A stretch of 64,000 nucleotides of DNA from Dehalococcoidia bacterium (GTDB lineage Bacteria; Chloroflexota; Dehalococcoidia; Lucifugimonadales; QGNO01). Of this stretch, positions 1 through 64,000 are shown one piece after another. The notes below the pieces were generated by a model that was given only the letters and a program-made list of their open reading frames with translations, did not search any database and was not told the DNA's origin. The stretch is taken from the NCBI GenBank assembly GCA_965197965.1, contig OZ240235.1:996666-1060665 (forward strand). The letters are read 5' to 3'. A program made the position numbers and the translations under genes. Within the stretch, counting starts at the first letter, position 1. Each line of letters opens with the position of its first letter.

Positions 1-131
1 AGGTGCGCATATTCCAAGATTGCGGCCACTGGCCGCAAATGGAACGGTCGGATGCCTTCAATCAAGCCGTTCTGGCTTTTCTAGACCGCGTCTATAGCCC
101 TGATAGGGAGTCTGCCATAAGTGACTCCTGA
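1..131 (+). CDS. 3' end of an alpha/beta-fold hydrolase gene (5' part outside window)
   Basis: Frame 3 reads [42 protein letters not shown] with TGA at 129-131. GHWPQxE...FN..L..FL resembles the catalytic-His C-terminal segment of alpha/beta hydrolases. Confidence 0.5.
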
Positions 132-714
132 AGTGGATAAAACACCCCCGGTATGGATGCGATTGTCCGCTGTCGCGGGACCTTGGATGAGCGTCATGAT
201 GCTGGCGCTCAGCGTCGCCATAGTCATAGTGGCGTTTCTCCTCAGCGACCGCATACCCGGCGTTGAATCTCTAGGGTATCCCGCCGTATTCCTCATCTCG
301 CTGTTCGGCAACGCCACGCTGATTGTTCCCGTGCCGGCCTTTGCGGTGGTCTGTACGGGTGGGACAATTCTCATTCCGTTTCTGGTGGGAATCCTTGGTG
401 GAACCGGCCAGGCATTGGGAGAAATGACGGGCTACATAGCCGGTTATGGGGGGCAGGGCTTTTTTCAAAAGGGCCGGTACTATCAACGGATCAACAGTTG
501 GGTGGAAAGACGGGGTTGGGTAGCCATAGTCCTCCTGGGGTTGATACCAAACCCCCTCTTCGACTTCGCGGGACTGGCGGCCGGCGCTCTGCGCATGCCT
601 GCCTGGAAGTTCCTCACCGCTGCCACCGTGGGAAAGACGATACGCTCGGTTATCATAGCTTACGGTTGTGCTTATGGAATAGACCTCTTGGGTATCCCCG
701 ATCCGGCCTCTTGA
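121..714 (+). CDS. DedA/VTT-domain (YqaA-like) integral membrane protein
   Basis: 197-aa ORF with several hydrophobic helices. [21 protein letters not shown] and [13 protein letters not shown] segments are typical of SNARE-associated/VTT family proteins. The start may be an internal ATG. Confidence 0.65.
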
Positions 715-906
715 CGCTGTCAACCCTGTTTTTGACAGGGTAACAATGCCTTTGCTACACTTTGGCCGTAATTTTTATTGATTTTGTCCCGTATGCCTGC
801 GATTGGACTTGACGAGAGGCTTGCCGGAGAGATATCCCCCATCATTGCCCGGCGAAATCATTAAATCTTGTCGCTGGGAGAGAAGGGGTGGTAGAGGAGG
901 AATTAT

Positions 907-1953
907 TTGACTATTTCCAATCTGTTCCCTCGCCTCATTGGAATGGCACTGCTGGGATTGGGGGGATGGCCGCTTGGCGTCGCTGTCGGTAATGCCGTTG
1001 ACTTCGCCAGCTATGTTCCCCTGGGTCTCGCCGGCTCGCTGATTGGTGTCGTCGTTGGCGCTATTGCTACCCCGTACGTATTCAGGGCATTCATAGAAAG
1101 CACGGTCAACGCATCCCGGAACATCTCCACGGCCAGGTTCGCCGCAGCGTCAGTGGGACTTGTTGCCGGCCTGGTTATTGCCATATTGATCTCCCTGCCT
1201 TTCTCAAGAATACCCGGCTGGCCCGGCGTGTGGCTGCCCATTATCCTCAACCTGTTGTTCGCCACGGCAGGCGCGGCCATTGCGGTGAGCAGGGAGCGCG
1301 ATTTCCTCCTACTCTTCCCCCAAGCAGACAACTCTCAAGTTCACTCCGCGTCCTCCAACGGCAAGATAGTGCTGGACACCAGCGCCATCATAGACGGACG
1401 TATCGCGGACATCTCAGAGAGCGGCTTCATCAACGGAGCACTGGTGATACCCCGGTTTGTCCTGGACGAACTGCGGCACATTGCCGACTCCAGCGACTCG
1501 CTGCGTAGAAACAGAGGACGGCGAGGCTTGGAAATGCTCAACAAGCTGCGCAAGGAATCCTCCACACCCGTGCAAGTAACGGACGTTGACCACTGGAACG
1601 GTATGGAGGTCGATGCAAAGCTGGTCATGCTTGCAGAAAGTTTGAACGCCCCCATTGTAACCACCGACTTCAATCTGAACCGCGTCGCCGAAATTCAGGG
1701 AGTGAGCGTTCTCAACGTCAACGAGCTGGCCAACGCCCTCAAATCGGTGGTGCTACCGGGAGAGGAAATGGCCGTACACGTGATCCAGCAGGGCAAAGAG
1801 GCCGGTCAGGGAGTCGGCTTCTTGGATGACGGCACAATGGTAGTGGTAGAAGGCGGTAGAGTCTTCCTGGACAGCACCGTGGAGGTTTCCGTAACGAGAG
1901 TGCTGCAGACGGCGGCAGGCCGCCTCATCTTTGCCCAACCCAGAGCTCACTAG
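907..1953 (+). CDS. PIN/TRAM domain protein (YacL-like), N-terminal membrane anchor
   Basis: TTG start after GAGGAGGA. It has N-terminal TM helices, then a PIN-like segment (IVLDTSAIIDGRI ... TTDFNL), then a TRAM-like C-terminus. Position upstream of ispD-ispF matches the yacL-ispDF arrangement. Confidence 0.7.
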   Translation: MTISNLFPRLIGMALLGLGGWPLGVAVGNAVDFASYVPLGLAGSLIGVVVGAIATPYVFRAFIESTVNASRNISTARFAAASVGLVAGLVIAILISLPFSRIPGWPGVWLPIILNLLFATAGAAIAVSRERDFLLLFPQADNSQVHSASSNGKIVLDTSAIIDGRIADISESGFINGALVIPRFVLDELRHIADSSDSLRRNRGRRGLEMLNKLRKESSTPVQVTDVDHWNGMEVDAKLVMLAESLNAPIVTTDFNLNRVAEIQGVSVLNVNELANALKSVVLPGEEMAVHVIQQGKEAGQGVGFLDDGTMVVVEGGRVFLDSTVEVSVTRVLQTAAGRLIFAQPRAH

Positions 1954-1955
1954 GC

Positions 1956-2684
1956 ATGCCAGGGGACGAAAACAGCCCTGACTCCAACAACGCCTTGCTT
2001 CGCCGGACGGGAGCCGTGATTGTAGCTGCCGGGCAAAGCATGCGAATGGACGGCGTAGACAAGACCTTCATGGATATTCTAGGCGTGCCTTTGCTCGCCT
2101 ACTCCCTGGCTGCATTCGAAGCCGCACCATCTATAGAAAGCGTTGTGCTGGTGCTCCGTCCCTCCTCCATGGACTCGGGGAATGCCCTTGTTGAATCGCA
2201 CGGCTTCCGCAAGGTACGCAGCATTCAAGCCGGCGGCGAGCGGCGCCAGGATTCGGTGCGCAACGGCGTGGAATGCTTGGACAACCCTGAATGGGTGGTG
2301 GTGCATGACGGCGCGCGTCCCTGTATTGAACCGGACCTCATAGAGGGAGGAATAGATGAAGCAATCCAACGGGGGTCAGCCGTAGCCGCTGTGCCGGTAA
2401 CGGACACCATCAAGGTACGGCGCTGCGACGGACAGGTGGAGACCACCCTTGACCGCGACAGGTTATGGGCCGCTCAGACGCCCCAGATCTTCTCCCTACA
2501 GAGACTGCGTGACGCCTTCAAGCAGGTCAACGCCACCGTAACCGACGAAGCGGCGCTCATGGAGCAGGCCGGTTATCCGGTACATCTCTATTTCGGCTCC
2601 TATTCCAACATAAAGGTCACCACCAGGGAGGACGCGGCAATAGTCCAGGCCCTTTTGAAACAACGGCAGGACGTGGGAGTTTGA
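1956..2684 (+). CDS. ispD: 2-C-methyl-D-erythritol 4-phosphate cytidylyltransferase
   Basis: AVIVAAGQSMRMDG..DK, VVHDGARP and VPVTDTIK motifs. It overlaps ispF by 4 nt. Confidence 0.9.
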   Translation: MPGDENSPDSNNALLRRTGAVIVAAGQSMRMDGVDKTFMDILGVPLLAYSLAAFEAAPSIESVVLVLRPSSMDSGNALVESHGFRKVRSIQAGGERRQDSVRNGVECLDNPEWVVVHDGARPCIEPDLIEGGIDEAIQRGSAVAAVPVTDTIKVRRCDGQVETTLDRDRLWAAQTPQIFSLQRLRDAFKQVNATVTDEAALMEQAGYPVHLYFGSYSNIKVTTREDAAIVQALLKQRQDVGV

Positions 2685-3157
2685 GAACCGGCATAGGCTA
2701 TGACGCTCACCGCCTTGTTCCCCAGCGCCCGCTTGTTCTAGGAGGAGTCTCCATTCCCAGCAGCAAGGGGCTGGCCGGACACAGCGATGGGGACGTGTTG
2801 CTCCATGCCATCATAGACGCTCTGCTTGGCGCAGCCGCCCTGGGCGACATTGGCAAATACTTCCCGTCTGAAGACCCGCGCTACGCGGGCATAAGCAGCC
2901 TGGAGATGCTGTCCAAGGCAAACGACATTCTCAGAGAGGACGGTTGGCGTGTCTTGAACGTGGATGCTACAATCGTGGCTGAAAGCCCCAAGCTGGCGCC
3001 TTACTTCCAGGCTATGAGGCAATCAATTGCGTCCTGTTTGGGAGTAGAGCTGGCTAGAGTAAGTGTGAAGGCCACTACAACGGATGGCCTTGGCTTTACC
3101 GGAAGCAGCCAGGGCATTGCCTGCTACAGCGTGGCCTCCATTGAGCCAGAATCATGA
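2681..3157 (+). CDS. ispF: 2-C-methyl-D-erythritol 2,4-cyclodiphosphate synthase
   Basis: RTGIGYDAHRL ... GHSDGDVLLHAIIDALLGA signature, 158 aa. Confidence 0.92.
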   Translation: MRTGIGYDAHRLVPQRPLVLGGVSIPSSKGLAGHSDGDVLLHAIIDALLGAAALGDIGKYFPSEDPRYAGISSLEMLSKANDILREDGWRVLNVDATIVAESPKLAPYFQAMRQSIASCLGVELARVSVKATTTDGLGFTGSSQGIACYSVASIEPES

Positions 3158-4512
3158 ACCTGTACGACTCCCTTAGCGAGCAGAAAAAAGAGTTGACGCC
3201 CTCTGACGGAGCGTTGAAGATGTACGTTTGCGGCGTCACGCCGTACGCATCCACCCACGTTGGGCATGCCATGAGAGCCGTCATCTTCGATGTTTTGCGT
3301 CGCTACCTGGAGTACAGGGGATACCAAATCAAGCACGTGGAGAACTTCACCGACATCGATGACAAGATGATAGCGGGAGCGGCTGAGATGGGCATATCCG
3401 TTCAAGAGCTGGCGGAGCGAAACATTGCAGCCTACCTTGAAGAGATGGACGCCCTCAACGTTCAGCGTGCACACGTCTACCCCAGGGCCACGGAGGAGAT
3501 ATCCGGAATCCAGGAAATGATCAGCGGTCTCATAGAGAAAGGCATGGCATACGAGGCAAACGGCGACGTCTACTACCGGGTCAGGCTGAACAAGGAGTAC
3601 GGCAAACTCAGCCATCGCACTTTGGACACCATGAGGGTCGGCGCTAGGATTGAACCCGGCGAGCTCAAGCAAGACCCCATGGACTTTGCGCTATGGAAGG
3701 CTGAAAAGCCCGGCGAGCCGTCCTGGCAGAGCCCTTGGGGTAAAGGCAGACCGGGCTGGCACATAGAGTGCAGCGCCATGTCGCTGGCCTATCTTGGAGA
3801 GACCATAGACATACACGGAGGAGGCCGGGACCTGGTCTTCCCCCACCACGAAAACGAGATAGCCCAAACCGAGTCCTATACCAACGGTAAGCAAATGGCG
3901 CGGTTCTGGGTCCACAACGGCATGGTCAGAATGGGCCAGGACAAGATGAGCAAGTCTCTGGGGAACTTCATCACCATGGGGGAAGCCCTGGAACGTTTTT
4001 CCACGGACGCCTTGCGTCTCTTCTTCCTCTCTTCTCAATACCGAAGCCCTCTCACCTACAGCGATGAAAACATCCTGGCGCAAGAGCGCGCCGCGGAGCG
4101 TATGCGCGTCGCCCTCCTACCATCGCCAGCGGGTGGTCAGCCGCTGGACGTAACCTTGTACAAACAGCGTTTTGAAGAGGCCATGGACGACGATCTCAAC
4201 ACCTCCAGGGCCATAGCAGTTCTGTTCGACCTCTGTCGGGAGATCAACCGGGGACGCGACGAGGGCAAGAGCCTGGTTGAAGCACAACAGCTCTTGCGCA
4301 GGCTTGGTGAACTCCTTGGTCTCACGTTTGCCGCCCAAGAAGCCAAGGACGACGTGGTGGCGCATCCCTTCATAGACATGCTGGTGGAGGTGCGCACCCA
4401 GTTGAGGGAGGCCAAGCAGTTTGCCCTGGCTGACTCCATAAGGGATAGACTGGCCGAGCTGGGAGTTTCCCTGGAAGACTCGGCGGAAGGCACCCAATGG
4501 CGTGTGCGTTAG
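3154..4512 (+). CDS. cysS: cysteine--tRNA ligase
   Basis: Class I synthetase HIGH-type (STHVGHA) and KMSKS motifs. YVCGVTPY and WHIECSAM are characteristic of CysRS. Confidence 0.95.
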   Translation: MNLYDSLSEQKKELTPSDGALKMYVCGVTPYASTHVGHAMRAVIFDVLRRYLEYRGYQIKHVENFTDIDDKMIAGAAEMGISVQELAERNIAAYLEEMDALNVQRAHVYPRATEEISGIQEMISGLIEKGMAYEANGDVYYRVRLNKEYGKLSHRTLDTMRVGARIEPGELKQDPMDFALWKAEKPGEPSWQSPWGKGRPGWHIECSAMSLAYLGETIDIHGGGRDLVFPHHENEIAQTESYTNGKQMARFWVHNGMVRMGQDKMSKSLGNFITMGEALERFSTDALRLFFLSSQYRSPLTYSDENILAQERAAERMRVALLPSPAGGQPLDVTLYKQRFEEAMDDDLNTSRAIAVLFDLCREINRGRDEGKSLVEAQQLLRRLGELLGLTFAAQEAKDDVVAHPFIDMLVEVRTQLREAKQFALADSIRDRLAELGVSLEDSAEGTQWRVR

Positions 4513-4596
4513 CCGGACTCCTGACGAGCTGCGCTTTCAGCAAGGAAGCGCCAGTGTAGCCATCGCAATCTATCCCTTGCCTGATAACATGAGAAT

Positions 4597-5991
4597 ATGC
4601 CTCACGATGCAGTGAACTGTTTACGTCGCTCCCTTGGCAGCCAGTCGGTCTTCACCGATGAAAAGACCGTTGACTTCCACTCCGCCGATGCATTGAACCC
4701 CTCGCGGGCTTACCACACCGACCCTTCTGCATGGAGCGCGCCGCTGGGGGTGGTCTTCCCCCAATCCACCGATGAAGTGTCCGAAATAGTGCGGGTAGCG
4801 AACCGTTACGAAACGCCTATAGTCCCCTACGGAGGCGGCACCGGAGTTATGGGCGCAGCCGTACCTCCGGAAGGGGCCATTGTCATAGACATGCAGCATA
4901 TGAACAAGATTCGCACTGTCTCGGAAGAGGACAGGATAGCCTGGGCGGAAGCCGGTGTGGTCTTGGAGGACCTTGATGCCGTGCTGGCAAATCACCGTCT
5001 CATGCTTGGACACGACCCCTACAGCAAGGCCATAGCCACCGTTGGAGGGGCCATCTCCACCGACGGCGTCGGTTATCTTGCCGCCCGTTACGGGTCCATG
5101 GGTGCACAGGTGGCCGCGTTGGAAGTGGTCCTGCCCACAGGCGACGTGTTGACTACCAAGGCCGTGGCCAAACCGGCGTCCGGGCCGGACCTGAACGCAC
5201 TATTCATCGGCTCGGAAGGGACTCTGGGCATAATCACAGCAGCCGCTCTGCGCATCTTCCCGTTACCTGAGTGCCGTCGCTTCGCCACGGTCTCGTTCAA
5301 TACCTTCGACGATGGGTTTCACGCCGTGGCGGAGATGTTCTCCATTGGCCTGCGTCCCGCTCTGACCGATCTCACTGAGGAGCCGGGAGACAGCGTCTTT
5401 TTGTATCTCGTCTTCGAAGGGTACAAAGAGGAGGTGGATGCCCAGGAGACGCGTGCGCTACGCATCTGCAAGGAGCACAGGGGCAGTGACATCGGGCCGG
5501 ATGAGACGGTGGAGTACTGGAAATCACGACACAACAGCGGGGAGGTTTACAAGCAAGAGGTGCTTCCCCTACCACCCCGGGAAAGGTGGTCAAGATGGTG
5601 GGCCGACAGGGGCCACTGGGACTATCTGCACCTAGCCCTTCCCGTTTCTTCCGTTCTGGAGTTCCGCCGGAGAGTGGAAGCCATCAGCGGCCGGAACAAC
5701 GTAGCAGTTAGGGAGTACTCCGTTTGGACCGATCCCGGACTGTTCTCATTCATCATGACCGGGGCGCGCTTGGAAGGGCCCCCTGGGCAGGACAGTTTCG
5801 TGGAAACGGTGGACGAGGTGCTCCGCCTGGCGCAACAGATGGGCGGCGCCATGGAGTACTGCCACGGCGTTGGACTGAAGCTTTCCCACCTTGCACAGGA
5901 GGAATGGGGGAACAGGCTGGACACCGCCAGACGCATCAAGCGCGCCCTTGACCCTCACAATCTGATGAATCCTGGTAAACTGGGGCTCTGA
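4597..5991 (+). CDS. FAD-linked oxidase (GlcD / FAD-binding PCMH family)
   Basis: PYGGGTGVMG FAD-binding segment and a C-terminal HGVG...DP.N.MNPGK motif typical of FAD-linked oxidases. Confidence 0.8.
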   Translation: MPHDAVNCLRRSLGSQSVFTDEKTVDFHSADALNPSRAYHTDPSAWSAPLGVVFPQSTDEVSEIVRVANRYETPIVPYGGGTGVMGAAVPPEGAIVIDMQHMNKIRTVSEEDRIAWAEAGVVLEDLDAVLANHRLMLGHDPYSKAIATVGGAISTDGVGYLAARYGSMGAQVAALEVVLPTGDVLTTKAVAKPASGPDLNALFIGSEGTLGIITAAALRIFPLPECRRFATVSFNTFDDGFHAVAEMFSIGLRPALTDLTEEPGDSVFLYLVFEGYKEEVDAQETRALRICKEHRGSDIGPDETVEYWKSRHNSGEVYKQEVLPLPPRERWSRWWADRGHWDYLHLALPVSSVLEFRRRVEAISGRNNVAVREYSVWTDPGLFSFIMTGARLEGPPGQDSFVETVDEVLRLAQQMGGAMEYCHGVGLKLSHLAQEEWGNRLDTARRIKRALDPHNLMNPGKLGL

Positions 5992-6021
5992 ACCCAGATT
6001 TTGATAAAGGCGGCAAGCACG

Positions 6022-6579
6022 ATGCATCAAACGTTGGAACAAGGAACAGTAGTAGCCGTATGCCTCAGACCGGAAAGCGGCGTGCCCAAGTATCCGCAGC
6101 CTGAGATAGCGATCGGCACCCACGGCGTGGAAGGCGACTTCCACGCCGGGCCAATCAACAAACACAAGAAGACCGGCGACCCAGAGCCGAATACGCGCCA
6201 CGTTACAATAGTGGCCCAGGAAGCGCTGGAGGCGGTGAACGACCATCTGCAGGTGGAGCTGGGCTCCGGTTCCATTGGGGAGAACATACAGGTCACCGGC
6301 CTCGGCGATCTGTCCAACCTAAAGGCCGGTGATCTCCTAGAGCTGGGGGAGAACGCGGTGGTGCGGGTTACCGGCCAGAACGCCCCCTGCGCCACGCTCA
6401 ACGTGTATCACAAAGAGATCATAAAGGCATTCCTGGGACGCAGGGGCGTAGCCGCTACAGTGGTAAAGACCGGCGCACTGAAACCGGGAGACGCCGTCAG
6501 GGTAGCGTTGCCGTCGGCGTCCTACCGCTCGGGCAAGGTCTGCGCCGGGGCATCCTCCGCTGTGTGTAGTTCGTGGTAG
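6022..6579 (+). CDS. MOSC domain-containing protein
   Basis: The GVEGDFHAG ... GENI.V.GL ... [11 protein letters not shown] pattern matches a MOSC beta-barrel with conserved Cys. The ORF opens at 6001 (TTG); the ATG at 6022 is preferred. The 3' end overlaps the convergent gene by 58 nt. Confidence 0.65.
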
Positions 6580-8204
6580 ATGGCGTAGAAGTCCTCGTGT
6601 TGTTCCGGTGGAATGCTGTCCAAGAGGATGTCTAGTATCTCTTCTTCGGTAGGTCTTCCGTCAACCTCTTGCGAATGGAGGTAAATCTCTCCCAAGGCTT
6701 TACCTAGAGAGTCTTCCCCCAAGACCTCCCAGAGGCGAAGCAGGAAGTAAGCGCCTAAGGAATAATGACATCCATGTAACCCGTCAAGTTCGTTCAGCTT
6801 CTGGATAGTACGTAAACCGAGGACGGAGCAGTCTCTCTCTACCTGTTCTTCGTATAGGGGTATCCGCTGGCTTTGAGTCTCCCTACCGACCTTGTATTCT
6901 ACGTACGGCCTCATGAAGGTCGCTGTCCCTTCTACCAACCAAAGAGGCAGATTTCCTCTGAAGAGATAGTGTCCGACCTCGTGCTGTACGTGTCCAATAC
7001 TTATGTTATCCCTCCTATCTGTGTAGTGGGGTGCGGTGAAGAAAGACCCGTAGTGAGCTGCCCTTATACCGTGGTCCTTATCAGGACCTGCTAGGGGAAT
7101 CACTAAGATAACGTCAGTAACAGGAAAGGGCACCTGGGTAAGCTCTTCTAGTTCCCGAACCGCATCCGTCATTGCTTCTATAACGTAGTCTCCACCCTGA
7201 GGAAAAGGGTCTGGTCTAATTGCCCAAAGGTTCACGTCTCCGGCGAGGGGCAGTGTGAGAACCGAGCGTCTCAAGACCAACGACTCCCTAATGTCATCAT
7301 GGAGTAGCCCGAATTGAGATACGTTTCTGCTCATTGCCAGAACGAAGAGACGCACCGCCTGCTCCTCTCTTTCAAAACCCTCCGTCTCCTCCAACAAGAT
7401 TCGAACAAGGGTAAGATCCTCAGAGGATAACTTCGCTAGTTGGTAGAGGAGATGCGCTTCGTTAACTGTTGACTCCTCTCCAATCGGAATATTGTCGAAG
7501 ACCTGCTCTACCAAAGCCCTATCTGTTTCTGCTGCCTTAGCCCAGAGCTCCGCAGTCCAGGCTTCCGTACCAGTCAACTCATCCTGCTGCCAAGCATAGC
7601 CTACGATTAAGGTTCCTGCTTTTGGAATGAGGTCTATGAGTTTCCTCAGTGCATGAATACCCATATTTTCAACTTCGGTAATTCCGTCTTGTACCCAGGG
7701 TAGGTCCACTATTTTAGTCGTCAATTCAGGATCAAGGCTATTGATGTGCAGCAACTGCCTTCTAGAGTTGGCGTGGAACTTGCCCACGTCCTCATCTTCA
7801 TACTCCTCTAGGGTTGTATCAAACCAAGGGAGAGCTGCTCGGAGATGTGCTTCTCCTAGTTCTTGTGGTGTCAGCGTCGGTGTTGGAGTCGGGCTAGGTA
7901 TTGGAGTAGCTGTAGGATATGGTGTTGGAGTCGGGCTAGGTATTGGAGTAGCTGTAGGATATGGTGTTGGAGTCGGACTGGGTGTTGGAGTAGCTGTAGG
8001 ATATGGTGTTGGAGTCGGACTGGGTGTTGAAGTAGCTGTAGGATATGATATCGCCGTAGGCGTCCCTGTTGGAATGGGGGTAGCAGTTAGGGTAGCTGTA
8101 GCACTAGGGGTGGGAGTAGGTGCAGCTGTTGGAGTACACGCAATGGCAAGAGCCGCTATTCCTAGCGGGGCGAGCTTGACCACGTGTGTGATACTCCTAT
8201 TCAC
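6522..8204 (-). CDS. Lipoprotein with Pro/Thr-rich repeat linker and C-terminal HEXXH (MA-clan, Peptidase_MA_2-like) domain
   Basis: Signal peptide plus lipobox (LAIAC). About 100 aa of [11 protein letters not shown] repeats. Near the C-terminus [22 protein letters not shown] gives HEXXH followed by a downstream Glu. Confidence 0.6.
7879..8046. repeat. Four tandem copies of a 42-bp unit inside the lipoprotein gene
   Basis: The unit ggtgttggagtcgggctaggtattggagtagctgtaggatat occurs at 7879, 7921, 7963 and 8005, with a few substitutions. It encodes PYPTATP(I/T)PSPTPT on the minus strand. Confidence 0.9.
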
Positions 8205-8487
8205 TAGTGTAGTCGCTCTCTGTTTCCGTCTCTGCCTCAGTTTCCGTTTCGGTTTCTGGAATGGGAACTTCTTCCAAGTTAGCGTGCCACTCAGTCAGTC
8301 TCCGTTGAGCTTCTTCCTCATCGTAGTGCAGAGTCCTGCTAGCTATAATATCGTATAGTAGATGCCCAACCTGTTTCTCGTCGTTTATGAGGTGATGGTT
8401 ACCCCGTTCGCCAGGGATGTCTACTCGATAGGGAACGAGGGCCCGGCATGGCTCCCTAGATCCGTTCCCAGGGCCTCCAGACGCCAA
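8197..8487 (-). CDS. Hypothetical protein with acidic ETETE tail (uncertain gene)
   Basis: 96-aa ORF filling the secG-lipoprotein gap. The annotated ATG lies inside secG, so the true start is unclear. No recognisable motif. Confidence 0.25.
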
Positions 8488-8683
8488 TGAGCGACAGCAC
8501 TACGAAGAGAACCCCAAGCACAATGGTGAAACGGAACAGGGTCTGCTCTACACCGCGGCGGGTGCGAAACGTACCCTCGGCAGCGCCAAACAGACCTGTG
8601 CCGCCGCCCCTGACCTGCGCCAGGACCACTACTATGAGGACAACGGAGAGGATTATTGCCGCGATACTTACATAAGTCTGCAT
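8456..8683 (-). CDS. secG: preprotein translocase subunit SecG
   Basis: 75 aa with two TM helices flanking a Gly-rich loop (VRGGGTGLFGAAEG), the typical SecG layout. Confidence 0.85.
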   Translation of the reverse strand: MQTYVSIAAIILSVVLIVVVLAQVRGGGTGLFGAAEGTFRTRRGVEQTLFRFTIVLGVLFVVLSLIGVWRPWERI

Positions 8684-8746
8684 TTGTTCTTGTTTCCTCT
8701 CATTAACTCTATCAGGGACGCTTCAGGTGTCAAGCTGGCATCAACG

Positions 8747-10255
8747 TCACCCTTTCTTCAAACTCTCCAGTTTCTGCCGCAGGACCTCATTGGCCAGCGC
8801 GGGGTTTGCCTGGCCCCTGGTTGCTTTCATCACTTGGCCCACCAGGAACTTGACCGCCGTCTCCTTGCCGCTCATGTAATCCTGGATTGCCTTGGGATTA
8901 TCGTCAATGGCTTGGTCTGCCACAGCCTGTATGGCGGAAGAATCGGAGATCTGCTCCAGCCCTCTCTCCCTCACAATATCCGCAGGCTCTTTTCCGGGCG
9001 ACTCGAACAAGGCGTCGAGCACCTCCGAGGCCATGTTGGTGCTCAGCCTACCCTCCTCCAGCATGGCGGCGACTTCAAAGAGGTGCCTGGCATCCAGCCT
9101 ATCGCCGCTTACCTCCTCGCCAACGCTGTTGAACAGTCGTGTAACATCGCCGAGGACTAGGTTGCACAAGACGTCGGCCCGCTTGCGCCTCGCTGTTTCA
9201 CCCATATCGCTTGCGTAGCTCATCGCAGAATCAAAATAGCTGCTGGCGGCGCTTGTACCCAGGGTGAGCTGACCGGCTTTGTACTCGCTCAGCCCCAGCT
9301 CATCGACATAGCGACGGAGTCTCGCATCCGGCAGCTCAGGCATCTTTGCCCTCACCTCGTCCACCCACTGACGGCTGATCTTCAAAGGCGTCAAGTCTGG
9401 CTCCGGGAAATAGCGGTAATCATGGGCATGCTCCTTAGAACGCTGCGATGCGGTGACCCCCCTATCTTCCAGCCAACCGCGCGTCTCCTGTTCAATCTGC
9501 CCTCCCTCTTCCAAGACCACAGCCTGGCGTTCCCATTCATACTGCAGGGCGCGGAACACGGAGCGAAAGCTGTTCATGTTCTTCACCTCTACCTTGGCGC
9601 CAAGCTCCGCACTGCCCTGGGGGCGGATGCTGATGTTGGCGTCGCAGCGGAAGCTGCCCTCCTCCATGTTGGCGGTGGACACACCGAGGTAACGCAGGAT
9701 GGTGCGCAGCTTCACCAGGTACTGCCGGGCCTCCTCCGGCGAGCGCAGGTCCGGTTCGCCCACTATCTCCATGAGGGGCACGCCGGCGCGGTTTACGTCC
9801 AACAGGCTGTAGGCCTCTCCCGTTTCGCCGGTGCGGTGGAACAGCTTGGCCACGTCTTCTTCCAGGTGGACGCGGTTGATGCGCACCTCCTTCTCGTAGC
9901 CGTCCACCGGGATGGACAGCCATCCGCCGCTGGCTATGGGCTGGTCGTACTGAGAGATCTGGTATCCCTTCATCAGGTCGGGATAGGGATAGTTCTTTCT
10001 ATCGAACTTGGTCTCCACCGCGATGCCGCAGTTCAGCGCTAGGCCGGTCATCATGACAAACTCCACGGCGCGTTTGTTTATCACGGGGAGGACACCGGGC
10101 ATGCCCAGGCAAACAGGGCATACCTCTGAGTTAGGCTCGGCGCCCTGATAACCGGCGCGGCAGGCGCAGAACATCTTGCTCTTGGTGAGGAGCTGAACGT
10201 GCACCTCGAGCCCAATTACCGCTTCGTATCCGGTCTCTATTGTGGTTGTCATCAT
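8747..10255 (-). CDS. gatB: Asp-tRNA(Asn)/Glu-tRNA(Gln) amidotransferase subunit B
   Basis: [14 protein letters not shown]-terminus, a GatB/YqeY C-terminal domain, and a full-length match in architecture. The ORF extends to a GTG at 10276; the ATG at 10255 is preferred. Confidence 0.93.
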
Positions 10256-10272
10256 GGTTGCGTGGGATGTTC

Positions 10273-10881
10273 TCACGAAATTATATCATCTCGTGTTGAG
10301 TACACCTTGAACCCGTCGCCGTGATCCTCAAAGAGCGCCTCACGGGGATAACGCATCACCTTAATAAGGATGACAACATCGCCCGCTGACCCGGAGACTC
10401 CCAAGATGTAGGCCACCAGCGCGGCGGCGTGGACAAGGCCGCCCACGGGCGCAAGAAGCAGTGCAGGCGGCAACAGGACCGTTAGGAGCACCGGCGGCGC
10501 AAGCGCCGCTACTGTGAACTTCGCCCTGCTCAGGTAGCAGCCAGGGGCTCCCACCCAGAAGACCGGTCCAAACTTGGTCCAGAGCTTGAATCCAAAGCGC
10601 GGACGTACGCCGTACGCTGAGAAGGCGATGGCGTGGGCCAGCTCATGCAGCGTGCCCCCAACCACTGTTCCTATGACAAGCCCGGCAATGAGAACATCCT
10701 GCTTTATGGTGAAGCTATCCGCGCCACCGAACACCAACTGGGCTACGGCCATGAGCTGGAGAGAAGCATAGGCCAGAATCACAAAGACTATGACCAGGAC
10801 AACCCAATCTCTTCCGGACAACCTGCTGGGAGTCCATGTGTCTATCTCGACGTAGCCCGGTGGCAGATTCCGCGTACTCAC
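10273..10881 (-). CDS. DUF3267-like membrane protein (putative zincin)
   Basis: Polytopic membrane protein with an HELAHAIAF motif. The GTG start at 10881 lies 8 nt after AGGAGG, which removes the overlap with pcm. Confidence 0.6.
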
Positions 10882-10922
10882 CCTTCCAACCTCCTGTTCC
10901 GGGAACCCTTCGTAAGAGGCCC

Positions 10923-11654
10923 CTAGCGTGTATCCTCGGCCTCGTGTTCGGTCCAAGCCCCGGCTCCCACCAGCGGGACGAAACGACACGACCCGTGGTT
11001 CTTCACGGAATAGCCGTCGTGCGATTTTGTAACGAGCAGAAGATCTTGCGAGCTCCGTGATCCCACCGGTATAACTACACGGCCACCTTCGCTCAACTGC
11101 TCGAGCAGCACCCTAGGCAGTCGAGGCGCCGCTGCGGCCACTACGATGGCATCGAACGGTGAGTCCTCACTCCTCCCCAGGACATCGCCTGCCTGATGCA
11201 CCGTGACGTTGTGATAGCCCAGAGACTGCAGACGCTCCCTTGCGCTATCGGCAAGACTCTTAAACCGTTCCGTGGTAATCACCTCTTTGGCAAGCAAAGA
11301 GAGCACCGCCGCCTGATACCCCGATCCCGTGCCTACCTCCAGAACCTTGTCGCCGGGCTTGAGGTTGAGCATGGACACCATCATGGCCACAATCATCGGT
11401 TGAGATATGGTCTGCCCCTCGCCTATGGGCAGGGGGATGTCTTCGTAGGCGAGGTGCCTGCTGGCCGCGGGTACGAACGCCTCTCTGGGCACCCTTGCCA
11501 TGGCGTCCACCACTCTGCGGTCTTTGACTTCCCTGTCAATCAGCCGCAGGAGCCGTCTCTTTTCCTTCTCAAGGTCCAAGAGTGACTTTCCTCTCCATGC
11601 CGACCATGCTTCAAGAAGGTTGGATAATCCGCTAACCCGCACCAGTGTGGTCAT
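10923..11654 (-). CDS. pcm: protein-L-isoaspartate O-methyltransferase
   Basis: VPREAFVP, GQTISQPMIVAMM and VLEVGTGSGYQAAVLS motifs. The start was chosen at the internal ATG; the ORF opens at 11735. Confidence 0.88.
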   Translation of the reverse strand: MTTLVRVSGLSNLLEAWSAWRGKSLLDLEKEKRRLLRLIDREVKDRRVVDAMARVPREAFVPAASRHLAYEDIPLPIGEGQTISQPMIVAMMVSMLNLKPGDKVLEVGTGSGYQAAVLSLLAKEVITTERFKSLADSARERLQSLGYHNVTVHQAGDVLGRSEDSPFDAIVVAAAAPRLPRVLLEQLSEGGRVVIPVGSRSSQDLLLVTKSHDGYSVKNHGSCRFVPLVGAGAWTEHEAEDTR

Positions 11655-11756
11655 ATTATTACAGATTCCCAGAGAGGTGGCATAATAGGCTTGACAAAGG
11701 TGACGTCCTTGAATGGCTGAGTTGGCCGGGGACACGCTCTAACAAAAGGTCACCCA

Positions 11757-12395
11757 ATGGCAAGAATACACGGACAGATTGGCAGCCTAAACCACCTTAT
11801 CGAATTACTCAGGGGATCAGGCATATATGGCTTTGAGACGCTGGACTCCATCCGTAAATTTCGAGCCAGCTACAAGGATACAATCCAGAAAATAGGAGAG
11901 AATAGCAGAGCGCGCTTGTCGCAAGATATAGCAAATCTCGAGTCCAAGTATCAAAAGCTATCATCTGACCTAAACAACAAAATCAAGAGGCGGGAGGATG
12001 AACTGGTTGTTGAACTCAGGATGCTGAAAACACAGATGAATGCAACCAAACCCCCAACGAACTTTTTCGGAAGGGTAGTTGCATCTGTTAAGAATCGAAG
12101 AATCTCAGGAAGAAAGGCGGTTCTTGAGAGTTCCTTTAGAAGTGAACTTGAAAGACCGTTTAGGCGATCTTTGGTAGATGTTGCCCGCATTCAATCTGGC
12201 ATCAAGAGTAAAAAGGCCAACCCAGAAAGATGGATAGAAAGATACTCATCTAACGAAATTGCAAAACACCAAAAACATTGTCGATATTCCAAGCCAATCG
12301 CTCACTGTTCTACGGCGCAGAGGGTGAAGAGCGGGCATTGCAAGAGTTATCGAAGCTGCCGGACTCGTACACTGTCATCAATGATTACAGATTAA
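11757..12395 (+). CDS. Coiled-coil hypothetical protein; the last ~40 codons look out-of-frame
   Basis: AT-richer ORF with heptad-like Lys/Glu-rich sequence up to about 12270. It then runs into a Cys/Arg-rich tail that overlaps the NERD ORF by 118 nt. Confidence 0.4.
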   Translation: MARIHGQIGSLNHLIELLRGSGIYGFETLDSIRKFRASYKDTIQKIGENSRARLSQDIANLESKYQKLSSDLNNKIKRREDELVVELRMLKTQMNATKPPTNFFGRVVASVKNRRISGRKAVLESSFRSELERPFRRSLVDVARIQSGIKSKKANPERWIERYSSNEIAKHQKHCRYSKPIAHCSTAQRVKSGHCKSYRSCRTRTLSSMITD

Positions 12396-12823
12396 AGTTT
12401 GCTAGACCAATCTACAACAGGAAGGAAGATGACAGGATATACTCAGTACAGATAGATCACATCGTCATTGGACCGACCGGCATCTATCTGGTTGAGACCA
12501 AGAATTGGAGCAAAGATTCGGTGGAAAGCCGAGATTTGTTCTCCCCGGTAAAACAATTGAACAGACACAGCTTCGCCATGTTCGTCTTGCTGAACGATGC
12601 AGTTAGAAGCGGGGGGATGTGGCGGGTATTTTCAGGAAACTGGGGAGACTGGAAAATCTCTCCTAGGAACATCATTTTGCTCATGAATCATAAACCACGA
12701 GAAGAATACCAGCATGTGAAAATTCTGACCCTCCAAGAAATTGTCCGTTACATTTCCTACGGAACACCGATATTCAGTGAAACAGAGGTAGCCACTCTCT
12801 CCGACTATCTACTCTACCCTTAA
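12278..12823 (+). CDS. NERD domain-containing protein
   Basis: GAEGEERALQEL ... YSVQIDHIVIGPTGIYLVETKNW matches the NERD nuclease-related pattern (GxxGE ... D-H-hhh ... ExK). TTG start; this frame is open from 12254. Confidence 0.75.
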   Translation: MSIFQANRSLFYGAEGEERALQELSKLPDSYTVINDYRLKFARPIYNRKEDDRIYSVQIDHIVIGPTGIYLVETKNWSKDSVESRDLFSPVKQLNRHSFAMFVLLNDAVRSGGMWRVFSGNWGDWKISPRNIILLMNHKPREEYQHVKILTLQEIVRYISYGTPIFSETEVATLSDYLLYP

Positions 12824-12880
12824 GGTTATATCCTAAGCGCCGATATGTCATACGACACATGCGGCAAAGCGCTCATCTGG

Positions 12881-12950
12881 TTCGACAGGCTCACCATGAG
12901 CGCTTTTTCCCCGCTCACTCCCTTCGACTAAGCTCAGCGTGAGCGGCTTT
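12881..12950. repeat. REP-like extragenic element, family 1
   Basis: Contains ttcgacaggctcaccatgagcg and ctcactcccttcgac.a.g.tcag.gtgagcgg, with an internal 8-bp inverted repeat (ccgctcac/gtgagcgg). A second copy lies at 18095-18172. Confidence 0.75.
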
Positions 12951-12990
12951 GCCTGACATACGGCCCGCGCAGGCCCGAGGTGAGCCCGTA

Positions 12991-15900
12991 CTACGGGACT
13001 ATCGGCGGCACCTCAATCTCGTGGAGCAGATTGACGAACTCCTCCAAGTCCTTGTCCTTGACCTGCTGCAAGCTGTGAAGATGGGGATCAATTCGGCCCG
13101 TGATGTCGGTGAAGACGTCGTATATCTGCTTGGGCGGCTTGAAGTCGGCGGCTGCAATCACGTTCATCAGCTCGGCTAGCTTGCGATTGAGCTTCGTCTG
13201 AATGTGGAGGCGGTCCCTCTCGCCCCTGTAGCCGGTCTGAATCAGCTCGCTTTCTATGGCGGTGAGCCTCTCTTTGAGACCCTCGGCGGCGGCGGTCACG
13301 GTCTCAGCAGCGGGGGAATTTTCGGCGCGCTTGGCCCACTCTTGAGCCTGGTCCCGGATGCTGCGCAGGTCAAGGATGGCGTCGGTGAGCTCCGAGAGCT
13401 TGTCGCGCACCTGCAGGGCGGCGGCAAGCTGTTCGTCGAAGTCCTGCTGGCTGGCAGCAACGCGAGGGTCTTTGAGCAACTGGAAGCTCTGAGTTTGGGA
13501 CTCGCCGTCCACGGTCAGGGTGGCTGTGTACGTTCCAGGCGTGGCCAGGGGGCCGGTGGTCACGGGGTCCAGCGCCTTGTCATCGGGAACCTTGCGGGCG
13601 TACGGATAGCGCATGTCCCAAACAAAGCTGTTGCCGCCCTGGCTGGCGGGCAGGCGGGGGTCTTCCGGTTGGTATGGGGACGGTTCCGCTAGCTTCAAGC
13701 TGGAGAAGGTCTTGATCAGACCGCCGTTGGAGTCGTGGAAGGCCAGGGTCGCTTCACTCTCCGGAGCGTCTTTCAGATAGTAGGTGAGGATAACGCCAAA
13801 AGGCGGGTTCTCACCGGCGTCGAGCAATTTCTGAACAACGTTCCCCATCTCGTCCTTGGTCTCGTAGTAGGCTATGGGAGCGCCCAGGGAAAGCATGTAG
13901 TTCTTGCCAGCCGAACCACGCCTGGCTCCAAATGGCGCGGCGGGACGGTACGTATCGCGGGGCTTGAAGAGATACGCTCTCTTGTCAGCTATATCCTGGC
14001 TTATCTGGCGCAGGCGGGTAACATCGTCCAGTATCCAGAAGGAGCGGCCGTGAGTGGCGGCCACCAGGTCGTCGTCCTTCACGGCAAGGTCGTAGACAGG
14101 GACGGCGGGCAGATTGGACTGAAGGGGCTGCCAGGCCGCTCCAGAGTCGAACGATACATAGGCTCCGGTTTCGCTGCCCGCGTAGAGAAGTCCCTGGTTG
14201 ACCGCGTCTTCACGTACGCAGCGCAGATAATCGCCCTCGCGGATGCCGTCTACCATAGACGTCCAGGTGGCTCCGTAGTCCGCGGTCTTCAACAGCATAG
14301 GCCTGGGGTCGTCCATCTTGTAACGCGTGGCGGTCATGTAAGCCACGGCAGGGTCATGGGAAGATGGTTCGATCATAGTGATCAGGGTCCACTCGCCAAG
14401 GTCTTTGGGCGTAACGTCCTCCCAATTCTCGCCGCCGTCACGGGAGACGTGCACTAGGCCATCGTCCGAACCGGCCCAGAAGAGACCCTTTTCCAGGGGC
14501 GACTCCGCGAAAGCGAAGATGGTGGCGTAGGTCTCAGCGCCGGATGTGTCCTTAGTGATGGGGCCGCCGGAGGGCTCAAGCGTGGAAGGTTCATGGCGGG
14601 TGAGGTCGGGGCTTATGGCTTCCCAGCTATCGCCCTGGTCGGTGGAGCGGAACACCATATTGCCGGTTACGTAGAGGACGTTGGAATCATGCGGGGAAAA
14701 ATTGATGGGATACGTCCATTGGAAGCGGTACTTCATGTCCTTGGCGCCCCAGCCCGTGTGGAACTCCGGCCAAACCGTCACGATGCGTACCTGACCCGTA
14801 CTATGGTCGTAGCGGAGCAGGTTGCCGCCTCCGCCGGGAGAGCTGCCTATTGCGCCTGAGAAGACGATGTTGGGGTCGTCAGGATGAACGGCGATATAGC
14901 CGCTTTCAGAGCTGCCGACCGTGTAGCAATCACCCCAGGGAATGACGCCCTTGTGGGTGCGGGAGGGCACGCTTATCGCAGAGTTGTCCTGCTGGGTGCC
15001 GTAGACGCGGTAGGGAAACTGGTTATCGGTGTCCACGTGGTAGAACTGAGCGGTGGGCTGATTGTAGATGGTCGACCAGGTGTCGCCGCCGTTGAAGGTG
15101 ACCGTGGCCCCGCCGTCGTTGCCCTCAATCATGCGCAGGGGATTGCGAGGGTCTATCCAGAGGTCGTGATTGTCGCCGTGCGGCGTGTTCACCTGGTTAT
15201 AGGTGCGTCCGCCGTCGGTGGACTTCCATACGGAGGAGTTGAGTATCCACACGGTTTCCGCATCTTTCGGGTCGGCGAAGATGTGCTGGTAGTACCATGG
15301 CCGGGCCTGGACATCCAGGTTGTCGCTGACCAGCTGCCAGGTCTCTCCGTTGTCGTCGGAGAGGAACACCCCCGCCTGCTCCGCTTCAATGGTGACCCAA
15401 ACACGGCCGGCGCGGGCGGCGGAGGCAGTGATGCCCATGCGTCCCTTGAGTCCCTTAGGTAGGCCTGGCCTGCTGCTGAGGTCCTGCCAGGTATCGCCGC
15501 CGTCCGTGGAGCGGAAGATGCCGCTTTCCGGCCCGCCGCTGTTCAGGCTCCACGGAGTGCGATGAGCCTGCCACATGGTGGCAAAGAGTATGCGTGGATT
15601 GGTCGGGTCGAAAGCGAGGTCTATGGCGCCCGTGTTGTCACTGCAAAAAAGCACGCGCTCCCAGTTCTTGCCGCCGTCGGCGGAACGGAATACGCCGCGT
15701 TCACTGTTGGAACCAAAGGCATGACCCAGAGCGGCTACATAAACGAGATCAGGGTCTTTGGGGTGGACTCGGACTCGGGCTATGTGGCGGGTATCTTGCA
15801 GTCCCACGTTGGCCCAGGTTGCGCCGCCGTCCGTGGACTTGTAGACGCCATCTCCGTAGGAGACGTTGCCCCTGATGCACGCTTCGCCCATCCCGGCGTA

Positions 15901-16158
15901 GATGACGTTGGCGTCCGATTCCGCGACGGCGATTGCGCCGACGGCGGAGGTCTTGAAGAAGCCGTCCGAGACGTTTTCCCAGTACGTACCGCCGTCGCTG
16001 GTCTTCCAGACGCCGCCGGTACACGCGCCGAAGTAGAAGACCATGTCCTGCGTGGGATGCCCGGCTACGGCGACCACGCGTCCGCCGCGGGGCGGGCCAA
16101 TGTTGCGCCACCTCAGAGAATTGATAACACCAGTGGAGATTTCTTTGTCAACAGGCAC
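12991..16158 (-). CDS. BNR/Sortilin-Vps10-type repeat protein (glycoside-hydrolase-like beta-propellers)
   Basis: At least 10 S/T-x-D-x-G-x-T/N-W repeats (STDGGATW, SADGGKNW, STDGGDTW, SDDNGETW, STDQGDSW, SRDGGENW and others) over 1055 aa. Confidence 0.8.
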   Translation of the reverse strand: MPVDKEISTGVINSLRWRNIGPPRGGRVVAVAGHPTQDMVFYFGACTGGVWKTSDGGTYWENVSDGFFKTSAVGAIAVAESDANVIYAGMGEACIRGNVSYGDGVYKSTDGGATWANVGLQDTRHIARVRVHPKDPDLVYVAALGHAFGSNSERGVFRSADGGKNWERVLFCSDNTGAIDLAFDPTNPRILFATMWQAHRTPWSLNSGGPESGIFRSTDGGDTWQDLSSRPGLPKGLKGRMGITASAARAGRVWVTIEAEQAGVFLSDDNGETWQLVSDNLDVQARPWYYQHIFADPKDAETVWILNSSVWKSTDGGRTYNQVNTPHGDNHDLWIDPRNPLRMIEGNDGGATVTFNGGDTWSTIYNQPTAQFYHVDTDNQFPYRVYGTQQDNSAISVPSRTHKGVIPWGDCYTVGSSESGYIAVHPDDPNIVFSGAIGSSPGGGGNLLRYDHSTGQVRIVTVWPEFHTGWGAKDMKYRFQWTYPINFSPHDSNVLYVTGNMVFRSTDQGDSWEAISPDLTRHEPSTLEPSGGPITKDTSGAETYATIFAFAESPLEKGLFWAGSDDGLVHVSRDGGENWEDVTPKDLGEWTLITMIEPSSHDPAVAYMTATRYKMDDPRPMLLKTADYGATWTSMVDGIREGDYLRCVREDAVNQGLLYAGSETGAYVSFDSGAAWQPLQSNLPAVPVYDLAVKDDDLVAATHGRSFWILDDVTRLRQISQDIADKRAYLFKPRDTYRPAAPFGARRGSAGKNYMLSLGAPIAYYETKDEMGNVVQKLLDAGENPPFGVILTYYLKDAPESEATLAFHDSNGGLIKTFSSLKLAEPSPYQPEDPRLPASQGGNSFVWDMRYPYARKVPDDKALDPVTTGPLATPGTYTATLTVDGESQTQSFQLLKDPRVAASQQDFDEQLAAALQVRDKLSELTDAILDLRSIRDQAQEWAKRAENSPAAETVTAAAEGLKERLTAIESELIQTGYRGERDRLHIQTKLNRKLAELMNVIAAADFKPPKQIYDVFTDITGRIDPHLHSLQQVKDKDLEEFVNLLHEIEVPPIVP

Positions 16159-16273
16159 GGTTCACGCTCCTTCAGAGGTATGCCATCCAGGATGTAGGCA
16201 ACGGCCCAGCCGCCTCCCGGCACCAATAGAAACTAGAGGCAATTTTAATGACATATACGGCTATGTCAACGTG

Positions 16274-16954
16274 CTACCAGCTTCCGGGATAGAGTATGGG
16301 ATGACCGCCGGCATCTAGCTCCGGCCAGGTTTGAGAGGAGTACTCCGGGTAGGCCTGGCGGTAAATCTTGGTCACGGCTTTCAGCTCCGGAATCGGGTTG
16401 GGATGGTCGTCTATGCGGATGTCCAGGTAGGGGTTGGCGTCTATGCGCTTCCAGTGGACTTGCACTGCGGCGGATTGCCTGCCCCTGTTGTCGCCGCCGG
16501 TGGCCTGGGCCGCCTCCAGACACATGAGGAGTCGCTCTTCCAGGCGCAGGCCGCTGTTTTCCGTTTGCTCAAAGGTGTCTCCCAGCGCCTGCACCACCGC
16601 GGGGCCGACCATGGTGTTGGCGCCGCAAGCGTAGTTCTTGCCGGAGCGGCTGCCATTCCAGGGAGCCAGAGCGGGCGAGGAGTAGGCGGCGGAGAGGCCG
16701 CTTCGGTCAATCAGACTGTACTGGCCCTGCCCTTTGCTGACCTTGATCAACGCTTCCAAGGCAACAGGGGCGGGGAAGCCCAGCTGAAGCAAGGCTATGC
16801 CGCGGCGGCGCTGAGTCTCGTTTGAACTGAAGCCTACCATGCCCACTTCGCCCAGGCCGCGCAGTACGCGTGAGCCTACGGCGGGGTTCTTGGTGGCAAC
16901 GGCTCCTCCAAACTGACCCGTTACTGGGTCGTAGCCGACTATGGTCATGGTCAT
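16274..16954 (-). CDS. DUF1028 family (Ntn-hydrolase fold) protein
   Basis: The N-terminal M-T-(M-T)-IVGYDPVTGQFGGAVATK pattern is typical of DUF1028, with a Thr nucleophile after Met. Confidence 0.7.
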   Translation of the reverse strand: MTMTIVGYDPVTGQFGGAVATKNPAVGSRVLRGLGEVGMVGFSSNETQRRRGIALLQLGFPAPVALEALIKVSKGQGQYSLIDRSGLSAAYSSPALAPWNGSRSGKNYACGANTMVGPAVVQALGDTFEQTENSGLRLEERLLMCLEAAQATGGDNRGRQSAAVQVHWKRIDANPYLDIRIDDHPNPIPELKAVTKIYRQAYPEYSSQTWPELDAGGHPILYPGSW

Positions 16955-17100
16955 GAGAGGCCTCCTTGATGACGGTGTCTAACGGAGGCATTATATCCGA
17001 AAAATTCCTAGACGGGATGCTACACGTGGGGGGCATCCCCGCCTTGTAGGAGGATTCCAGGGAGTGGGGGACCAACCCGGGCCCTCTCCCTTATGGATTC

Positions 17101-17124
17101 CCGTGTCAAGCACGAGAATGACGG
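17101..17124. repeat. REP-like element, family 3 (inverted copy)
   Basis: The reverse complement ccgtcattctcgtgcttgacacgg matches 62301-62324 at 22 of 24 positions. A GGCAACC-N3-GGTTGCC hairpin lies next to it at 17160-17176. Confidence 0.7.
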
Positions 17125-17178
17125 GACGGGCGTTTAGGGATTCCCCCTAGTGACGTTGAGGCAACCCTTGGTTGCCAC

Positions 17179-18057
17179 TCAAGGGTATCTTTCCAACCAC
17201 CACTTGGCTATATCCGTGCGCCGCGCAAACCAGACGTCCGGTTTAGACGCGGCGTATTCCAGAAACCGCTGCAAGGCCACGGCGCGGGCGGGGCGGCCCA
17301 CCATGCGGCAGTGAAGGCCTATGGACATCATCTTGGGATGGGTGGCCCCTTCCTCGTAGAGCCTGTCGAAGGCGCTGCGCATTATCTCGTAGAAATCGCT
17401 GGGGCGGGCAATGAGTCCCTGGAAGAACTGGAAATCGTTCACCTCCAGAGTATAGGGGACAACCAGCCATTTCTTCCCCTTCACGTTGGTGTAGAAAGGC
17501 AGGTCGTCGGCGTAGGAGTTGCAGTCATACAGGAAGCCGCCCTCTTCAATCAACAGCTCACGGGTGTTCAGGCTGGGGGTTGAACGCGTGTACCAGCCCA
17601 GAGGGCGCTGACCGGTGGTCTTGATGAACGACTCCACCGCTTTGCGGATGAGCTCCCTTTCCGTATCGCGGTCCATCTGGTAGTACGTCTCCCACCTGTA
17701 GCCGTGCCCCACCAAATCATGGCCCCGCTTGATGATTTCAGGCCCAACATAGGGATTGCGTTCCAACGCCAGCGCGCAGCCGAAGAAGCTGGCCTTGACG
17801 TTGTACTCTTGCAGAATGTCGAAGACGCGCCATACCCCTGCCCTGCTTCCGTATTCAAAGGTCGACTCCATGTAAAGGTCGCGCTGGCCGGGGTCTACCA
17901 GTGACGGCACTTCTCCCTGGGGGTCTCCGTCCAGCACGGAGTACTCGGAGCCCTCTTCGTAGTTGACGACCACCGAAACCGCGATGCGGGCCCCGTTGGG
18001 CCATTCCACTCTGGGCGGGTTTGGGCCGTACCCAATGAAATCGCGTTCCGTGACCAT
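17179..18057 (-). CDS. polysaccharide deacetylase family protein (PuuE-type allantoinase-like)
   Basis: RDFIGYGPNPPRVEWPNGARIAVSVVVNYEEGSE N-terminus and a NodB-fold layout as in PuuE. Confidence 0.75.
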   Translation of the reverse strand: MVTERDFIGYGPNPPRVEWPNGARIAVSVVVNYEEGSEYSVLDGDPQGEVPSLVDPGQRDLYMESTFEYGSRAGVWRVFDILQEYNVKASFFGCALALERNPYVGPEIIKRGHDLVGHGYRWETYYQMDRDTERELIRKAVESFIKTTGQRPLGWYTRSTPSLNTRELLIEEGGFLYDCNSYADDLPFYTNVKGKKWLVVPYTLEVNDFQFFQGLIARPSDFYEIMRSAFDRLYEEGATHPKMMSIGLHCRMVGRPARAVALQRFLEYAASKPDVWFARRTDIAKWWLERYP

Positions 18058-18094
18058 AGCTCCTCCTCGTTATCGCGATGCGGATACATTACCT

Positions 18095-18172
18095 ACTCAC
18101 TCCCTTCGACAGGTTCAGGGTGAGCGGACGCTTTTCCCGCTCAAATAGTTCGACAAGCTCACCATGAGCGGG
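18095..18172. repeat. REP-like extragenic element, family 1 (second copy)
   Basis: ctcactcccttcgacaggttcagggtgagcgg ... ttcgacaagctcaccatgagcgg shares both modules with 12881-12950. Confidence 0.75.
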
Positions 18173-18209
18173 AAGATGCGCAAGCCTGGACGGCCTGTGA
18201 TTAGCCTGC

Positions 18210-19109
18210 CTAAGGCTGGGGTGGATATCTATCCAGCCACCAGCGAGCAATGTCTATCCTGCGGGCAAACCAGACGTTGGGCCGCGAAGTGGCGTATTTC
18301 AGGAACTGCTCAAGTACGGCGGCCCGCGCCGGCTTTCCCACTATACGGCAGTGCAGCCCTATGGACATCATCTTGGGGTGGGTTGCCCCTTCCTCGTAGA
18401 GCAGATCAAAGGTGTTGCGCATGGCATCGTAGAAATCGTTGGGGTTGGACATGCCTCCCCGCCAGTACTTAGTATCGTTCACCTCCAGCGAATAAGGCAC
18501 GACCAGCCAAGGCTTGCCGCCGGCGCTTGTGTAGAACGGCAGATCGTCCGCGTAGGAGTTGCAGTCGTATAAGAATCCGCCCTCCTCCACGACCAGATCC
18601 CTGGTGTTGACGCTGGGACCGTAGCGGGTATACCAGCCCAGGGGCCGTTGACCGGTTGTCCTGGTGATGGAGTCCACCGCTTTGCGGATCGCCTCGCGTT
18701 CCGCGTCGCGGTCCATATTGAAGTACTCCTCCCACCGGTAGCCGTGCCCCATCACCTCGTGCCCACCTTTCACGATCGCGGGGCCCACTTCAGGGTTGCG
18801 CTCCAAGGCCAGAGCGCATACGTAAAACGTGCTCTTGAGGTTAAGCCGGTGGAAAATGCGAAGAATCCGCCAGACCCCTGCCCTGCTTCCGTATTCGAAG
18901 AACGACTCGTTGGCTAGGTCGCGCTCTCCGGGAGGGACCGGCGACGGCACCTCTCCCATGCTCTCGCCCTCGGAGTCGCCGTCCAAAATCGAGTATTCCG
19001 CGCCCTCTTCGTAGTTGACCACCACGGATACGGCTATGCGAGCCTTACCTGGCCACTCTACTTGGGGCGGGCTGGCGCCATATCCTATGAAGTCGCGCTG
19101 ATTCATCAA
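18210..19109 (-). CDS. polysaccharide deacetylase family protein (PuuE-like), tandem paralogue
   Basis: Collinear with the 17179-18057 product, sharing blocks such as IAVSVVVNYEEG, GWYTR, GGFLYDCNSYADDLPFYT and ATHPKMMSIGLHCR. Confidence 0.75.
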   Translation of the reverse strand: MMNQRDFIGYGASPPQVEWPGKARIAVSVVVNYEEGAEYSILDGDSEGESMGEVPSPVPPGERDLANESFFEYGSRAGVWRILRIFHRLNLKSTFYVCALALERNPEVGPAIVKGGHEVMGHGYRWEEYFNMDRDAEREAIRKAVDSITRTTGQRPLGWYTRYGPSVNTRDLVVEEGGFLYDCNSYADDLPFYTSAGGKPWLVVPYSLEVNDTKYWRGGMSNPNDFYDAMRNTFDLLYEEGATHPKMMSIGLHCRIVGKPARAAVLEQFLKYATSRPNVWFARRIDIARWWLDRYPPQP

Positions 19110-19118
19110 TTCCCCCTC

Positions 19119-19964
19119 CTATGCCACGCCAAAGGCTTTGCTGAAGAACTCCTTGATGTCTTCGGCAACCGGTTTGCCCATGGCGTAAGTGGCGTGACCC
19201 ACGCCCTTGTAGGTGTAGAAGGTATGCCTGGCTCCGCACGTTTCCAAAACACCGGCCAGAGCTACGGGGTTGCCTTGGTAGAGCATGTTTTCGTCCTCGT
19301 CACCGTGGAAGAACCCCACCTCCGGGAGAAGGGACGCCGCTTCTTCTCCCCGCTCCAATATCAGCATGCGGGTCCTGGTCACGGGGTCGTTGCCGGCAAG
19401 GGAGGCCACGGCCAGGTCATCGTCCGCCTCTCTGGGAATACCCCAGGCCTCCAGCAGGTCTCCCTTGAACTTGTGCGCTCGGATGACGCTGTCGAAATTG
19501 AGCGTGGCCTGCTGCAATGCCGCGGCACGGACCTTGCCCAGAAGGGGGCCGGTGACGGCGCTCCACAGGGCGGAGCCTCCCAGGCCGCCGCCAAGCATCC
19601 CCATACGCTCCGGATCAACGTTGGCCTCTTCGATCAGCGAGTTGAACAGGGCGGCGTAAGCCGCCGCCGCGTCGGGTCTGCCCCAAGCGCTGCCCCTGGC
19701 ATGCGAACCGGCCACTACTATTCCTGCGTCGACCAGCGTCCTGATGAAGATGCTATTCCCCTGGTCGTCCAGGGTGTCGGAAGTGGATACGGCGTACTCT
19801 CCGTCACGGACGTAGCCGCTGTTGCCGTGGCACTGGATCACGCAGGGCAAAGGCGGGCCGGACGTAGTGTAAGACGGCGGAGTGCGGAAGAAACACCACT
19901 CGCCGCCGGATTTGAAGAAGACGGTCTGCGCGCCGTCTTCCAGCTGGGGAAGGGAGTCTGCCAT
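19119..19964 (-). CDS. alpha/beta hydrolase-fold protein (family uncertain)
   Basis: 281 aa with alternating beta-alpha pattern and a C-terminal GVGHA His segment. I could not pin down a clean GxSxG elbow. Confidence 0.45.
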   Translation of the reverse strand: MADSLPQLEDGAQTVFFKSGGEWCFFRTPPSYTTSGPPLPCVIQCHGNSGYVRDGEYAVSTSDTLDDQGNSIFIRTLVDAGIVVAGSHARGSAWGRPDAAAAYAALFNSLIEEANVDPERMGMLGGGLGGSALWSAVTGPLLGKVRAAALQQATLNFDSVIRAHKFKGDLLEAWGIPREADDDLAVASLAGNDPVTRTRMLILERGEEAASLLPEVGFFHGDEDENMLYQGNPVALAGVLETCGARHTFYTYKGVGHATYAMGKPVAEDIKEFFSKAFGVA

Positions 19965-20035
19965 GCTGCCTCCTTGAGAATGGACTACACGAACGACATA
20001 TTATCAGATGATTGCCAAACAGTCCGATCCAGGAA

Positions 20036-20482
20036 TCAACCGACTTCCGGGTGTGCGCTCCATGTGCTGAAGGGTTGACTGCCTGCCTGGAGGGTGATTT
20101 CCACAACCTGCCCAGGAGTCAGGTCAACCGGGGTGGTCGGGCCTAACTCGATTCCGTTCGAGAGGTGGACTTCGACTCTTACCCTGCTCAGCGTGGCTTC
20201 AGTTGTGTTCTCCACCGTTCCCTTGAAGGCATTGGCAGTCGAGTCGTATGACAGGACCAGCCGTGCCCCGGCTCGAACCTCGTCAAAGGTATCGTCTAGA
20301 GCGAACTGGGTACCGGATTCTTCGCCACCCTCACCGGACTCTGAGCCTTCGCTATGCTCGCCACCCTCACGAGACTCTCGGCCTTCACTATGCTCGTTGG
20401 ACTCCGATCCGCCATTACAGCCTGTGAGGGCGAGTACGATGGCCAGGCCAAGCACCGCAAAACTTATGGCGAGGCGGCACAT
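20036..20482 (-). CDS. Lipoprotein with duplicated acidic His/Glu/Ser/Gly repeat
   Basis: The internal ATG at 20482 gives MCRLAISFAVLGLAIVLALTGC (signal plus lipobox), then EHSEGRESREGG / EHSEGSESGEGG from a 36-bp tandem duplication (20323-20394), then a roughly 100-aa beta-rich domain. Confidence 0.5.
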   Translation of the reverse strand: MCRLAISFAVLGLAIVLALTGCNGGSESNEHSEGRESREGGEHSEGSESGEGGEESGTQFALDDTFDEVRAGARLVLSYDSTANAFKGTVENTTEATLSRVRVEVHLSNGIELGPTTPVDLTPGQVVEITLQAGSQPFSTWSAHPEVG

Positions 20483-20486
20483 TCCC

Positions 20487-21905
20487 CTACCCACGGTAGC
20501 GGAACCGGCCTTCCACTCTGTCACGGTTGAGCCTGCGGTTCAGATGCAGTCCTTCCAGTATGAACTCCGTACCGGATGCGACCAGCTCCGGGGAGCCGTC
20601 CGATTCCAACTTTTTCAACGCATCGCTGAGGCCGGCCAGGCTTCTCCCAGCCTTGGCATACTCCCTGGACGGAAGCTCGTTGCCCGTTTCTATGACCGCC
20701 CCCTCGTCGAATCTGAGGATAAGCGGCTCCAGGTCCCTGACGTTGAAGTAACGGCTGAACACGTTGAGCACGGCTTTCTTGATGAGGTCTTCTATGATGC
20801 GAGGCTCCCTCCCCTCCTCCACGGTCTCCAGCTCTATCTTGCCGCTGGAAGAGGGAAGGATGAAGCTGAGGTCGCTGATGCGGGGAGCAGATGACTTTTC
20901 GCCGTTCAGGAAGGCGCGCCGCGCCGAGTTGCTCATCGCCGTCTCAAAGTTGGCTATGGAGACGCGTACGCTGACCCCGGAGCGCTGGTTGATGTCCGGG
21001 CTGCGCCTGGCCAGAGCGGTGATCTCCGCGATGATCTCCTTCATGTACTGCGGAACGGTGACCATCTCCTCTATCTCTCCGAGGTTTGCCCGCTCCTGCT
21101 CCACTATGTCTATCTCCTCTTCGATGGCTCGCGGATAGTGGGTACGGATGTGCGAGCCGTACCGGTCTTTGAGAGGCGTAATGATGCGGCCGCGGTTGGT
21201 GTAGTCCTCCGGATTGGCGGTGGCCACAATGTAAACGTCCAGCGGCAGCCGGATGCGATAGCCCTTGATCTGTATGTCCCGCTCCTCCATGAGGTTAAAC
21301 AGGCCAACCTGTATGCGCTCCGCCAGATCGGGGAGTTCGTTTATGGAGAATATCCCCCTGTTGGTGCGGGGAATAAGTCCGTAGTGAATGGTAAGCTCGT
21401 CTGACAGATAGCGGCCCTCGGCCACGCGGATGGGGTCCGCTTCACCGATGAGGTCTGCCATGGAGATGTCCGGCGTGGCCAGCTTTTCTCCGTAGCGGTC
21501 GTCCCTGTGCAGCCAGGCTATCTCGACTTCGTCTCCCATTTCGTGGCACTTGTCGCGGCAGGCGCGGCACACGGGGGCAAACGGGTTGTCGTTGATTTCG
21601 CATCCCGCTATGGCCGGTATCTCGTCGTCCAGCAGAGTCGTCAGGGAGCGGATAATGCGCGACTTGGCCTGGCCGCGCTCTCCCAGCAGGACAATGTCCT
21701 GCCCGGCCAGTATGGCGTTCTGGATCTGAGGCACCACGGTGTCCTGGAAGCCCACTATCTTGGGGAAGAGGGTCTCTTTGTTGCGCAGCCTCTTCACCAG
21801 GTTGCGCCTCAGCTCTTCTCTGATTGGCAAGACCTGGTATCCACTCTTGCGGAGGTCCCGGATGGTCCTTGGTTTCTTCTTGACTGTAATCAGACCCTCC
21901 AACAC
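20487..21905 (-). CDS. AAA+ ATPase of the Mg-chelatase subunit I (ChlI/BchI)-like family
   Basis: FPKIVGFQDTV...IVLLGERGQAKSR (Walker A-like), a Cys cluster (CRACRDKC), a Walker B-like IFSINELPDL, and an arginine-finger region. Confidence 0.65.
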   Translation of the reverse strand: MLEGLITVKKKPRTIRDLRKSGYQVLPIREELRRNLVKRLRNKETLFPKIVGFQDTVVPQIQNAILAGQDIVLLGERGQAKSRIIRSLTTLLDDEIPAIAGCEINDNPFAPVCRACRDKCHEMGDEVEIAWLHRDDRYGEKLATPDISMADLIGEADPIRVAEGRYLSDELTIHYGLIPRTNRGIFSINELPDLAERIQVGLFNLMEERDIQIKGYRIRLPLDVYIVATANPEDYTNRGRIITPLKDRYGSHIRTHYPRAIEEEIDIVEQERANLGEIEEMVTVPQYMKEIIAEITALARRSPDINQRSGVSVRVSIANFETAMSNSARRAFLNGEKSSAPRISDLSFILPSSSGKIELETVEEGREPRIIEDLIKKAVLNVFSRYFNVRDLEPLILRFDEGAVIETGNELPSREYAKAGRSLAGLSDALKKLESDGSPELVASGTEFILEGLHLNRRLNRDRVEGRFRYRG

Positions 21906-21954
21906 TGCCTTGCGGCAACAATGAACTGATGGGCACTACGGGAAGCTGGATTGC

Positions 21955-22393
21955 TTGATCCACATCATACTACTGCTGCCGCCACTGGCGAAAGCAGACT
22001 TGGCCTCTTGCAAAGTGGATGTGGTTGGGCGGCTCTCCGCCCGCGTTCAGGGAAGGCCCCACGCCACCACCGGATTGCTTTGCGGAGTTTATGCTGAGCG
22101 CAGACACCCGCACCGTAGGGGGCAACCCTCGTGGTTGCCCTAGCCTGCCCTACTGCCCGCCTGCCCCACCTCTACACCAGCGCGACAATGTCATTCTGAA
22201 CGGAGCGCAGCGGAGTGAAGAATCCAAAGCCTACCGCTTGCAAAACACACCCGTCATTCCCCCATCTCACCCGCCTTACTCCCGCCTTGCCCGTCTGCCC
22301 GTATATCCTTTCGCCCGCTTGCCCGTCTGCCCGTATGCCCCCCGTCATCCTCTCCTTGACACTGGCATAGTGCTTCACTATCGTGGCTCCACC
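21955..22393. repeat. Cluster of REP-like elements in a 440-bp intergenic region
   Basis: Contains a GGCAACC-N5-GGTTGCC hairpin (22121-22139), gtcattctgaacggagcgcagcggagtgaagaatcc, a 19-bp direct repeat cttgcccgtctgcccgtat (22286-22304 and 22318-22336), and a family-3-like ccgtcatcctctccttgacactgg (22342-22365). Confidence 0.6.
22356..22384 (+). promoter_or_regulatory. Sigma70-type promoter candidate for the methyltransferase-HNH gene (near-leaderless)
   Basis: TTGACA (22356-22361), a 17-nt spacer, then TATCGT (22379-22384). The ATG at 22394 is only 10 nt from the -10 box. Confidence 0.4.
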
Positions 22394-23761
22394 ATGGCAC
22401 AGCCCAATTTCAAGAACCGCACTCTCTGGACCGGCGACAACCTTGATATCATGCGCGGTCTCAACTCCGAGTCCGTAGACCTCATCTACCTTGACCCGCC
22501 CTTCAACTCCAACCGCGACTACTCCGCACCCATAGGCTCCGAGGCGGCGGGAGCAGCCTTCAAGGACACCTGGGCGCTCAACGACGTTGATCTCGCCTGG
22601 CACGGGCTGATAGCCGAGGAGAACCCGGGGCTGTACGCCATCATAGACGCCGCGGGCGTTGCTCATGGTAAGGGCATGAAGTCCTACCTGATAATGATGG
22701 CTGTCCGCCTGCTGGAGATGCATCGTATCTTGAAGCCCACAGGCAGCATCTACCTGCACTGCGACCCCACGGCCAGCCACTATCTGAAGCTGCTCATGGA
22801 CGCCGTGTTTGGACAAGGAAACTTCCGCAGCGAGATCACCTGGAAGCGCACCAGCGCCAAAGGCTTGGCCTTCAGAGGTTATCCCAACAACTCCGACCTT
22901 CTGCTGTACTACAGCAAGTCCGACCAGTTCACCTGGAACCGCCCGTACAGACCGCACGACCAGTCCTACGTGGACAAGTTCTACAGACACATTGAGCCGG
23001 AGACCGGCAGACGCTACAGGCTTGATAATCTGGCAAATCCAAACCATGATCGCCCCAACCTGACATACGAGTTTCTCGGCGTAACTAGGGTTTGGCGCTG
23101 GACAATGGAGCGTATGCAGGCGGCCTACGAACAGGGCCTCGTGGTACAGCAGCGTCCGGGAGCGGTTCCTGCGTTCAAGAGATACCTGGACGAGATGCAA
23201 GGCAATCCCATCGACACCATCTGGGACGACATTAAACCCGTTCAGGCGCGCTCGGTGGAGCGCGTGGGCTATCCCACCCAGAAGCCTCTTGCGCTACTCG
23301 AGCGCATCATCAAAGCGTCCAGCAATGAGGGTGACGTGGTGTTGGACCCTTTCTGCGGCTGCGCCACCGCCTTGATAGCCGCCGAGAAGTTGGAGCGTCA
23401 GTGGATAGGAATAGACCTGTCGCCGGTGGCCAGGACGCTGGTGCAGCGTCGCATGGCAAAGGAGCTTGGCTTTGACAGCCTTGGCGTCATCTACCGCGAC
23501 GATACGCCCAAGCGCACCGACATGGGCCCGCTGCCGCCGTACCAGACCCACAAGCACACCCTGTACGGGATTCAGGAGGGCGTATGCGCCGGCTGCGAAA
23601 TCCTGTTCCCCTACAAGAACTTCACCGTTGACCACGTCGTGCCCAAGGCCAGGGGCGGCACCGACCACATAGAGAACCTTCAACTGCTATGCGGCCACTG
23701 CAACTCGGTGAAGGGCACAAAGACCCAAGAGGAGTTCCTAGCGGCGCTACGCAGCAGGTAG
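22394..23761 (+). CDS. Beta-class amino-DNA methyltransferase (N6-A or N4-C) fused to a C-terminal HNH endonuclease domain
   Basis: Motif IV (LIYLDPPFNSN) precedes motif I (VVLDPFCGCATALIAAEKL). The C-terminus is CAGC...DHVVPKARGGTDHIENLQLLCGHCNSVKG (HNH with two CxxC). The ORF-track extension back to 22019 is translated REP sequence. Confidence 0.85.
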   Translation: MAQPNFKNRTLWTGDNLDIMRGLNSESVDLIYLDPPFNSNRDYSAPIGSEAAGAAFKDTWALNDVDLAWHGLIAEENPGLYAIIDAAGVAHGKGMKSYLIMMAVRLLEMHRILKPTGSIYLHCDPTASHYLKLLMDAVFGQGNFRSEITWKRTSAKGLAFRGYPNNSDLLLYYSKSDQFTWNRPYRPHDQSYVDKFYRHIEPETGRRYRLDNLANPNHDRPNLTYEFLGVTRVWRWTMERMQAAYEQGLVVQQRPGAVPAFKRYLDEMQGNPIDTIWDDIKPVQARSVERVGYPTQKPLALLERIIKASSNEGDVVLDPFCGCATALIAAEKLERQWIGIDLSPVARTLVQRRMAKELGFDSLGVIYRDDTPKRTDMGPLPPYQTHKHTLYGIQEGVCAGCEILFPYKNFTVDHVVPKARGGTDHIENLQLLCGHCNSVKGTKTQEEFLAALRSR

Positions 23762-23788
23762 GGGGAGAGGTAGGGCAGGCTAGTTGCC

Positions 23789-24793
23789 ATGCGCCAGAAA
23801 AGACAGAGGACATATGTTCATACGCCACTCTCCTACCTGATTCATGAGTTGCTTGACAAGGATACTACCATTACAGACAATGAACTGGAAATGGCAGAGA
23901 TTATCGAGCGTTTGAAAGATTACCTATCAGAACCGCGACATCGGATACGCATGTCTGATCTGATTGATGAGGTTATTGACGAAGTAGTAACCACAATTTC
24001 CGGTGAAGCCTTTGATGTGAACAATCCCCAACCGAATACTGAAACGATCACAGCAAGGGTCAATAGCTATCAAGAGGCATGTTCAACGTTACTTCCTATG
24101 GCAGTAATCGGAGGAACTTGGGCGGAAGAGCATCACTTTGAAATCTGGCAACAAGCCTTAGAACGCCTAGCTACTGTCCACCATGATTCTGGTTTGACGA
24201 TATGGCTTGGGTTACAGTACTACCCAGCAACCCTAACACTCTATGCTCTAGGCTTGGGAGCACTCTCAGCTAATAAGCTAGAATTTCTTGGTCGTGTGTT
24301 TTCAACTGAGTTCCCTCTTCCTCGACCGCACCGTGAGACCAAAGTTCTTATACAAACACTTCCGCCTTTCATCATGTTTGGTGAGGGTTTCAACTCACAG
24401 GGGGCGATGCGTTTGTTAGAGGGCATGGAAGGAAAACACACCCCACTCAACGACTGGGTGCACCAGTTATTACGACCGCATTTACCCAGGATTAGTGACG
24501 AAAAATATGCCCTAACGTTTGACAAATTGGAAGTCTTAATAGCACTCAGTTATGCGTACCACCAGGATCCACGATATTTTTATTGGGCACCGTTGGGTTC
24601 ATACATATATCGCACTCCGATTAGAGAGAACATCATAGGTGACATGGAGAAATCTATCTCAACCCTGGAAGAAGAATCTCCTTACGTAAAGAGCGGCATC
24701 TTTGGCAAGACTTCCGAGGAATGTACGAGTTCGATTGAGCAGTTCAAAACGTTTGTGGATGAAGCTGCTCGTTCCATGAGAATTTTCTGGTAG
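23789..24793 (+). CDS. Hypothetical protein, no recognisable domain (334 aa)
   Basis: Long uninterrupted ORF starting 27 nt after the MTase-HNH stop, on the same strand. It is AT-richer (43% GC on line 23821-23880). Confidence 0.6.
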   Translation: MRQKRQRTYVHTPLSYLIHELLDKDTTITDNELEMAEIIERLKDYLSEPRHRIRMSDLIDEVIDEVVTTISGEAFDVNNPQPNTETITARVNSYQEACSTLLPMAVIGGTWAEEHHFEIWQQALERLATVHHDSGLTIWLGLQYYPATLTLYALGLGALSANKLEFLGRVFSTEFPLPRPHRETKVLIQTLPPFIMFGEGFNSQGAMRLLEGMEGKHTPLNDWVHQLLRPHLPRISDEKYALTFDKLEVLIALSYAYHQDPRYFYWAPLGSYIYRTPIRENIIGDMEKSISTLEEESPYVKSGIFGKTSEECTSSIEQFKTFVDEAARSMRIFW

Positions 24794-24815
24794 TAAAATG
24801 ACTACGGAGGGTGCA

Positions 24816-25163
24816 ATGAATCCTGCACGGCAAAATATCAAAATTACACTTACTCATATTGTCCAAGACAGAGGTGATTATTGGGCGGTCTTATTGGAAG
24901 AACTGGGTATGACAGCTTATGGTCGTGACAGAGATTCAGCTATCGCTAAGGCTGAGGAAATCGTAGACGATCTTTTTGAGTCGTTTGAAAGTGAGCCTGA
25001 TCCGTTTGCCGCATGCAAGGAGTTTATGGATGCTCATGGTGTGGATTATTCACTGCCTCAGCCAGAATTGCCTATCTTTCCCCATTCCTCCATTCAACCT
25101 ATAAACTCGGTACGTACAAGTCGAACATTGGAGAAACAAATCCAGCATGCGACAACCAATTAG
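24816..25163 (+). CDS. HicB-fold-like (UPF0150-like) small protein
   Basis: ATG at 24816, 4 nt after GGAGGG. IKITLTHIVQDRGDYWAVLLEELGMTAYGRDRDSAIAKAEEIV resembles the HicB N-terminal pattern (G-Y-A..P.L.G....G.T..EA...A.EAI). Confidence 0.4.
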   Translation: MNPARQNIKITLTHIVQDRGDYWAVLLEELGMTAYGRDRDSAIAKAEEIVDDLFESFESEPDPFAACKEFMDAHGVDYSLPQPELPIFPHSSIQPINSVRTSRTLEKQIQHATTN

Positions 25164-25380
25164 TCGTGAGAGCGTTAGAAGAGCCTTCAACGACTACGAA
25201 CGCCAAAGTCGCCTTGATCGTGATATATTCAAGAGGCAAGGTCACCCACCTATAAGAATCATAGTCCAATACCTCGATGAACAAGCAGAGTTTGGCGACA
25301 TCGAGCAACAACTTCGCAAGAGACGCTTCTCCAAAGAAGATATGGAGAGGATAACTACCGACCTACTGACAAACCCTTAG
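25147..25380 (+). CDS. Hypothetical 77-aa basic protein
   Basis: ORF overlapping the previous gene by 17 nt and followed 29 nt later by a terminator. No motif recognised, and it is not HicA-like. Confidence 0.35.
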   Translation: MRQPISRESVRRAFNDYERQSRLDRDIFKRQGHPPIRIIVQYLDEQAEFGDIEQQLRKRRFSKEDMERITTDLLTNP

Positions 25381-25408
25381 TGTGTGCTATTGGTTCAGTC
25401 TAGTTGAC

Positions 25409-25438
25409 AGGGCGGTTCGCGAACCGCCCTTCTTATTT
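25409..25438 (+). terminator. Rho-independent terminator closing the MTase-HNH operon
   Basis: GC-rich stem gggcggttc/gaaccgccc (25410-25429) with a 2-nt loop, followed by tcttattt. Confidence 0.7.
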
Positions 25439-25577
25439 AGCTGTGCACGGTTTGCTAGTATCAAAAAACGTCCCAGTTCATGAAGCCATGCTCCTGCGCG
25501 GTGGGACAAGGTGCTAACCCCACGCCCCTGACACTTCCCCCTTCCCCACACCCCTACGCGCCCGCTACCCTTAACCC

Positions 25578-25874
25578 ATGGCCTCACGGAAAAGCGCCCA
25601 ACAACCCCTAAGGCGTCGGCGTGGCGCGCCCCTTGGCAACCAAAACGCCCGCACCCACGGCTTCTACTCATCTCTCTTTACAGAGAAAGAGCAGGACTCC
25701 TTTCAGCACGCCGTACGTCTCAACGGCCTGCAAGGTGAGATAGCATTGCTCCGGCTCAGGATCCGCCGCATTGCCTCCTACCCCAATGCTTCCCCCGACC
25801 TGCTTTTCCGGGCCATCAACGTCCTTGTTCGCACCATGGAAGTCAACGAGGTTATCAATGGCCGGCTCCGCTAG
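25578..25874 (+). CDS. Hypothetical small basic protein with GNQNARTHGFYS motif
   Basis: 98-aa ORF. The N-terminal RRRRGAPLGNQNARTHGFYS recalls the GN(Q/K)NA.KHG motif seen in small phage/mobile-element proteins (from memory, not verified). Confidence 0.35.
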   Translation: MASRKSAQQPLRRRRGAPLGNQNARTHGFYSSLFTEKEQDSFQHAVRLNGLQGEIALLRLRIRRIASYPNASPDLLFRAINVLVRTMEVNEVINGRLR

Positions 25875-25908
25875 ACACATTACAAAAAGCGCGTCACCTC
25901 GACGGACG

Positions 25909-26020
25909 CCTGTCCTGAGCTTGAAGTTTGCCCTGAGCCTGCCGTTTACCCTGAGCAAAGTCGAAGAGCCTGTCCTGAGCTCGTCGAAGGAGCCTGTCCT
26001 GAGCTTTGCCGAAGGGAAGG
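25909..26020. repeat. Tandem REP-like array, family 2 (cctgtcctgagc core)
   Basis: cctgtcctgagc / gccctgagc / accctgagc units recur about 6 times in 110 bp and translate to PVLSLS/LSKVEE-type junk ORFs. Confidence 0.7.
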
Positions 26021-26226
26021 GATTCGGAATTGTTTTCCCATATTTTCAAAGTTTTGGCCCGTTTTTAGCCTTGGAGGTTGACATAACGTTGGAAACAATT
26101 CCCCTTCTCAGGCACAACACCGCCGCACCGTCAAACGCCATCTCACGCCTAACAACCGTTTTTACGACATACAAAAAACGACTTATGTCAAGTGCTCAAC
26201 CACCCGGACTGCCCCCTTGCCCGGTG

Positions 26227-27390
26227 CTACGTTGCAGCCGGGGTAGAGCGGCGAAGCGGCTGTCCGCTTCGATATGTAGCGACTCGCCAGAGCCACTCCG
26301 CGGGTCCAAAGAGGAAGCGACTCAGCCACGCCTGCGACCACCACACCTGCAGCGCCCACACTGCGAACACAAACACTAAGACGGCACTCCGGTTCACATA
26401 GCCGACGTCGCCCAGCAAGGTTGTCAAGACAAGCACACCCAGCACCGTCTGCGCCAGGTAGTTGGTCAGCGCCATCCTCCCGACTGCGCGCAGACGGTGC
26501 TTGAGCCAGTTGTCGGCGCGGCTGTTCCAGAGGATGATGAGACTCATGTATCCCAGCGATGCGGGAATGGTGCCAATCGTGTTGGGAATCTGGCCAAAAA
26601 AGGCGACCTCGCGAGAGTAATCGTTCAGTGCGGTAATGATGACCCCGGCGGCGGCAAGGGGCAAGCCAACGGCAAGCCCAACCATTGCGGTCAGTCGATA
26701 TGTCCTGGCAGGCAGGCCGCCGTTCATAAAGCCGGTGCGGTACAGACCGGCGCCAACGAGAATCAACCCCAGTGCCCGCAGGAAGAAGCCAAGCAGAACG
26801 ATGATCCCAATAACCTCTTCGTCCGCAACCTCGCCCGCGATCCAGATGCCGGAAAGCGACGTGGTGGTCGTATTGGCCAGGTGCTGCGTCAGCAGCGCGG
26901 AGGCAACGGATAGTTCGAATACGATAACTCCCAGGGAGATGAGCGCCCAACTCGGCAGCTTTCGCAAGGCGATGAGGAAGACCGATGATAGCGCATAGGC
27001 CGTCAGCACGTCGCCATCCCACAACGTGAAGTGGAGAATGCCGATTAGCAGCAGCAGCGCGTTTCGCCACAGGTTCAGCACGACTGCTCGCCGTCCTCTC
27101 CCGCTGGCACGGTCTATGAAGAGAATCATCCCAGCGCCAAACAGTAGGGAAAACAGCCCCATGAACTTCTGGTCGACGAAGATTTCGCCGAAGATGCCCA
27201 CTGCCCAGTCGAGCCATGTCTCCGAGCCGCCGGCGCTCAGGTTGGCGTAAGGCACGCTGCCGAACTTGAAGGAGACGGCGTTCATCAACAGTATGCCCAG
27301 CACGGCAACCCCGCGTATCAGGTCCAGGCTGGTTATGCGCGCGGACTCGCGAACGGGACCAGAATCAGCGGTTGGGGAGGGTGTTGTCAA
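26227..27390 (-). CDS. DUF418 (YeiB-like) polytopic membrane protein
   Basis: SLDLIRGVAVLGILLMN ... FSLLFGAGM ... a C-terminal GPAEWLWR motif, with about 9 TM segments. Confidence 0.8.
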   Translation of the reverse strand: MTTPSPTADSGPVRESARITSLDLIRGVAVLGILLMNAVSFKFGSVPYANLSAGGSETWLDWAVGIFGEIFVDQKFMGLFSLLFGAGMILFIDRASGRGRRAVVLNLWRNALLLLIGILHFTLWDGDVLTAYALSSVFLIALRKLPSWALISLGVIVFELSVASALLTQHLANTTTTSLSGIWIAGEVADEEVIGIIVLLGFFLRALGLILVGAGLYRTGFMNGGLPARTYRLTAMVGLAVGLPLAAAGVIITALNDYSREVAFFGQIPNTIGTIPASLGYMSLIILWNSRADNWLKHRLRAVGRMALTNYLAQTVLGVLVLTTLLGDVGYVNRSAVLVFVFAVWALQVWWSQAWLSRFLFGPAEWLWRVATYRSGQPLRRSTPAAT

Positions 27391-27467
27391 TAGGTTGACT
27401 CCCTGCGTCAGGCTGTACCGTACAATAATGTACCATAACCTAATCTATAGAATTGAGCGTTTCTCTA

Positions 27468-27788
27468 GTGAAGAAGAAGCAACAGTATTTAGGCACAAAC
27501 GTGCTTTTAATGTTGGTCATATCGCTGCTCTTTTTACTGAGCTGCGGAGAGAGGCTTTTCGAAGTGGAGGGCCTGGTTACCAGCGTGGAGGCGCGGTCCG
27601 TGGTGGAGGTGGAGCGGTTCACCATAGAGGACGAAGAGGGCAGAGTGTTCACCCTCACTACTGAGGGATTCATAGGCTTCACGACCTCGCATTTCAGAGA
27701 GCACATGATGCTGGCGGAGCCGGTAAGGGTACGCTACAAGAAGGATGGCGACACCCTGATAGCGGCATTTATAGAGGACGCGGCCTAG
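27468..27788 (+). CDS. Small lipoprotein, unknown function
   Basis: A GTG at 27468 gives VKKKQQYLGTNVLLMLVISLLFLLSCG (signal plus lipobox). The ORF opens at 27453 (TTG). Confidence 0.45.
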   Translation: MKKKQQYLGTNVLLMLVISLLFLLSCGERLFEVEGLVTSVEARSVVEVERFTIEDEEGRVFTLTTEGFIGFTTSHFREHMMLAEPVRVRYKKDGDTLIAAFIEDAA

Positions 27789-28693
27789 ATGACGCGTTGC
27801 AAGGCCTGCTCCAGTTCCTCGTAGGAAGCAAAGCCGTCGAATTTGGCGGAGACCCGTCTTTGAGCATCGATCACGAAGACCCACGGCTCGCTGGGCAGAC
27901 CCCACTCTTCGAACGTAGGCGAGATCACTCCCTTTGAAAGGTCGCTCCGCATCTCATGGGGGTTGGCAAAAACCTCCATGTGGATGAAGTTGGCCTGCTC
28001 CCGGTAACCCTCTTTCAACTCTTTGACCACATCCACCTGCGGGCCGCAGGTGGCCGAGGTGCAGAAGGCGGGAGTGGCAAAAGCAACGACTAGGGGTTTG
28101 CCAGCCTGCAGAGCTTCAGCAATAGTCATGGAGTAGAGTTCCGGGTCAGGCTCAACGTCTGAGGTAAGCTCCTCCAGGGAGGCCACACTGGAAGCGGTAC
28201 GGTTGAGGCTGGCCGGGGCCGGAGAACCCAGGGCGGGCGTGCTACTCTCCTCGGATACGCGCATAACCATACGCGCCAGCTGGCCTTCCGCGGCGCTGTC
28301 GGTGGGAGAGACCTGCGCCAGCCACAGGCCAGCTTGGTCGAAATCTATCTGCGCTGTGAACACCCCTCCCGGCCCGGCTGGCCAGGAGCGCCAGTCGGCC
28401 TCTACTTCCCCTTTTTGTACGATCCTTCCATCCTGCTCGTGGGCCAGAGCCAGCGTTGCCGAGCCTGCTCTCACCGGCGCGTTGTTGGAATCGATAAGCC
28501 CAAAAACCACGCGGTTGCTGCCAACCGATAGGTCGGAGGAGGCGAGGATGGCACGCAGGGAGAGGCTTACTACACTGGAGGTAGCGACTGGTGTTGGCGT
28601 GACCGATGCGGGAGAACAGCCGGCGAGAAGAAGCAGGCAAGGAGCGGCCAGCAGAACAAAACGGGATGAAAAGACAAGCGAAAGAAAGCGCAT
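27785..28693 (-). CDS. Thioredoxin-fold lipoprotein (redoxin/TlpA-like C-terminal domain)
   Basis: Signal plus lipobox (LLLAGCS). The C-terminal half has PLVVAFATPAFCTSATCGP, a Cys pair at the start of a thioredoxin-like fold. Confidence 0.55.
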   Translation of the reverse strand: MRFLSLVFSSRFVLLAAPCLLLLAGCSPASVTPTPVATSSVVSLSLRAILASSDLSVGSNRVVFGLIDSNNAPVRAGSATLALAHEQDGRIVQKGEVEADWRSWPAGPGGVFTAQIDFDQAGLWLAQVSPTDSAAEGQLARMVMRVSEESSTPALGSPAPASLNRTASSVASLEELTSDVEPDPELYSMTIAEALQAGKPLVVAFATPAFCTSATCGPQVDVVKELKEGYREQANFIHMEVFANPHEMRSDLSKGVISPTFEEWGLPSEPWVFVIDAQRRVSAKFDGFASYEELEQALQRVI

Positions 28694-28694
28694 G

Positions 28695-29075
28695 CTAGCT
28701 CTTAGCTCGGTATATCTCCACTGAGGCGCCCTTGGAAGTAACTCCTGATATGGGAGGCGATAGCTTTGTCACCCGCGTCCAGACTGCCTCTACCGGGAAG
28801 GAGGCAAGGACCCTCATCGCAATCGTTTGCGCTACCGCCTCCAACAGGTTATACGTTTCATCCTGGACAACGGCTTTCACCGTCTGATACAAGTCGGTGT
28901 AGCTGACAGTGTCGTTTAGACTGTCGGAATCGCCGGGCTTGCTGAGGTCAAGGTAGACGCTTAGGTCCACCAGGAACTGCTGGCCCAGGATTCGTTCCTC
29001 CGGTCTCACCCCGTGGAAACCGTAGAAGGAAAGCCCCTCAAGCAGAATGCGGTCTTGCCCTTTACGGTCGGCCAT
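28695..29075 (-). CDS. folB: dihydroneopterin aldolase
   Basis: ILLEGLSFYGFHGVRPEERILGQQFLVDL is the canonical FolB N-terminus. The start is taken at the internal ATG (MADRKG). Confidence 0.85.
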   Translation of the reverse strand: MADRKGQDRILLEGLSFYGFHGVRPEERILGQQFLVDLSVYLDLSKPGDSDSLNDTVSYTDLYQTVKAVVQDETYNLLEAVAQTIAMRVLASFPVEAVWTRVTKLSPPISGVTSKGASVEIYRAKS

Positions 29076-29141
29076 TGCAGGCAGAGTATAACACGTGATG
29101 CGAGCTATAATTGGCTGACACTGCATCTATGAGGTACCAAA

Positions 29142-29897
29142 GTGGCTAGAGAGCTTCGCGTTATTGGAATAGAGGGCTTGCCTGAGATCACGCCCGGGAT
29201 GGAGCTTGCCTCCCTGATAGTGGAGGCGGCCCAGGGTCAGAAAACACCCCTAGAACAGGGCGACGTGCTGGTAATCACACAAAAGGCGGTATCCAAGGCG
29301 GAAGGTATGCTGGTGGACCTGGATACCATTACACCTTCGCACCTTGCCCAACAGTGGGCCGATGAGTACGGCAGGGATGCCCGGCTGATAGAGGTGGCTT
29401 TGATGGAGAGCCGCCGCGTCTCCCGCATGGACAGAGGCGTCCTCATCACGGAGACCGTTCACGGGTTCTACTGCGTGAACGGAGGCGTGGACGCCTCCAA
29501 CATACCCGGGGAAAGCATGGTCGCCTTGCTCCCCAAAGACCCCGATGCCTCGGCGGCGCGGATAGCGGGCGAGGTCAAGGATCTCACCGGCCTTGACGTG
29601 GCGGTTGTGATCACCGACTCCTGGGGCAGGCCCTGGCGGGACGGCATTACCAACATAGCCATTGGGTCGGCGGGCATAGCGCCCCTGCGCGACTACAGAG
29701 GCTCTACAGACCCCTACGGATACGAGCTGCAGGTGACGGCGATCGCTGTGGTAGACGAACTGGCGGCAGCGGCGGAGCTGGTAATGGGGAAGGTGGATAT
29801 GGTGCCAGCCGCGATAGTGCGGGGTTACGAATACGCCGCTTCCACAAGCGGGGTCAAGGATCTGATACGCCCCCCCGACCGGGATATCTTCAGATAG
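29142..29897 (+). CDS. cofE: coenzyme F420-0:L-glutamate ligase
   Basis: GDVLVITQKAVSKAEG, GVDASN and ITDSWGRPWRDG motifs characteristic of CofE/FbiB-N. Confidence 0.85.
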   Translation: MARELRVIGIEGLPEITPGMELASLIVEAAQGQKTPLEQGDVLVITQKAVSKAEGMLVDLDTITPSHLAQQWADEYGRDARLIEVALMESRRVSRMDRGVLITETVHGFYCVNGGVDASNIPGESMVALLPKDPDASAARIAGEVKDLTGLDVAVVITDSWGRPWRDGITNIAIGSAGIAPLRDYRGSTDPYGYELQVTAIAVVDELAAAAELVMGKVDMVPAAIVRGYEYAASTSGVKDLIRPPDRDIFR

Positions 29898-31703
29898 CTA
29901 TCCGGCGTTCATCAGGTGTTTGTCCAGAAAATCGGCGATTGCCGTATAGGCTCTTATGCGGTTGTGCTGCTTTACGATACCGTGCCCTTCATCTTCAAAG
30001 CGCAGGTACTCCACGGAGCCGTTCCTCTCTTGTATAGCCTCCACCATCTGCTCCGTTTCACTGATGGGGACACGCGGGTCGTTGGCGCCGTGAACAACTA
30101 TCAGCGGCACTTTGATTTTGTCCACGTAGTGTATAGGCGAAATACGCTTGAGCAGCTCACTATCTTTCTCAGGATCGCCGTATTCCGCGGCGCGATGCAT
30201 GCGCCTCCAGGGCCCTGTATTGGCCAGGAAGGTCTGGAAATTGGCTATGCCGTATAGCTCGGCGGCGGCTCCCCAAGAATCAGGGTAGGCCGCGATCGCG
30301 GCCAGGGTCATGAAGCCGCCGTAGCTACCGCCCATCACCGCTATGCGCTGAGGCCTGGAGTAGCCTTCGTTGACAAGCCAGCTCGCGGCGTGGTTCAAGT
30401 CGTTCACCGCATCCATCCGCTTCTCGACGTCGTCCAGATGCTCGTAAGTCCTACCGTAGCCCGTGCTGCCCCTGACGTTGGTCACAAGCACGCCGTATCC
30501 CCTGTAAGCCAGATACTGCACTACGGGATTGTAGACGGGTCTTGACTGGCTCTCCGGCCCGCCATGTACAAAGACCACCACCGGTAGGTCTCCATCTTTA
30601 GCGGCAAGGGACGGCAGGTAAAAGAAAGCCGGTATATCACGACCGTCGAAGGTTGGATAGTGGACAAGGGCCGGCTCGGTGAGCGTTTCGGGAGCAATGC
30701 CCGCCCTGGGGCTGTGCGTCAGCCGGCGAGCCGGCGCCGTCTGCCCTTCCACCAACCAGATGTCCGAGTTGACGGTGGCGCCACCGGCCGTAACGGCCAG
30801 GTCTACCCCGTTGGGCGACCACGTCATGTCCAGAATCTGTCCCTTGGGCAGTCCCCTCACCTGCTCCGAACTGCCGTCTTTCAAGGAGAGTACGGTGGCT
30901 TCCGAGTACCCGTCCGCATTGACGGAGAAAGCGATGCGCTCCGTTTTGGGTGAGTAGGCCATGAGCTCTACGTCCCATTCTTCAGAATGGAGATAGGTGA
31001 TCTCTTTTGAATCCAAGTCAATCCGGGCTAAACCCTTCCATTCCCTGTCCTGGTCCGCCAATAGATATATCCCTTTGCCATCGGAGGACCATACCGGCGA
31101 GGAGTACGTACTTTGTCCCTTGCCCGCGGTAACAAGGCGGGGCCTTCCTCTTGCCGTATCCAGGGGCAAGACATAAAGCTCATTGTAGTGGTTGATCACG
31201 GTGCGGTTGATGAGCAGCGAGCTACCGTCCGGCGATATGGCACCCGCCAGGTTGGTGCCGTCGTGCTCCAGAAGCATCTGGACTTCGCCATTGGACATAC
31301 GATTCACGTAGATATCGAAGAAAGCGGAGTGGCGGCGGTTGGAGGCGTAAAAGAACGACGTACCGTCCGGCGCCCACGCTCCCGGCGTATGAATGGCCTG
31401 GGGATTGGCGGTCAGCGCCTTAATGGACTCTCCGTCGCCGGAGAGCAGGTATAGCTGCTGGCGTTCGTCGCCCCCCGAGTCCATGCCAAAGACCGTCTGC
31501 TCTGAGACAGGGGAGTTGAACAGGGTCATCACCCTTTCCGCGTAGACGGTAAGCTGGTCCGGCCAGCCTCCATCAACGTCCACGGCCCAGAGCTGGGGCA
31601 CGCCGGTGATATCCCAGAGAAAAAACACCCGCTGGCCGTCAGCGGAGAAAGCGGGGGACGAAGCACTGCGTACGGTTAGGAACTTTTCGAATTCGTAGGT
31701 CAA
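29898..31703 (-). CDS. S9 family serine peptidase (prolyl oligopeptidase/acylaminoacyl-peptidase type) with N-terminal beta-propeller
   Basis: TTG start 6 nt after GAGGAGG. Propeller repeats (WAPDG, WSSDG, WSPNG). Catalytic GGSYGGFM, and later D and H segments (HGANDPRV, EGHG). Confidence 0.9.
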   Translation of the reverse strand: MTYEFEKFLTVRSASSPAFSADGQRVFFLWDITGVPQLWAVDVDGGWPDQLTVYAERVMTLFNSPVSEQTVFGMDSGGDERQQLYLLSGDGESIKALTANPQAIHTPGAWAPDGTSFFYASNRRHSAFFDIYVNRMSNGEVQMLLEHDGTNLAGAISPDGSSLLINRTVINHYNELYVLPLDTARGRPRLVTAGKGQSTYSSPVWSSDGKGIYLLADQDREWKGLARIDLDSKEITYLHSEEWDVELMAYSPKTERIAFSVNADGYSEATVLSLKDGSSEQVRGLPKGQILDMTWSPNGVDLAVTAGGATVNSDIWLVEGQTAPARRLTHSPRAGIAPETLTEPALVHYPTFDGRDIPAFFYLPSLAAKDGDLPVVVFVHGGPESQSRPVYNPVVQYLAYRGYGVLVTNVRGSTGYGRTYEHLDDVEKRMDAVNDLNHAASWLVNEGYSRPQRIAVMGGSYGGFMTLAAIAAYPDSWGAAAELYGIANFQTFLANTGPWRRMHRAAEYGDPEKDSELLKRISPIHYVDKIKVPLIVVHGANDPRVPISETEQMVEAIQERNGSVEYLRFEDEGHGIVKQHNRIRAYTAIADFLDKHLMNAG

Positions 31704-31779
31704 CTGCGGCCTCCTCAGGAGTCTTGTTGGGTAGAGTATATATCTCTAAGGCAAGAGGCGCAGAGCCGTGTAACAGGAG

Positions 31780-31817
31780 AAAAAAAAGAAGAGGGCCCGG
31801 AAATCCGGGCCCTCTTC
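31780..31817 (-). terminator. Rho-independent terminator (minus strand)
   Basis: Perfect 13-bp stem gaagagggcccgg/ccgggccctcttc (31788-31817) with a 4-nt loop, followed on the minus strand by 8 U (plus-strand A run 31780-31787). Confidence 0.85.
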
Positions 31818-31822
31818 TTACC

Positions 31823-31879
31823 TCAAGCTGGAGTGGTCTCCAGATGGGTTAATGAACAGCTGCATAAGGTACTACTCAT
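31823..31879 (-). CDS. Micro-ORF, 18 aa: MSSTLCSCSLTHLETTPA
   Basis: AAGGAGGTGA lies 5 nt upstream of the ATG (GGAGG core 8 nt upstream). The stop is 5 nt before the terminator stem. An in-frame upstream ATG at 31885 would give 20 aa. Not in the ORF track because it is under 60 aa. Confidence 0.45.
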   Translation of the reverse strand: MSSTLCSCSLTHLETTPA

Positions 31880-31927
31880 CGGCATCACCTCCTTGTGTTT
31901 CAAACCACACCACCAAGACTAGCCCCT

Positions 31928-31956
31928 AGTATAAGGAGATATATTGACCATGTCTA
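31928..31956 (-). promoter_or_regulatory. Sigma70-type promoter candidate for the micro-ORF
   Basis: On the minus strand: TAGACA (31951-31956), a 17-nt spacer, then TATACT (31928-31933), about 45 nt upstream of the micro-ORF ATG. Confidence 0.4.
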
Positions 31957-31988
31957 GGGGGTTCTCCACCTTCTCCTACGGATTGTAA

Positions 31989-33023
31989 TGATTTCAAACA
32001 TGGGTAACACCATGGTAGTCGTGGAAGGATTGGAGCTTCTGTATTGGAGTGCGCCATTGTAGTGCGGAGTGAGGGCGTTGGTTGTTGTAGAAGGCGACCC
32101 AGCGCTTGATGGCGAACTCTCTGGGTGAGGGCTTGCGGAAGGCTCTGGAGTTGAGGCACTCCTCGTCGATGGTGCGGTGTGAGCGTTCGACCTTGCCGTT
32201 CTGCTGTGGCTTCCCCACTGGTATCAGCCTGTGGCGGATGCCCAGTTCGGCGAGGGCTTGCTGGAAGGGGTGGGGCTTCTGCACGTTTGGGAAGAAGACA
32301 TAGGTGAACTCCGTACCATGATCGGTCTGTACCTCCTGGATAGGGAAAGGGAAAGCTCTTGTGACCAAGTGCAGGAACCGGAGGCTGGCCTTGGGGGTGA
32401 GCTCTGAACTGACGTAGAGAACCTGTAGGCGGGTGCAGTCGTCAATGGCGTTGTAGAGGTACTGCTTCAGGGGCTCTGGACGCCCCTTCATGGGCAGCGG
32501 TGGCAGATACTTGACGTCTATCTGGACTCGCTGACCTGGAGCTGCCATGGCGTAGCTCAGTGGCTTTCTACGGGGTCTGGATCGTCGCTTGCGCACCAGG
32601 CTGGCTCGCTGTAGGACCCGGTAGACACCGTAGACGCTGATGGTGATGCCTCCCTGGGCCAAGTAGGATGCGATGCGCCTGGGGCCGTAGCGGGTCTTGC
32701 CTCGCATGGCCACCACGCGCTCTGCGACGCGCTTCGATACCGTCCGAGGGTGCCCGTGGGGGCGGCGGGAGCGGTCCTTAAGGGCATGGAAGTCCTTGTT
32801 GGCCTGCTGGTAGCGGCCATACCACTTGTAGAAGGTCTTGCGGCTGATGCCATAGTGGCGGCAGACCTCGCTCACAGGGCCGCCTCCCTCATGCATCTTG
32901 ATCCAGGCTAACCGTTGTCTGATTACGTACCAACTGCTAGTCTCCATGCGGGTGACCTCCTCTTAGGGCTCTGTTTCGGCTACAGAACATCCTACCTGAG
33001 GGTGTCACCCATGTTTCATAACA
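31989..33023 (-). mobile_element. IS481-family insertion sequence (about 1035 bp)
   Basis: Imperfect ~23-bp terminal inverted repeats: TGATTTCAAACATGGGTAACACC at 31989-32011, and the reverse complement of 33001-33023, TGTTATGAAACATGGGTGACACC. TAA sits on both flanks. A single transposase ORF fills the element. Confidence 0.8.
31994..32947 (-). CDS. IS481-family transposase (HTH plus DDE/rve integrase core)
   Basis: N-terminal HTH (VCRHYGISRKTFYKWYGRY). DDE core segments (VQIDVKYL, VQTDHGTEF, QQNGKVERSHRTIDEE). Confidence 0.9.
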   Translation of the reverse strand: METSSWYVIRQRLAWIKMHEGGGPVSEVCRHYGISRKTFYKWYGRYQQANKDFHALKDRSRRPHGHPRTVSKRVAERVVAMRGKTRYGPRRIASYLAQGGITISVYGVYRVLQRASLVRKRRSRPRRKPLSYAMAAPGQRVQIDVKYLPPLPMKGRPEPLKQYLYNAIDDCTRLQVLYVSSELTPKASLRFLHLVTRAFPFPIQEVQTDHGTEFTYVFFPNVQKPHPFQQALAELGIRHRLIPVGKPQQNGKVERSHRTIDEECLNSRAFRKPSPREFAIKRWVAFYNNQRPHSALQWRTPIQKLQSFHDYHGVTHV

Positions 33024-33047
33024 TAACACCTTCTCCTACGGATTGTA

Positions 33048-33076
33048 TTGCGTCTTGCGGAGAGAGTTGCTATCCT
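33048..33076 (+). promoter_or_regulatory. Promoter candidate for the stand-alone 5S rRNA gene
   Basis: TTGCGT (33048-33053), a 17-nt spacer, then TATCCT (33071-33076). The 5S 5' end lies about 10 nt downstream. Confidence 0.4.
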
Positions 33077-33085
33077 ATTGTCCTG

Positions 33086-33205
33086 CTCTCTGGTGGTTAG
33101 AGCGGGGTGGAACCACCCGTTCCCATCCCGAACACGGAAGTGAAACGCCCCAGCGCTGACGATACTCTGCTTGCAAGGGCACGGGAAAATAAGCCATCGC
33201 CAGAG
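33086..33205 (+). rRNA. rrf: 5S ribosomal RNA
   Basis: CCACCCGUUCCCAUCCCGAACACGGAAGUGAAACGCCCCAGCGCUGACGAUACU aligns with the universally conserved bacterial 5S loop B/C/helix III-IV core. The terminal helix cucuggugg/ccaucgccagag closes the molecule, and a U-run follows at 33212-33218. Confidence 0.85.
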
Positions 33206-33304
33206 GGCTTATTTTTTTGCCCTTCTTTAGACGGCTCACCGCCAACGGTTCCACGCGCCTTCCGCTTTCATGGAGAGCCTACATCTGGTACATTTGATGC
33301 GTCA

Positions 33305-33347
33305 CTGTAAAGGGAATGAGCTTATGCAAAGCTCATTCCCTTTACAG
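33305..33347 (+). other. Perfect 18-bp inverted repeat (hairpin) overlapping the rpsA -35 box
   Basis: ctgtaaagggaatgagct (33305-33322) and agctcattccctttacag (33330-33347) with a 7-nt loop and no mismatches. Confidence 0.9.
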
Positions 33348-33370
33348 CTAAGAAAGCGTCTGGCTATAAT
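33342..33370 (+). promoter_or_regulatory. Promoter candidate for rpsA
   Basis: TTACAG (33342-33347), a 17-nt spacer, then TATAAT (33365-33370). Confidence 0.55.
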
Positions 33371-33408
33371 GTAAGCCTAGACAAGCAACGTTTCTCGTTG
33401 AAAATGGT

Positions 33409-34563
33409 GTGAAATTGTCCTTCTCTGTTGAACAAGCTTCCCAACCCACCCAACCTGATATGGGGCAACTGCTAGAAGAATCTTCCTGGTTCAAAGAGTT
33501 GCGCCGCGGCGACGTGGTCACGGGCGAGGTGATGTATGTCAGTCAGGACGGCCTCCTGATTAACATCGGCCATAAGTCGGAGGGATTCATCCCCGTCCGG
33601 GAGATGAAGACGCTATCGGAGGAGGAAGCCGGCAGCTTCAAGGTTGGCGACGAGGTCTATGCCTACGTCCTGCGCCCCGATAGCGAGGAAGGCCAGGCAA
33701 TCCTGTCCATGGACAGAGCCAGAGGCGAGAGGGGATGGAAGGTGCTGCAAGACCATCTAGACGCCGGCTCCACCATGAAAGGCACAATAAGAGGTTTCAA
33801 CAAGGGAGGCGCTGTTGTGGACGTGGAGGGCGTACAGGGTTTCGTCCCTCTGTCACAGCTTGCGCCTATTAGCAGAGGAACTGACGTAGACCAGGAAGAG
33901 GCTCTGGCAAAACGTGTCGGCGAGACAATAGCCCTACAGCTATTGGAGTTAAACCGCCGGCGCAACCGAGTTGTGCTATCTGAAAAGCAAGCTCTACAGA
34001 TGCAGCGCGACCAGGAGAAAGACCGACTGCTTCAAGAGTTGAAGGAAGGCGAGGTAAGAACGGGCGTAGTCTCCGGGGTATCCGATTTCGGAGCTTTCGT
34101 GGACCTCGGTGGCGCCGATGGCTTGGTGCACATATCGGAGATGTCCTGGGAACAAGTCCAATCGCCTTCGGACATCGTAACAGTAGGTAGCCAGATAGAG
34201 GTCTACGTACTCAAGGTAGACCAGGAGACTAGGAAAATAGCGCTGAGCCTGCGCAGGCTGGTGCCTGAACCATGGCAGACCGTTACACAAAACTATGAGA
34301 CCGGTCAGATTGTGCAGGGAGTGGTCACAAGTTTGACGAACTTTGGCGCATTTGCTCGAATAGAAGGTACTATAGAGGGTCTGATCCATATTTCGGAGCT
34401 ATCTGATCGAATGATAAGGCACCCAAGGGAGGTAATAAACGAGGGTGACGAGGTTACCCTAAAGATAATCAAGATGGAGCCTGAACGGCGCAGACTGGGG
34501 CTCAGCTTGAAGCAGGTGGGAGACGAGTGGGACGGAGTAGAGACCTGGTCTTCCGGTGAATAG
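33409..34563 (+). CDS. rpsA: 30S ribosomal protein S1
   Basis: Four S1/OB repeats (G.VV.G.V..V...G..V..G, FGAFV motifs). The start is either the GTG at 33409 or the ATG at 33460 (MGQLLEES resembles the FAQLFEES start of S1). Confidence 0.9.
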   Translation: MKLSFSVEQASQPTQPDMGQLLEESSWFKELRRGDVVTGEVMYVSQDGLLINIGHKSEGFIPVREMKTLSEEEAGSFKVGDEVYAYVLRPDSEEGQAILSMDRARGERGWKVLQDHLDAGSTMKGTIRGFNKGGAVVDVEGVQGFVPLSQLAPISRGTDVDQEEALAKRVGETIALQLLELNRRRNRVVLSEKQALQMQRDQEKDRLLQELKEGEVRTGVVSGVSDFGAFVDLGGADGLVHISEMSWEQVQSPSDIVTVGSQIEVYVLKVDQETRKIALSLRRLVPEPWQTVTQNYETGQIVQGVVTSLTNFGAFARIEGTIEGLIHISELSDRMIRHPREVINEGDEVTLKIIKMEPERRRLGLSLKQVGDEWDGVETWSSGE

Positions 34564-34602
34564 CGTTATCCGTACTCATATCCCTGCTTATGGAGCTATC
34601 TA

Positions 34603-37080
34603 ATGGCGAGTAGATTCGAAAAATTCTCAGAACGAGCGCGACGAGTCCTCTCACTGGCCCAGGAAGAGGCCCAGCGATTCAATCACAACTACATCGGCAC
34701 CGAGCACATCTTGCTCGGGCTGGTCAGGGAGACCGACGGTGTAGCGGCCCGCGTGCTCTCCAATCTTTCCGTTGAGCTTAGCAAGGTGCGCTCCGCCGTG
34801 GAGTTCATCATTGGCCGCGGCGAGCGTTCCGCCAGTGGAGAGATAGGTCTTACGCCCAGGGCCAAGAAGGTGATAGAGCTTGCAGTGGATGAGGCCCGCA
34901 GACTGAACCATCACTACATAGGCACCGAACATCTACTCATAGGTCTGATGCGTGAGGGAGAGGGCGTGGCTGCCGGAGTATTGGAGAGCCTCGGGGTCAG
35001 CCTGGACAAAGTTCGCGCTGAGACCAGCCGTATACTGAGCCAGAGTGTATCGCAGGGCACACAATCGGGCAGCCGCACAAGCAGCCGCACGCCCACGCTG
35101 GACCAGCTTGGAATAGACCTGACCAACATGGCGCGGCAAGACAAGCTGGACCCCGTGGTGGGTCGTAACAAAGAGATACAGCGCGTGATACAGATCCTGA
35201 GCCGTCGCACGAAGAACAACCCTGTCCTAATTGGAGAACCCGGTGTGGGCAAGACGGCCATAGTGGAAGCCTTAGCACAGCAGATTGTCAAAGGAGATGT
35301 CCCGGAAAGCCTGCAAAGGCGTCGTGTAGTTACCCTGGACATGGGCGTGCTCGTGGCCGGCACCAAGTACCGCGGGGAGTTCGAGGAGCGGCTCAAGAAG
35401 ATCATCGAAGAGATAAAGAGTTCCGCGAACTGCGTCCTTTTTATAGATGAAATGCACACAATGGTGGGGGCAGGCGCCGCTGAAGGAGCCGTCGACGCGG
35501 CCAACATACTGAAGCCGTCACTGGCCAGGGGAGAACTGCAGTGCATCGGCGCTACCACGCTGGACGATTATCGTAAGTACGTGGAACGCGACCCCGCGCT
35601 GGAGAGGCGCTTCCAGCCGGTGAGCGTGGAGGAACCCACTGAAGAAGAAACGATCGAGATCCTCAAAGGTGTGAGGGAGCGGTACGAAAGCCACCACCAC
35701 CTCAGCATAACCGACGATGCCCTGGAGGAAGCCGCTCACCTCTCCGCCCGGTATATTTCAGACCGCTTCCTACCCGACAAGGCGATTGACCTCGTAGACG
35801 AAGCCGCCTCACGCGTTCGCATCAACTTCAGCACCCCGCCGCTCGGCATCAAGGAAATGACCATGATGCTAGAGAGCGTACGCAAGGACAAGGACGAGGC
35901 CCTGGCCAGCCAGCAGTACGAATACGCCGCGGAGCTGCACCAGCGAGAGCAGACGCTTCGCGCCAAGCTGGAGGAGAAGGAAAAGGGCTGGCAGGAAGAG
36001 ACGCAGCAAGAAGGCAACCAGCCAGTGGTTACTGCAGAGGAGGTAGCGGAGGTTGCCAGTATGTGGACGGGCATTCCTGTCACCAGGCTGGCAACGGAAG
36101 AGAGTCAGCGCCTGCTTCAGATGGAAGAGGCGTTGCACAAGAAGGTGGTGGGACAGGACGAGGCCATCGTCTCGGTGGCAAAGGCGGTGCGCAGGGCACG
36201 CGCAGGTATGAAAGACCCCCGCCGGCCCATAGGAGCCTTCCTTTTCCTTGGCCCCACCGGTGTCGGCAAGACCTACCTGGTGAGAGCGCTGGCCGACTTC
36301 ATGTTTGGCGGCGAAGACACTATGATCAGGCTGGATATGTCGGAGTTCATGGAGCGACATAGCGTGGCGCGCCTGCTGGGCGCTCCTCCAGGATACGTAG
36401 GTTACGACGAAGGTGGCCAGTTGACCGAGGCTGTACGCCGAAAGTCTTACTCCGCCATCCTTCTGGACGAAATAGAAAAGGCGCACCCCGATGTGTTCAA
36501 CATCCTGCTTCAACTGTTCGACGACGGCCATCTCACAGATGCCAAGGGCCGGAAGGTGGACTTCCGCAACACCATAGTCGTCATGACCAGCAACATAGGC
36601 TCCGACCTGATAAGGCGTGACAGCCACATGGGGTTCTCCATCAAAAGCGCGGACGAGGAGCAGACCTCCAAGGAAGCCTATATCCGCATGAGGGACAAGG
36701 TCATGGATGAAGTCAAGAAGTTCTTCAGGCCTGAGTTCCTCAACCGGATCGATGCCTCGGTTGTATTCCACGCCCTGGACAAGAACCACATCATCCAGAT
36801 AGTGGAGCTGATGCTCCGCGACGTTGGCAAACAACTTCTGGAGAAGGGTGTCTCTATGGAAGTCAGCCAAGAGACCAAGGAGCTTCTTGCCCAGACGGGC
36901 TTTGACCCCAACTTTGGAGCGCGCCCTCTGCGCCGTAAAATCCAGGACCTAATAGAGGATAGGCTCTCCGAGGAGTACCTGGCCAGCAAATTTGGCCCCG
37001 GCGATACCGTTCACATAGACGTGCTGGACGACGAAATAGTCCTGCGGGTGGACGCTCCCGTGGCGCCCTCGGTGGAATAG
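34603..37080 (+). CDS. clpC: ATP-dependent Clp protease ATP-binding subunit ClpC
   Basis: Duplicated Clp_N repeats, two AAA modules ([16 protein letters not shown]), a UVR-like linker, and 825 aa. Confidence 0.95.
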
Positions 37081-37297
37081 TCCGCGGCAATTCCCTCTCG
37101 TCACCCTGAACCCAGTTACGAAGAATACCCTACGCTTGCTTCTCACAATCAATGATAAGCCGGGGCAAATAATCGGCTCGACCTAAAGCCGTCGCAACCT
37201 GCCATTACCTATTACGAGAAAGGCCGCGCCCTATGCTACAATGCGCCACTGATAAAGGGGGCGACTGCTGAACAGAAACAAGCCAAGAAAGGTCTTC

Positions 37298-38713
37298 GTG
37301 TGCGAGGGGTGTGGCGCTCAATTCGCCAAATGGGAAGGCCGCTGCTCGCAGTGCGGTGAATGGAACACCCTTACCGAGACCTTGCTGCAACAAACCAAGC
37401 GCCATTCCTGGGTCGCCGACGGTCCATCCCGGGTCGAAGAGCTATCCAGCATTAAGCTAGACCTAGAGCAGCGGCTGCAAATGTCATTTCAAGAGTTCAA
37501 CCGCGTCCTGGGAGGCGGACTTGTGCCAGGGGCAATGGTGCTCATGTCCGGTGAGCCGGGCATAGGCAAATCAACGCTTCTGCTACAGACCTCCGCAGCG
37601 CTGGCAGGGGAAGACCGTAAGGTCTTGTACGTTTCCGGAGAGGAGTCGGCCAATCAGGTGCGCATGCGCGCCCAGCGGCTCAACCTGCCCGGAAAGAGTG
37701 TCTATTTCCTATCGGAGACGCAGCTGGAAAAGGTCATTTTAGAAATGGACGCACAGAGGCCGTCGCTGGTGGTGGTGGATTCCATCCAGACAATGACCAC
37801 GGGAGAAATAGCGTCCGCAGCGGGAAGTGTGGCCCAGGTAAGGGAATGCGCCCGGTTTATCACGCAGTGGGCCAAGGAACACGGCGTGCCCGTGCTGCTT
37901 GCCGGCCATGTCACCAAGGACGGCGCCGTGGCTGGACCCCGATACCTGGAACACATGGTGGATGTGGTGCTCAACCTTGAGGGCGATACCATGGGGGTAT
38001 ACCGTATTCTGAGGGCTGCCAAGAACAGGTTTGGCCCCACCAATGAAATAGGTGTCTTCCAAATGGGGCAACTCGGCTTGGAAGAGGTTACGGAGCCTTC
38101 TTTGCTTTTCCTCTCCAGCAGGCGCACGGATGTCCCCGGTTCCACCGTAACGGTGACCATGGAGGGAAGCAGACCCCTGCTGGTGGAGGTGCAGGCGCTG
38201 ACCAATCTCACCGTATTCCCACAGCCAAGGCGTACAACCAGCGGCGTGGATTTCCAAAGGCTGCTCCTCATAGCGGCCGCCGCGAGCAAGCGGTTGGGCA
38301 TTCCGTTTGGCAACCAGGACATTATAGTGAACATACCGGGTGGGCTCAGGGTGAAGGAGCCGGCCGTTGATCTGAGCGTGGCTCTGGCGCTAATATCCAG
38401 CTTCCGAAACGTGCCATGCGACCCCTGGACAGTGGCCATCGGCGAGATCGGCCTGGGTGGTGAGTTGAGGGGTGTGCCTCATCTGGCAAGACGTCTAGCC
38501 GAGGCGGAGAGGATGGGCTTTCACCGCGCCATTGTGCCCTGGGTACAGTCCAGAGAGGCAAATGACGTCGGCATTGAACTGATTGCCGCGGCCACCCTGA
38601 GTCAGGCGCTGCGCCAAATGTTGCCCGGCACACGGAAAGCTGCAGAGGAGATGCGGGAGCCGGAGACGGTTGAAGACCTCGGAATGGAAGAGGACGTTGC
38701 CTTGTTCCAATAG
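37298..38713 (+). CDS. radA: DNA repair protein RadA
   Basis: N-terminal zinc finger (CEGCG...CSQCGEWNT), Walker A (GEPGIGKST), KNRFG motif, and a Lon-like C-terminal domain. The true start may be a non-ATG codon a few codons upstream; the frame is open from 37256. Confidence 0.92.
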   Translation: MCEGCGAQFAKWEGRCSQCGEWNTLTETLLQQTKRHSWVADGPSRVEELSSIKLDLEQRLQMSFQEFNRVLGGGLVPGAMVLMSGEPGIGKSTLLLQTSAALAGEDRKVLYVSGEESANQVRMRAQRLNLPGKSVYFLSETQLEKVILEMDAQRPSLVVVDSIQTMTTGEIASAAGSVAQVRECARFITQWAKEHGVPVLLAGHVTKDGAVAGPRYLEHMVDVVLNLEGDTMGVYRILRAAKNRFGPTNEIGVFQMGQLGLEEVTEPSLLFLSSRRTDVPGSTVTVTMEGSRPLLVEVQALTNLTVFPQPRRTTSGVDFQRLLLIAAAASKRLGIPFGNQDIIVNIPGGLRVKEPAVDLSVALALISSFRNVPCDPWTVAIGEIGLGGELRGVPHLARRLAEAERMGFHRAIVPWVQSREANDVGIELIAAATLSQALRQMLPGTRKAAEEMREPETVEDLGMEEDVALFQ

Positions 38714-38755
38714 ACGGCGTTAGATGAACGTGCGATTACAGCATATCTATGAGGT

Positions 38756-39073
38756 GTGGCAATGAATGTATCTCTACTCTACTTAGACGGTTGCCCCAAC
38801 TGGGAGCAGACGCTGACGGATGTGAGAGAAGTCCTTGCTGAGTATCATGTGGACGCAGATGTTAATCTTATAAGAGTCTCTTCACAGCAGCAGGCGGAAG
38901 AGATGGAGTTTCTGGGCTCTCCAACAGTGAGGGTAGAAGGAATGGACGTAGAGCCGGACATTCTGGAATCCGGTTTCAACTTGGAATGCCGGGTCTACTG
39001 GATAGAAGACGACCCGGTTGGCAGGCCGCCTAAAGAGTGGATAGCAGCAGCGGTAGAAGTGGCCTTAGAATAG
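38756..39073 (+). CDS. Small thioredoxin-fold-like protein (family uncertain)
   Basis: 105 aa. LLYLDGCPNW ... FLGSPTVRVEG resembles glutaredoxin/thioredoxin-like small proteins with a single N-terminal Cys-Pro. Confidence 0.4.
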   Translation: MAMNVSLLYLDGCPNWEQTLTDVREVLAEYHVDADVNLIRVSSQQQAEEMEFLGSPTVRVEGMDVEPDILESGFNLECRVYWIEDDPVGRPPKEWIAAAVEVALE

Positions 39074-39097
39074 GGTGCCTGCCCTGCCCTGTTTTTC

Positions 39098-39126
39098 TTG
39101 ACGGCGCTTGGTCATGAAGATATACT
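39098..39126 (+). promoter_or_regulatory. Promoter candidate for the tRNA-tuf operon
   Basis: TTGACG (39098-39103), a 17-nt spacer, then TATACT (39121-39126). Confidence 0.5.
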
Positions 39127-39225
39127 TTAAGTCTGAGAGTGCTCGGATTTGCAATGTTTGCTTATCAGCGACTCAAGTCAGGGATGGCTTGAGTCGCTGT
39201 TGGGTGAGGAGATAGGAAGCTACGT

Positions 39226-39298
39226 GCCCGAGTGGCGCAATGGTAGCGCAACCGATTTGTAATCGGTAGGTTGGTGGGTTCGAATCCCCTCTCGGGCT
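39226..39298 (+). tRNA. tRNA-Thr (anticodon UGU)
   Basis: Acceptor gcccgag/ctcgggc, D arm gcgc-aatggta-gcgc, anticodon stem accga/tcggt with loop tTTGTaa. The T arm has one mismatch. CCA is not encoded. Confidence 0.8.
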
Positions 39299-39356
39299 AT
39301 AACCTGCGCATTTCCTTTGCGCCCCGCATTGGTGGCATGTTACACTGAGGCGCTTT

Positions 39357-39444
39357 GGAGGGGTGGGTGAGTGGCTAATACCACCAGACTGTAAATCTGG
39401 CGCCCGGAAGGGCTTCGCAGGTTCGAATCCTGCCCCCTCCACCA
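39357..39444 (+). tRNA. tRNA-Tyr (anticodon GUA), long variable arm
   Basis: Acceptor ggagggg/cccctcc, anticodon stem ccaga/tctgg with loop cTGTAaa, a long extra arm, T arm gcagg-ttcgaat-cctgc, and an encoded CCA. Confidence 0.9.
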
Positions 39445-39472
39445 TAAAGTAGTAGAGTTATAATGGGCAAGA

Positions 39473-39548
39473 GCCCACATAGCTCAGTAGGCAGAGCACG
39501 TTCTTGGTAAGAACGAGGTCATCGGTTCGAATCCGATTGTGGGCTCCA
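39473..39548 (+). tRNA. tRNA-Thr (anticodon GGU)
   Basis: Acceptor gcccaca/tgtgggc, anticodon stem cgttc/gaacg with loop tTGGTaa, T arm atcgg-ttcgaat-ccgat, and an encoded CCA. Confidence 0.9.
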
Positions 39549-39564
39549 CCAGGAGGAAAGGTAA

Positions 39565-40752
39565 ATGGCAAAGCAGAAGTTTCAGCGCACAAAGCCGCAC
39601 ATAAACGTGGGAACAATTGGTCACGTAGACCACGGTAAGACCACGTTGACATCAGCCATCACACAGGTGCTGGCTAAACACAACACCGGTACGGCGTTCC
39701 GTGCCTTTGATTCCATAGACAACGCTCCTGAAGAGAAGGCGCGCGGCGTGACTATAGCCATAGCTCACATTGAGTACGAAACCGAGACCCGTCACTACGC
39801 CCACGTAGACTGTCCGGGCCACGCCGACTACATCAAAAACATGATCACAGGCGCGGCTCAAATGGACGGCGCTATCCTGGTAGTGAGCGCGCCGGACGGC
39901 CCAATGCCGCAGACTAGAGAACACATCCTACTCGCCCGGCAGGTGGAGGTCCCGCGAATCGCCGTCGCCTTGAACAAGGTCGACATGATGGACGACGAGG
40001 AGCTCTTGGAGCTTGTTGAGTTGGAGGTCAGGGAGCTGCTCTCCCGCTACGATTTCCCCGGAGACGACATACCCGTAGTGCGCGTTTCCGCCTTGAAAGC
40101 TCTGGAAGGAGACGAGGAAGAGGAGCAGCGTATCCTGGAGCTGATGCAGGCGGTCGACGACTATATTCCACTGCCGGAGCGCCCGCGCGACCAGCCCTTC
40201 CTGATGCCCGTGGAAGACGTGTTCGGTATCAAGGGTAGAGGTACCGTGGTCACCGGGCGCGTGGAACGCGGTGTGGTGAAACCCGGTGATGACATAGAAA
40301 TAGTGGGGCTTGTTGATACCCGCAAGACTGTGGTCACAGGCGTGGAGATGTTCCACAAACTGCTGGATGAAGGCGAGCCCGGAGACGCAGTGGGGTGTCT
40401 GTTGCGCGGTGTGGACAGGGAAGACGTGGTGCGAGGCCAAGTGCTGGCTAAACCAGGCAGCGTAACGCCACACACAACGGCCCTGGGCCAGGTCTATGTG
40501 CTGACCAAGGAAGAAGGCGGGCGTCATACCCCGTTCTTCAATGGCTACAAACCTCAGTTCTACATAAGAACTACGGACGTTACGGGTGAGATAGAGTTGC
40601 CCAGCGGCGTTGAGATGGTAATGCCGGGCGACAACATTGAAATGACCATCAAGCTGATCTCGCCAATAGTACTGGAGAACGGGCTGCGGTTCGCTATACG
40701 TGAGGGCGGCAGAACCGTGGGATCAGGAGTGGTCATCAACATCGTAGAGTAG
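39565..40752 (+). CDS. tuf: elongation factor Tu
   Basis: [27 protein letters not shown] and NKVD GTPase motifs, 395 aa. Confidence 0.97.
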
Positions 40753-40756
40753 GGAC

Positions 40757-40927
40757 ATGGCCAAGAAGAGAAGTGAAGCTAGGATAATCATCACGCTGGC
40801 CTGCTCAGATTGTCGTGAGCGATCGTACACCACGGAAAAGAACCGTCGGAACGACCCCAACAGGATGGAACTGAACAAGTTTTGCCCGCGCTGTAGAGGC
40901 TCGCGCGCGCATAGGGAAGTGAGATAG
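40757..40927 (+). CDS. rpmG: 50S ribosomal protein L33
   Basis: 56-aa ORF not in the track: [56 protein letters not shown]. It has the CxxC...CxxC zinc ribbon and sits in the canonical position between tuf and secE. Confidence 0.88.
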
Positions 40928-40928
40928 C

Positions 40929-41156
40929 ATGGCAAGGCCCATCCTGAGGCGGCAGTCTCCCTCGGAGGCGTCGAGAGGTGGGCTTTTCCGCTTCTTCGGC
41001 GAGGTCATAAGCGAGCTCAAGAAGGTCACCTGGCCCACTCCCCAGGAGACTGTACGGCTCACCTTGCTGGTGATTGCCGTATCCATAGTAATAGGCACGG
41101 CTTTAGGCCTGATAGACATTCTATTCACTGAACTGCTTGATATAGTCCTGTCTTAA
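40929..41156 (+). CDS. secE: preprotein translocase subunit SecE
   Basis: EVISELKKVTWPT motif plus a single C-terminal TM helix. It lies upstream of nusG. Confidence 0.88.
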   Translation: MARPILRRQSPSEASRGGLFRFFGEVISELKKVTWPTPQETVRLTLLVIAVSIVIGTALGLIDILFTELLDIVLS

Positions 41157-41172
41157 TCTGAGAAGAATCAGC

Positions 41173-41751
41173 ATGACATCCAAGACCAAAAAGGTGCAGA
41201 CCGATACAACACAACCTCGCTGGTATTTTGTCCATACCTACTCAGGCCAAGAGGAGCGTGTCAGAAAAAACCTGGAGCAGCGCATCACCACCATGGACGC
41301 CCATCATAAAATCGTCCAGGTGATTGTTCCTACAGAAGAAGTGGTGGAAATCAGGGAAGGCAGGCGCGTTCCAAAACGGGTGAGGCTCTACCCCGGCTAT
41401 ATCATGGTTCAGATGAACATGGACGACGAGAGCTGGCACATAGTACGCAATACACCCGGTGTCACCGGATTTGTATCGTCGGAAGACGAACGTGATAAGA
41501 GGCCCAAGCCTGTTCCCCTGGAGCCTTGGGAGGTGGAGAACATCCTACAGCAGGTGGCATCGGAGACACCCAAGGCCAGGGTGGGCTTTACCAAGGGGCA
41601 GAGCGTTAGAATTACGGACGGCCCCTTTGCCGACTTCATTGGAGTGGTGGACACCATAGACACCGACAAGGGGAAGCTTAACGTACTGGTATCGTTCTTC
41701 GGCAGGGAGACACCGGTAGAGTTGGACTTTCTGCAGGTGGAAAAGCTTTAG
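41173..41751 (+). CDS. nusG: transcription termination/antitermination factor NusG
   Basis: WYFVHTYSGQEERV NGN domain and a C-terminal KOW (GQSVRITDGPFADFIGVV). Confidence 0.95.
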   Translation: MTSKTKKVQTDTTQPRWYFVHTYSGQEERVRKNLEQRITTMDAHHKIVQVIVPTEEVVEIREGRRVPKRVRLYPGYIMVQMNMDDESWHIVRNTPGVTGFVSSEDERDKRPKPVPLEPWEVENILQQVASETPKARVGFTKGQSVRITDGPFADFIGVVDTIDTDKGKLNVLVSFFGRETPVELDFLQVEKL

Positions 41752-41763
41752 CGTGTTGCAATA

Positions 41764-42189
41764 ATGGCAAAGAAGATAAGAGCAATAATCAAGTTGCAGA
41801 TACAGGCGGGACAGGCAACACCAGCCTACCCAGTTGGTCCCGCCTTGGGCCAGCACGGCGTCAATATCATGGGTTTCGTGAAGGAGTTCAACTCACGAAC
41901 CGCCAACCAGACGGGCAGCATAGTTCCGGTTGAGCTAACCGTATTTGAAGACAGGTCCTTTACTTTCGTAACCAAGACCTCCCCCGCCTCGGACATGCTT
42001 CGCAAGGCGGCCGGCGTAGAGAAGGGCAGCACACAGGCAGGCAGGGAGAAGGTGGCCGCGGTGCCCCGCTCTGCCATACGTGAAATAGCTGAAACCAAGA
42101 TGAACGACCTGAATGCGGGTTCAGTGGAAGCCGCTATGAAGATTATAGAGGGCTCAGCGCGCAGCATGGGCATAGAGGTTACCGAGTAA
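41764..42189 (+). CDS. rplK: 50S ribosomal protein L11
   Basis: [30 protein letters not shown] signature. Confidence 0.96.
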
Positions 42190-42902
42190 TGGCCAAGCTA
42201 AAGAAGAGGTTGTCAGAAGCCACAACCAAGGTGGAGAAAGATAGGAATTATGAGCCTGAAGAGGCCATAAACCTAGTAAAACAGACCGCCACGGCTAATT
42301 TCGACGAAACGGTGGAGATTCACCTCCGTACCGGTGCAGACCCCAGGCATGCCGATCAGCAGCTTCGCGGCGTGGCGCTTTTGCCCAACGGCTTGGGAAG
42401 ACCCGTAAGGGTTCTGGTATTTGCTCAGGGCGACGCAGCCAGAGCGGCAAGGGAGACGGGCGCTGACTACGTAGGTGACGACGATGTCATCAAAAGGATA
42501 GATGGCGGTTGGGTGGAGTTCGATATTGCAATAGCCACCCCGGACATGATGGGCAAGATAGGACGGCTTGGGCGAGTGCTGGGCCGCCGGGGGCTTATGC
42601 CCAATCCCAGAACGGGAACCGTGGTGCAGCCGGGAGACATTGGCAGGGCTGTGGATGAAGCCAAGAAAGGGCGCGTGGAGGTGCGCATGGACAGGACCGC
42701 AATAATCCACGCTCCCATCGGCAAGGCTAGCTTTGAATCCGACAAGCTCTATGAAAACCTGTCAAGCCTGATGGAAATGGTCTCGCGCTCCCGGCCTGCC
42801 GCCGTCAAAGGGCAGTTCATCCGCAGCGCCTACATGACCTCCAGCATGGGGCCGAGCATTCCGCTTGACCTTGCTTCTCTGACCGAGCTGAGGGTAGAAT
42901 AG
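42189..42902 (+). CDS. rplA: 50S ribosomal protein L1
   Basis: FDETVEIHLRTGADPRHADQQLRG and GRLGRVLGRRGLMPNP signatures. Confidence 0.96.
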   Translation: MAKLKKRLSEATTKVEKDRNYEPEEAINLVKQTATANFDETVEIHLRTGADPRHADQQLRGVALLPNGLGRPVRVLVFAQGDAARAARETGADYVGDDDVIKRIDGGWVEFDIAIATPDMMGKIGRLGRVLGRRGLMPNPRTGTVVQPGDIGRAVDEAKKGRVEVRMDRTAIIHAPIGKASFESDKLYENLSSLMEMVSRSRPAAVKGQFIRSAYMTSSMGPSIPLDLASLTELRVE

Positions 42903-43046
42903 ACTCCCAAAACTGAATAACGAACGCCGTAGACAGCGGGCGCCACTAGAGGCTTAATCAAGGCCCGCCGAGGCAGGAAAGCGAGCCGGCAAGTTGGCTT
43001 TACTTCCCCTGTCTTTTGCGGCAGGGGATTTTTTATTGAGGTAAGG
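42903..43046 (+). promoter_or_regulatory. rplJ (L10) leader with attenuator-like hairpin
   Basis: 144-nt untranslated gap. The hairpin cccctg...cagggg (43006-43027) is followed by attttttat immediately before the rplJ SD, consistent with the L10/L12 autoregulatory leader known in many bacteria. Confidence 0.45.
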
Positions 43047-43607
43047 ATGCCTACTCAGAAAAAGATAGACGAAGTGCAACTCTTGGCTGAAAAGCTCTCG
43101 CAGGCTACTGTTGCTGTAGCGGCGGATTTTACCTCCATGCCGGTCAAGAGCATGACAGGACTGCGCAAGCATCTACGCGAGGCCGACGTGGAGTTCAGGG
43201 TAGTCAAGAATACTTTGACCGAAAGGGCCGCTGATGCAGCGGGTAGACCGGAGTTGAAGGAGCTGCTGGCGGGTCCCACGGGCCTGGCGCTGGGCTTTGC
43301 CGATCCCCTTACGCCCATAAAGACGATCCACGACTACGTGCGCACCAACAGGCTGCCCATGGTGGTAAGGGCCGCTACCATGATGGACGGCCGCGTCTAC
43401 AAGGATGCGCAGCTTACGCTGCTGACCACATTGCCCCCACGAGAGGTGCTTCTGGCCCAACTACTGGGGCAGATGGCATCGCTGCCCACCCGCCTGGTCA
43501 GAGCTATCAACCAGCCTTTGCAGGGACTGGCGAACGTGATGAACGGCCCGCTGGTTGGCCTGGCAAACGTCTTGCAGGCCAGGGTGGACCAGCAAGAAGG
43601 GAAGTAG
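43047..43607 (+). CDS. rplJ: 50S ribosomal protein L10
   Basis: K..V..L.EKL....V.V.DF.G....M..LR..LR......VVKNTL pattern, and position between rplA and rplL. Confidence 0.93.
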   Translation: MPTQKKIDEVQLLAEKLSQATVAVAADFTSMPVKSMTGLRKHLREADVEFRVVKNTLTERAADAAGRPELKELLAGPTGLALGFADPLTPIKTIHDYVRTNRLPMVVRAATMMDGRVYKDAQLTLLTTLPPREVLLAQLLGQMASLPTRLVRAINQPLQGLANVMNGPLVGLANVLQARVDQQEGK

Positions 43608-43667
43608 AACAACGCTATCAATTCAAAGAGCTCAATTTGCAGAAACCCAATTAGTAAGGAGACGTCA

Positions 43668-44054
43668 GTGGGCAAAGAAGAGGTTATAGAAGCAATAAAG
43701 TCGTTGTCGGTTGTTGAGCTGTCAGAAGTGGTGAAAGCTCTGGAGGAGGAGTTTGGAGTAAGCGCAGCCGCTCCAGTAGCCTTCGCCGCTGCGCCCGTTG
43801 CAGCTGCGGCGCCTTCCGGAGACGCCGCCGCCGAGGAGGAGCAGACCGAGTTCAAGGTGATGCTCAAGGAAGCAGGAGCCAACAAGATCAACGTGATCAA
43901 GGCCGTGAGGGAAGTGACTACCCTGGGTCTGCGCGAGGCCAAAGAGCTGGTGGAGGGAGCGCCCGTAGCAGTGAAGGAAGGCATTGGCAAAGAAGAAGCC
44001 GATGACATACACAAGAAACTACAGGAAGCGGGCGCCACTGTTGCCGTAGAGTAA
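43668..44054 (+). CDS. rplL: 50S ribosomal protein L7/L12
   Basis: Ala-rich hinge followed by [29 protein letters not shown] start. Confidence 0.95.
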
Positions 44055-44072
44055 ACGGCGCTATCAGGAGGT

Positions 44073-44309
44073 GTGCCTACTTTGAGCCGTAGTAAAGACA
44101 GGGCACGCTACGAAGCTATGAAGCGGCTCAATCCGGATTACAAAGGTTTCCGGGGTTATTCGGTTGAGCCAAACCGTCCCGGGCAAACCCCCATGGAGGC
44201 CGTGACTTGTACGGTGTGCCATCGAAAACGCAATGTGCCTGTGGGTACGGCCATGGAACAGGGCCAGGAATTTGTTTGCCAGAGTTGCCGTGAAGAAAAC
44301 GGTGCTTAG
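44073..44309 (+). CDS. Hypothetical zinc-ribbon protein (78 aa)
   Basis: The CTVC...CQSC pair suggests a Cys4 ribbon. No family recognised. Confidence 0.4.
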   Translation: MPTLSRSKDRARYEAMKRLNPDYKGFRGYSVEPNRPGQTPMEAVTCTVCHRKRNVPVGTAMEQGQEFVCQSCREENGA

Positions 44310-44326
44310 GGCGATCGAGGGGCATC

Positions 44327-45046
44327 ATGGCGGAGCAGGATAAGCCGGAATACAGGCTGCTGATCCGCGATATGCCCGCCAAAGAGAGGCCCCGCGAGAG
44401 ATTGAAGGACTCCGGCGCCGCCTACTTGAGCAATGCCGAGCTGATTGCCATTCTACTCCGCACCGGTACCTCATCTGAGAACGTTATAGACCTATCCAAC
44501 AGGCTGCTGGCAAAGTACGGCGGCTTGGAAGGCATATCCAAAGCCAGCTTCCAAGAGCTGGCATCCATCCACGGCATGGGAGACGCCAAGACAGCTCAAC
44601 TCAAGTCCGCTCTCGAGTTGAGCAAACGTTTGCTGGCCGCTAGCGGTGATGCCAGGCCTGAGGTCCATTCACCTGAGGCTGTCGTCAATTTGCTGGGAGC
44701 GGAAATGTCGCTTCTTGAACAGGAAGAGTTCAGAGTCGTTGCCCTCAACATCAAGAACCAGGTCATCAACATTTCAACCGTGTACAAGGGCAACGTCAAC
44801 TCAGCGGTGGTGCGTGCTTCAGAGGTGTTTCAAGACGCCGTCAGGTCCAACTGCCCCTCGGTCATACTCGTGCACAATCATCCATCAGGAGACCCCAACC
44901 CCAGTCCTGACGACGTAGCGGTGACCAAGCAGCTAGTGGCAGCCGGCGAGCTCCTGGATATAACTGTGCTCGACCATATAGTAATTGGGCAGAGCTCTTA
45001 TGGAAGTTATATCAGCATGAAGAAACGCAGGCTTGGGTTTGGATAG
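44327..45046 (+). CDS. radC: RadC-family JAB/MPN domain protein (UPF0758)
   Basis: N-terminal HhH (PRERL...LSNAELIAILLRTG) and a C-terminal JAMM motif (VHNHPSGDPNPSPDD). Confidence 0.88.
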   Translation: MAEQDKPEYRLLIRDMPAKERPRERLKDSGAAYLSNAELIAILLRTGTSSENVIDLSNRLLAKYGGLEGISKASFQELASIHGMGDAKTAQLKSALELSKRLLAASGDARPEVHSPEAVVNLLGAEMSLLEQEEFRVVALNIKNQVINISTVYKGNVNSAVVRASEVFQDAVRSNCPSVILVHNHPSGDPNPSPDDVAVTKQLVAAGELLDITVLDHIVIGQSSYGSYISMKKRRLGFG

Positions 45047-46478
45047 CAGCCAAGCCTTACAGCCGGCCCCGCCGCGTCTCAAAGCTCCCTGGTCTTACAA
45101 GTGGACGGCCTTCGGCATTGTCTCTCTGGGCACGTTAATGTCCACCCTGGACGGGAGCATAATCAACATAGCCTATCCGGTCCTTTCGGAAACGTTTGGC
45201 ACAGACGCCTCCATTGTGGCCTGGGTAGGCATAGCCTTCTTCCTCACCAGCACCAGTCTCCTATTGACCATGGGTTGGATTGGCGATTTTCTGGGCAGGG
45301 AACGACTGTACATAGCCGGGATTGTGCTTTTCACGGTGGGGCTGGCGCTGGCTGCGCTGGCACAAAACATAGCTCAGCTCGTCTTGGTGCGCGCCCTGCA
45401 GGGGATCGGCGCGGCCATGGTAGTTTCGGTTGGATCGGCCATCTTAGCGGCCACGTTCGATGCCAAGGAGCGCGGCCTTGCCTTTGGCCTGCTGGGCGCA
45501 ACGGTCGGCCTTGGGCTGGCCGGCGGGCCGCTACTTGGCGGCGTGGTCATAGATCTTCTGGACTGGCGTGCGGTGTTCTACACACGACTCCCCCTAAGCC
45601 TGGTTTCGGTGCCTTTGAGCTGGCTGCTGCTGGCACGGCAATCGCGGACGCCTGGCGCATTGCACCTGGATAGCCAGGGTGCGGTGATCCTCCTGGCTCT
45701 GCTCAGCGGCTTTCTTCTGGCGGTGAATCAGGCGGGTAGATTGGGAATCACCTCTCCCCTAGTGCTGGCGGCCATTGCGCTGGTGGTGACGGCACTCCCA
45801 CTTTTTGTGTGGTGGGAGTTGCGAGCACAGCGTCCTATTGTGGACGTTCGCGCCTTCCGCAACCCGGCGCTCTCCACTGGCGTTGCTACGCTGCTGGCGC
45901 ATTTCCAGGCATGGAGCGCCGTGGCTTTTGTTCTACCCTTTGCCATGATAAACGGCTTGGGCTACAGCACGGTCAAAGCGGGTCTCGTGCTGGCCGTCTT
46001 CTCAGTGGTGCGGTCTCTGATCTCGCCAGTGACGGGCTGGCTGTCCGACCGCATGAGTCACGGGTTGCTGATGGCTTCAGGCCTGGTTGTAGTTTCAGCG
46101 GCGCTATTTCTGCTGTCCGGTCTGGGAGTAAGCGCAACCGTGTGGCAGCTTGCCATGATTCTATCGCTGGCTAGCCTTGGCTCCGCCCTGTTCGATCCTA
46201 CCAACGCCAGTTCCATCATGAGCACGGTGCCTGCGGAACGGCTGGGAATGGCGGGAGCCTTCATCGCCACGGGCCGGCAGATAGGCCTTTCAGGAGGCGT
46301 GGCTCTGTCCGGCGCCATACTGGCTTCCCGCGAAGCCCATCACCTGAGCAGCGGCCTGCCACAGAACGAAGCGCTTGTGGCAGGGGCCGGAGACACTCTT
46401 GTAGTGAGCGCGGTTATCACCATCATGGGCATAGCGCCCATTGTACTGGGCAAACTTCGCTCTCTAGCCAGACGCTAG
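45033..46478 (+). CDS. MFS transporter, 14-TM drug:H+ antiporter (DHA2/EmrB-like)
   Basis: About 14 hydrophobic segments. Motif A-like GWIGDFLGRERL, motif C-like region, 481 aa. Confidence 0.82.
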   Translation: MGLDSSQALQPAPPRLKAPWSYKWTAFGIVSLGTLMSTLDGSIINIAYPVLSETFGTDASIVAWVGIAFFLTSTSLLLTMGWIGDFLGRERLYIAGIVLFTVGLALAALAQNIAQLVLVRALQGIGAAMVVSVGSAILAATFDAKERGLAFGLLGATVGLGLAGGPLLGGVVIDLLDWRAVFYTRLPLSLVSVPLSWLLLARQSRTPGALHLDSQGAVILLALLSGFLLAVNQAGRLGITSPLVLAAIALVVTALPLFVWWELRAQRPIVDVRAFRNPALSTGVATLLAHFQAWSAVAFVLPFAMINGLGYSTVKAGLVLAVFSVVRSLISPVTGWLSDRMSHGLLMASGLVVVSAALFLLSGLGVSATVWQLAMILSLASLGSALFDPTNASSIMSTVPAERLGMAGAFIATGRQIGLSGGVALSGAILASREAHHLSSGLPQNEALVAGAGDTLVVSAVITIMGIAPIVLGKLRSLARR

Positions 46479-46561
46479 TTGCCGCTTACTAAGCCAGGCG
46501 GCTATGGGGATGCAGGGGGCGGTTTCGGCCTCCCTTCTTGTGCACTCCACAGCCGGGGCGA

Positions 46562-46936
46562 TCATGGCAAGTCTTGTTCGGCGTCTTCCAATAGCTTTCG
46601 CAGCTGGGGCACCAGGTCTGGAATGGCGTCCTGGATTATCGACCAGAGGATGGCGTCGCTGATGTGCAGGTAGGCGTGAGCCAGGCGATTTCGAGCGCCT
46701 ATCATTGCGCGCCATGGAATGGATGGATAGGCTGTACGGACATCATCGGGAACGTGAGTGGCAGCCTCGCCGATCAGTTGGATATTACGCAGGGTGGCGT
46801 CATAGGTTCTTCGATCAGCGACAAATGCAGCCATGTCCAGCCTGGAGGTATAGCCCAAGACCGCTTCTGCAAAATCCAACATATCCTGGACGTAGAAGCT
46901 CCATGGGCGCTCTTGCCCCACAGAATCAGACATGGA
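46562..46936 (-). CDS. hepT: HepT-family (DUF86) toxin of a type VII toxin-antitoxin pair
   Basis: The internal ATG at 46936 gives a 124-aa protein with the R-x4-HxY-type motif (ARNRLAHAY). It overlaps the upstream nucleotidyltransferase gene by 11 nt. Confidence 0.8.
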   Translation of the reverse strand, partial: SMSDSVGQERPWSFYVQDMLDFAEAVLGYTSRLDMAAFVADRRTYDATLRNIQLIGEAATHVPDDVRTAYPSIPWRAMIGARNRLAHAYLHISDAILWSIIQDAIPDLVPQLRKLLEDAEQDLP

Positions 46937-47216
46937 CAGCATCCCTTTCAACAAAGGGGCGTATTTCCTTCCGCACTTCCGATATGGTAGCCATATCCAC
47001 TGGCCTGCCGAGGATGTCTTCCAAATAGGACACGGCCCCGAAGTAGGTCTTCCAGTCAGGGCTTGTGCCAAACTCGACGAGGACATCGATGTCACTGCCA
47101 TCAGTGGCCTGACCCCTGGCAAAAGAGCCGAACAAGGCAAGCTCGGTTACGCCGAAGCGCTCCGCAAGCACCGGCTTGTGTGTACGCAGCAGGTCAAGTG
47201 CATCATCTCTATTCAT
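46926..47216 (-). CDS. mntA: MntA-family nucleotidyltransferase antitoxin
   Basis: The minimal nucleotidyltransferase motif LFGSFARGQATDGSDIDVLVEF (GS-x9-12-DxD). Confidence 0.85.
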   Translation of the reverse strand: MNRDDALDLLRTHKPVLAERFGVTELALFGSFARGQATDGSDIDVLVEFGTSPDWKTYFGAVSYLEDILGRPVDMATISEVRKEIRPFVERDAVHV

Positions 47217-47318
47217 TGCGCCAACTCCCGGGCGTAGTTGTACTCAATCAGCTCATTGTCATTTGCATACTAGCCGTCCGGTCTCCTACCCACTTACAGA
47301 GACTTTCGACCGATTGTA

Positions 47319-48392
47319 TTAGGAAAGAGCATAGGTGTCTGCACCTGCGGCCAGTGCCTGGTAAGCCTCGGACAACAGAGCATCGGTCTCTTCCCAGCCG
47401 ACGCAAGGGTCCGTGATAGAGACGCCGTACTCCAGTTTGGAAGGGTCCCCTTCGTCAAGCTTCTGACTGCTGGCGAATAGATTGCTTTCCAACATCATGC
47501 CCACTACACCTGTATTTCCCGATAAGCGCTGCTGGAGAACGTCTTGGAAGGCAACCGACTCAAGCGCGTAGTCCTTGTTGGAGTTGGCGTGGGAGCAGTC
47601 CACGAGCAGCCTGGCGGGCACGCCGGCCTGCTCAAGCAAAGACGTGGCCCTGGCCACAGAGGCGGCATCGTAGTTTGTCCCGGGAGTGCCGCCGCGCAGG
47701 ACTATGTGGCAGTTGGGATTTCCCTGCGTCATCACTATGGAGGCATAGCCTTCGCCGTCCACTCCGAGAAAAGCGTGCCGGGCGCGGGCGGCAACCACTC
47801 CGTCAACGGCGAGTTGGATGCTGCCGCCGGTGCCGTTCTTGAAGCCCACAGGCATGCTCAAACCGCTTGCCATCTGGCGATGTGTCTGGCTCTCCGCGGT
47901 ACGCGCGCCAATAGCAGCCCACGAAACCAAGTCCGCTATGTACTGGGGAGTGATGGGGTCCACGAACTCGGTGGCGGAAAGCAGACCTATCTCGGCGATG
48001 TTCAGCAGGAATTCCCTCGCCATATACAGCCCATGCTCCAAGTCGAAGCTGCCGTTCAGATGAGGATCGTAGATAAGGCCCTTCCAGCCAACGGTAGTAC
48101 GGGGCTTTTCAAAGTAGACGCGCATTACAACGAGCATACGGTCGCTGTACCTGTCCGCGATCTGCTTGAGCCTATGCGCATAATCCAGGCCGGCCTTTGT
48201 ATCGTGGATGGAGCAGGGGCCGGAGATGAGCAGTAAGCGATCATCCTCTCCCGAAAGAATGGCGGCAATCTCCTCTCTTCCTTTCACCACCAGTTGCGCC
48301 ACCGAGTCAGGAGTGGGAAGGCGGGTTAGGTACTCCGCCGGTGAGGGCAGTCTTTGTATGCTGGAGACGTTTATGTTCTGCAGTTGGCCCAT
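47319..48392 (-). CDS. aroG: 3-deoxy-7-phosphoheptulonate (DAHP) synthase, class I
   Basis: GPCSIHD, KPRTTVGWKGL and IGARTAESQTHRQMASG signatures of AroF/G/H-type enzymes. Confidence 0.92.
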   Translation of the reverse strand: MGQLQNINVSSIQRLPSPAEYLTRLPTPDSVAQLVVKGREEIAAILSGEDDRLLLISGPCSIHDTKAGLDYAHRLKQIADRYSDRMLVVMRVYFEKPRTTVGWKGLIYDPHLNGSFDLEHGLYMAREFLLNIAEIGLLSATEFVDPITPQYIADLVSWAAIGARTAESQTHRQMASGLSMPVGFKNGTGGSIQLAVDGVVAARARHAFLGVDGEGYASIVMTQGNPNCHIVLRGGTPGTNYDAASVARATSLLEQAGVPARLLVDCSHANSNKDYALESVAFQDVLQQRLSGNTGVVGMMLESNLFASSQKLDEGDPSKLEYGVSITDPCVGWEETDALLSEAYQALAAGADTYALS

Positions 48393-48420
48393 AATGATTC
48401 CTCGTTTTTTCTTATATAAT

Positions 48421-48444
48421 CAAAAAGCCCTCGCGAGGAGGGCT
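48421..48444 (-). terminator. Rho-independent terminator after the histidine-phosphatase gene
   Basis: Stem agccctc/gagggct (48426-48444), followed on the minus strand by UUUUU (plus-strand a48422-48426). Confidence 0.6.
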
Positions 48445-48604
48445 CTTTGATTTGACTCTGCTGTGTACTAAACAGCTACCCTCCCCGTCCGGGCTTTGTA
48501 AGTAAACTCAAAATAGTAGGGAAGGTATGCTATTGACCTGCTCATGACGGGTCATATTATTGGCCGGTTTCATGAAACTGTCAAGGGCGTGCAGGATCAA
48601 GGGG

Positions 48605-49297
48605 TCAAGAAAGGGTTTCGCCTAGGTGACTAGCGTCATTGAAACAGTTGATGTGCCGGAGATTCGTACTGTCCCGAGTGCCATCGCTCAGATGCCATCT
48701 GTCCACATCGATGGAGAATTCGAAGACTGCGGTGTTGTGAATGCCTAGATCCCATATCCGATCCGTGCCCAAAATCCTAGCAATAATGTGCGTCAGAATC
48801 CCACCGTGGGAAAAAATCAACACCCTGTCATTATTCTTGTGTTCGCGAATCAGGCTGTCCACGACGCGCTGTGCACGGATAATCCGTTCGCCGTAGATCT
48901 CTGCTCCGTCCACGAGTTCGAGGTTGCGACTCGTGGTGAGTTCAAAGCCAAACTCGGGAAACCGCTTCTCAATCTCGGTATCCGTTAGCCCGGAGACCAC
49001 GCCAACATCGATTTCGGCGAGATCCTGCCACATCTCAATCGGTAGACCCCAGATTGACGACGCGATCCGTGCCGTCTCGAGCGCGCGGCTGAGCGGACTA
49101 GAGTAGATGCGGGTAGGAACATATTTCTCTCGCTGCAGCCTTAACCGGAGGCGGTTTGCTTGGAAGCGTCCGGCTTCGGACAGCGGGAAGTCCACTCGGC
49201 CTTGCCATCGGTTCTCTGAATTCGCAGTACTCTCAGCGTGTCGGACAAGCCGCAAGTTCATGACGTACATTTTCCCTGATGCTCTACACTTCAGCAA
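48605..49297 (-). CDS. histidine phosphatase family protein (phosphoglycerate mutase-like)
   Basis: LRLVRHAESTANSENRWQGRVDFPLSEAGRFQA (RHG-type motif) and a later SHGG. The start may be the ATG at 49261. Confidence 0.8.
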   Translation of the reverse strand: MLKCRASGKMYVMNLRLVRHAESTANSENRWQGRVDFPLSEAGRFQANRLRLRLQREKYVPTRIYSSPLSRALETARIASSIWGLPIEMWQDLAEIDVGVVSGLTDTEIEKRFPEFGFELTTSRNLELVDGAEIYGERIIRAQRVVDSLIREHKNNDRVLIFSHGGILTHIIARILGTDRIWDLGIHNTAVFEFSIDVDRWHLSDGTRDSTNLRHINCFNDASHLGETLS

Positions 49298-49387
49298 CTA
49301 CGGAGGAAAGAGAGGTCGAATCAAGAAAAGTTCCTTCCCAGAACGCCCGCTGGGAAATAGGGCAAGCCATATATCTACAGGTAGATG

Positions 49388-49864
49388 CTATTTGATCCTA
49401 CCGCCGGCCTTCAGCGGCCAGTATCTTATCCAAGCCTTGCCCACGATCCGTGAGGCGTGTACAGGCCCAAACGAACGGCTGTCGCGGCTGTCTTGCCTAA
49501 AGTCGCCAAGCACCAGGTACTCCTCGTTCCCCAGCAGCCACTGACCGGGTGACGGCGTGTCCGTAGGAGCAGGTTTGGCAAGATAAGGCTCGTAGAGCGG
49601 GTGATCATTGATTAGAACCACGCCGTTGATGATCCTGACATGCTCTCCCGGCAGCCCGATTACCCGTTTCACGCAGTGGACCCCTGGCTGACCGGGGTCC
49701 AACAGGACTATCACGTCCCCTCTGGATGGCGGCGTAGAGCTAAAGGCCAGCCTGTCTACTAACATCTTCTCGCCATGGGCCAGTCCCGGTTGCATACTGT
49801 CGCCTGCTATGGAGAAACGCATCGCCCGGGGAAGGCGCAAGATGGATCTCAGGATGTGTCGCAT
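49388..49864 (-). CDS. sodX: S26-family peptidase, likely Ni-SOD maturation protease
   Basis: GDSMQP (Ser nucleophile), VKRVIGLPG (Lys) and GDFRQDSRDSR boxes. It has no N-terminal TM helix and is divergent from sodN. The start is taken at the internal ATG 49864, because the full ORF would overlap sodN. Confidence 0.7.
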   Translation of the reverse strand: MRHILRSILRLPRAMRFSIAGDSMQPGLAHGEKMLVDRLAFSSTPPSRGDVIVLLDPGQPGVHCVKRVIGLPGEHVRIINGVVLINDHPLYEPYLAKPAPTDTPSPGQWLLGNEEYLVLGDFRQDSRDSRSFGPVHASRIVGKAWIRYWPLKAGGRIK

Positions 49865-49973
49865 GTCTTCAATTCTAGGCTTCGCATCAAGGGTGAGCAA
49901 CGTGGCGAGTCTTGATGCTGGACGCGTCTCTTGATAACCTAACCCCGCTGAACGTACAAATCTGGAGGGATGA

Positions 49974-50492
49974 ATGTTCTCGTTTTCCGGTCTGTCTACA
50001 ACGCTTCGAAAAATAGCTTCCACCAAAACAGCTTATGCTCACTGCGATATCCCGTGCGGAATATATGATCCCCACGTGGCCCAGATAGCTGCATTGACCA
50101 CCGTCCGCATGAACCAGCTCATAGAGGCCTTGGAAGCCCCCGGGGCAGATGCTTCCGCCCAGGCGCACAGCGCCTACGCCCACGCCGTCAGCCGCTACAC
50201 GACTGTCAAGGAGGAGCATGCCGAGCTTTGCAAGAAGGAGCTGCGGATCCTCTGGGGCGACTATTTCCGTCCCGAACATGTCGAGGAGCACCCCGACCTT
50301 CATGGAAAGTTCTTCAACGCCATGAAGGCCGCCTCCAAAGTACGGCAGAACCAGGACATGCAAGCCGCTCAGGACCTGCTATCCGCCACTCAGGATATCG
50401 CCGAGATTTTCTGGAAGACCAAGGGCGCCGCGCCAGTGAGGCAACCTTCCCGCCAGGGTGCGGCAGGCGGCGAACTGGTATACCCTAGCTAA
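49974..50492 (+). CDS. sodN: nickel-containing superoxide dismutase
   Basis: The Ni-hook HCDIPCGIYDP is preceded by a 22-aa propeptide. The rest forms a four-helix-bundle-sized remainder. Confidence 0.9.
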   Translation: MFSFSGLSTTLRKIASTKTAYAHCDIPCGIYDPHVAQIAALTTVRMNQLIEALEAPGADASAQAHSAYAHAVSRYTTVKEEHAELCKKELRILWGDYFRPEHVEEHPDLHGKFFNAMKAASKVRQNQDMQAAQDLLSATQDIAEIFWKTKGAAPVRQPSRQGAAGGELVYPS

Positions 50493-50529
50493 TCCGGCAA
50501 GCGACTCAGCGGTGCAGAATCCATGAGAG

Positions 50530-51516
50530 CTATTCTTGCCCGCTCAACCACCGCGAGGCATCCTTGGCGTGATACGTCAGAATGATGTCCGCGCCGGCGC
50601 GCTTGATAGAGGTTAGAATCTCCAGGGCGATCCGTTTCTCATCCAGCCATCCGGCGGCGGATGCCGCTTTTACCATGGCGTACTCGCCGCTGACGTTGTA
50701 CGCCGCCAACGGATGCTGGAACTGTCCCCTGGCCCTATTCAGCACATCCAGGTAAGCCAGAGCGGGCTTCACCATAACCATGTCAGCGCCTTCACTGATA
50801 TCCTGCTCTATTTCTCGCAGCGCCATGCGGGCGTTTGCCGGGTCCATCTGGTAACCCCGCCTGTCCCCAAACTGCGGCGTGGAGCCAGCCGCTTCTCGGA
50901 AGGGGCCGTAGAAGGCAGAGGCGAACTTGGCCGCGTAGGCCAGTATCGGTATCTCTGAATGGTCCCCTTGATCCAGTGCGGCTCGGATAGCATTGACCTG
51001 GCCGTCCATCATGGCGGAAGGCGCCACCATGTCCGCACCAGCATCCGCGTGGGACAGAGCCGAGCGCGCCAGCAACTCAAGGGTCTTATCGTTGTCCACC
51101 GTTCCATCGCCGCCTATGATGCCGCAGTGTCCGTGATCCGTGTATTCGCAAAGGCAAACGTCTGTGATCACAAAGAGCCGCGGCGCCGTCTGCTTGATCA
51201 TCTTCACCGCTTCCTGCACAATTCCCTGCGGGTCGTATGCCTCCGTACCCGCTTCATCCTTGGAAGCGGGTATCCCGAACAGCATTACGCCCGATATGCC
51301 CAGTTCCGCTATTTCCGTGACTTCCGTCAGCAACTGGTCCAACGAAAGCTGGTAGCAACCCGGCATAGACTCTATGGGGGTCTTCACCTCACGCCCGTGG
51401 CAGACGAAGAGTGGATATATCAAATCCGACGGCGCTAGAGACGTCTCCCTGACCATTTCACGAACAGTCTCGCTTCTTCGCAGTCTTCTTAGCCTGAGCT
51501 GTGGGAACACAGCCAT
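50530..51516 (-). CDS. hemB: porphobilinogen synthase
   Basis: RLRRLR, DVCLCEYTDHGHCG (Zn Cys cluster) and the active-site Lys regions (MVKPA). Confidence 0.95.
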   Translation of the reverse strand: MAVFPQLRLRRLRRSETVREMVRETSLAPSDLIYPLFVCHGREVKTPIESMPGCYQLSLDQLLTEVTEIAELGISGVMLFGIPASKDEAGTEAYDPQGIVQEAVKMIKQTAPRLFVITDVCLCEYTDHGHCGIIGGDGTVDNDKTLELLARSALSHADAGADMVAPSAMMDGQVNAIRAALDQGDHSEIPILAYAAKFASAFYGPFREAAGSTPQFGDRRGYQMDPANARMALREIEQDISEGADMVMVKPALAYLDVLNRARGQFQHPLAAYNVSGEYAMVKAASAAGWLDEKRIALEILTSIKRAGADIILTYHAKDASRWLSGQE

Positions 51517-51530
51517 ACTTCTCCTCCCTT

Positions 51531-53069
51531 CTACCCGAACTGGACCTGGCTTGAAAAGTGCTCTTTTAGGGCTTCCACCAAACCGGCTATAGTGTACTCC
51601 CTGGCTTGGACGGCGACATTCAAACCCAATCCGGCGGCGGTTGCCGCGGTAACGGGTCCTATGCAGGCTATAGCGGGCTTCTGCAATAGCGAGATGTCTC
51701 CGCCCAGGATGGAGACCAAACTCGACACCGTGGAGGAGCTGGTAAAGGTAACGGCGTCTACCTCTCCTTGCTTCAACAGGGCAAGCGCTTCTTGTTTGGA
51801 CTCCTCAGAGGCAAGGGTCTTGTAGGTGACAACGTGCTCCACTTCCGCGCCGAGCTTTTGCAGTCCCTCCACCAAAGCATTGCGTCCTTCCGCGGCCCTG
51901 GGCAGCAAGACGCGGTCGCCCGGCATTATGTGTTCTTGCAACGACTCCACCACAGACTCCGAAATGTATTCCGAAGGCATACGGTCGGCGTGGATGCCAT
52001 GTCGGGCCAGCGACTCCGCAGTGGCCGGTCCAATGGCGGCGACCTTGACTCCGGCGAATGCCCGTGAGTCCAGGCCAATCTCCCTGAGGGCTTCCCAGAA
52101 GGCATCGACGCCGTTGACACTGGTGAAGACGACCCAACTATAGCTCGCCAAGCTCTGTGCGGCACGCTTCACTGGGGTGGCGTCATCGGGAGGGACGATC
52201 CTAATGCTGGGCAGCTCTATGACCTCCGCTCCTTCCCTGCTGAGCAGGTCTGCGGTGGCGCTGATCTGCGTCCGCGCCCTGGTGACCATTATCCGTTTTT
52301 CAGACAACGGCCTGTTGTCGAACCAGCGTATCTCCGAGCGCAAAGCTACCGCGGGGCCGAATACGGCCACTATGGGAGGCTCCAATCCGGCCTCCATACC
52401 AAGCTCCGGCACGGTATCCAACGTCCCTTCCACAACACGTTGCCCGGGCCGGGTACCCCACTGTATCAAGGCGGCGGGAGTATCCGCGGGCATGCCGTTT
52501 TCCTTCAACGTCTTGCATATTCCGCCCAGGCTTTCCCAGCCCATGAGGAGCACCAGGGTACCACCACCCTCTGCTAACGCTTTCCAGCGTATGAGGGACT
52601 CTTCCTTTCCGGGGTCTTCGCTGCCGCTGACCACGGTAAAGGAGGAGGCCACCTCTCTATGGGTAACGGGGATGCCGGCGTAAGCCGGTACCGCGATGGC
52701 GGAGGTTATCCCCGGCACGACTTCAAACGGTATGCCCGCGTCGGCCAGTACCTGTGCCTCTTCGCCGCCGCGTCCGAAGACAAAGGGGTCTCCGCCTTTG
52801 AGCCGCACCACGGTTTGCCCCAGCCTGGCGCGACGCACCATCTCGGCAGCGATTCCCTCCTGAGCATTGGACTCGCCGTGCGGCCATTTCCCTACGAAGA
52901 TTACCTCTGCCCTGTCAGATGCAAAGCTGAGGATACGCTGATCAACCAGCCGGTCATAGAGCACGGCGTCGGCACTGCGCAGGAGTTCCAGCCCGCGCAG
53001 TGTAAGCAGACCAGGGTCTCCTGGGCCCGCTCCCACTAGATATACGGTACCCGGCCGTGCAGTCTTCAT
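51531..53069 (-). CDS. cobA: bifunctional uroporphyrinogen-III C-methyltransferase / uroporphyrinogen-III synthase
   Basis: The N-terminal half has VYLVGAGPGDPGLLTLRG...VVRLKGGDPFVFGRGGEE (SUMT). The C-terminal ~250 aa is HemD-like. Confidence 0.9.
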   Translation of the reverse strand: MKTARPGTVYLVGAGPGDPGLLTLRGLELLRSADAVLYDRLVDQRILSFASDRAEVIFVGKWPHGESNAQEGIAAEMVRRARLGQTVVRLKGGDPFVFGRGGEEAQVLADAGIPFEVVPGITSAIAVPAYAGIPVTHREVASSFTVVSGSEDPGKEESLIRWKALAEGGGTLVLLMGWESLGGICKTLKENGMPADTPAALIQWGTRPGQRVVEGTLDTVPELGMEAGLEPPIVAVFGPAVALRSEIRWFDNRPLSEKRIMVTRARTQISATADLLSREGAEVIELPSIRIVPPDDATPVKRAAQSLASYSWVVFTSVNGVDAFWEALREIGLDSRAFAGVKVAAIGPATAESLARHGIHADRMPSEYISESVVESLQEHIMPGDRVLLPRAAEGRNALVEGLQKLGAEVEHVVTYKTLASEESKQEALALLKQGEVDAVTFTSSSTVSSLVSILGGDISLLQKPAIACIGPVTAATAAGLGLNVAVQAREYTIAGLVEALKEHFSSQVQFG

Positions 53070-54013
53070 CTGAAGCCACCAGCAGATTTCACCGCTTCGA
53101 TAGCCCCGGTTGAGACGAGTTCTCGGTAGACCTCGTGTGCAACGGCCTCCGGGTTTTCAGCGCTTCCCGACGCCGAGGCTCTGAACAACCGCTTCCCAGA
53201 ACTGTCGACGGCAAGCATGGCTCTGAGGGTCAGGGTCTGAGCGTCGATCTCCGCATGCGCCCCGAAAGGAGCGGTGCATCCCGCGCCCAGAAGGGACAAC
53301 AGAGTCCGCTCTGCACTCACGCTCATTGCCGTATCCGGGTCTTGTACCGGCTCCACCAGTTGTCTCATCGCCTCATCGTCAGACCTTATTTGGACCGCCA
53401 GCGCTCCCTGGCCGGGAGCGGGCAAGAACTGTTCCGGCTCAAACACCTGGGCGGCCTCTTTCTCTCTTTGCAGCCTGCGCAAGCCGGCCATCGCCAGCAC
53501 CGCACCGTCGTATTCCTCACCGGATGCCTTTTGCAGGCGGCTGGGGACGTTGCCACGCATGGGCAGGACTTGAATATCCGGGCGGATGGCAAGCAACTGG
53601 GCAGACCGTCGCGGGCTCCCGGTGCCTATGCGAGCGCCCCTGGGCAGCTCCGACAGGGGAAGGCGCCATTTGTTCACTAACGCGTCACGCGTGTCTTCAC
53701 GGCGGACGACCGCTCCTATGCTTAGGCCATCGCTAATAGTGGACGGCAAGTCCTTCAAGCTGTGCACCGCCAGGTCTATCTCTTGTCGCAGCAGGGCAGC
53801 CTCCAGCTCCTTAACGAACACGCCAACGCCGATCTGTGGCACGGGTGACCGGTCATCCAGATCGCCGCCTGTGGTGATGGTGCGGATTTCCAAGGGCGTA
53901 TCGGGGGCTGTGACCCTCAGCAGTTCCAAGACCTCTTCCGTCTGCTTCAAGGCAAGTTCGCTGGCGCGTGATCCTGCAATTACGGGGCCAGACCTGCTAC
54001 TCAAGGTTGCCAC
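53066..54013 (-). CDS. hemC: hydroxymethylbilane synthase
   Basis: GSRASELALKQT, HSLKDLP and RGNV.SRL motifs. It overlaps cobA/hemD by 4 nt. Confidence 0.93.
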   Translation of the reverse strand: MATLSSRSGPVIAGSRASELALKQTEEVLELLRVTAPDTPLEIRTITTGGDLDDRSPVPQIGVGVFVKELEAALLRQEIDLAVHSLKDLPSTISDGLSIGAVVRREDTRDALVNKWRLPLSELPRGARIGTGSPRRSAQLLAIRPDIQVLPMRGNVPSRLQKASGEEYDGAVLAMAGLRRLQREKEAAQVFEPEQFLPAPGQGALAVQIRSDDEAMRQLVEPVQDPDTAMSVSAERTLLSLLGAGCTAPFGAHAEIDAQTLTLRAMLAVDSSGKRLFRASASGSAENPEAVAHEVYRELVSTGAIEAVKSAGGFR

Positions 54014-54025
54014 TCTGATCTATAT

Positions 54026-54700
54026 TCAAGCTCCCACTCCTTGCGATGCGCCGGGCTGCTCCTCCAGCATCCTCCGCAGCCTCTCTCTTGCCTGCGCTGT
54101 CTGGCCGCTCTGAAACATGGACAAAAGCTCATCATCCATGCACTCCTGCCAGCGGTCGGGATCCGGTCGTAGGCCCTTTGCCCGCACTTCAGTCCGCACG
54201 TCGGCGAGAACGTCCACCATATCCGCCCACTGCAGGCACAGGCAGAGGTCAGGATCGGACATCATCTCTCTGAGACGGCGAGCCAGAGCCGGACTGAGGC
54301 CCGCGGTCGAGATGGCGCACTGCACTTCGCCGTTCTGCCCTCTTCTGGCTATCGCGGGGGCTATGAAGCTGCACAGCTGAGGCCTATCCACCACGTTGAG
54401 CAAGATGCCGCGGCTATGGGCCTCTTGGGCAACCCTTGTGTACTCATCCTCGTCGAGGTTCTCCGATACAACCAGGAACGCCCCTTCCAGGTCGCCCTGC
54501 CGGTATTCCCGGCGCTTCCACTCTATGAGGCCGCGGCCGGACAGGTCTTGAAGCACAACGGAGACCTCTGGATTGATCAGAGTCACCCGCGCGCCGTGTT
54601 CCAAGAGCCCTTGCACTTTGCGCTCGGCCTCGTGCTCTCCGCCAACCACTACGCAGTGGCGTCCGTTCAAGTCTAGGTAAACTGGATAGTACGCAGGCAT
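54026..54700 (-). CDS. precorrin-2 dehydrogenase / sirohydrochlorin ferrochelatase (SirC / CysG N-terminal type)
   Basis: YPVYLDLNGRHCVVVGGGEHEA-type Rossmann start (here VVVGGEHEAERK), 224 aa, at the head of the hem cluster. Confidence 0.78.
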   Translation of the reverse strand: MPAYYPVYLDLNGRHCVVVGGEHEAERKVQGLLEHGARVTLINPEVSVVLQDLSGRGLIEWKRREYRQGDLEGAFLVVSENLDEDEYTRVAQEAHSRGILLNVVDRPQLCSFIAPAIARRGQNGEVQCAISTAGLSPALARRLREMMSDPDLCLCLQWADMVDVLADVRTEVRAKGLRPDPDRWQECMDDELLSMFQSGQTAQARERLRRMLEEQPGASQGVGA

Positions 54701-54758
54701 GGCCTCATTTTACTCCGCAACTCCTGGACTGTGTACCTAACTTCACCCTCTTATATTA

Positions 54759-54866
54759 GCGGTAGCTGTAAAGTACCGATAGCCTCGTCTCGCCCGACTG
54801 GAAATCCATTCCCACTATTACAGCGTACTTCATGTATAATCTCCCTACCCACCCGGCGAGGACGTC
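54759..54866 (+). promoter_or_regulatory. Repeated promoter/operator module, copy A
   Basis: gcggtagctgtaaagta..., inverted repeat GGAAAT-CC-ATTCCC (54800-54813), TG-TATAAT (54833-54840), then ...ggcgaggacgtcATG. About 90% identical to copy B. Confidence 0.6.
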
Positions 54867-56381
54867 ATGATAAAGCAGACAACCCAATTGCTGGTACTGG
54901 GAACGGTTGCGCTAGTCCTGGCGTCTGCAATTTCCGGCTGCACCGGGATGCCTGAACCGACGCCATCGCCCACGCCAACTCTGACGGCTACGCCCACACC
55001 GACACCAACCCCGACGCCTACAGCCACGCCGAATCTTCAAGACCAGCTAGTTCAGCAGTTTTTGTCTACTAGACCTACGCCTGCTGCTAGAGCTACGGCT
55101 GTTGCTAGAGCTAAGGCTGCTAGAGCTACGGCTACAGCACTGACGCCTACACCCACTTTTATACCCGTGCCGACGCCTACACCCAAGCCCGCACCTACGC
55201 CGACACCATACCCACCGAACGGCGACGGCGGTCCACCGTCCGGTCCGTGTGGGCCAATATCTCACTTGCAAGTGTTGGATAGGATCGACCACTTTATCTA
55301 CTGGACTCCAGATGGCCCCCGCCTGATATTTGATCACGGAACGCTGGTGATGATGGTGAACAACGACGGTTCCGGGCTGCGAGCCGTCGTAGATGCCAAC
55401 CCGGGTTCCCCCCATTTTCCCGGTGGCTTCCACGCCGATCTATCGCCGGATGGATCGCGCATCGCCTACACCTCATGCCAGTATAAAACGGAGGATAGGA
55501 CGTACAACTACGAGATCGCGTCGGTGGCCATCGACGGCTCGGACCGTAGGCGTCTTACCGAGGACCGTTACATGGACCATTACCCGGCATGGTCTCCCGA
55601 TGGAAGAAGCATAGCCTTCATAAGAGGTAGAGGCTACAAACCTGTTTTCGGCACGCTTCGAGTCATGCTGGAGGATGGTTCAGACCAAAAGGATCTTATG
55701 CTGAGAGACCCGAGAGACCGTAGGTCCTCTCTTGATACCGAACCCACAGCCCCGATATGGTCTCCCGACGGCCAGCAACTGGCTTTCGTTGCTTACGAGG
55801 CTACTTATGTGGGGGGGATTCTTTACACAGTTCGCGCTGACGGCTCTGAACTGTTGGAGATCTCGGAGACGGCAAGCCCACCCTCTTGGTCTCCGGACGG
55901 GAGCCGCCTGGCGTTTGCCAAGCTCGACGGAGACGACGTGGTGCTCTACACCGTCAAGCCCGACGGCTCCGACCCCCGAGCTATCACCAGGATAACGGAT
56001 CGAGGGACGTTTCAGGACTCACGGCGTTTCTACGACATCTGGATACCCACCCTGGCGTGGTCACCTGAGGGTTCTCACATCATGTTCGGCTGTGAGGCAC
56101 GGATCTGCGTGGTTGACCTCGACGGCGTCTTAGTTGGTGAATCGCCCATCGAGGAGGCGCTATGGGAGCCTGACGGGTTTGAGCAGGCATTCGTGAATCC
56201 CCGACCTCAGTCGGTTGGTGCCTGGTCTCCCGACAGCTCCAGGATAGCCGTGCGCGTTCCTATCGGTTCTCACTCGGACCCCGGAGGTCGGAATCCGGTG
56301 GTCTACACCATGGATCCGAACGGCGGCAACGTGAGGGTACTGGTGCGGACCAACAAGCTCCGTGAGGTGCAGGTCCCATGA
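54867..56381 (+). CDS. Lipoprotein with PT-rich linker and TolB-like (PD40/WD40-like) beta-propeller
   Basis: Signal plus lipobox (LASAISGC), PTPSPTPT linker, and repeated WSPDG/LSPDG propeller blades. Confidence 0.75.
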   Translation: MIKQTTQLLVLGTVALVLASAISGCTGMPEPTPSPTPTLTATPTPTPTPTPTATPNLQDQLVQQFLSTRPTPAARATAVARAKAARATATALTPTPTFIPVPTPTPKPAPTPTPYPPNGDGGPPSGPCGPISHLQVLDRIDHFIYWTPDGPRLIFDHGTLVMMVNNDGSGLRAVVDANPGSPHFPGGFHADLSPDGSRIAYTSCQYKTEDRTYNYEIASVAIDGSDRRRLTEDRYMDHYPAWSPDGRSIAFIRGRGYKPVFGTLRVMLEDGSDQKDLMLRDPRDRRSSLDTEPTAPIWSPDGQQLAFVAYEATYVGGILYTVRADGSELLEISETASPPSWSPDGSRLAFAKLDGDDVVLYTVKPDGSDPRAITRITDRGTFQDSRRFYDIWIPTLAWSPEGSHIMFGCEARICVVDLDGVLVGESPIEEALWEPDGFEQAFVNPRPQSVGAWSPDSSRIAVRVPIGSHSDPGGRNPVVYTMDPNGGNVRVLVRTNKLREVQVP

Positions 56382-56420
56382 ACAGTAGATTTGTGCGGCA
56401 TCATTGGCTATTGGCGCTGG

Positions 56421-56529
56421 GCGCTAGCTGTAAAGTACCTGGTAGCCTCGTCCCGTCTGGCTGGGAATCCATTCCCGCTATTGGAGCGTACTCCATGTAT
56501 AATCTCCCTGCCCACCCGGCGAGGACGTC
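56421..56529 (+). promoter_or_regulatory. Repeated promoter/operator module, copy B
   Basis: gcgctagctgtaaagta..., perfect inverted repeat GGGAAT-CC-ATTCCC (56463-56476), TATAAT (56498-56503), then ggcgaggacgtcATG. Confidence 0.6.
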
Positions 56530-57939
56530 ATGATAAAGCAGACAACCCAATTGCTGGTACTGGGAGCGGTTGCGCTGGTCCTGGCGTCTGCTTCCGGCTG
56601 CACAGGGATGCCTGAACCGACGCCATCGCCCACGCCAACCCTGACGGCTACGGCCGTACCCGTACCGACCGCCACGCCTTCGCCATCGCCGACCACTATG
56701 GCAACCCCCATGCCCATACCGACGCCCACGCCATCACCCACGCCCTTCATTGTGGGGGAACCGGTCGACCCGTGTGGTCCTCATTTTTACGGGTACTACG
56801 GAAATTATGCAAACTTACACGAGCATTTCATTCATTGGGCAGAGGGGGGCACAAGCCTGTTGTTCGACCATGACGATTTGATCTTGGTTTTGGACATCGC
56901 AGGCGCTCAAGTAAGAGAACTTGCTGATGTAGATGTAAACGATAAATTCGCATACGGGTTCTACGCCGACGTATCGCCGGACGGCTCTCGGGTCGTCTAT
57001 TCCACCTGTGAATACATGCCCGATGAGCCAGAACCGGAAATAGGCAAGTATTCCGAGGGTTACGAGATCGCCTCAGTGAACATGGACGGCACCGACAGGA
57101 AGCGACTGACGAAGAACGAACGTTTCGATCACTATCCTGTCTGGTCACCGAATGGGACGCAGGTCGCCACAGTTACACATGCATATATGGGTATTAGTTT
57201 CAAAGAGTCTGATCTTGAGGATTATGCGCTAACATCGTGGGATGCCCTCTTTATGAGACTAGTCATCAGGTCTGCAGATGCACCGGCGGAATGGCAACCG
57301 CTTTCCCTGACCAGCAGGGTTGCCCTGTACCCTCCGGTCTGGTCGCCTGACGGTCAGCACTTGGCGTTCATTGCGAATGAGGGAGAGTTTCTTCCTTACG
57401 ACGACATTCGCAGGCTCTACATCATTGATTCCGATGGATCAGACCTGATCCGGATAGGAGAGACCACGGCGTCCGCCACGTGGTCCCCGGACGGCAAGGA
57501 GTTGGCCTTCGCCTCGATTGAGGGCGAGACGCCCATAATCTACGCGGTCAGACCCGACGGCACAGGCATACGCACGATCTGGCGTGGTGAGCCCAACAAC
57601 CCCGTCACGTCTATCTCACGGGTCTCACAGGTGTCCTGGTCGCCCGATGGGTCCGAGTTGCTCTTTCTTGCCGGCGAAGTATATTTCCTCAACGAAGGAT
57701 ATCTTGCCGACGAAGCATATCTTGTGCAGTCGGACGGCACGGACCTGCGACGTTTGGCCCCCGGCATTCCAAGTGCCCGGGCCGCATGGTCACCAGACGG
57801 ATCAAGGATAGCAATCTACCAACCGGGTGAACATATCGTCACCATATCTCGTGATGGAACGGACGTGAGAGAGTTGCTAAAGGGAGATGCCATTAGCAAT
57901 CTCCTCACGCTGAACCCGGAAGAGGCGGTGAGTCCATGA
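56530..57939 (+). CDS. Lipoprotein with PT-rich linker and TolB-like beta-propeller (paralogue)
   Basis: The first ~40 codons are nearly identical to the 54867 gene ([39 protein letters not shown]). WSPDG/WSPNG repeats follow. Confidence 0.75.
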   Translation: MIKQTTQLLVLGAVALVLASASGCTGMPEPTPSPTPTLTATAVPVPTATPSPSPTTMATPMPIPTPTPSPTPFIVGEPVDPCGPHFYGYYGNYANLHEHFIHWAEGGTSLLFDHDDLILVLDIAGAQVRELADVDVNDKFAYGFYADVSPDGSRVVYSTCEYMPDEPEPEIGKYSEGYEIASVNMDGTDRKRLTKNERFDHYPVWSPNGTQVATVTHAYMGISFKESDLEDYALTSWDALFMRLVIRSADAPAEWQPLSLTSRVALYPPVWSPDGQHLAFIANEGEFLPYDDIRRLYIIDSDGSDLIRIGETTASATWSPDGKELAFASIEGETPIIYAVRPDGTGIRTIWRGEPNNPVTSISRVSQVSWSPDGSELLFLAGEVYFLNEGYLADEAYLVQSDGTDLRRLAPGIPSARAAWSPDGSRIAIYQPGEHIVTISRDGTDVRELLKGDAISNLLTLNPEEAVSP

Positions 57940-57965
57940 GCAGCCATGTCTGGAGGTCGCGGTGG

Positions 57966-58063
57966 GCGGTAGCTGTAAAGTATCTGTTAGCCTCCTGGGA
58001 ATCCCCACCCATTGCGGTGCGCTTCCATGTATAATCCCCCCTACCCAAACCAGCGAGGACGCC
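57966..58063 (+). promoter_or_regulatory. Repeated promoter/operator module, copy C (diverged)
   Basis: gcggtagctgtaaagta..., half-site GGGAAT-CC-CCACCC, TATAAT (58030-58035), then agcgaggacgccATGATAAAGCA. Confidence 0.5.
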
Positions 58064-59146
58064 ATGATAAAGCAAGACCGCTTGATAAATACATTCTGCG
58101 ACCTTGTGCAGATAGACAGCCCATCCGGAGAAGAGGAAGAGGTGGCCCAAGACCTCACGCGGCGTCTCAGCGACCTCGGCTTCAGCATAGAGCGAGACTC
58201 CTACGGCAATCTGATAGCCTCTGAGGAAGGCGACGAGCCACTGCTGGTATCGGCTCACATGGACACCGTCGAGCCGGGCCGCGGCATAAAGCCACAGGTC
58301 CTGGATGACCGCATCGTCTCCGACGGCGCCACCATCCTCGGCGGCGACTGCAAGGCCGGTGTCGCCGCCATACTGGAAGCATTGGAGTCGCTGCACGAGG
58401 ACGGCACGGAGCGTGTCCCCGTACAGCTTGTCTTCACCCGCGAGGAGGAGCTTGGCCTAGTGGGCGCTCGCAATCTCGACATATCGCTGGTCAAGGCCAA
58501 ACGCGGTGTCGTCTTCGACGGCAACGGCCCGCCCAGCAAGGTGACCAGCGCCAGCTCCACCAACGTCATCTTCACCGTGAACGTTACCGGCCGCTCCGCA
58601 CACGCCGGCGTAGAGCCGGAGAAGGGTCTGTCCGCCATCCGCATAGCCGCCGAAATCATCACCGGCCTGCGCCAGGGCCGCCTCGATGATGAGACCACAA
58701 TCAACGTAGGCGTCGTCTCCGGCGGTTCGGTGCGCAACGCCGTGCCGGAAGATGCCTCGTTCATCGGCGAGTTCCGCAGCCGCAACATAGAATCCCTGGA
58801 GCTGGTGCGCCGTGAAATCAGCGAAGTGTTGGAACAGGCGCGCGGCAAGTATCCAGAGGCCGTCATAGAAGAGACCATGAACGTAGCGTACGAGATGTAC
58901 CGGCTGGGCATGGACAACCCGATGCTGCTGAAGGTGTCGCGCATACTTGAGGGCATGGGCAAGACGCCGCAGGTTGTCCCCTCCGGTGGCGGCACGGACG
59001 GCAACGTATTCAACAAACACGGCTTAAGCTGCGTTGTCGTCGGCATGTCCACCCAGGACATGCATACCGTGAGAGAATACGTGCCCATCGCTGACCTGAC
59101 CGACACCGCCCGCTTCTGCCAGGCGTTGCTTCTGGACAAGGAGTAG
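58064..59146 (+). CDS. M20 family metallopeptidase (peptidase T/tripeptidase-like)
   Basis: LVQIDSPSGEEEEV, SAHMDTV, GGDCKAG and REEELGLVGA metal-ligand segments. The start is at ATG 58064 (MIKQ); the ORF-track extension is upstream noise. Confidence 0.82.
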   Translation: MIKQDRLINTFCDLVQIDSPSGEEEEVAQDLTRRLSDLGFSIERDSYGNLIASEEGDEPLLVSAHMDTVEPGRGIKPQVLDDRIVSDGATILGGDCKAGVAAILEALESLHEDGTERVPVQLVFTREEELGLVGARNLDISLVKAKRGVVFDGNGPPSKVTSASSTNVIFTVNVTGRSAHAGVEPEKGLSAIRIAAEIITGLRQGRLDDETTINVGVVSGGSVRNAVPEDASFIGEFRSRNIESLELVRREISEVLEQARGKYPEAVIEETMNVAYEMYRLGMDNPMLLKVSRILEGMGKTPQVVPSGGGTDGNVFNKHGLSCVVVGMSTQDMHTVREYVPIADLTDTARFCQALLLDKE

Positions 59147-59148
59147 GC

Positions 59149-59973
59149 GTGAATGACTTTGTCTATCTCATTCACTGGAACCAGGACGAGGCCAGGGAGA
59201 GAGCGCAACTCATAGAAGCCGCCGGTTACCGGGTGGACGCCTCGCCCTTCTCCTCCGACTCCCTACGCCACCTGAGGGATAACCCACCGGCCGCCGTTGT
59301 GATAGACCTGTCCCGCCTGCCCTCGCATGGCCGCGAGGTAGCAATGGCGTTGCGGCAGTACAAGAGCACGCGCGCCGTGCCCATCATCTTTGTTGACGGC
59401 CAGCCCGACAAAGTAGAGCGAGTCAAAGAGCTTCTCCCTGATGCAAAGTACGCTGTATGGCAAGGCATAGGCCCCGCCATTCAAGAAACCATCGACTCTC
59501 CTCCTTCTGATCCGGTGCAGCCCCGGAGTGTCTTCGATGCTTATGCGGGCACTCCACTCTTCAAAAAGCTGGGCATCAAAGACGGCTCTCGCGTATCCCT
59601 TGTCGATGCTCCTCAACGGTTTGAATCCAAGCTAGGCGACTTACCGGAAGGCGTTCTGCTGCAAAGGAATGGAAACACCCCTAGCGATCTGATCCTTTGG
59701 TTCGTCACCTCCAGCGAATACCTGCAAAACCATATCCATTCCATGCGCCGCTCCATTGGAAAGGACGGGCTGTGGGTCATCTGGCCCAAGAAGACCTCAG
59801 ATATTCAAACGGATCTGAGCCAGGTGATCGTACGCAGGATAGGCATGGACGCCGGCCTGGTAGACTACAAGATAGCCTCTATAGATGAGACTTGGTCAGG
59901 CCTGCGATTCACACTGAAGAAGCGGAGAGAGCCACCCCAAAAGAGGCTTCAGGCAGCGTCACTTTCTCCGTAA
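59149..59973 (+). CDS. Receiver-like N-terminal domain fused to a DUF3052-like C-terminal domain
   Basis: The N-terminus has a CheY-like beta-alpha pattern with VVIDLS but no acidic pair at the start. The C-terminal LGIKDGSRVSLVDAP...WVIWPKK...VDYKIASIDETWSGLRF resembles DUF3052. Confidence 0.45.
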   Translation: MNDFVYLIHWNQDEARERAQLIEAAGYRVDASPFSSDSLRHLRDNPPAAVVIDLSRLPSHGREVAMALRQYKSTRAVPIIFVDGQPDKVERVKELLPDAKYAVWQGIGPAIQETIDSPPSDPVQPRSVFDAYAGTPLFKKLGIKDGSRVSLVDAPQRFESKLGDLPEGVLLQRNGNTPSDLILWFVTSSEYLQNHIHSMRRSIGKDGLWVIWPKKTSDIQTDLSQVIVRRIGMDAGLVDYKIASIDETWSGLRFTLKKRREPPQKRLQAASLSP

Positions 59974-59988
59974 CAGCACTGTGAGCCT

Positions 59989-60663
59989 CTATGCTCCTTC
60001 GGCAGCCGACCAAAGGGTGATCTCCGCTGCTCCTCGCGGTGACAGGGCGTACACCCCGTTAGACGGCCTGTCGAACCAACCGTACACGTCTCGATACAGG
60101 ATGGCTCTGGCCTTCGGCTCTCCTATTGCACTGGCAATGACAGACGCTTTCGTCGGACCATTGCTCTGCAGGAACACCGCTATCTTAAGCGCCCGTTGCC
60201 GGTACGCCGTCATTATCCCGCGCCGTACCGATGTGCCTCCCAAGTTCGGGTCGCCAACCCGCCTCTCGAACTCGCCCAAGAGCCGTCCGCGCCGTACTCT
60301 GGATCGCCGTGGCCGATACTCTCCGGGATCGAGGATGGCGACAGCGCTGTGCATCCCGGCTGCCGGGTCTATAGTCAGCAGACCCAGTCCCAGCACCCTA
60401 AGCAGCTTCATCGTCTGCCGCCTCCGCCGCCTCAGAAAGTGGCTTCCCGCCGGTATACCCACGTATACTCTAGATGTAGCAGCAAGCCTTTCCACTGCCT
60501 GCAGCAACAGTTCCAGGTTGAGCGACAGCTTCAATTCTACAACGATAGGCTCCTCACCGTTGCGCACGGCGACCACGTCGCAGTTCCCCACCTCCCCCTT
60601 AACCTGGTAGCCCTGCGACTCTAGGAACCGTTTCACGGGAAGATACATGTCTGATTCAATCAT
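59989..60663 (-). CDS. DUF2161-like protein: PD-(D/E)xK nuclease-fold N-terminus plus winged-helix C-terminus
   Basis: GEVGNCDVVAV...PIVVELK fits a D...(D/E)xK motif. The Arg-rich linker and C-terminal HTH-like region are as I recall for DUF2161. Confidence 0.5.
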   Translation of the reverse strand: MIESDMYLPVKRFLESQGYQVKGEVGNCDVVAVRNGEEPIVVELKLSLNLELLLQAVERLAATSRVYVGIPAGSHFLRRRRRQTMKLLRVLGLGLLTIDPAAGMHSAVAILDPGEYRPRRSRVRRGRLLGEFERRVGDPNLGGTSVRRGIMTAYRQRALKIAVFLQSNGPTKASVIASAIGEPKARAILYRDVYGWFDRPSNGVYALSPRGAAEITLWSAAEGA

Positions 60664-60908
60664 TGGTCTACCCCCTGCATGCTTGTTGCGTTGCAGGCAA
60701 ATGCACCGGTGCTCCCTTGTTACTCCATTCTTCTCCCTAGTCCTTCTTCTCCCTACCCTTATAATAGCCCTCTATAGCCCGGGGCTCACCCTACTGAACC
60801 TATAATCAAAGCGCCGAGCGTTTTGAGCCAGACTCGCCTAGCGTTGTCCTAGGCGTACAACGTCTGCTATCATCCCCGCTGAACAAGCCAGAAGCCCGGA
60901 GGTGAAGC

Positions 60909-62288
60909 GTGGCTACCACCCAGACCTTTGAAGAAGCGGTCCAGGAGTTCATAGAGCTATCCAGAGAACTGGTTGGCAAAGAGACCGAGGAGAGTATGCC
61001 ACCAGCGCCGCCCGCGCCTTTCGAGCAGGACGGCCCCCCTTACGAAAACCCCATTCGCTTCGACCAGCGCAACATCCAAAACTACATGCGCACCATCGGC
61101 GACGACAATCCCCTGTACAACGACCCTGATTATGCCAGAGGCACGCGTTACGGCTGTCTCATTGCGCCGGGACCCATACTGTCTCAGATAAGGGGCATCA
61201 CCGCTCATGGCGTACAGTACGGCGGTGAAGGCAAGAGGCGCAAGGAAGGTTATCCCGTGGCCAACTACTTCTCCGGCGCCGCTTGGGAGTTCTTCGATAC
61301 GGTCAAGGTAGGCTCCAAGTTTCGCTCCTCCATGGTAACCAAAGACCTCTTCACCAAACAGGGCTCGCGCGGCAACCTCATCTTCTTCATATCTGAGCTG
61401 ATGTACTGGGACTATCACGGCGACCTAGCGGGCAAGTGCTACGGAACTCTGATCATGGTCCCCATCGAGGCTATGGGAGCGTCTCGCTCCATGAACGTGA
61501 ACAAGGTTGGCTCTCAGCTCCTCTACGAACGCGGCACCCAAACCTACTCCGCGGAAGAACTGCAGGCAATAGTGGAGGACATTGAAAGGATGCGCCCCAG
61601 TCGTCGCGGCGCTGAGACGCTCTACTGGGAAGACGTGGAGGTTGGCGAAAGGCTTGGCCCGGTGGTCGTTCCCCCTTGGACGCTCCAAGACCTGGAGGCC
61701 CCCAACATGGTCGGCTCCTGCGTGCTCCACATCGCCAAAGGAGACCCCGGCGACGAACTGACCTTTGAGCCTGTATACAACCGGTTCAAGATACGCGGTG
61801 AAGGCCACCACGTAACCCATCCCGCCACCCGCTGGCCATGGTCGGCCTCCGCCGAGCACTCCGATCCGCTCATGGCGGCTTTCCGCGCTCTGCCCGGCCC
61901 TTTCGACGGTGGAGTGCAAAGAACACAGATACCCCACCGCCTCCTCAGCGACTGGATGGGGGACGAAGGCTTTGTACGGCGGCAGCAGACCGCTATCAGG
62001 AAGCCCGTGTTCTACAGTGACACCACTTATTACACGGGCGAGGTGGTCAAGAAGTTCAAAGAGGTCCAGGAAGGTGAGGAAGGCCCGGGCGCCGTCCCCG
62101 GCAAGCGCGAGTATCACGCAGTGGGCATCCGATTAGAGGGCAAGAACCAGGTTGGCGAGGTCTCCACCCCGGGTACCGCCTGCATCTACCTGCCATCGCG
62201 CCAGGATGGGCCGGTGCAACTCCCCGTACCCCACTTCGCACGCCCCGACTTTGTTCCCTATGACGTCTTCTATCGCGACTGGTTTTAG
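60909..62288 (+). CDS. MaoC/FAS1-like double hot-dog dehydratase-family protein
   Basis: NIQNYMRTIGDDNPLYNDPDYA... resembles a MaoC_dehydrat_N region. At 459 aa it is long enough for two hot-dog folds. GTG start. Confidence 0.5.
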   Translation: MATTQTFEEAVQEFIELSRELVGKETEESMPPAPPAPFEQDGPPYENPIRFDQRNIQNYMRTIGDDNPLYNDPDYARGTRYGCLIAPGPILSQIRGITAHGVQYGGEGKRRKEGYPVANYFSGAAWEFFDTVKVGSKFRSSMVTKDLFTKQGSRGNLIFFISELMYWDYHGDLAGKCYGTLIMVPIEAMGASRSMNVNKVGSQLLYERGTQTYSAEELQAIVEDIERMRPSRRGAETLYWEDVEVGERLGPVVVPPWTLQDLEAPNMVGSCVLHIAKGDPGDELTFEPVYNRFKIRGEGHHVTHPATRWPWSASAEHSDPLMAAFRALPGPFDGGVQRTQIPHRLLSDWMGDEGFVRRQQTAIRKPVFYSDTTYYTGEVVKKFKEVQEGEEGPGAVPGKREYHAVGIRLEGKNQVGEVSTPGTACIYLPSRQDGPVQLPVPHFARPDFVPYDVFYRDWF

Positions 62289-62300
62289 CCCGGCTCTTCT

Positions 62301-62324
62301 CCGTCATTCCCGTGCTTGACACTG
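62301..62324. repeat. REP-like element, family 3
   Basis: ccgtcattcccgtgcttgacactg matches 17101-17124 (inverted, 22 of 24) and partially matches 22342-22365. Confidence 0.7.
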
Positions 62325-62356
62325 GAACCCAGGGGCGCAAGATGTCTAGCTGATTG

Positions 62357-62881
62357 CTAGAACACAATCAGCGAATGCAGGTCGTAATCCGTGAGCTTAT
62401 CGCGTCCTCTCAAGGCAGCCAGCTCGATGAGCACGGCTATACCGGCAACCAAGCCTCCGCACTGCTCCACCAGTTTCGCCGTGGCCTGCATGGTGCCCCC
62501 GGTGGCCAAAACGTCGTCCACTATCAAGACTCGCGACCCCTCCTTCAAAGCGTCCCGGTGCATCTCCAGGGTCTCCGAGCCGTATTCCAGAGCGTAATCG
62601 AATCCGTAAGTGTGCCATGGCAGCTTGCCCGCCTTGCGTACCGGGACAATGCCCGTGCCCAACTCCATGGCCACGGGAGCGCCCAAAACAAAGCCCCTCG
62701 CTTCTATTGCCACCACAGCATCGATGCTTGCATCATTGAAAGGCCCGCTGAGCGCCTTCACCGCCGTTTCCAGGGCATCAGGGTTCCCCAGCAGCGGGGT
62801 GATGTCCTTGAATTGGATCCCCTTCTCAGGGAAATCCGGCACGTTGCGGATGAAATCCTCCAGGTGCAGGTCCGCCTTCAA
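62357..62881 (-). CDS. apt: adenine phosphoribosyltransferase
   Basis: PDFPEKGIQFKDITPLL and the PRPP loop VLIVDDVLATGGT. TTG start at 62881, 7 nt after AGGAGG; the ORF opens at 62941. Confidence 0.88.
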   Translation of the reverse strand: MKADLHLEDFIRNVPDFPEKGIQFKDITPLLGNPDALETAVKALSGPFNDASIDAVVAIEARGFVLGAPVAMELGTGIVPVRKAGKLPWHTYGFDYALEYGSETLEMHRDALKEGSRVLIVDDVLATGGTMQATAKLVEQCGGLVAGIAVLIELAALRGRDKLTDYDLHSLIVF

Positions 62882-63009
62882 TTCATCTCCTCCTCTGTAA
62901 ATGGCTGCCGTAATGCCACTGAACGCGCCCGTGGGGAACACTTCTGCCGCCTCAGTCGACGCGCCCCGATATGTCTTTGGCAGCGGTCATGCTGAGCAGT
63001 ATCAGGCGT

Positions 63010-63086
63010 TGGTCGGGGTGAGTGGACTTGAACCACCGGCCTCTACGTCCCGAACGTAGCGCTCTTCCAAGCTGAGCTACACCCCG
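63010..63086 (-). tRNA. tRNA-Pro (anticodon CGG)
   Basis: On the minus strand: acceptor cggggtg/caccccg, D arm gctc-agcttggaa-gagc, anticodon stem ctacg/cgtag with loop tTCGGga, T arm ggtgg-ttcaagt-ccact, and an encoded CCA. Confidence 0.88.
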
Positions 63087-63270
63087 CAATAACCTAAGCG
63101 ATTATACCGCAATTACCCAAAGGCGGTAATCTGTCCGCGACTTCCTAATTGAAGGGGAGGCTTCAGTATACAGTCCCAGGCATCATCCTATGGGTCACAC
63201 AGATTTGTAGCATACGTCCTTTTGCCGCTTGTTTGACGCCCTTGAAAGAGGAGGGTTAGCATAGAATCGT

Positions 63271-63891
63271 ATGCAACGCCCAAAGAATTTCCCCAACTGG
63301 CTCGCTATAGGCTCAGCGATTCTGAACGTCCTATCTTTTGTAGGAATCAATTTGTATGGCCTCGTGTCTTCTATGGGTGGTGCTCTGGGTTCTTTTAGTT
63401 CGATATTACCCTTTGTAATCATTGCGGCGTTCTTGGTTTCAACGCTTGTGCTTGGAGCATATCTTGGCTCTCTTGGTTATAGACTCTACTCACATTTGCG
63501 TTATGCGGAGATGCGAAGATTCAAGGCTCTTAGACCCAAAATAACGGAACACAGGGAGAGAACGCTTGGTTTACACACTATACCTATACCCGCACCTCCT
63601 ACTATTTCAACAAGGTCAAGAAACGAGATGCTTATAGGACGTGAAGCACGCTTACTTATTGAAAGACGCAATTTGTTCAAGGAGCTAAAGCAATTCGACA
63701 TACCTATACCGGCGAATACGGATAGAGTAGGTGGAGCGAATTTAGTTGTGTACCTAGAATTCCTAGAGGATTGTGCAGCAAGAGGCGATCTGAAAGATGC
63801 AAGGAACCCTAACCTAACAAAGTTGTTAACAGTCGATCTGGCTAGCTTCCTGCGTACAAGAGCAAATAATACACCTTCCCCGGAAGCGTAG
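63271..63891 (+). CDS. Hypothetical membrane protein (two N-terminal TM helices) in an AT-richer block
   Basis: 206-aa ORF with hydrophobic segments at residues ~10-30 and ~45-70, then a charged soluble tail. No motif recognised. Confidence 0.4.
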   Translation: MQRPKNFPNWLAIGSAILNVLSFVGINLYGLVSSMGGALGSFSSILPFVIIAAFLVSTLVLGAYLGSLGYRLYSHLRYAEMRRFKALRPKITEHRERTLGLHTIPIPAPPTISTRSRNEMLIGREARLLIERRNLFKELKQFDIPIPANTDRVGGANLVVYLEFLEDCAARGDLKDARNPNLTKLLTVDLASFLRTRANNTPSPEA

Positions 63892-64000
63892 TCATAACCA
63901 TTGTTAACGGCCTGGTTCAATGCACCTTCAAGTTGGTTTGGCAAATCTACAACTTGTAAAAGCTTGTGCTGATAACATTTTTGCTCCTTTTACATTAGGA

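What the first reader, a model, noticed from the sequence alone, without database searches (positions are those of the whole stretch)
54759..58075. A roughly 100-bp promoter/operator module plus the first four codons (MIKQ) is present three times before three consecutive genes, one of them unrelated
Copies at 54759-54878, 56421-56541 and 57966-58075 share several parts:
- gc(g/c)(g/t)tagctgtaaagta.
- A GGGAAT-CC-ATTCCC dyad: perfect in copy B, one mismatch in A, one half-site in C.
- TG-TATAAT about 26-28 nt before the ATG.
- (g/a)gcgaggacg(t/c)cATGATAAAGCA.

The dyad sits where a -35 box would be, which is the position of a repressor or class II activator site. Genes A and B are paralogous TolB-like lipoproteins. 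Gene C is an M20 peptidase that is cytoplasmic by sequence, yet it carries the same module and the same MIKQ start. This implies the module itself was copied or converted as a unit. The result is a putative three-gene regulon of unknown regulator that links surface propeller proteins with a tripeptidase.
Basis: partly seen in the sequence, partly recalled or inferred. Interest (0 to 1): 0.62.

Follow-up and report, generated by a model that had tools for sequence, protein, structure and literature searches.

The report
Peptidase promoter copied onto swappable lipoprotein genes
The promoter, ribosome site and first four codons of a housekeeping peptidase gene were duplicated and fused to an export signal, forming a fixed "head" behind which related sponge-associated bacteria carry different surface-protein genes, or none.

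Summary
The three copies are real and far above chance (z = 14; z = 8 without the -10 and ribosome-site parts). Three related Dehalococcoidia genomes carry the module once. There it lies between a sirohaem-synthase-like gene and a PepT-like M20 peptidase gene that starts MIKQDRL. That start is the normal N-terminus of the peptidase family, so module and MIKQ are native to the peptidase gene.

In this genome, and in two other metagenome assemblies, a copy of the module plus MIKQ is fused to a lipoprotein signal peptide and a Pro/Thr linker. Behind this constant head sit different bodies:
- two unrelated PD40 propellers here;
- a third propeller in one relative;
- an FN3/cadherin/LRR protein in another.

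Body ends show microhomology joints, and gene A dragged in the first 47 nt of a neighbouring adhesin gene. Occupied and empty sites are mixed in the flank tree, so the insert was gained once and then lost or moved.

The module is not a dispersed repeat. It matches no Rfam family and shows no conserved RNA fold. Promoter function and co-regulation are inferred only, because no RNA data exist. A 14-nt box and a GGGAATCC(N)TTCCC near-dyad are conserved.

The closest analogue is the Borrelia Erp (upstream homology box) lipoprotein family.

The parts
54026..54700 (-). Sirohaem-synthase-like gene (NAD_binding_7 + Sirohm_synth_M), transcribed divergently. It is the ancestral left neighbour of the module.
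   Evidence: Pfam. It has the same position in L001, L003, L005, L011 and L012.
54759..54866 (+). Module copy A, at the ancestral position, lipoprotein type. Box 1 TAGCTGTAAAGTAC 54763-54776; dyad GGAAATCCATTCCC 54800-54813; TATAAT 54835-54840; GAGGA 54858-54862.
   Evidence: Its upstream flank is continuous with the single-copy flank of relatives.
54867..55016 (+). Constant coding head of gene A: MIKQ (from pepT), a lipoprotein signal peptide (..LASAISGC) and the start of the Pro/Thr linker.
   Evidence: 85-93% nt identity to the head of gene B, then a sharp drop after ~54997-55030. The same head occurs in P0192 (L011) and P0220 (L012).
55017..56381 (+). Body of gene A: a PD40 beta-propeller lipoprotein (whole gene 54867-56381, 504 aa).
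   Evidence: Pfam PD40 E = 3e-25. 88% nt identity to the native locus L009 (P0121, own signal peptide) over 55248-56424. About 97% identity to 2.7-2.9-kb Logan contigs of runs X4 and X6 from 55017 to 56424.
56378..56424 (+). Remnant of the first 47 nt of a giant LRR/cadherin adhesin gene (MNSRFVRHHWLLALG), dragged in with gene A. The donor homology ends at GCGC (56421-56424), where the module begins.
   Evidence: In L009 5390-5436 this sequence is the start of the next gene (1893 aa, LRR/cadherin/fn3). The X4/X6 contigs diverge exactly after 56424.
56421..56529 (+). Module copy B, lipoprotein type in its 3' half. Box 1 56425-56438; perfect dyad 56463-56476; TATAAT 56498-56503; GAGGA 56521-56525.
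   Evidence: Its 5' part (GCGC..CTGGTAGC) resembles the pepT-proximal copy of L012.
56530..57939 (+). Gene B: the same head (56530 to ~56641), then a PD40 propeller body of another subfamily. Its relatives are PD40+LRR proteins; the LRR part is absent here. The conserved C-terminal end is ..NPEEAVSP.
   Evidence: 74% nt identity to L010 (P0003).
57919..57965 (+). Conserved 3' end of the cassette plus the junction: the last codons (EEAVSP*), GCAGCCA.. and the joint to the module.
   Evidence: Homologous in L011, L012 and the native PD40-LRR gene in L010 (6044-6087). A variant junction without the TGGGCG insert occurs in X1.
57966..58063 (+). Module copy C, next to pepT, pepT type. Box 1 57970-57983; half-dyad GGGAATCC 57997-58004; TATAAT 58030-58035; GAGGA 58055-58059. 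It has a 12-nt deletion relative to the other copies.
58064..59146 (+). PepT-like M20 peptidase gene (360 aa), start MIKQDRL. It is the original owner of the module.
   Evidence: TIGR01883 277.2 bits against a cut-off of 274.25, with model position 1 at residue 6. Pfam M20 and M20_dimer. Family N-termini MI(N/D/K)x(D/E/K)R(L/I).
59149..59973 (+). Conserved 274-aa gene starting 3 nt after the pepT stop codon: weak receiver-like N-terminal half and weak DUF3052-like C-terminal half. It belongs to the ancestral operon. It is not shown to be a regulator.
   Evidence: The AlphaFold model was too poor to use (pLDDT 43.6).

Best explanation
The ~110-bp module is the native 5' control region of the PepT-like peptidase gene. 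It comprises upstream box 1, a GGGAATCC(N)TTCCC near-dyad, TATAAT, a GAGGA ribosome site and the start ATGATAAAGCA.

In one lineage of sponge-associated SAR202-type Dehalococcoidia this region was duplicated. The upstream copy, with the first four pepT codons, became fused in frame to a lipoprotein signal peptide and Pro/Thr linker. The result is a constant expression head (promoter, RBS, MIKQ, signal peptide, linker start). It supplies transcription, translation start and export to surface-protein bodies that arrive without their own 5' ends. pepT keeps the downstream copy.

Bodies are exchanged or added by recombination in the repetitive Pro/Thr-linker DNA on the left and by short microhomologies (GCG[G/C], CTGGGCG) on the right. 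The direct repeats of the module then allow unequal crossing-over. That explains the second head in this genome and the empty sites in close relatives.

Shown: the origin, the direction, the constant head with variable bodies, the junctions, and the mixed presence and absence.

Inferred: that the copies are active promoters, that the three genes respond to one regulator, and the order of events.
For: 1. Relatives L001, L003 and L005 have one module between the same two genes, with pepT starting MIKQDRL and no lipoprotein gene. Contigs from runs X4 and X6 show the same empty joint, 54729->57973.
2. Direction. The closest PepT-like representatives start MINRDRIV, MIDPDRLL, MINRKRLI, MINQDRLV, MIDQERLV and MIKHDRLL, and 41 of 150 start MI. 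None of 219 PD40 homologues starts MIKQ except those bearing the head, and the B-type family starts MLRAIASW.
3. The same head is at the same locus in L011 (PD40 body X, P0192) and L012 (FN3/cadherin/LRR body, P0220). Each has a second, pepT-type module before pepT. In 5.8 billion proteins only these carry the N-terminus.
4. The modules form two clades: lipoprotein type (81-94% identical) and pepT type (65-77%, with 93% between the close pair L001 and L003). AGCTGT.AAGTA, GAATC, TATAATC, GAGGA and ATGATAAA are invariant in 10 of 10 copies.
5. A/B identity is 85-93% up to ~54997, then at most ~60%.
6. Donor loci and breakpoints. The A body plus 47 nt of the next gene comes from an L009-type adhesin cluster, ending at 56424. 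The B 3' end matches the native PD40-LRR gene in L010.
7. The flank tree (win, L012, (L005, (L011, (L001, L003)))) has 99-100% support on its two deeper splits and 93% for L001+L003. Occupied and empty sites are mixed although the junctions are shared.
8. No terminator-like site lies on the + strand between the three genes.
Against: - No transcript data were available: no RNA runs hold the stretch. Promoter activity and start sites are unproven.
- There is no -35 match, and TG is one base too close for a canonical extended -10.
- The distance from dyad to -10 varies by 6 nt among copies.
Other module copies elsewhere in it are excluded only indirectly.
- The occupants in L011 and L012 each carry a frameshift. 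This may be sequencing error (L011 is a 4x long-read contig) or decay.
- The tree is unrooted and has six taxa.
- The order of events (tandem duplication then body replacement, or a second insertion) is not resolved.
Confidence: 0.75

Rival explanations
1. A true three-gene regulon. An unidentified DNA-binding protein recognises box 1 and/or the GGGAATCC-ATTCCC dyad in all three copies, so the surface lipoproteins and the peptidase are switched together. This can hold alongside the evolutionary explanation above.
For: - Box 1 (14 nt) and GGGAATCC are kept in all 10 copies, while the surrounding pepT-type DNA is only 65-77% identical.
- The near-dyad GGGAATCCCTTCCC is also present in the pepT-type copies of L011 and L012.
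- The dyad centre lies at about -40 in lipoprotein-type copies.
Against: - The perfect dyad occurs only in lipoprotein-type copies.
- Its distance to the -10 varies from 15 to 21 nt.
- Copy C lacks 12 nt between box 1 and the dyad.
- No regulator gene is adjacent; the conserved downstream gene shows no DNA-binding domain.
- Two 6-nt arms with a 2-nt spacer arise by chance in a ~100-nt stretch about 2% of the time.
- No expression data exist.
Confidence: 0.35
2. Reverse direction. The head (module plus MIKQ) is native to a lipoprotein gene, and the peptidase gene captured a copy. Genomes with a single module then lost the lipoprotein gene.
For: The flank tree mixes occupied and empty sites, so losses must be assumed in any case.
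Against: - MI(N/D/K)x(D/E)R(L/I) is the family-wide N-terminus of PepT-like proteins at 40-70% identity.
- No PD40, LRR or cadherin homologue outside this locus starts MIKQ.
- The TIGR01883 model starts at residue 6, directly after MIKQD.
Confidence: 0.05
3. Old tandem paralogues whose 5' ends are merely kept alike by gene conversion within the genome, with no exchange of bodies.
For: In the signal-peptide coding part, A and B are more alike (94%) than either is to L012 (84-88%).
Against: - Bodies at the same site differ in kind between genomes: three propeller subfamilies and a cadherin/LRR protein.
- The A body has a native locus elsewhere with its own signal peptide, and it brought a piece of its neighbour with it.
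- The head is as similar between genomes as within this one: win_A against L012_M1 is 94%.
Confidence: 0.1
4. The module is a transcribed RNA leader (a riboswitch or attenuator) rather than a promoter.
For: In copy A and in the single copies, a TATATT lies just 5' of box 1 and could start a ~100-nt leader.
Against: - No Rfam match even at E = 10.
- The RNAalifold consensus of 10 copies is -5.6 kcal/mol with 0 covarying pairs.
- Copies B and C lack that upstream TATATT.
- Indels fall in the middle of the module.
Confidence: 0.05

Closest known systems
Borrelia burgdorferi Erp (OspE/OspF/Elp) lipoprotein genes, the 'upstream homology box' family
   Same: - One conserved promoter/operator, leader peptide and first residues of the mature lipoprotein.
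- Behind it, bodies of independent origin that recombine.
- The genes occupy an allelic location (PMC10016077, read).
All three hold here.
   Different: - This locus is chromosomal, not on cp32 prophage plasmids.
- There are one to two heads per genome, not about ten.
- The head can be traced to the promoter and first four codons of the neighbouring housekeeping peptidase gene.
- The operator proteins and co-expression known for erp are unknown here.
- The organism is a sponge-associated Dehalococcoidia, not a pathogen.
Variable surface lipoprotein families of Mycoplasma (vsp, vlp, vpma) (from my own knowledge)
   Same: A highly conserved 5' non-coding region and prolipoprotein signal sequence is joined to divergent mature parts. 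The genes are clustered, and recombination changes what is expressed.
   Different: - No site-specific recombinase gene, inversion sites or poly-nucleotide switch tract was seen within about 5 kb.
- All copies here have the same orientation.
- Variation is seen between strains, not shown within a clone.
Promoter capture by duplication or deletion in experimental evolution, for example gene fusions in Pseudomonas fluorescens SBW25 (from my own knowledge)
   Same: A gene gains expression by becoming joined to the promoter and first codons of a neighbouring, unrelated gene.
   Different: Here the donor promoter was duplicated rather than lost. The donor gene stays intact, and the captured promoter then became a reusable head for several bodies.
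Eukaryote-like proteins (LRR, cadherin, FN3 and others) of sponge symbionts, including sponge Chloroflexi/SAR202 (PMC6306507)
   Same: The bodies carried by the head (LRR, cadherin, FN3) belong to classes that are expanded in sponge symbionts and thought to mediate contact with the host. The PD40 propellers here are fused to LRRs in their relatives.
   Different: That literature describes gene content. It does not describe a shared expression head or a swap site. PD40 propeller lipoproteins are not discussed there: 'TolB' has 0 hits in that paper.

Membership tests
Sigma-70-type promoter with extended -10 | -10 hexamer close to TATAAT | tested here: met
   A perfect TATAAT is present in 10 of 10 copies, 26-28 nt before the ATG.
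Sigma-70-type promoter with extended -10 | TG at -15/-14 (TGnTATAAT), or a -35 hexamer 16-18 nt upstream | tested here: not met
   TG abuts the hexamer (TGTATAAT), and L005 has TTATAAT. The consensus scan finds no -35/-10 pair at the modules.
Sigma-70-type promoter with extended -10 | Transcription start a few bases after the -10 | not testable with these tools
   No RNA runs hold the stretch. All runs found are contig sets of unknown or DNA type.
Shared promoter/leader/signal-peptide head families (Borrelia Erp/UHB type) | The same upstream DNA, leader peptide and first mature residues on genes with unrelated bodies | tested here: met
   The head is 85-94% identical on four bodies: PD40 A, PD40 B, PD40 X and FN3/cadherin/LRR.
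Shared promoter/leader/signal-peptide head families (Borrelia Erp/UHB type) | Allelic location, with bodies of independent origin that recombine | tested here: met
   The site is always between the sirohaem-synthase-like gene and pepT, in the window, L011 and L012. Donor loci L009 and L010 were identified.
Shared promoter/leader/signal-peptide head families (Borrelia Erp/UHB type) | Homology to the Borrelia sequences, or carriage on a prophage plasmid | tested here: not met
   The locus is chromosomal in a 2.55-Mb contig. The head derives from the local pepT promoter. This is an analogy, not membership.
Dispersed REP/MITE-type repeat | Many copies scattered without relation to gene starts | tested here: not met
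   - The window has 3 copies, all directly before start codons.
- Each of three relatives has one copy, including a complete 2.0-Mb chromosome.
- The only other hits in the genome and metagenome collections are chance matches in AT-rich Flavobacteria-type DNA.
Structured RNA leader or riboswitch | Rfam match, or a conserved fold with covariation | tested here: not met
   There are 0 Rfam matches at E up to 10. The consensus fold is -5.6 kcal/mol with 0 compensatory pairs in 10 sequences.
TolB (Tol-Pal system) | Score above the TIGR02800 equivalog cut-off | tested here: not met
   Scores are 86.8 and 69.3 bits against a cut-off of 343. These are PD40-repeat propeller lipoproteins, not TolB.
PepT-like peptidase (TIGR01883, M20) | Score above the curated cut-off, with M20 and dimerisation domains | tested here: met
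   The score is 277.2 bits against 274.25. PF01546 and PF07687 are both present.
Recombinase-driven phase-variable lipoprotein locus (Mycoplasma vsp/vpma type) | Adjacent site-specific recombinase and invertible or recombination sites | tested here: not met
   No recombinase lies among the neighbouring genes in the window, L011 or L012. The joints show microhomology rather than a fixed site.

The most novel reading that the evidence does not exclude
The duplicated pepT head is a working expression site for surface variation in sponge symbionts. Bodies of eukaryote-like surface proteins (PD40, LRR, cadherin) are copied in from adhesin clusters of the same or related strains. Entry uses homology in the Pro/Thr-linker DNA and short microhomologies. 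The flanking module repeats let the population add, multiply or delete cassettes without ever losing pepT expression. Under this reading a housekeeping promoter was recruited as the fixed part of a new, recombinase-free system of cassette exchange.
Probability: 0.3. Interest if true: 0.65.

Novelty: new variant of a known kind. Interest (0 to 1): 0.5.

Why it matters
Shared promoter and signal-peptide heads on variable surface lipoproteins are known from a few pathogens, but where such heads come from is rarely visible. Here every step can be read from sequence:
- a housekeeping gene's promoter and first four codons were duplicated;
- the copy was fused to an export signal;
- the head was then reused for at least four different surface-protein bodies in related, uncultured sponge-associated SAR202 bacteria;
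- donor loci and breakpoints are identified.

The locus gives a concrete example of how imported gene fragments that lack a promoter become expressed. It also shows how surface repertoires of symbionts may turn over. It offers a defined ~110-bp candidate promoter with two conserved boxes for a phylum with almost no promoter data.

Tried and rejected
- The metagenome scan with the box-1 pattern gave only chance hits in AT-rich DNA.
- Rfam gave nothing.
- An RNA consensus fold of 10 copies showed no structure.
- A search for RNA runs found none usable.
- Exact-protein look-ups of the window's pepT and sirohaem-synthase-like proteins found nothing. Look-ups with the L012 and L003 proteins returned only known arrangements.
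- The conserved 274-aa protein downstream of pepT was tested as a possible regulator. It gave weak receiver and DUF3052 hits only and no DNA-binding domain, and its AlphaFold model had pLDDT 43.6, so no fold search was run.
- A sigma-54 reading of TGGGAATCCCCTTGC fits L001 alone and was dropped.
- P0045 was considered as the orthologue of gene A and rejected at 32% identity.
- A box-1-like site at 48464-48480 lies between the stop codon of a histidine-phosphatase-family gene and a terminator-like hairpin, upstream of a DAHP synthase gene. I take it as chance.
- The signal peptide's own donor could not be identified; only generic similarity was found.
Full report
**Observation.**
- The 13-mer TAGCTGTAAAGTA, CATGTATAATC and GCGAGGACGYCATG each occur exactly only at these three places in 64 kb. 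Chance expectation is 0.4-1.4 even when mismatches are allowed.
- Against 1000 dinucleotide shuffles, A-C and B-C alignments score z = 14.
- With only the part 5' of the -10 box, so without the generic -10 and ribosome-site elements, they still score z ≈ 8.
- Logan contigs of an independent read set cross both internal junctions without a single difference.
- One detail needs correcting. TG abuts TATAAT, whereas the canonical form is TGnTATAAT, and there is no -35 match.

**The genes.**
- A (54867-56381) and B (56530-57939) are PD40-repeat beta-propeller lipoproteins with a lipobox and a Pro/Thr linker. They are not TolB: TIGR02800 scores 87 and 69 bits against a cut-off of 343.
- C (58064-59146) is a PepT-like M20 peptidase: TIGR01883 scores 277.2 against 274.25, and the model starts at residue 6.
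- A and B are 85-93% identical in DNA only from the module to about 54997. Beyond that, identity falls to at most ~60%, and the proteins are ~35% identical.
- B's closest relatives are PD40+LRR proteins (60-65% identity). A's are a different PD40 subfamily.

**The module belongs to the peptidase gene.** A pattern scan of one genome per prokaryote species found the module in three Dehalococcoidia MAGs: L001, L003 and L005, the last a complete 2.0-Mb chromosome.
- Each carries it once, in the divergent spacer between the sirohaem-synthase-like gene and a pepT-like gene that starts MIKQDRL. No lipoprotein gene is present.
- Contigs of runs X4 and X6 show the same empty joint, 54729->57973.
- The other hits in the genome and metagenome scans are chance matches in AT-rich Flavobacteria-type DNA. 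The module is therefore not a dispersed repeat, which answers the second refutation test.

**Direction of copying.** The 150 best representatives of the PepT-like family typically begin MINRDRIV, MIDPDRLL, MINQDRLV, MIDQERLV or MIKHDRLL, and 41 of them start MI. MIKQDRL is therefore an ordinary native N-terminus. None of 219 PD40 homologues starts MIKQ except those with the head, and B's family starts MLRAIASW. The lipoprotein genes took the module and four codons from pepT, not the reverse.

**A constant head with variable bodies.** Searching only residues 1-40 of gene A against 5.8 billion proteins found three proteins: gene B, P0192 and P0220. The last two lie at the same locus in two other metagenome assemblies.
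- In L011 the head carries a third kind of PD40 propeller.
- In L012 it carries an FN3/cadherin/LRR protein.
- In both, a second, pepT-type module follows and pepT starts MIKQDRL.
- The head (module 3' half, MIKQ, signal peptide, Cys, MPEPTPSPTP) is alignable in all four genes and decays inside the Pro/Thr linker about 125-135 nt after the ATG.
- The last codons (..EEAVSP*) and ~25 nt after them are also shared by gene B, L011 and L012. They match the native 3' end of PD40-LRR genes such as P0003 in L010.

**Two kinds of module.** Ten copies align into two clades.
- Lipoprotein type: win_A, win_B, L011_M1 and L012_M1, 81-94% identical.
- pepT type: L001, L003, L005, L011_M2, L012_M2 and win_C. 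These are 65-77% identical, apart from the close pair L001 and L003 at 93%.
- Invariant in all ten are AGCTGT.AAGTA (box 1), GAATC within GGGAATCC, TATAATC, GAGGA and ATGATAAA.
- The perfect dyad GGGAATCCATTCCC is a lipoprotein-type feature. The pepT-type copies of L011 and L012 have GGGAATCCCTTCCC, one change away.
- The distance from the dyad to the -10 varies from 15 to 21 nt. That tolerance suits a repressor site or a loosely positioned element better than a class II activator site.
- Ten copies give no conserved RNA fold and no covariation, and Rfam has no match.

**Where the bodies came from.**
- The body of A, with everything up to 56424, is 88% identical to L009. There the gene has its own signal peptide and sits in an adhesin cluster, directly before a 1893-aa LRR/cadherin/FN3 protein.
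- The window copy carries the first 47 nt of that neighbour (MNSRFVRHHWLLALG) as a remnant at 56378-56424.
- Contigs in X4 and X6 are ~97% identical from 55017 to 56424 and diverge exactly at both ends.
- In the window's own sample the A body has single-copy depth and no second variant.
- The right joints show microhomology. Donor ..CTGGGCGC meets module GCGCTAGCTG. Donor ..GTCGCGG meets module GCGGTAGCTG; this second joint is seen in its simple form in a co-occurring strain in X1.
- Module B is preceded by TGGGCG like module C. It has a 5' part like pepT-proximal copies and a 3' part of lipoprotein type. This suggests an unequal crossover between the two modules, followed by replacement of one body. 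That order of events is inference.

**History.** A tree of 3.2 kb of flanking genes gives (win, L012, (L005, (L011, (L001, L003)))), with 99-100% support on the two deeper splits and 93% for L001+L003. Occupied sites (win, L011, L012) and empty sites are thus mixed. The occupied ones nonetheless share the same fusion point and the same 3' junction. The simplest reading is one origin, followed by at least two losses through recombination between the direct repeats, or by spread through homologous recombination between strains.

**How it probably works.** Each copy offers TATAAT, a GAGGA ribosome site 4-5 nt before the ATG, and the start codon. The fused signal peptide adds export and lipid anchoring. 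No terminator-like site separates the three genes, so read-through from the first copy is also possible. Box 1 and the near-dyad are conserved beyond their surroundings and are candidate protein-binding sites. No regulator was identified. The conserved gene that starts 3 nt after the pepT stop has only weak receiver-like and DUF3052-like matches, and its model was unusable. No RNA data were available. Promoter activity and co-regulation therefore remain inferences.

**Comparison with known systems.** The closest known arrangement is the Borrelia Erp (upstream homology box) family. That family is described as descended from a single promoter/leader/localisation sequence joined to many independent body sequences at an allelic site (PMC10016077). 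The design is the same here. The sequences, the replicon and the organism are unrelated, and the head can be traced to a neighbouring housekeeping gene. Mycoplasma vsp/vlp families are similar in design but use recombinases or switch tracts, and none is seen here. The bodies belong to the eukaryote-like protein classes known from sponge symbionts (PMC6306507). Earlier notes of this scan list comparable heads in other genomes and a shared promoter cassette in an adhesin locus of this same genome. I did not test those.

**Verdict.** This is a new variant of a known kind. Interest is moderate: the origin of the head and the exchange of bodies are unusually well documented, but function is untested.

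Noticed in passing
window 59149-59973 (+): A 274-aa protein starts 3 nt after the pepT stop codon and is conserved after pepT in all five relatives (85-87% identity). It has a weak receiver-like N-terminal half and a weak DUF3052-like C-terminal half. No DNA-binding domain was found, and the AlphaFold model was poor (pLDDT 43.6).
   Followed up: partly
window 48464-48480 (-): GGTAGCTGTTTAGTACA resembles box 1 with 3 mismatches. It lies between the stop codon of a histidine-phosphatase-family gene and a terminator-like hairpin, upstream of a DAHP synthase gene (47319-48392, minus strand). It is probably chance.
   Followed up: partly
window 33300-33350 (-): A perfect 17-bp hairpin, ctgtaaagggaatgagc / gctcattccctttacag, with a 9-nt loop. 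It shares CTGTAAAG and GGGAAT words with the module. Its meaning is unknown.
   Followed up: no
window 7837-8143: A tandem array with alternating 18- and 24-nt spacing: 10 overlapping copies of a 121-nt unit.
   Followed up: no
window 17183-19097: Two ~1040-nt-spaced direct repeats, 300 nt and 134 nt long and 72-75% identical. They suggest tandem paralogous genes.
   Followed up: no
window 56391-56615 and 54731-54955 (+): Short ORFs of 74 aa run through modules B and A in another frame. The ORF through B begins within the adhesin-gene remnant. They are probably not genes.
   Followed up: no
runs X1 and X3, laid at window 56421: A co-occurring strain has the B-type 3' end joined to a non-deleted module without the TGGGCG insert (..GAGCAGCCACATCTGGAAGTC|GCG.TAGCTG). 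The structure of the locus is therefore polymorphic within one sample.
   Followed up: partly
L005 1266-2276: A 336-aa transposase-like ORF (my reading from its sequence; not searched) sits between the phosphoribosyltransferase gene and the MaoC-like gene in the empty-site relative. It is about 3 kb from pepT, and the window has nothing at that place.
   Followed up: no
L011 ~9040-9110 and L012 ~7170-7220: Each occupant gene in the two relatives has one frameshift. This is either sequencing error (L011 is a 4x long-read contig) or decay of the cassette gene.
   Followed up: partly
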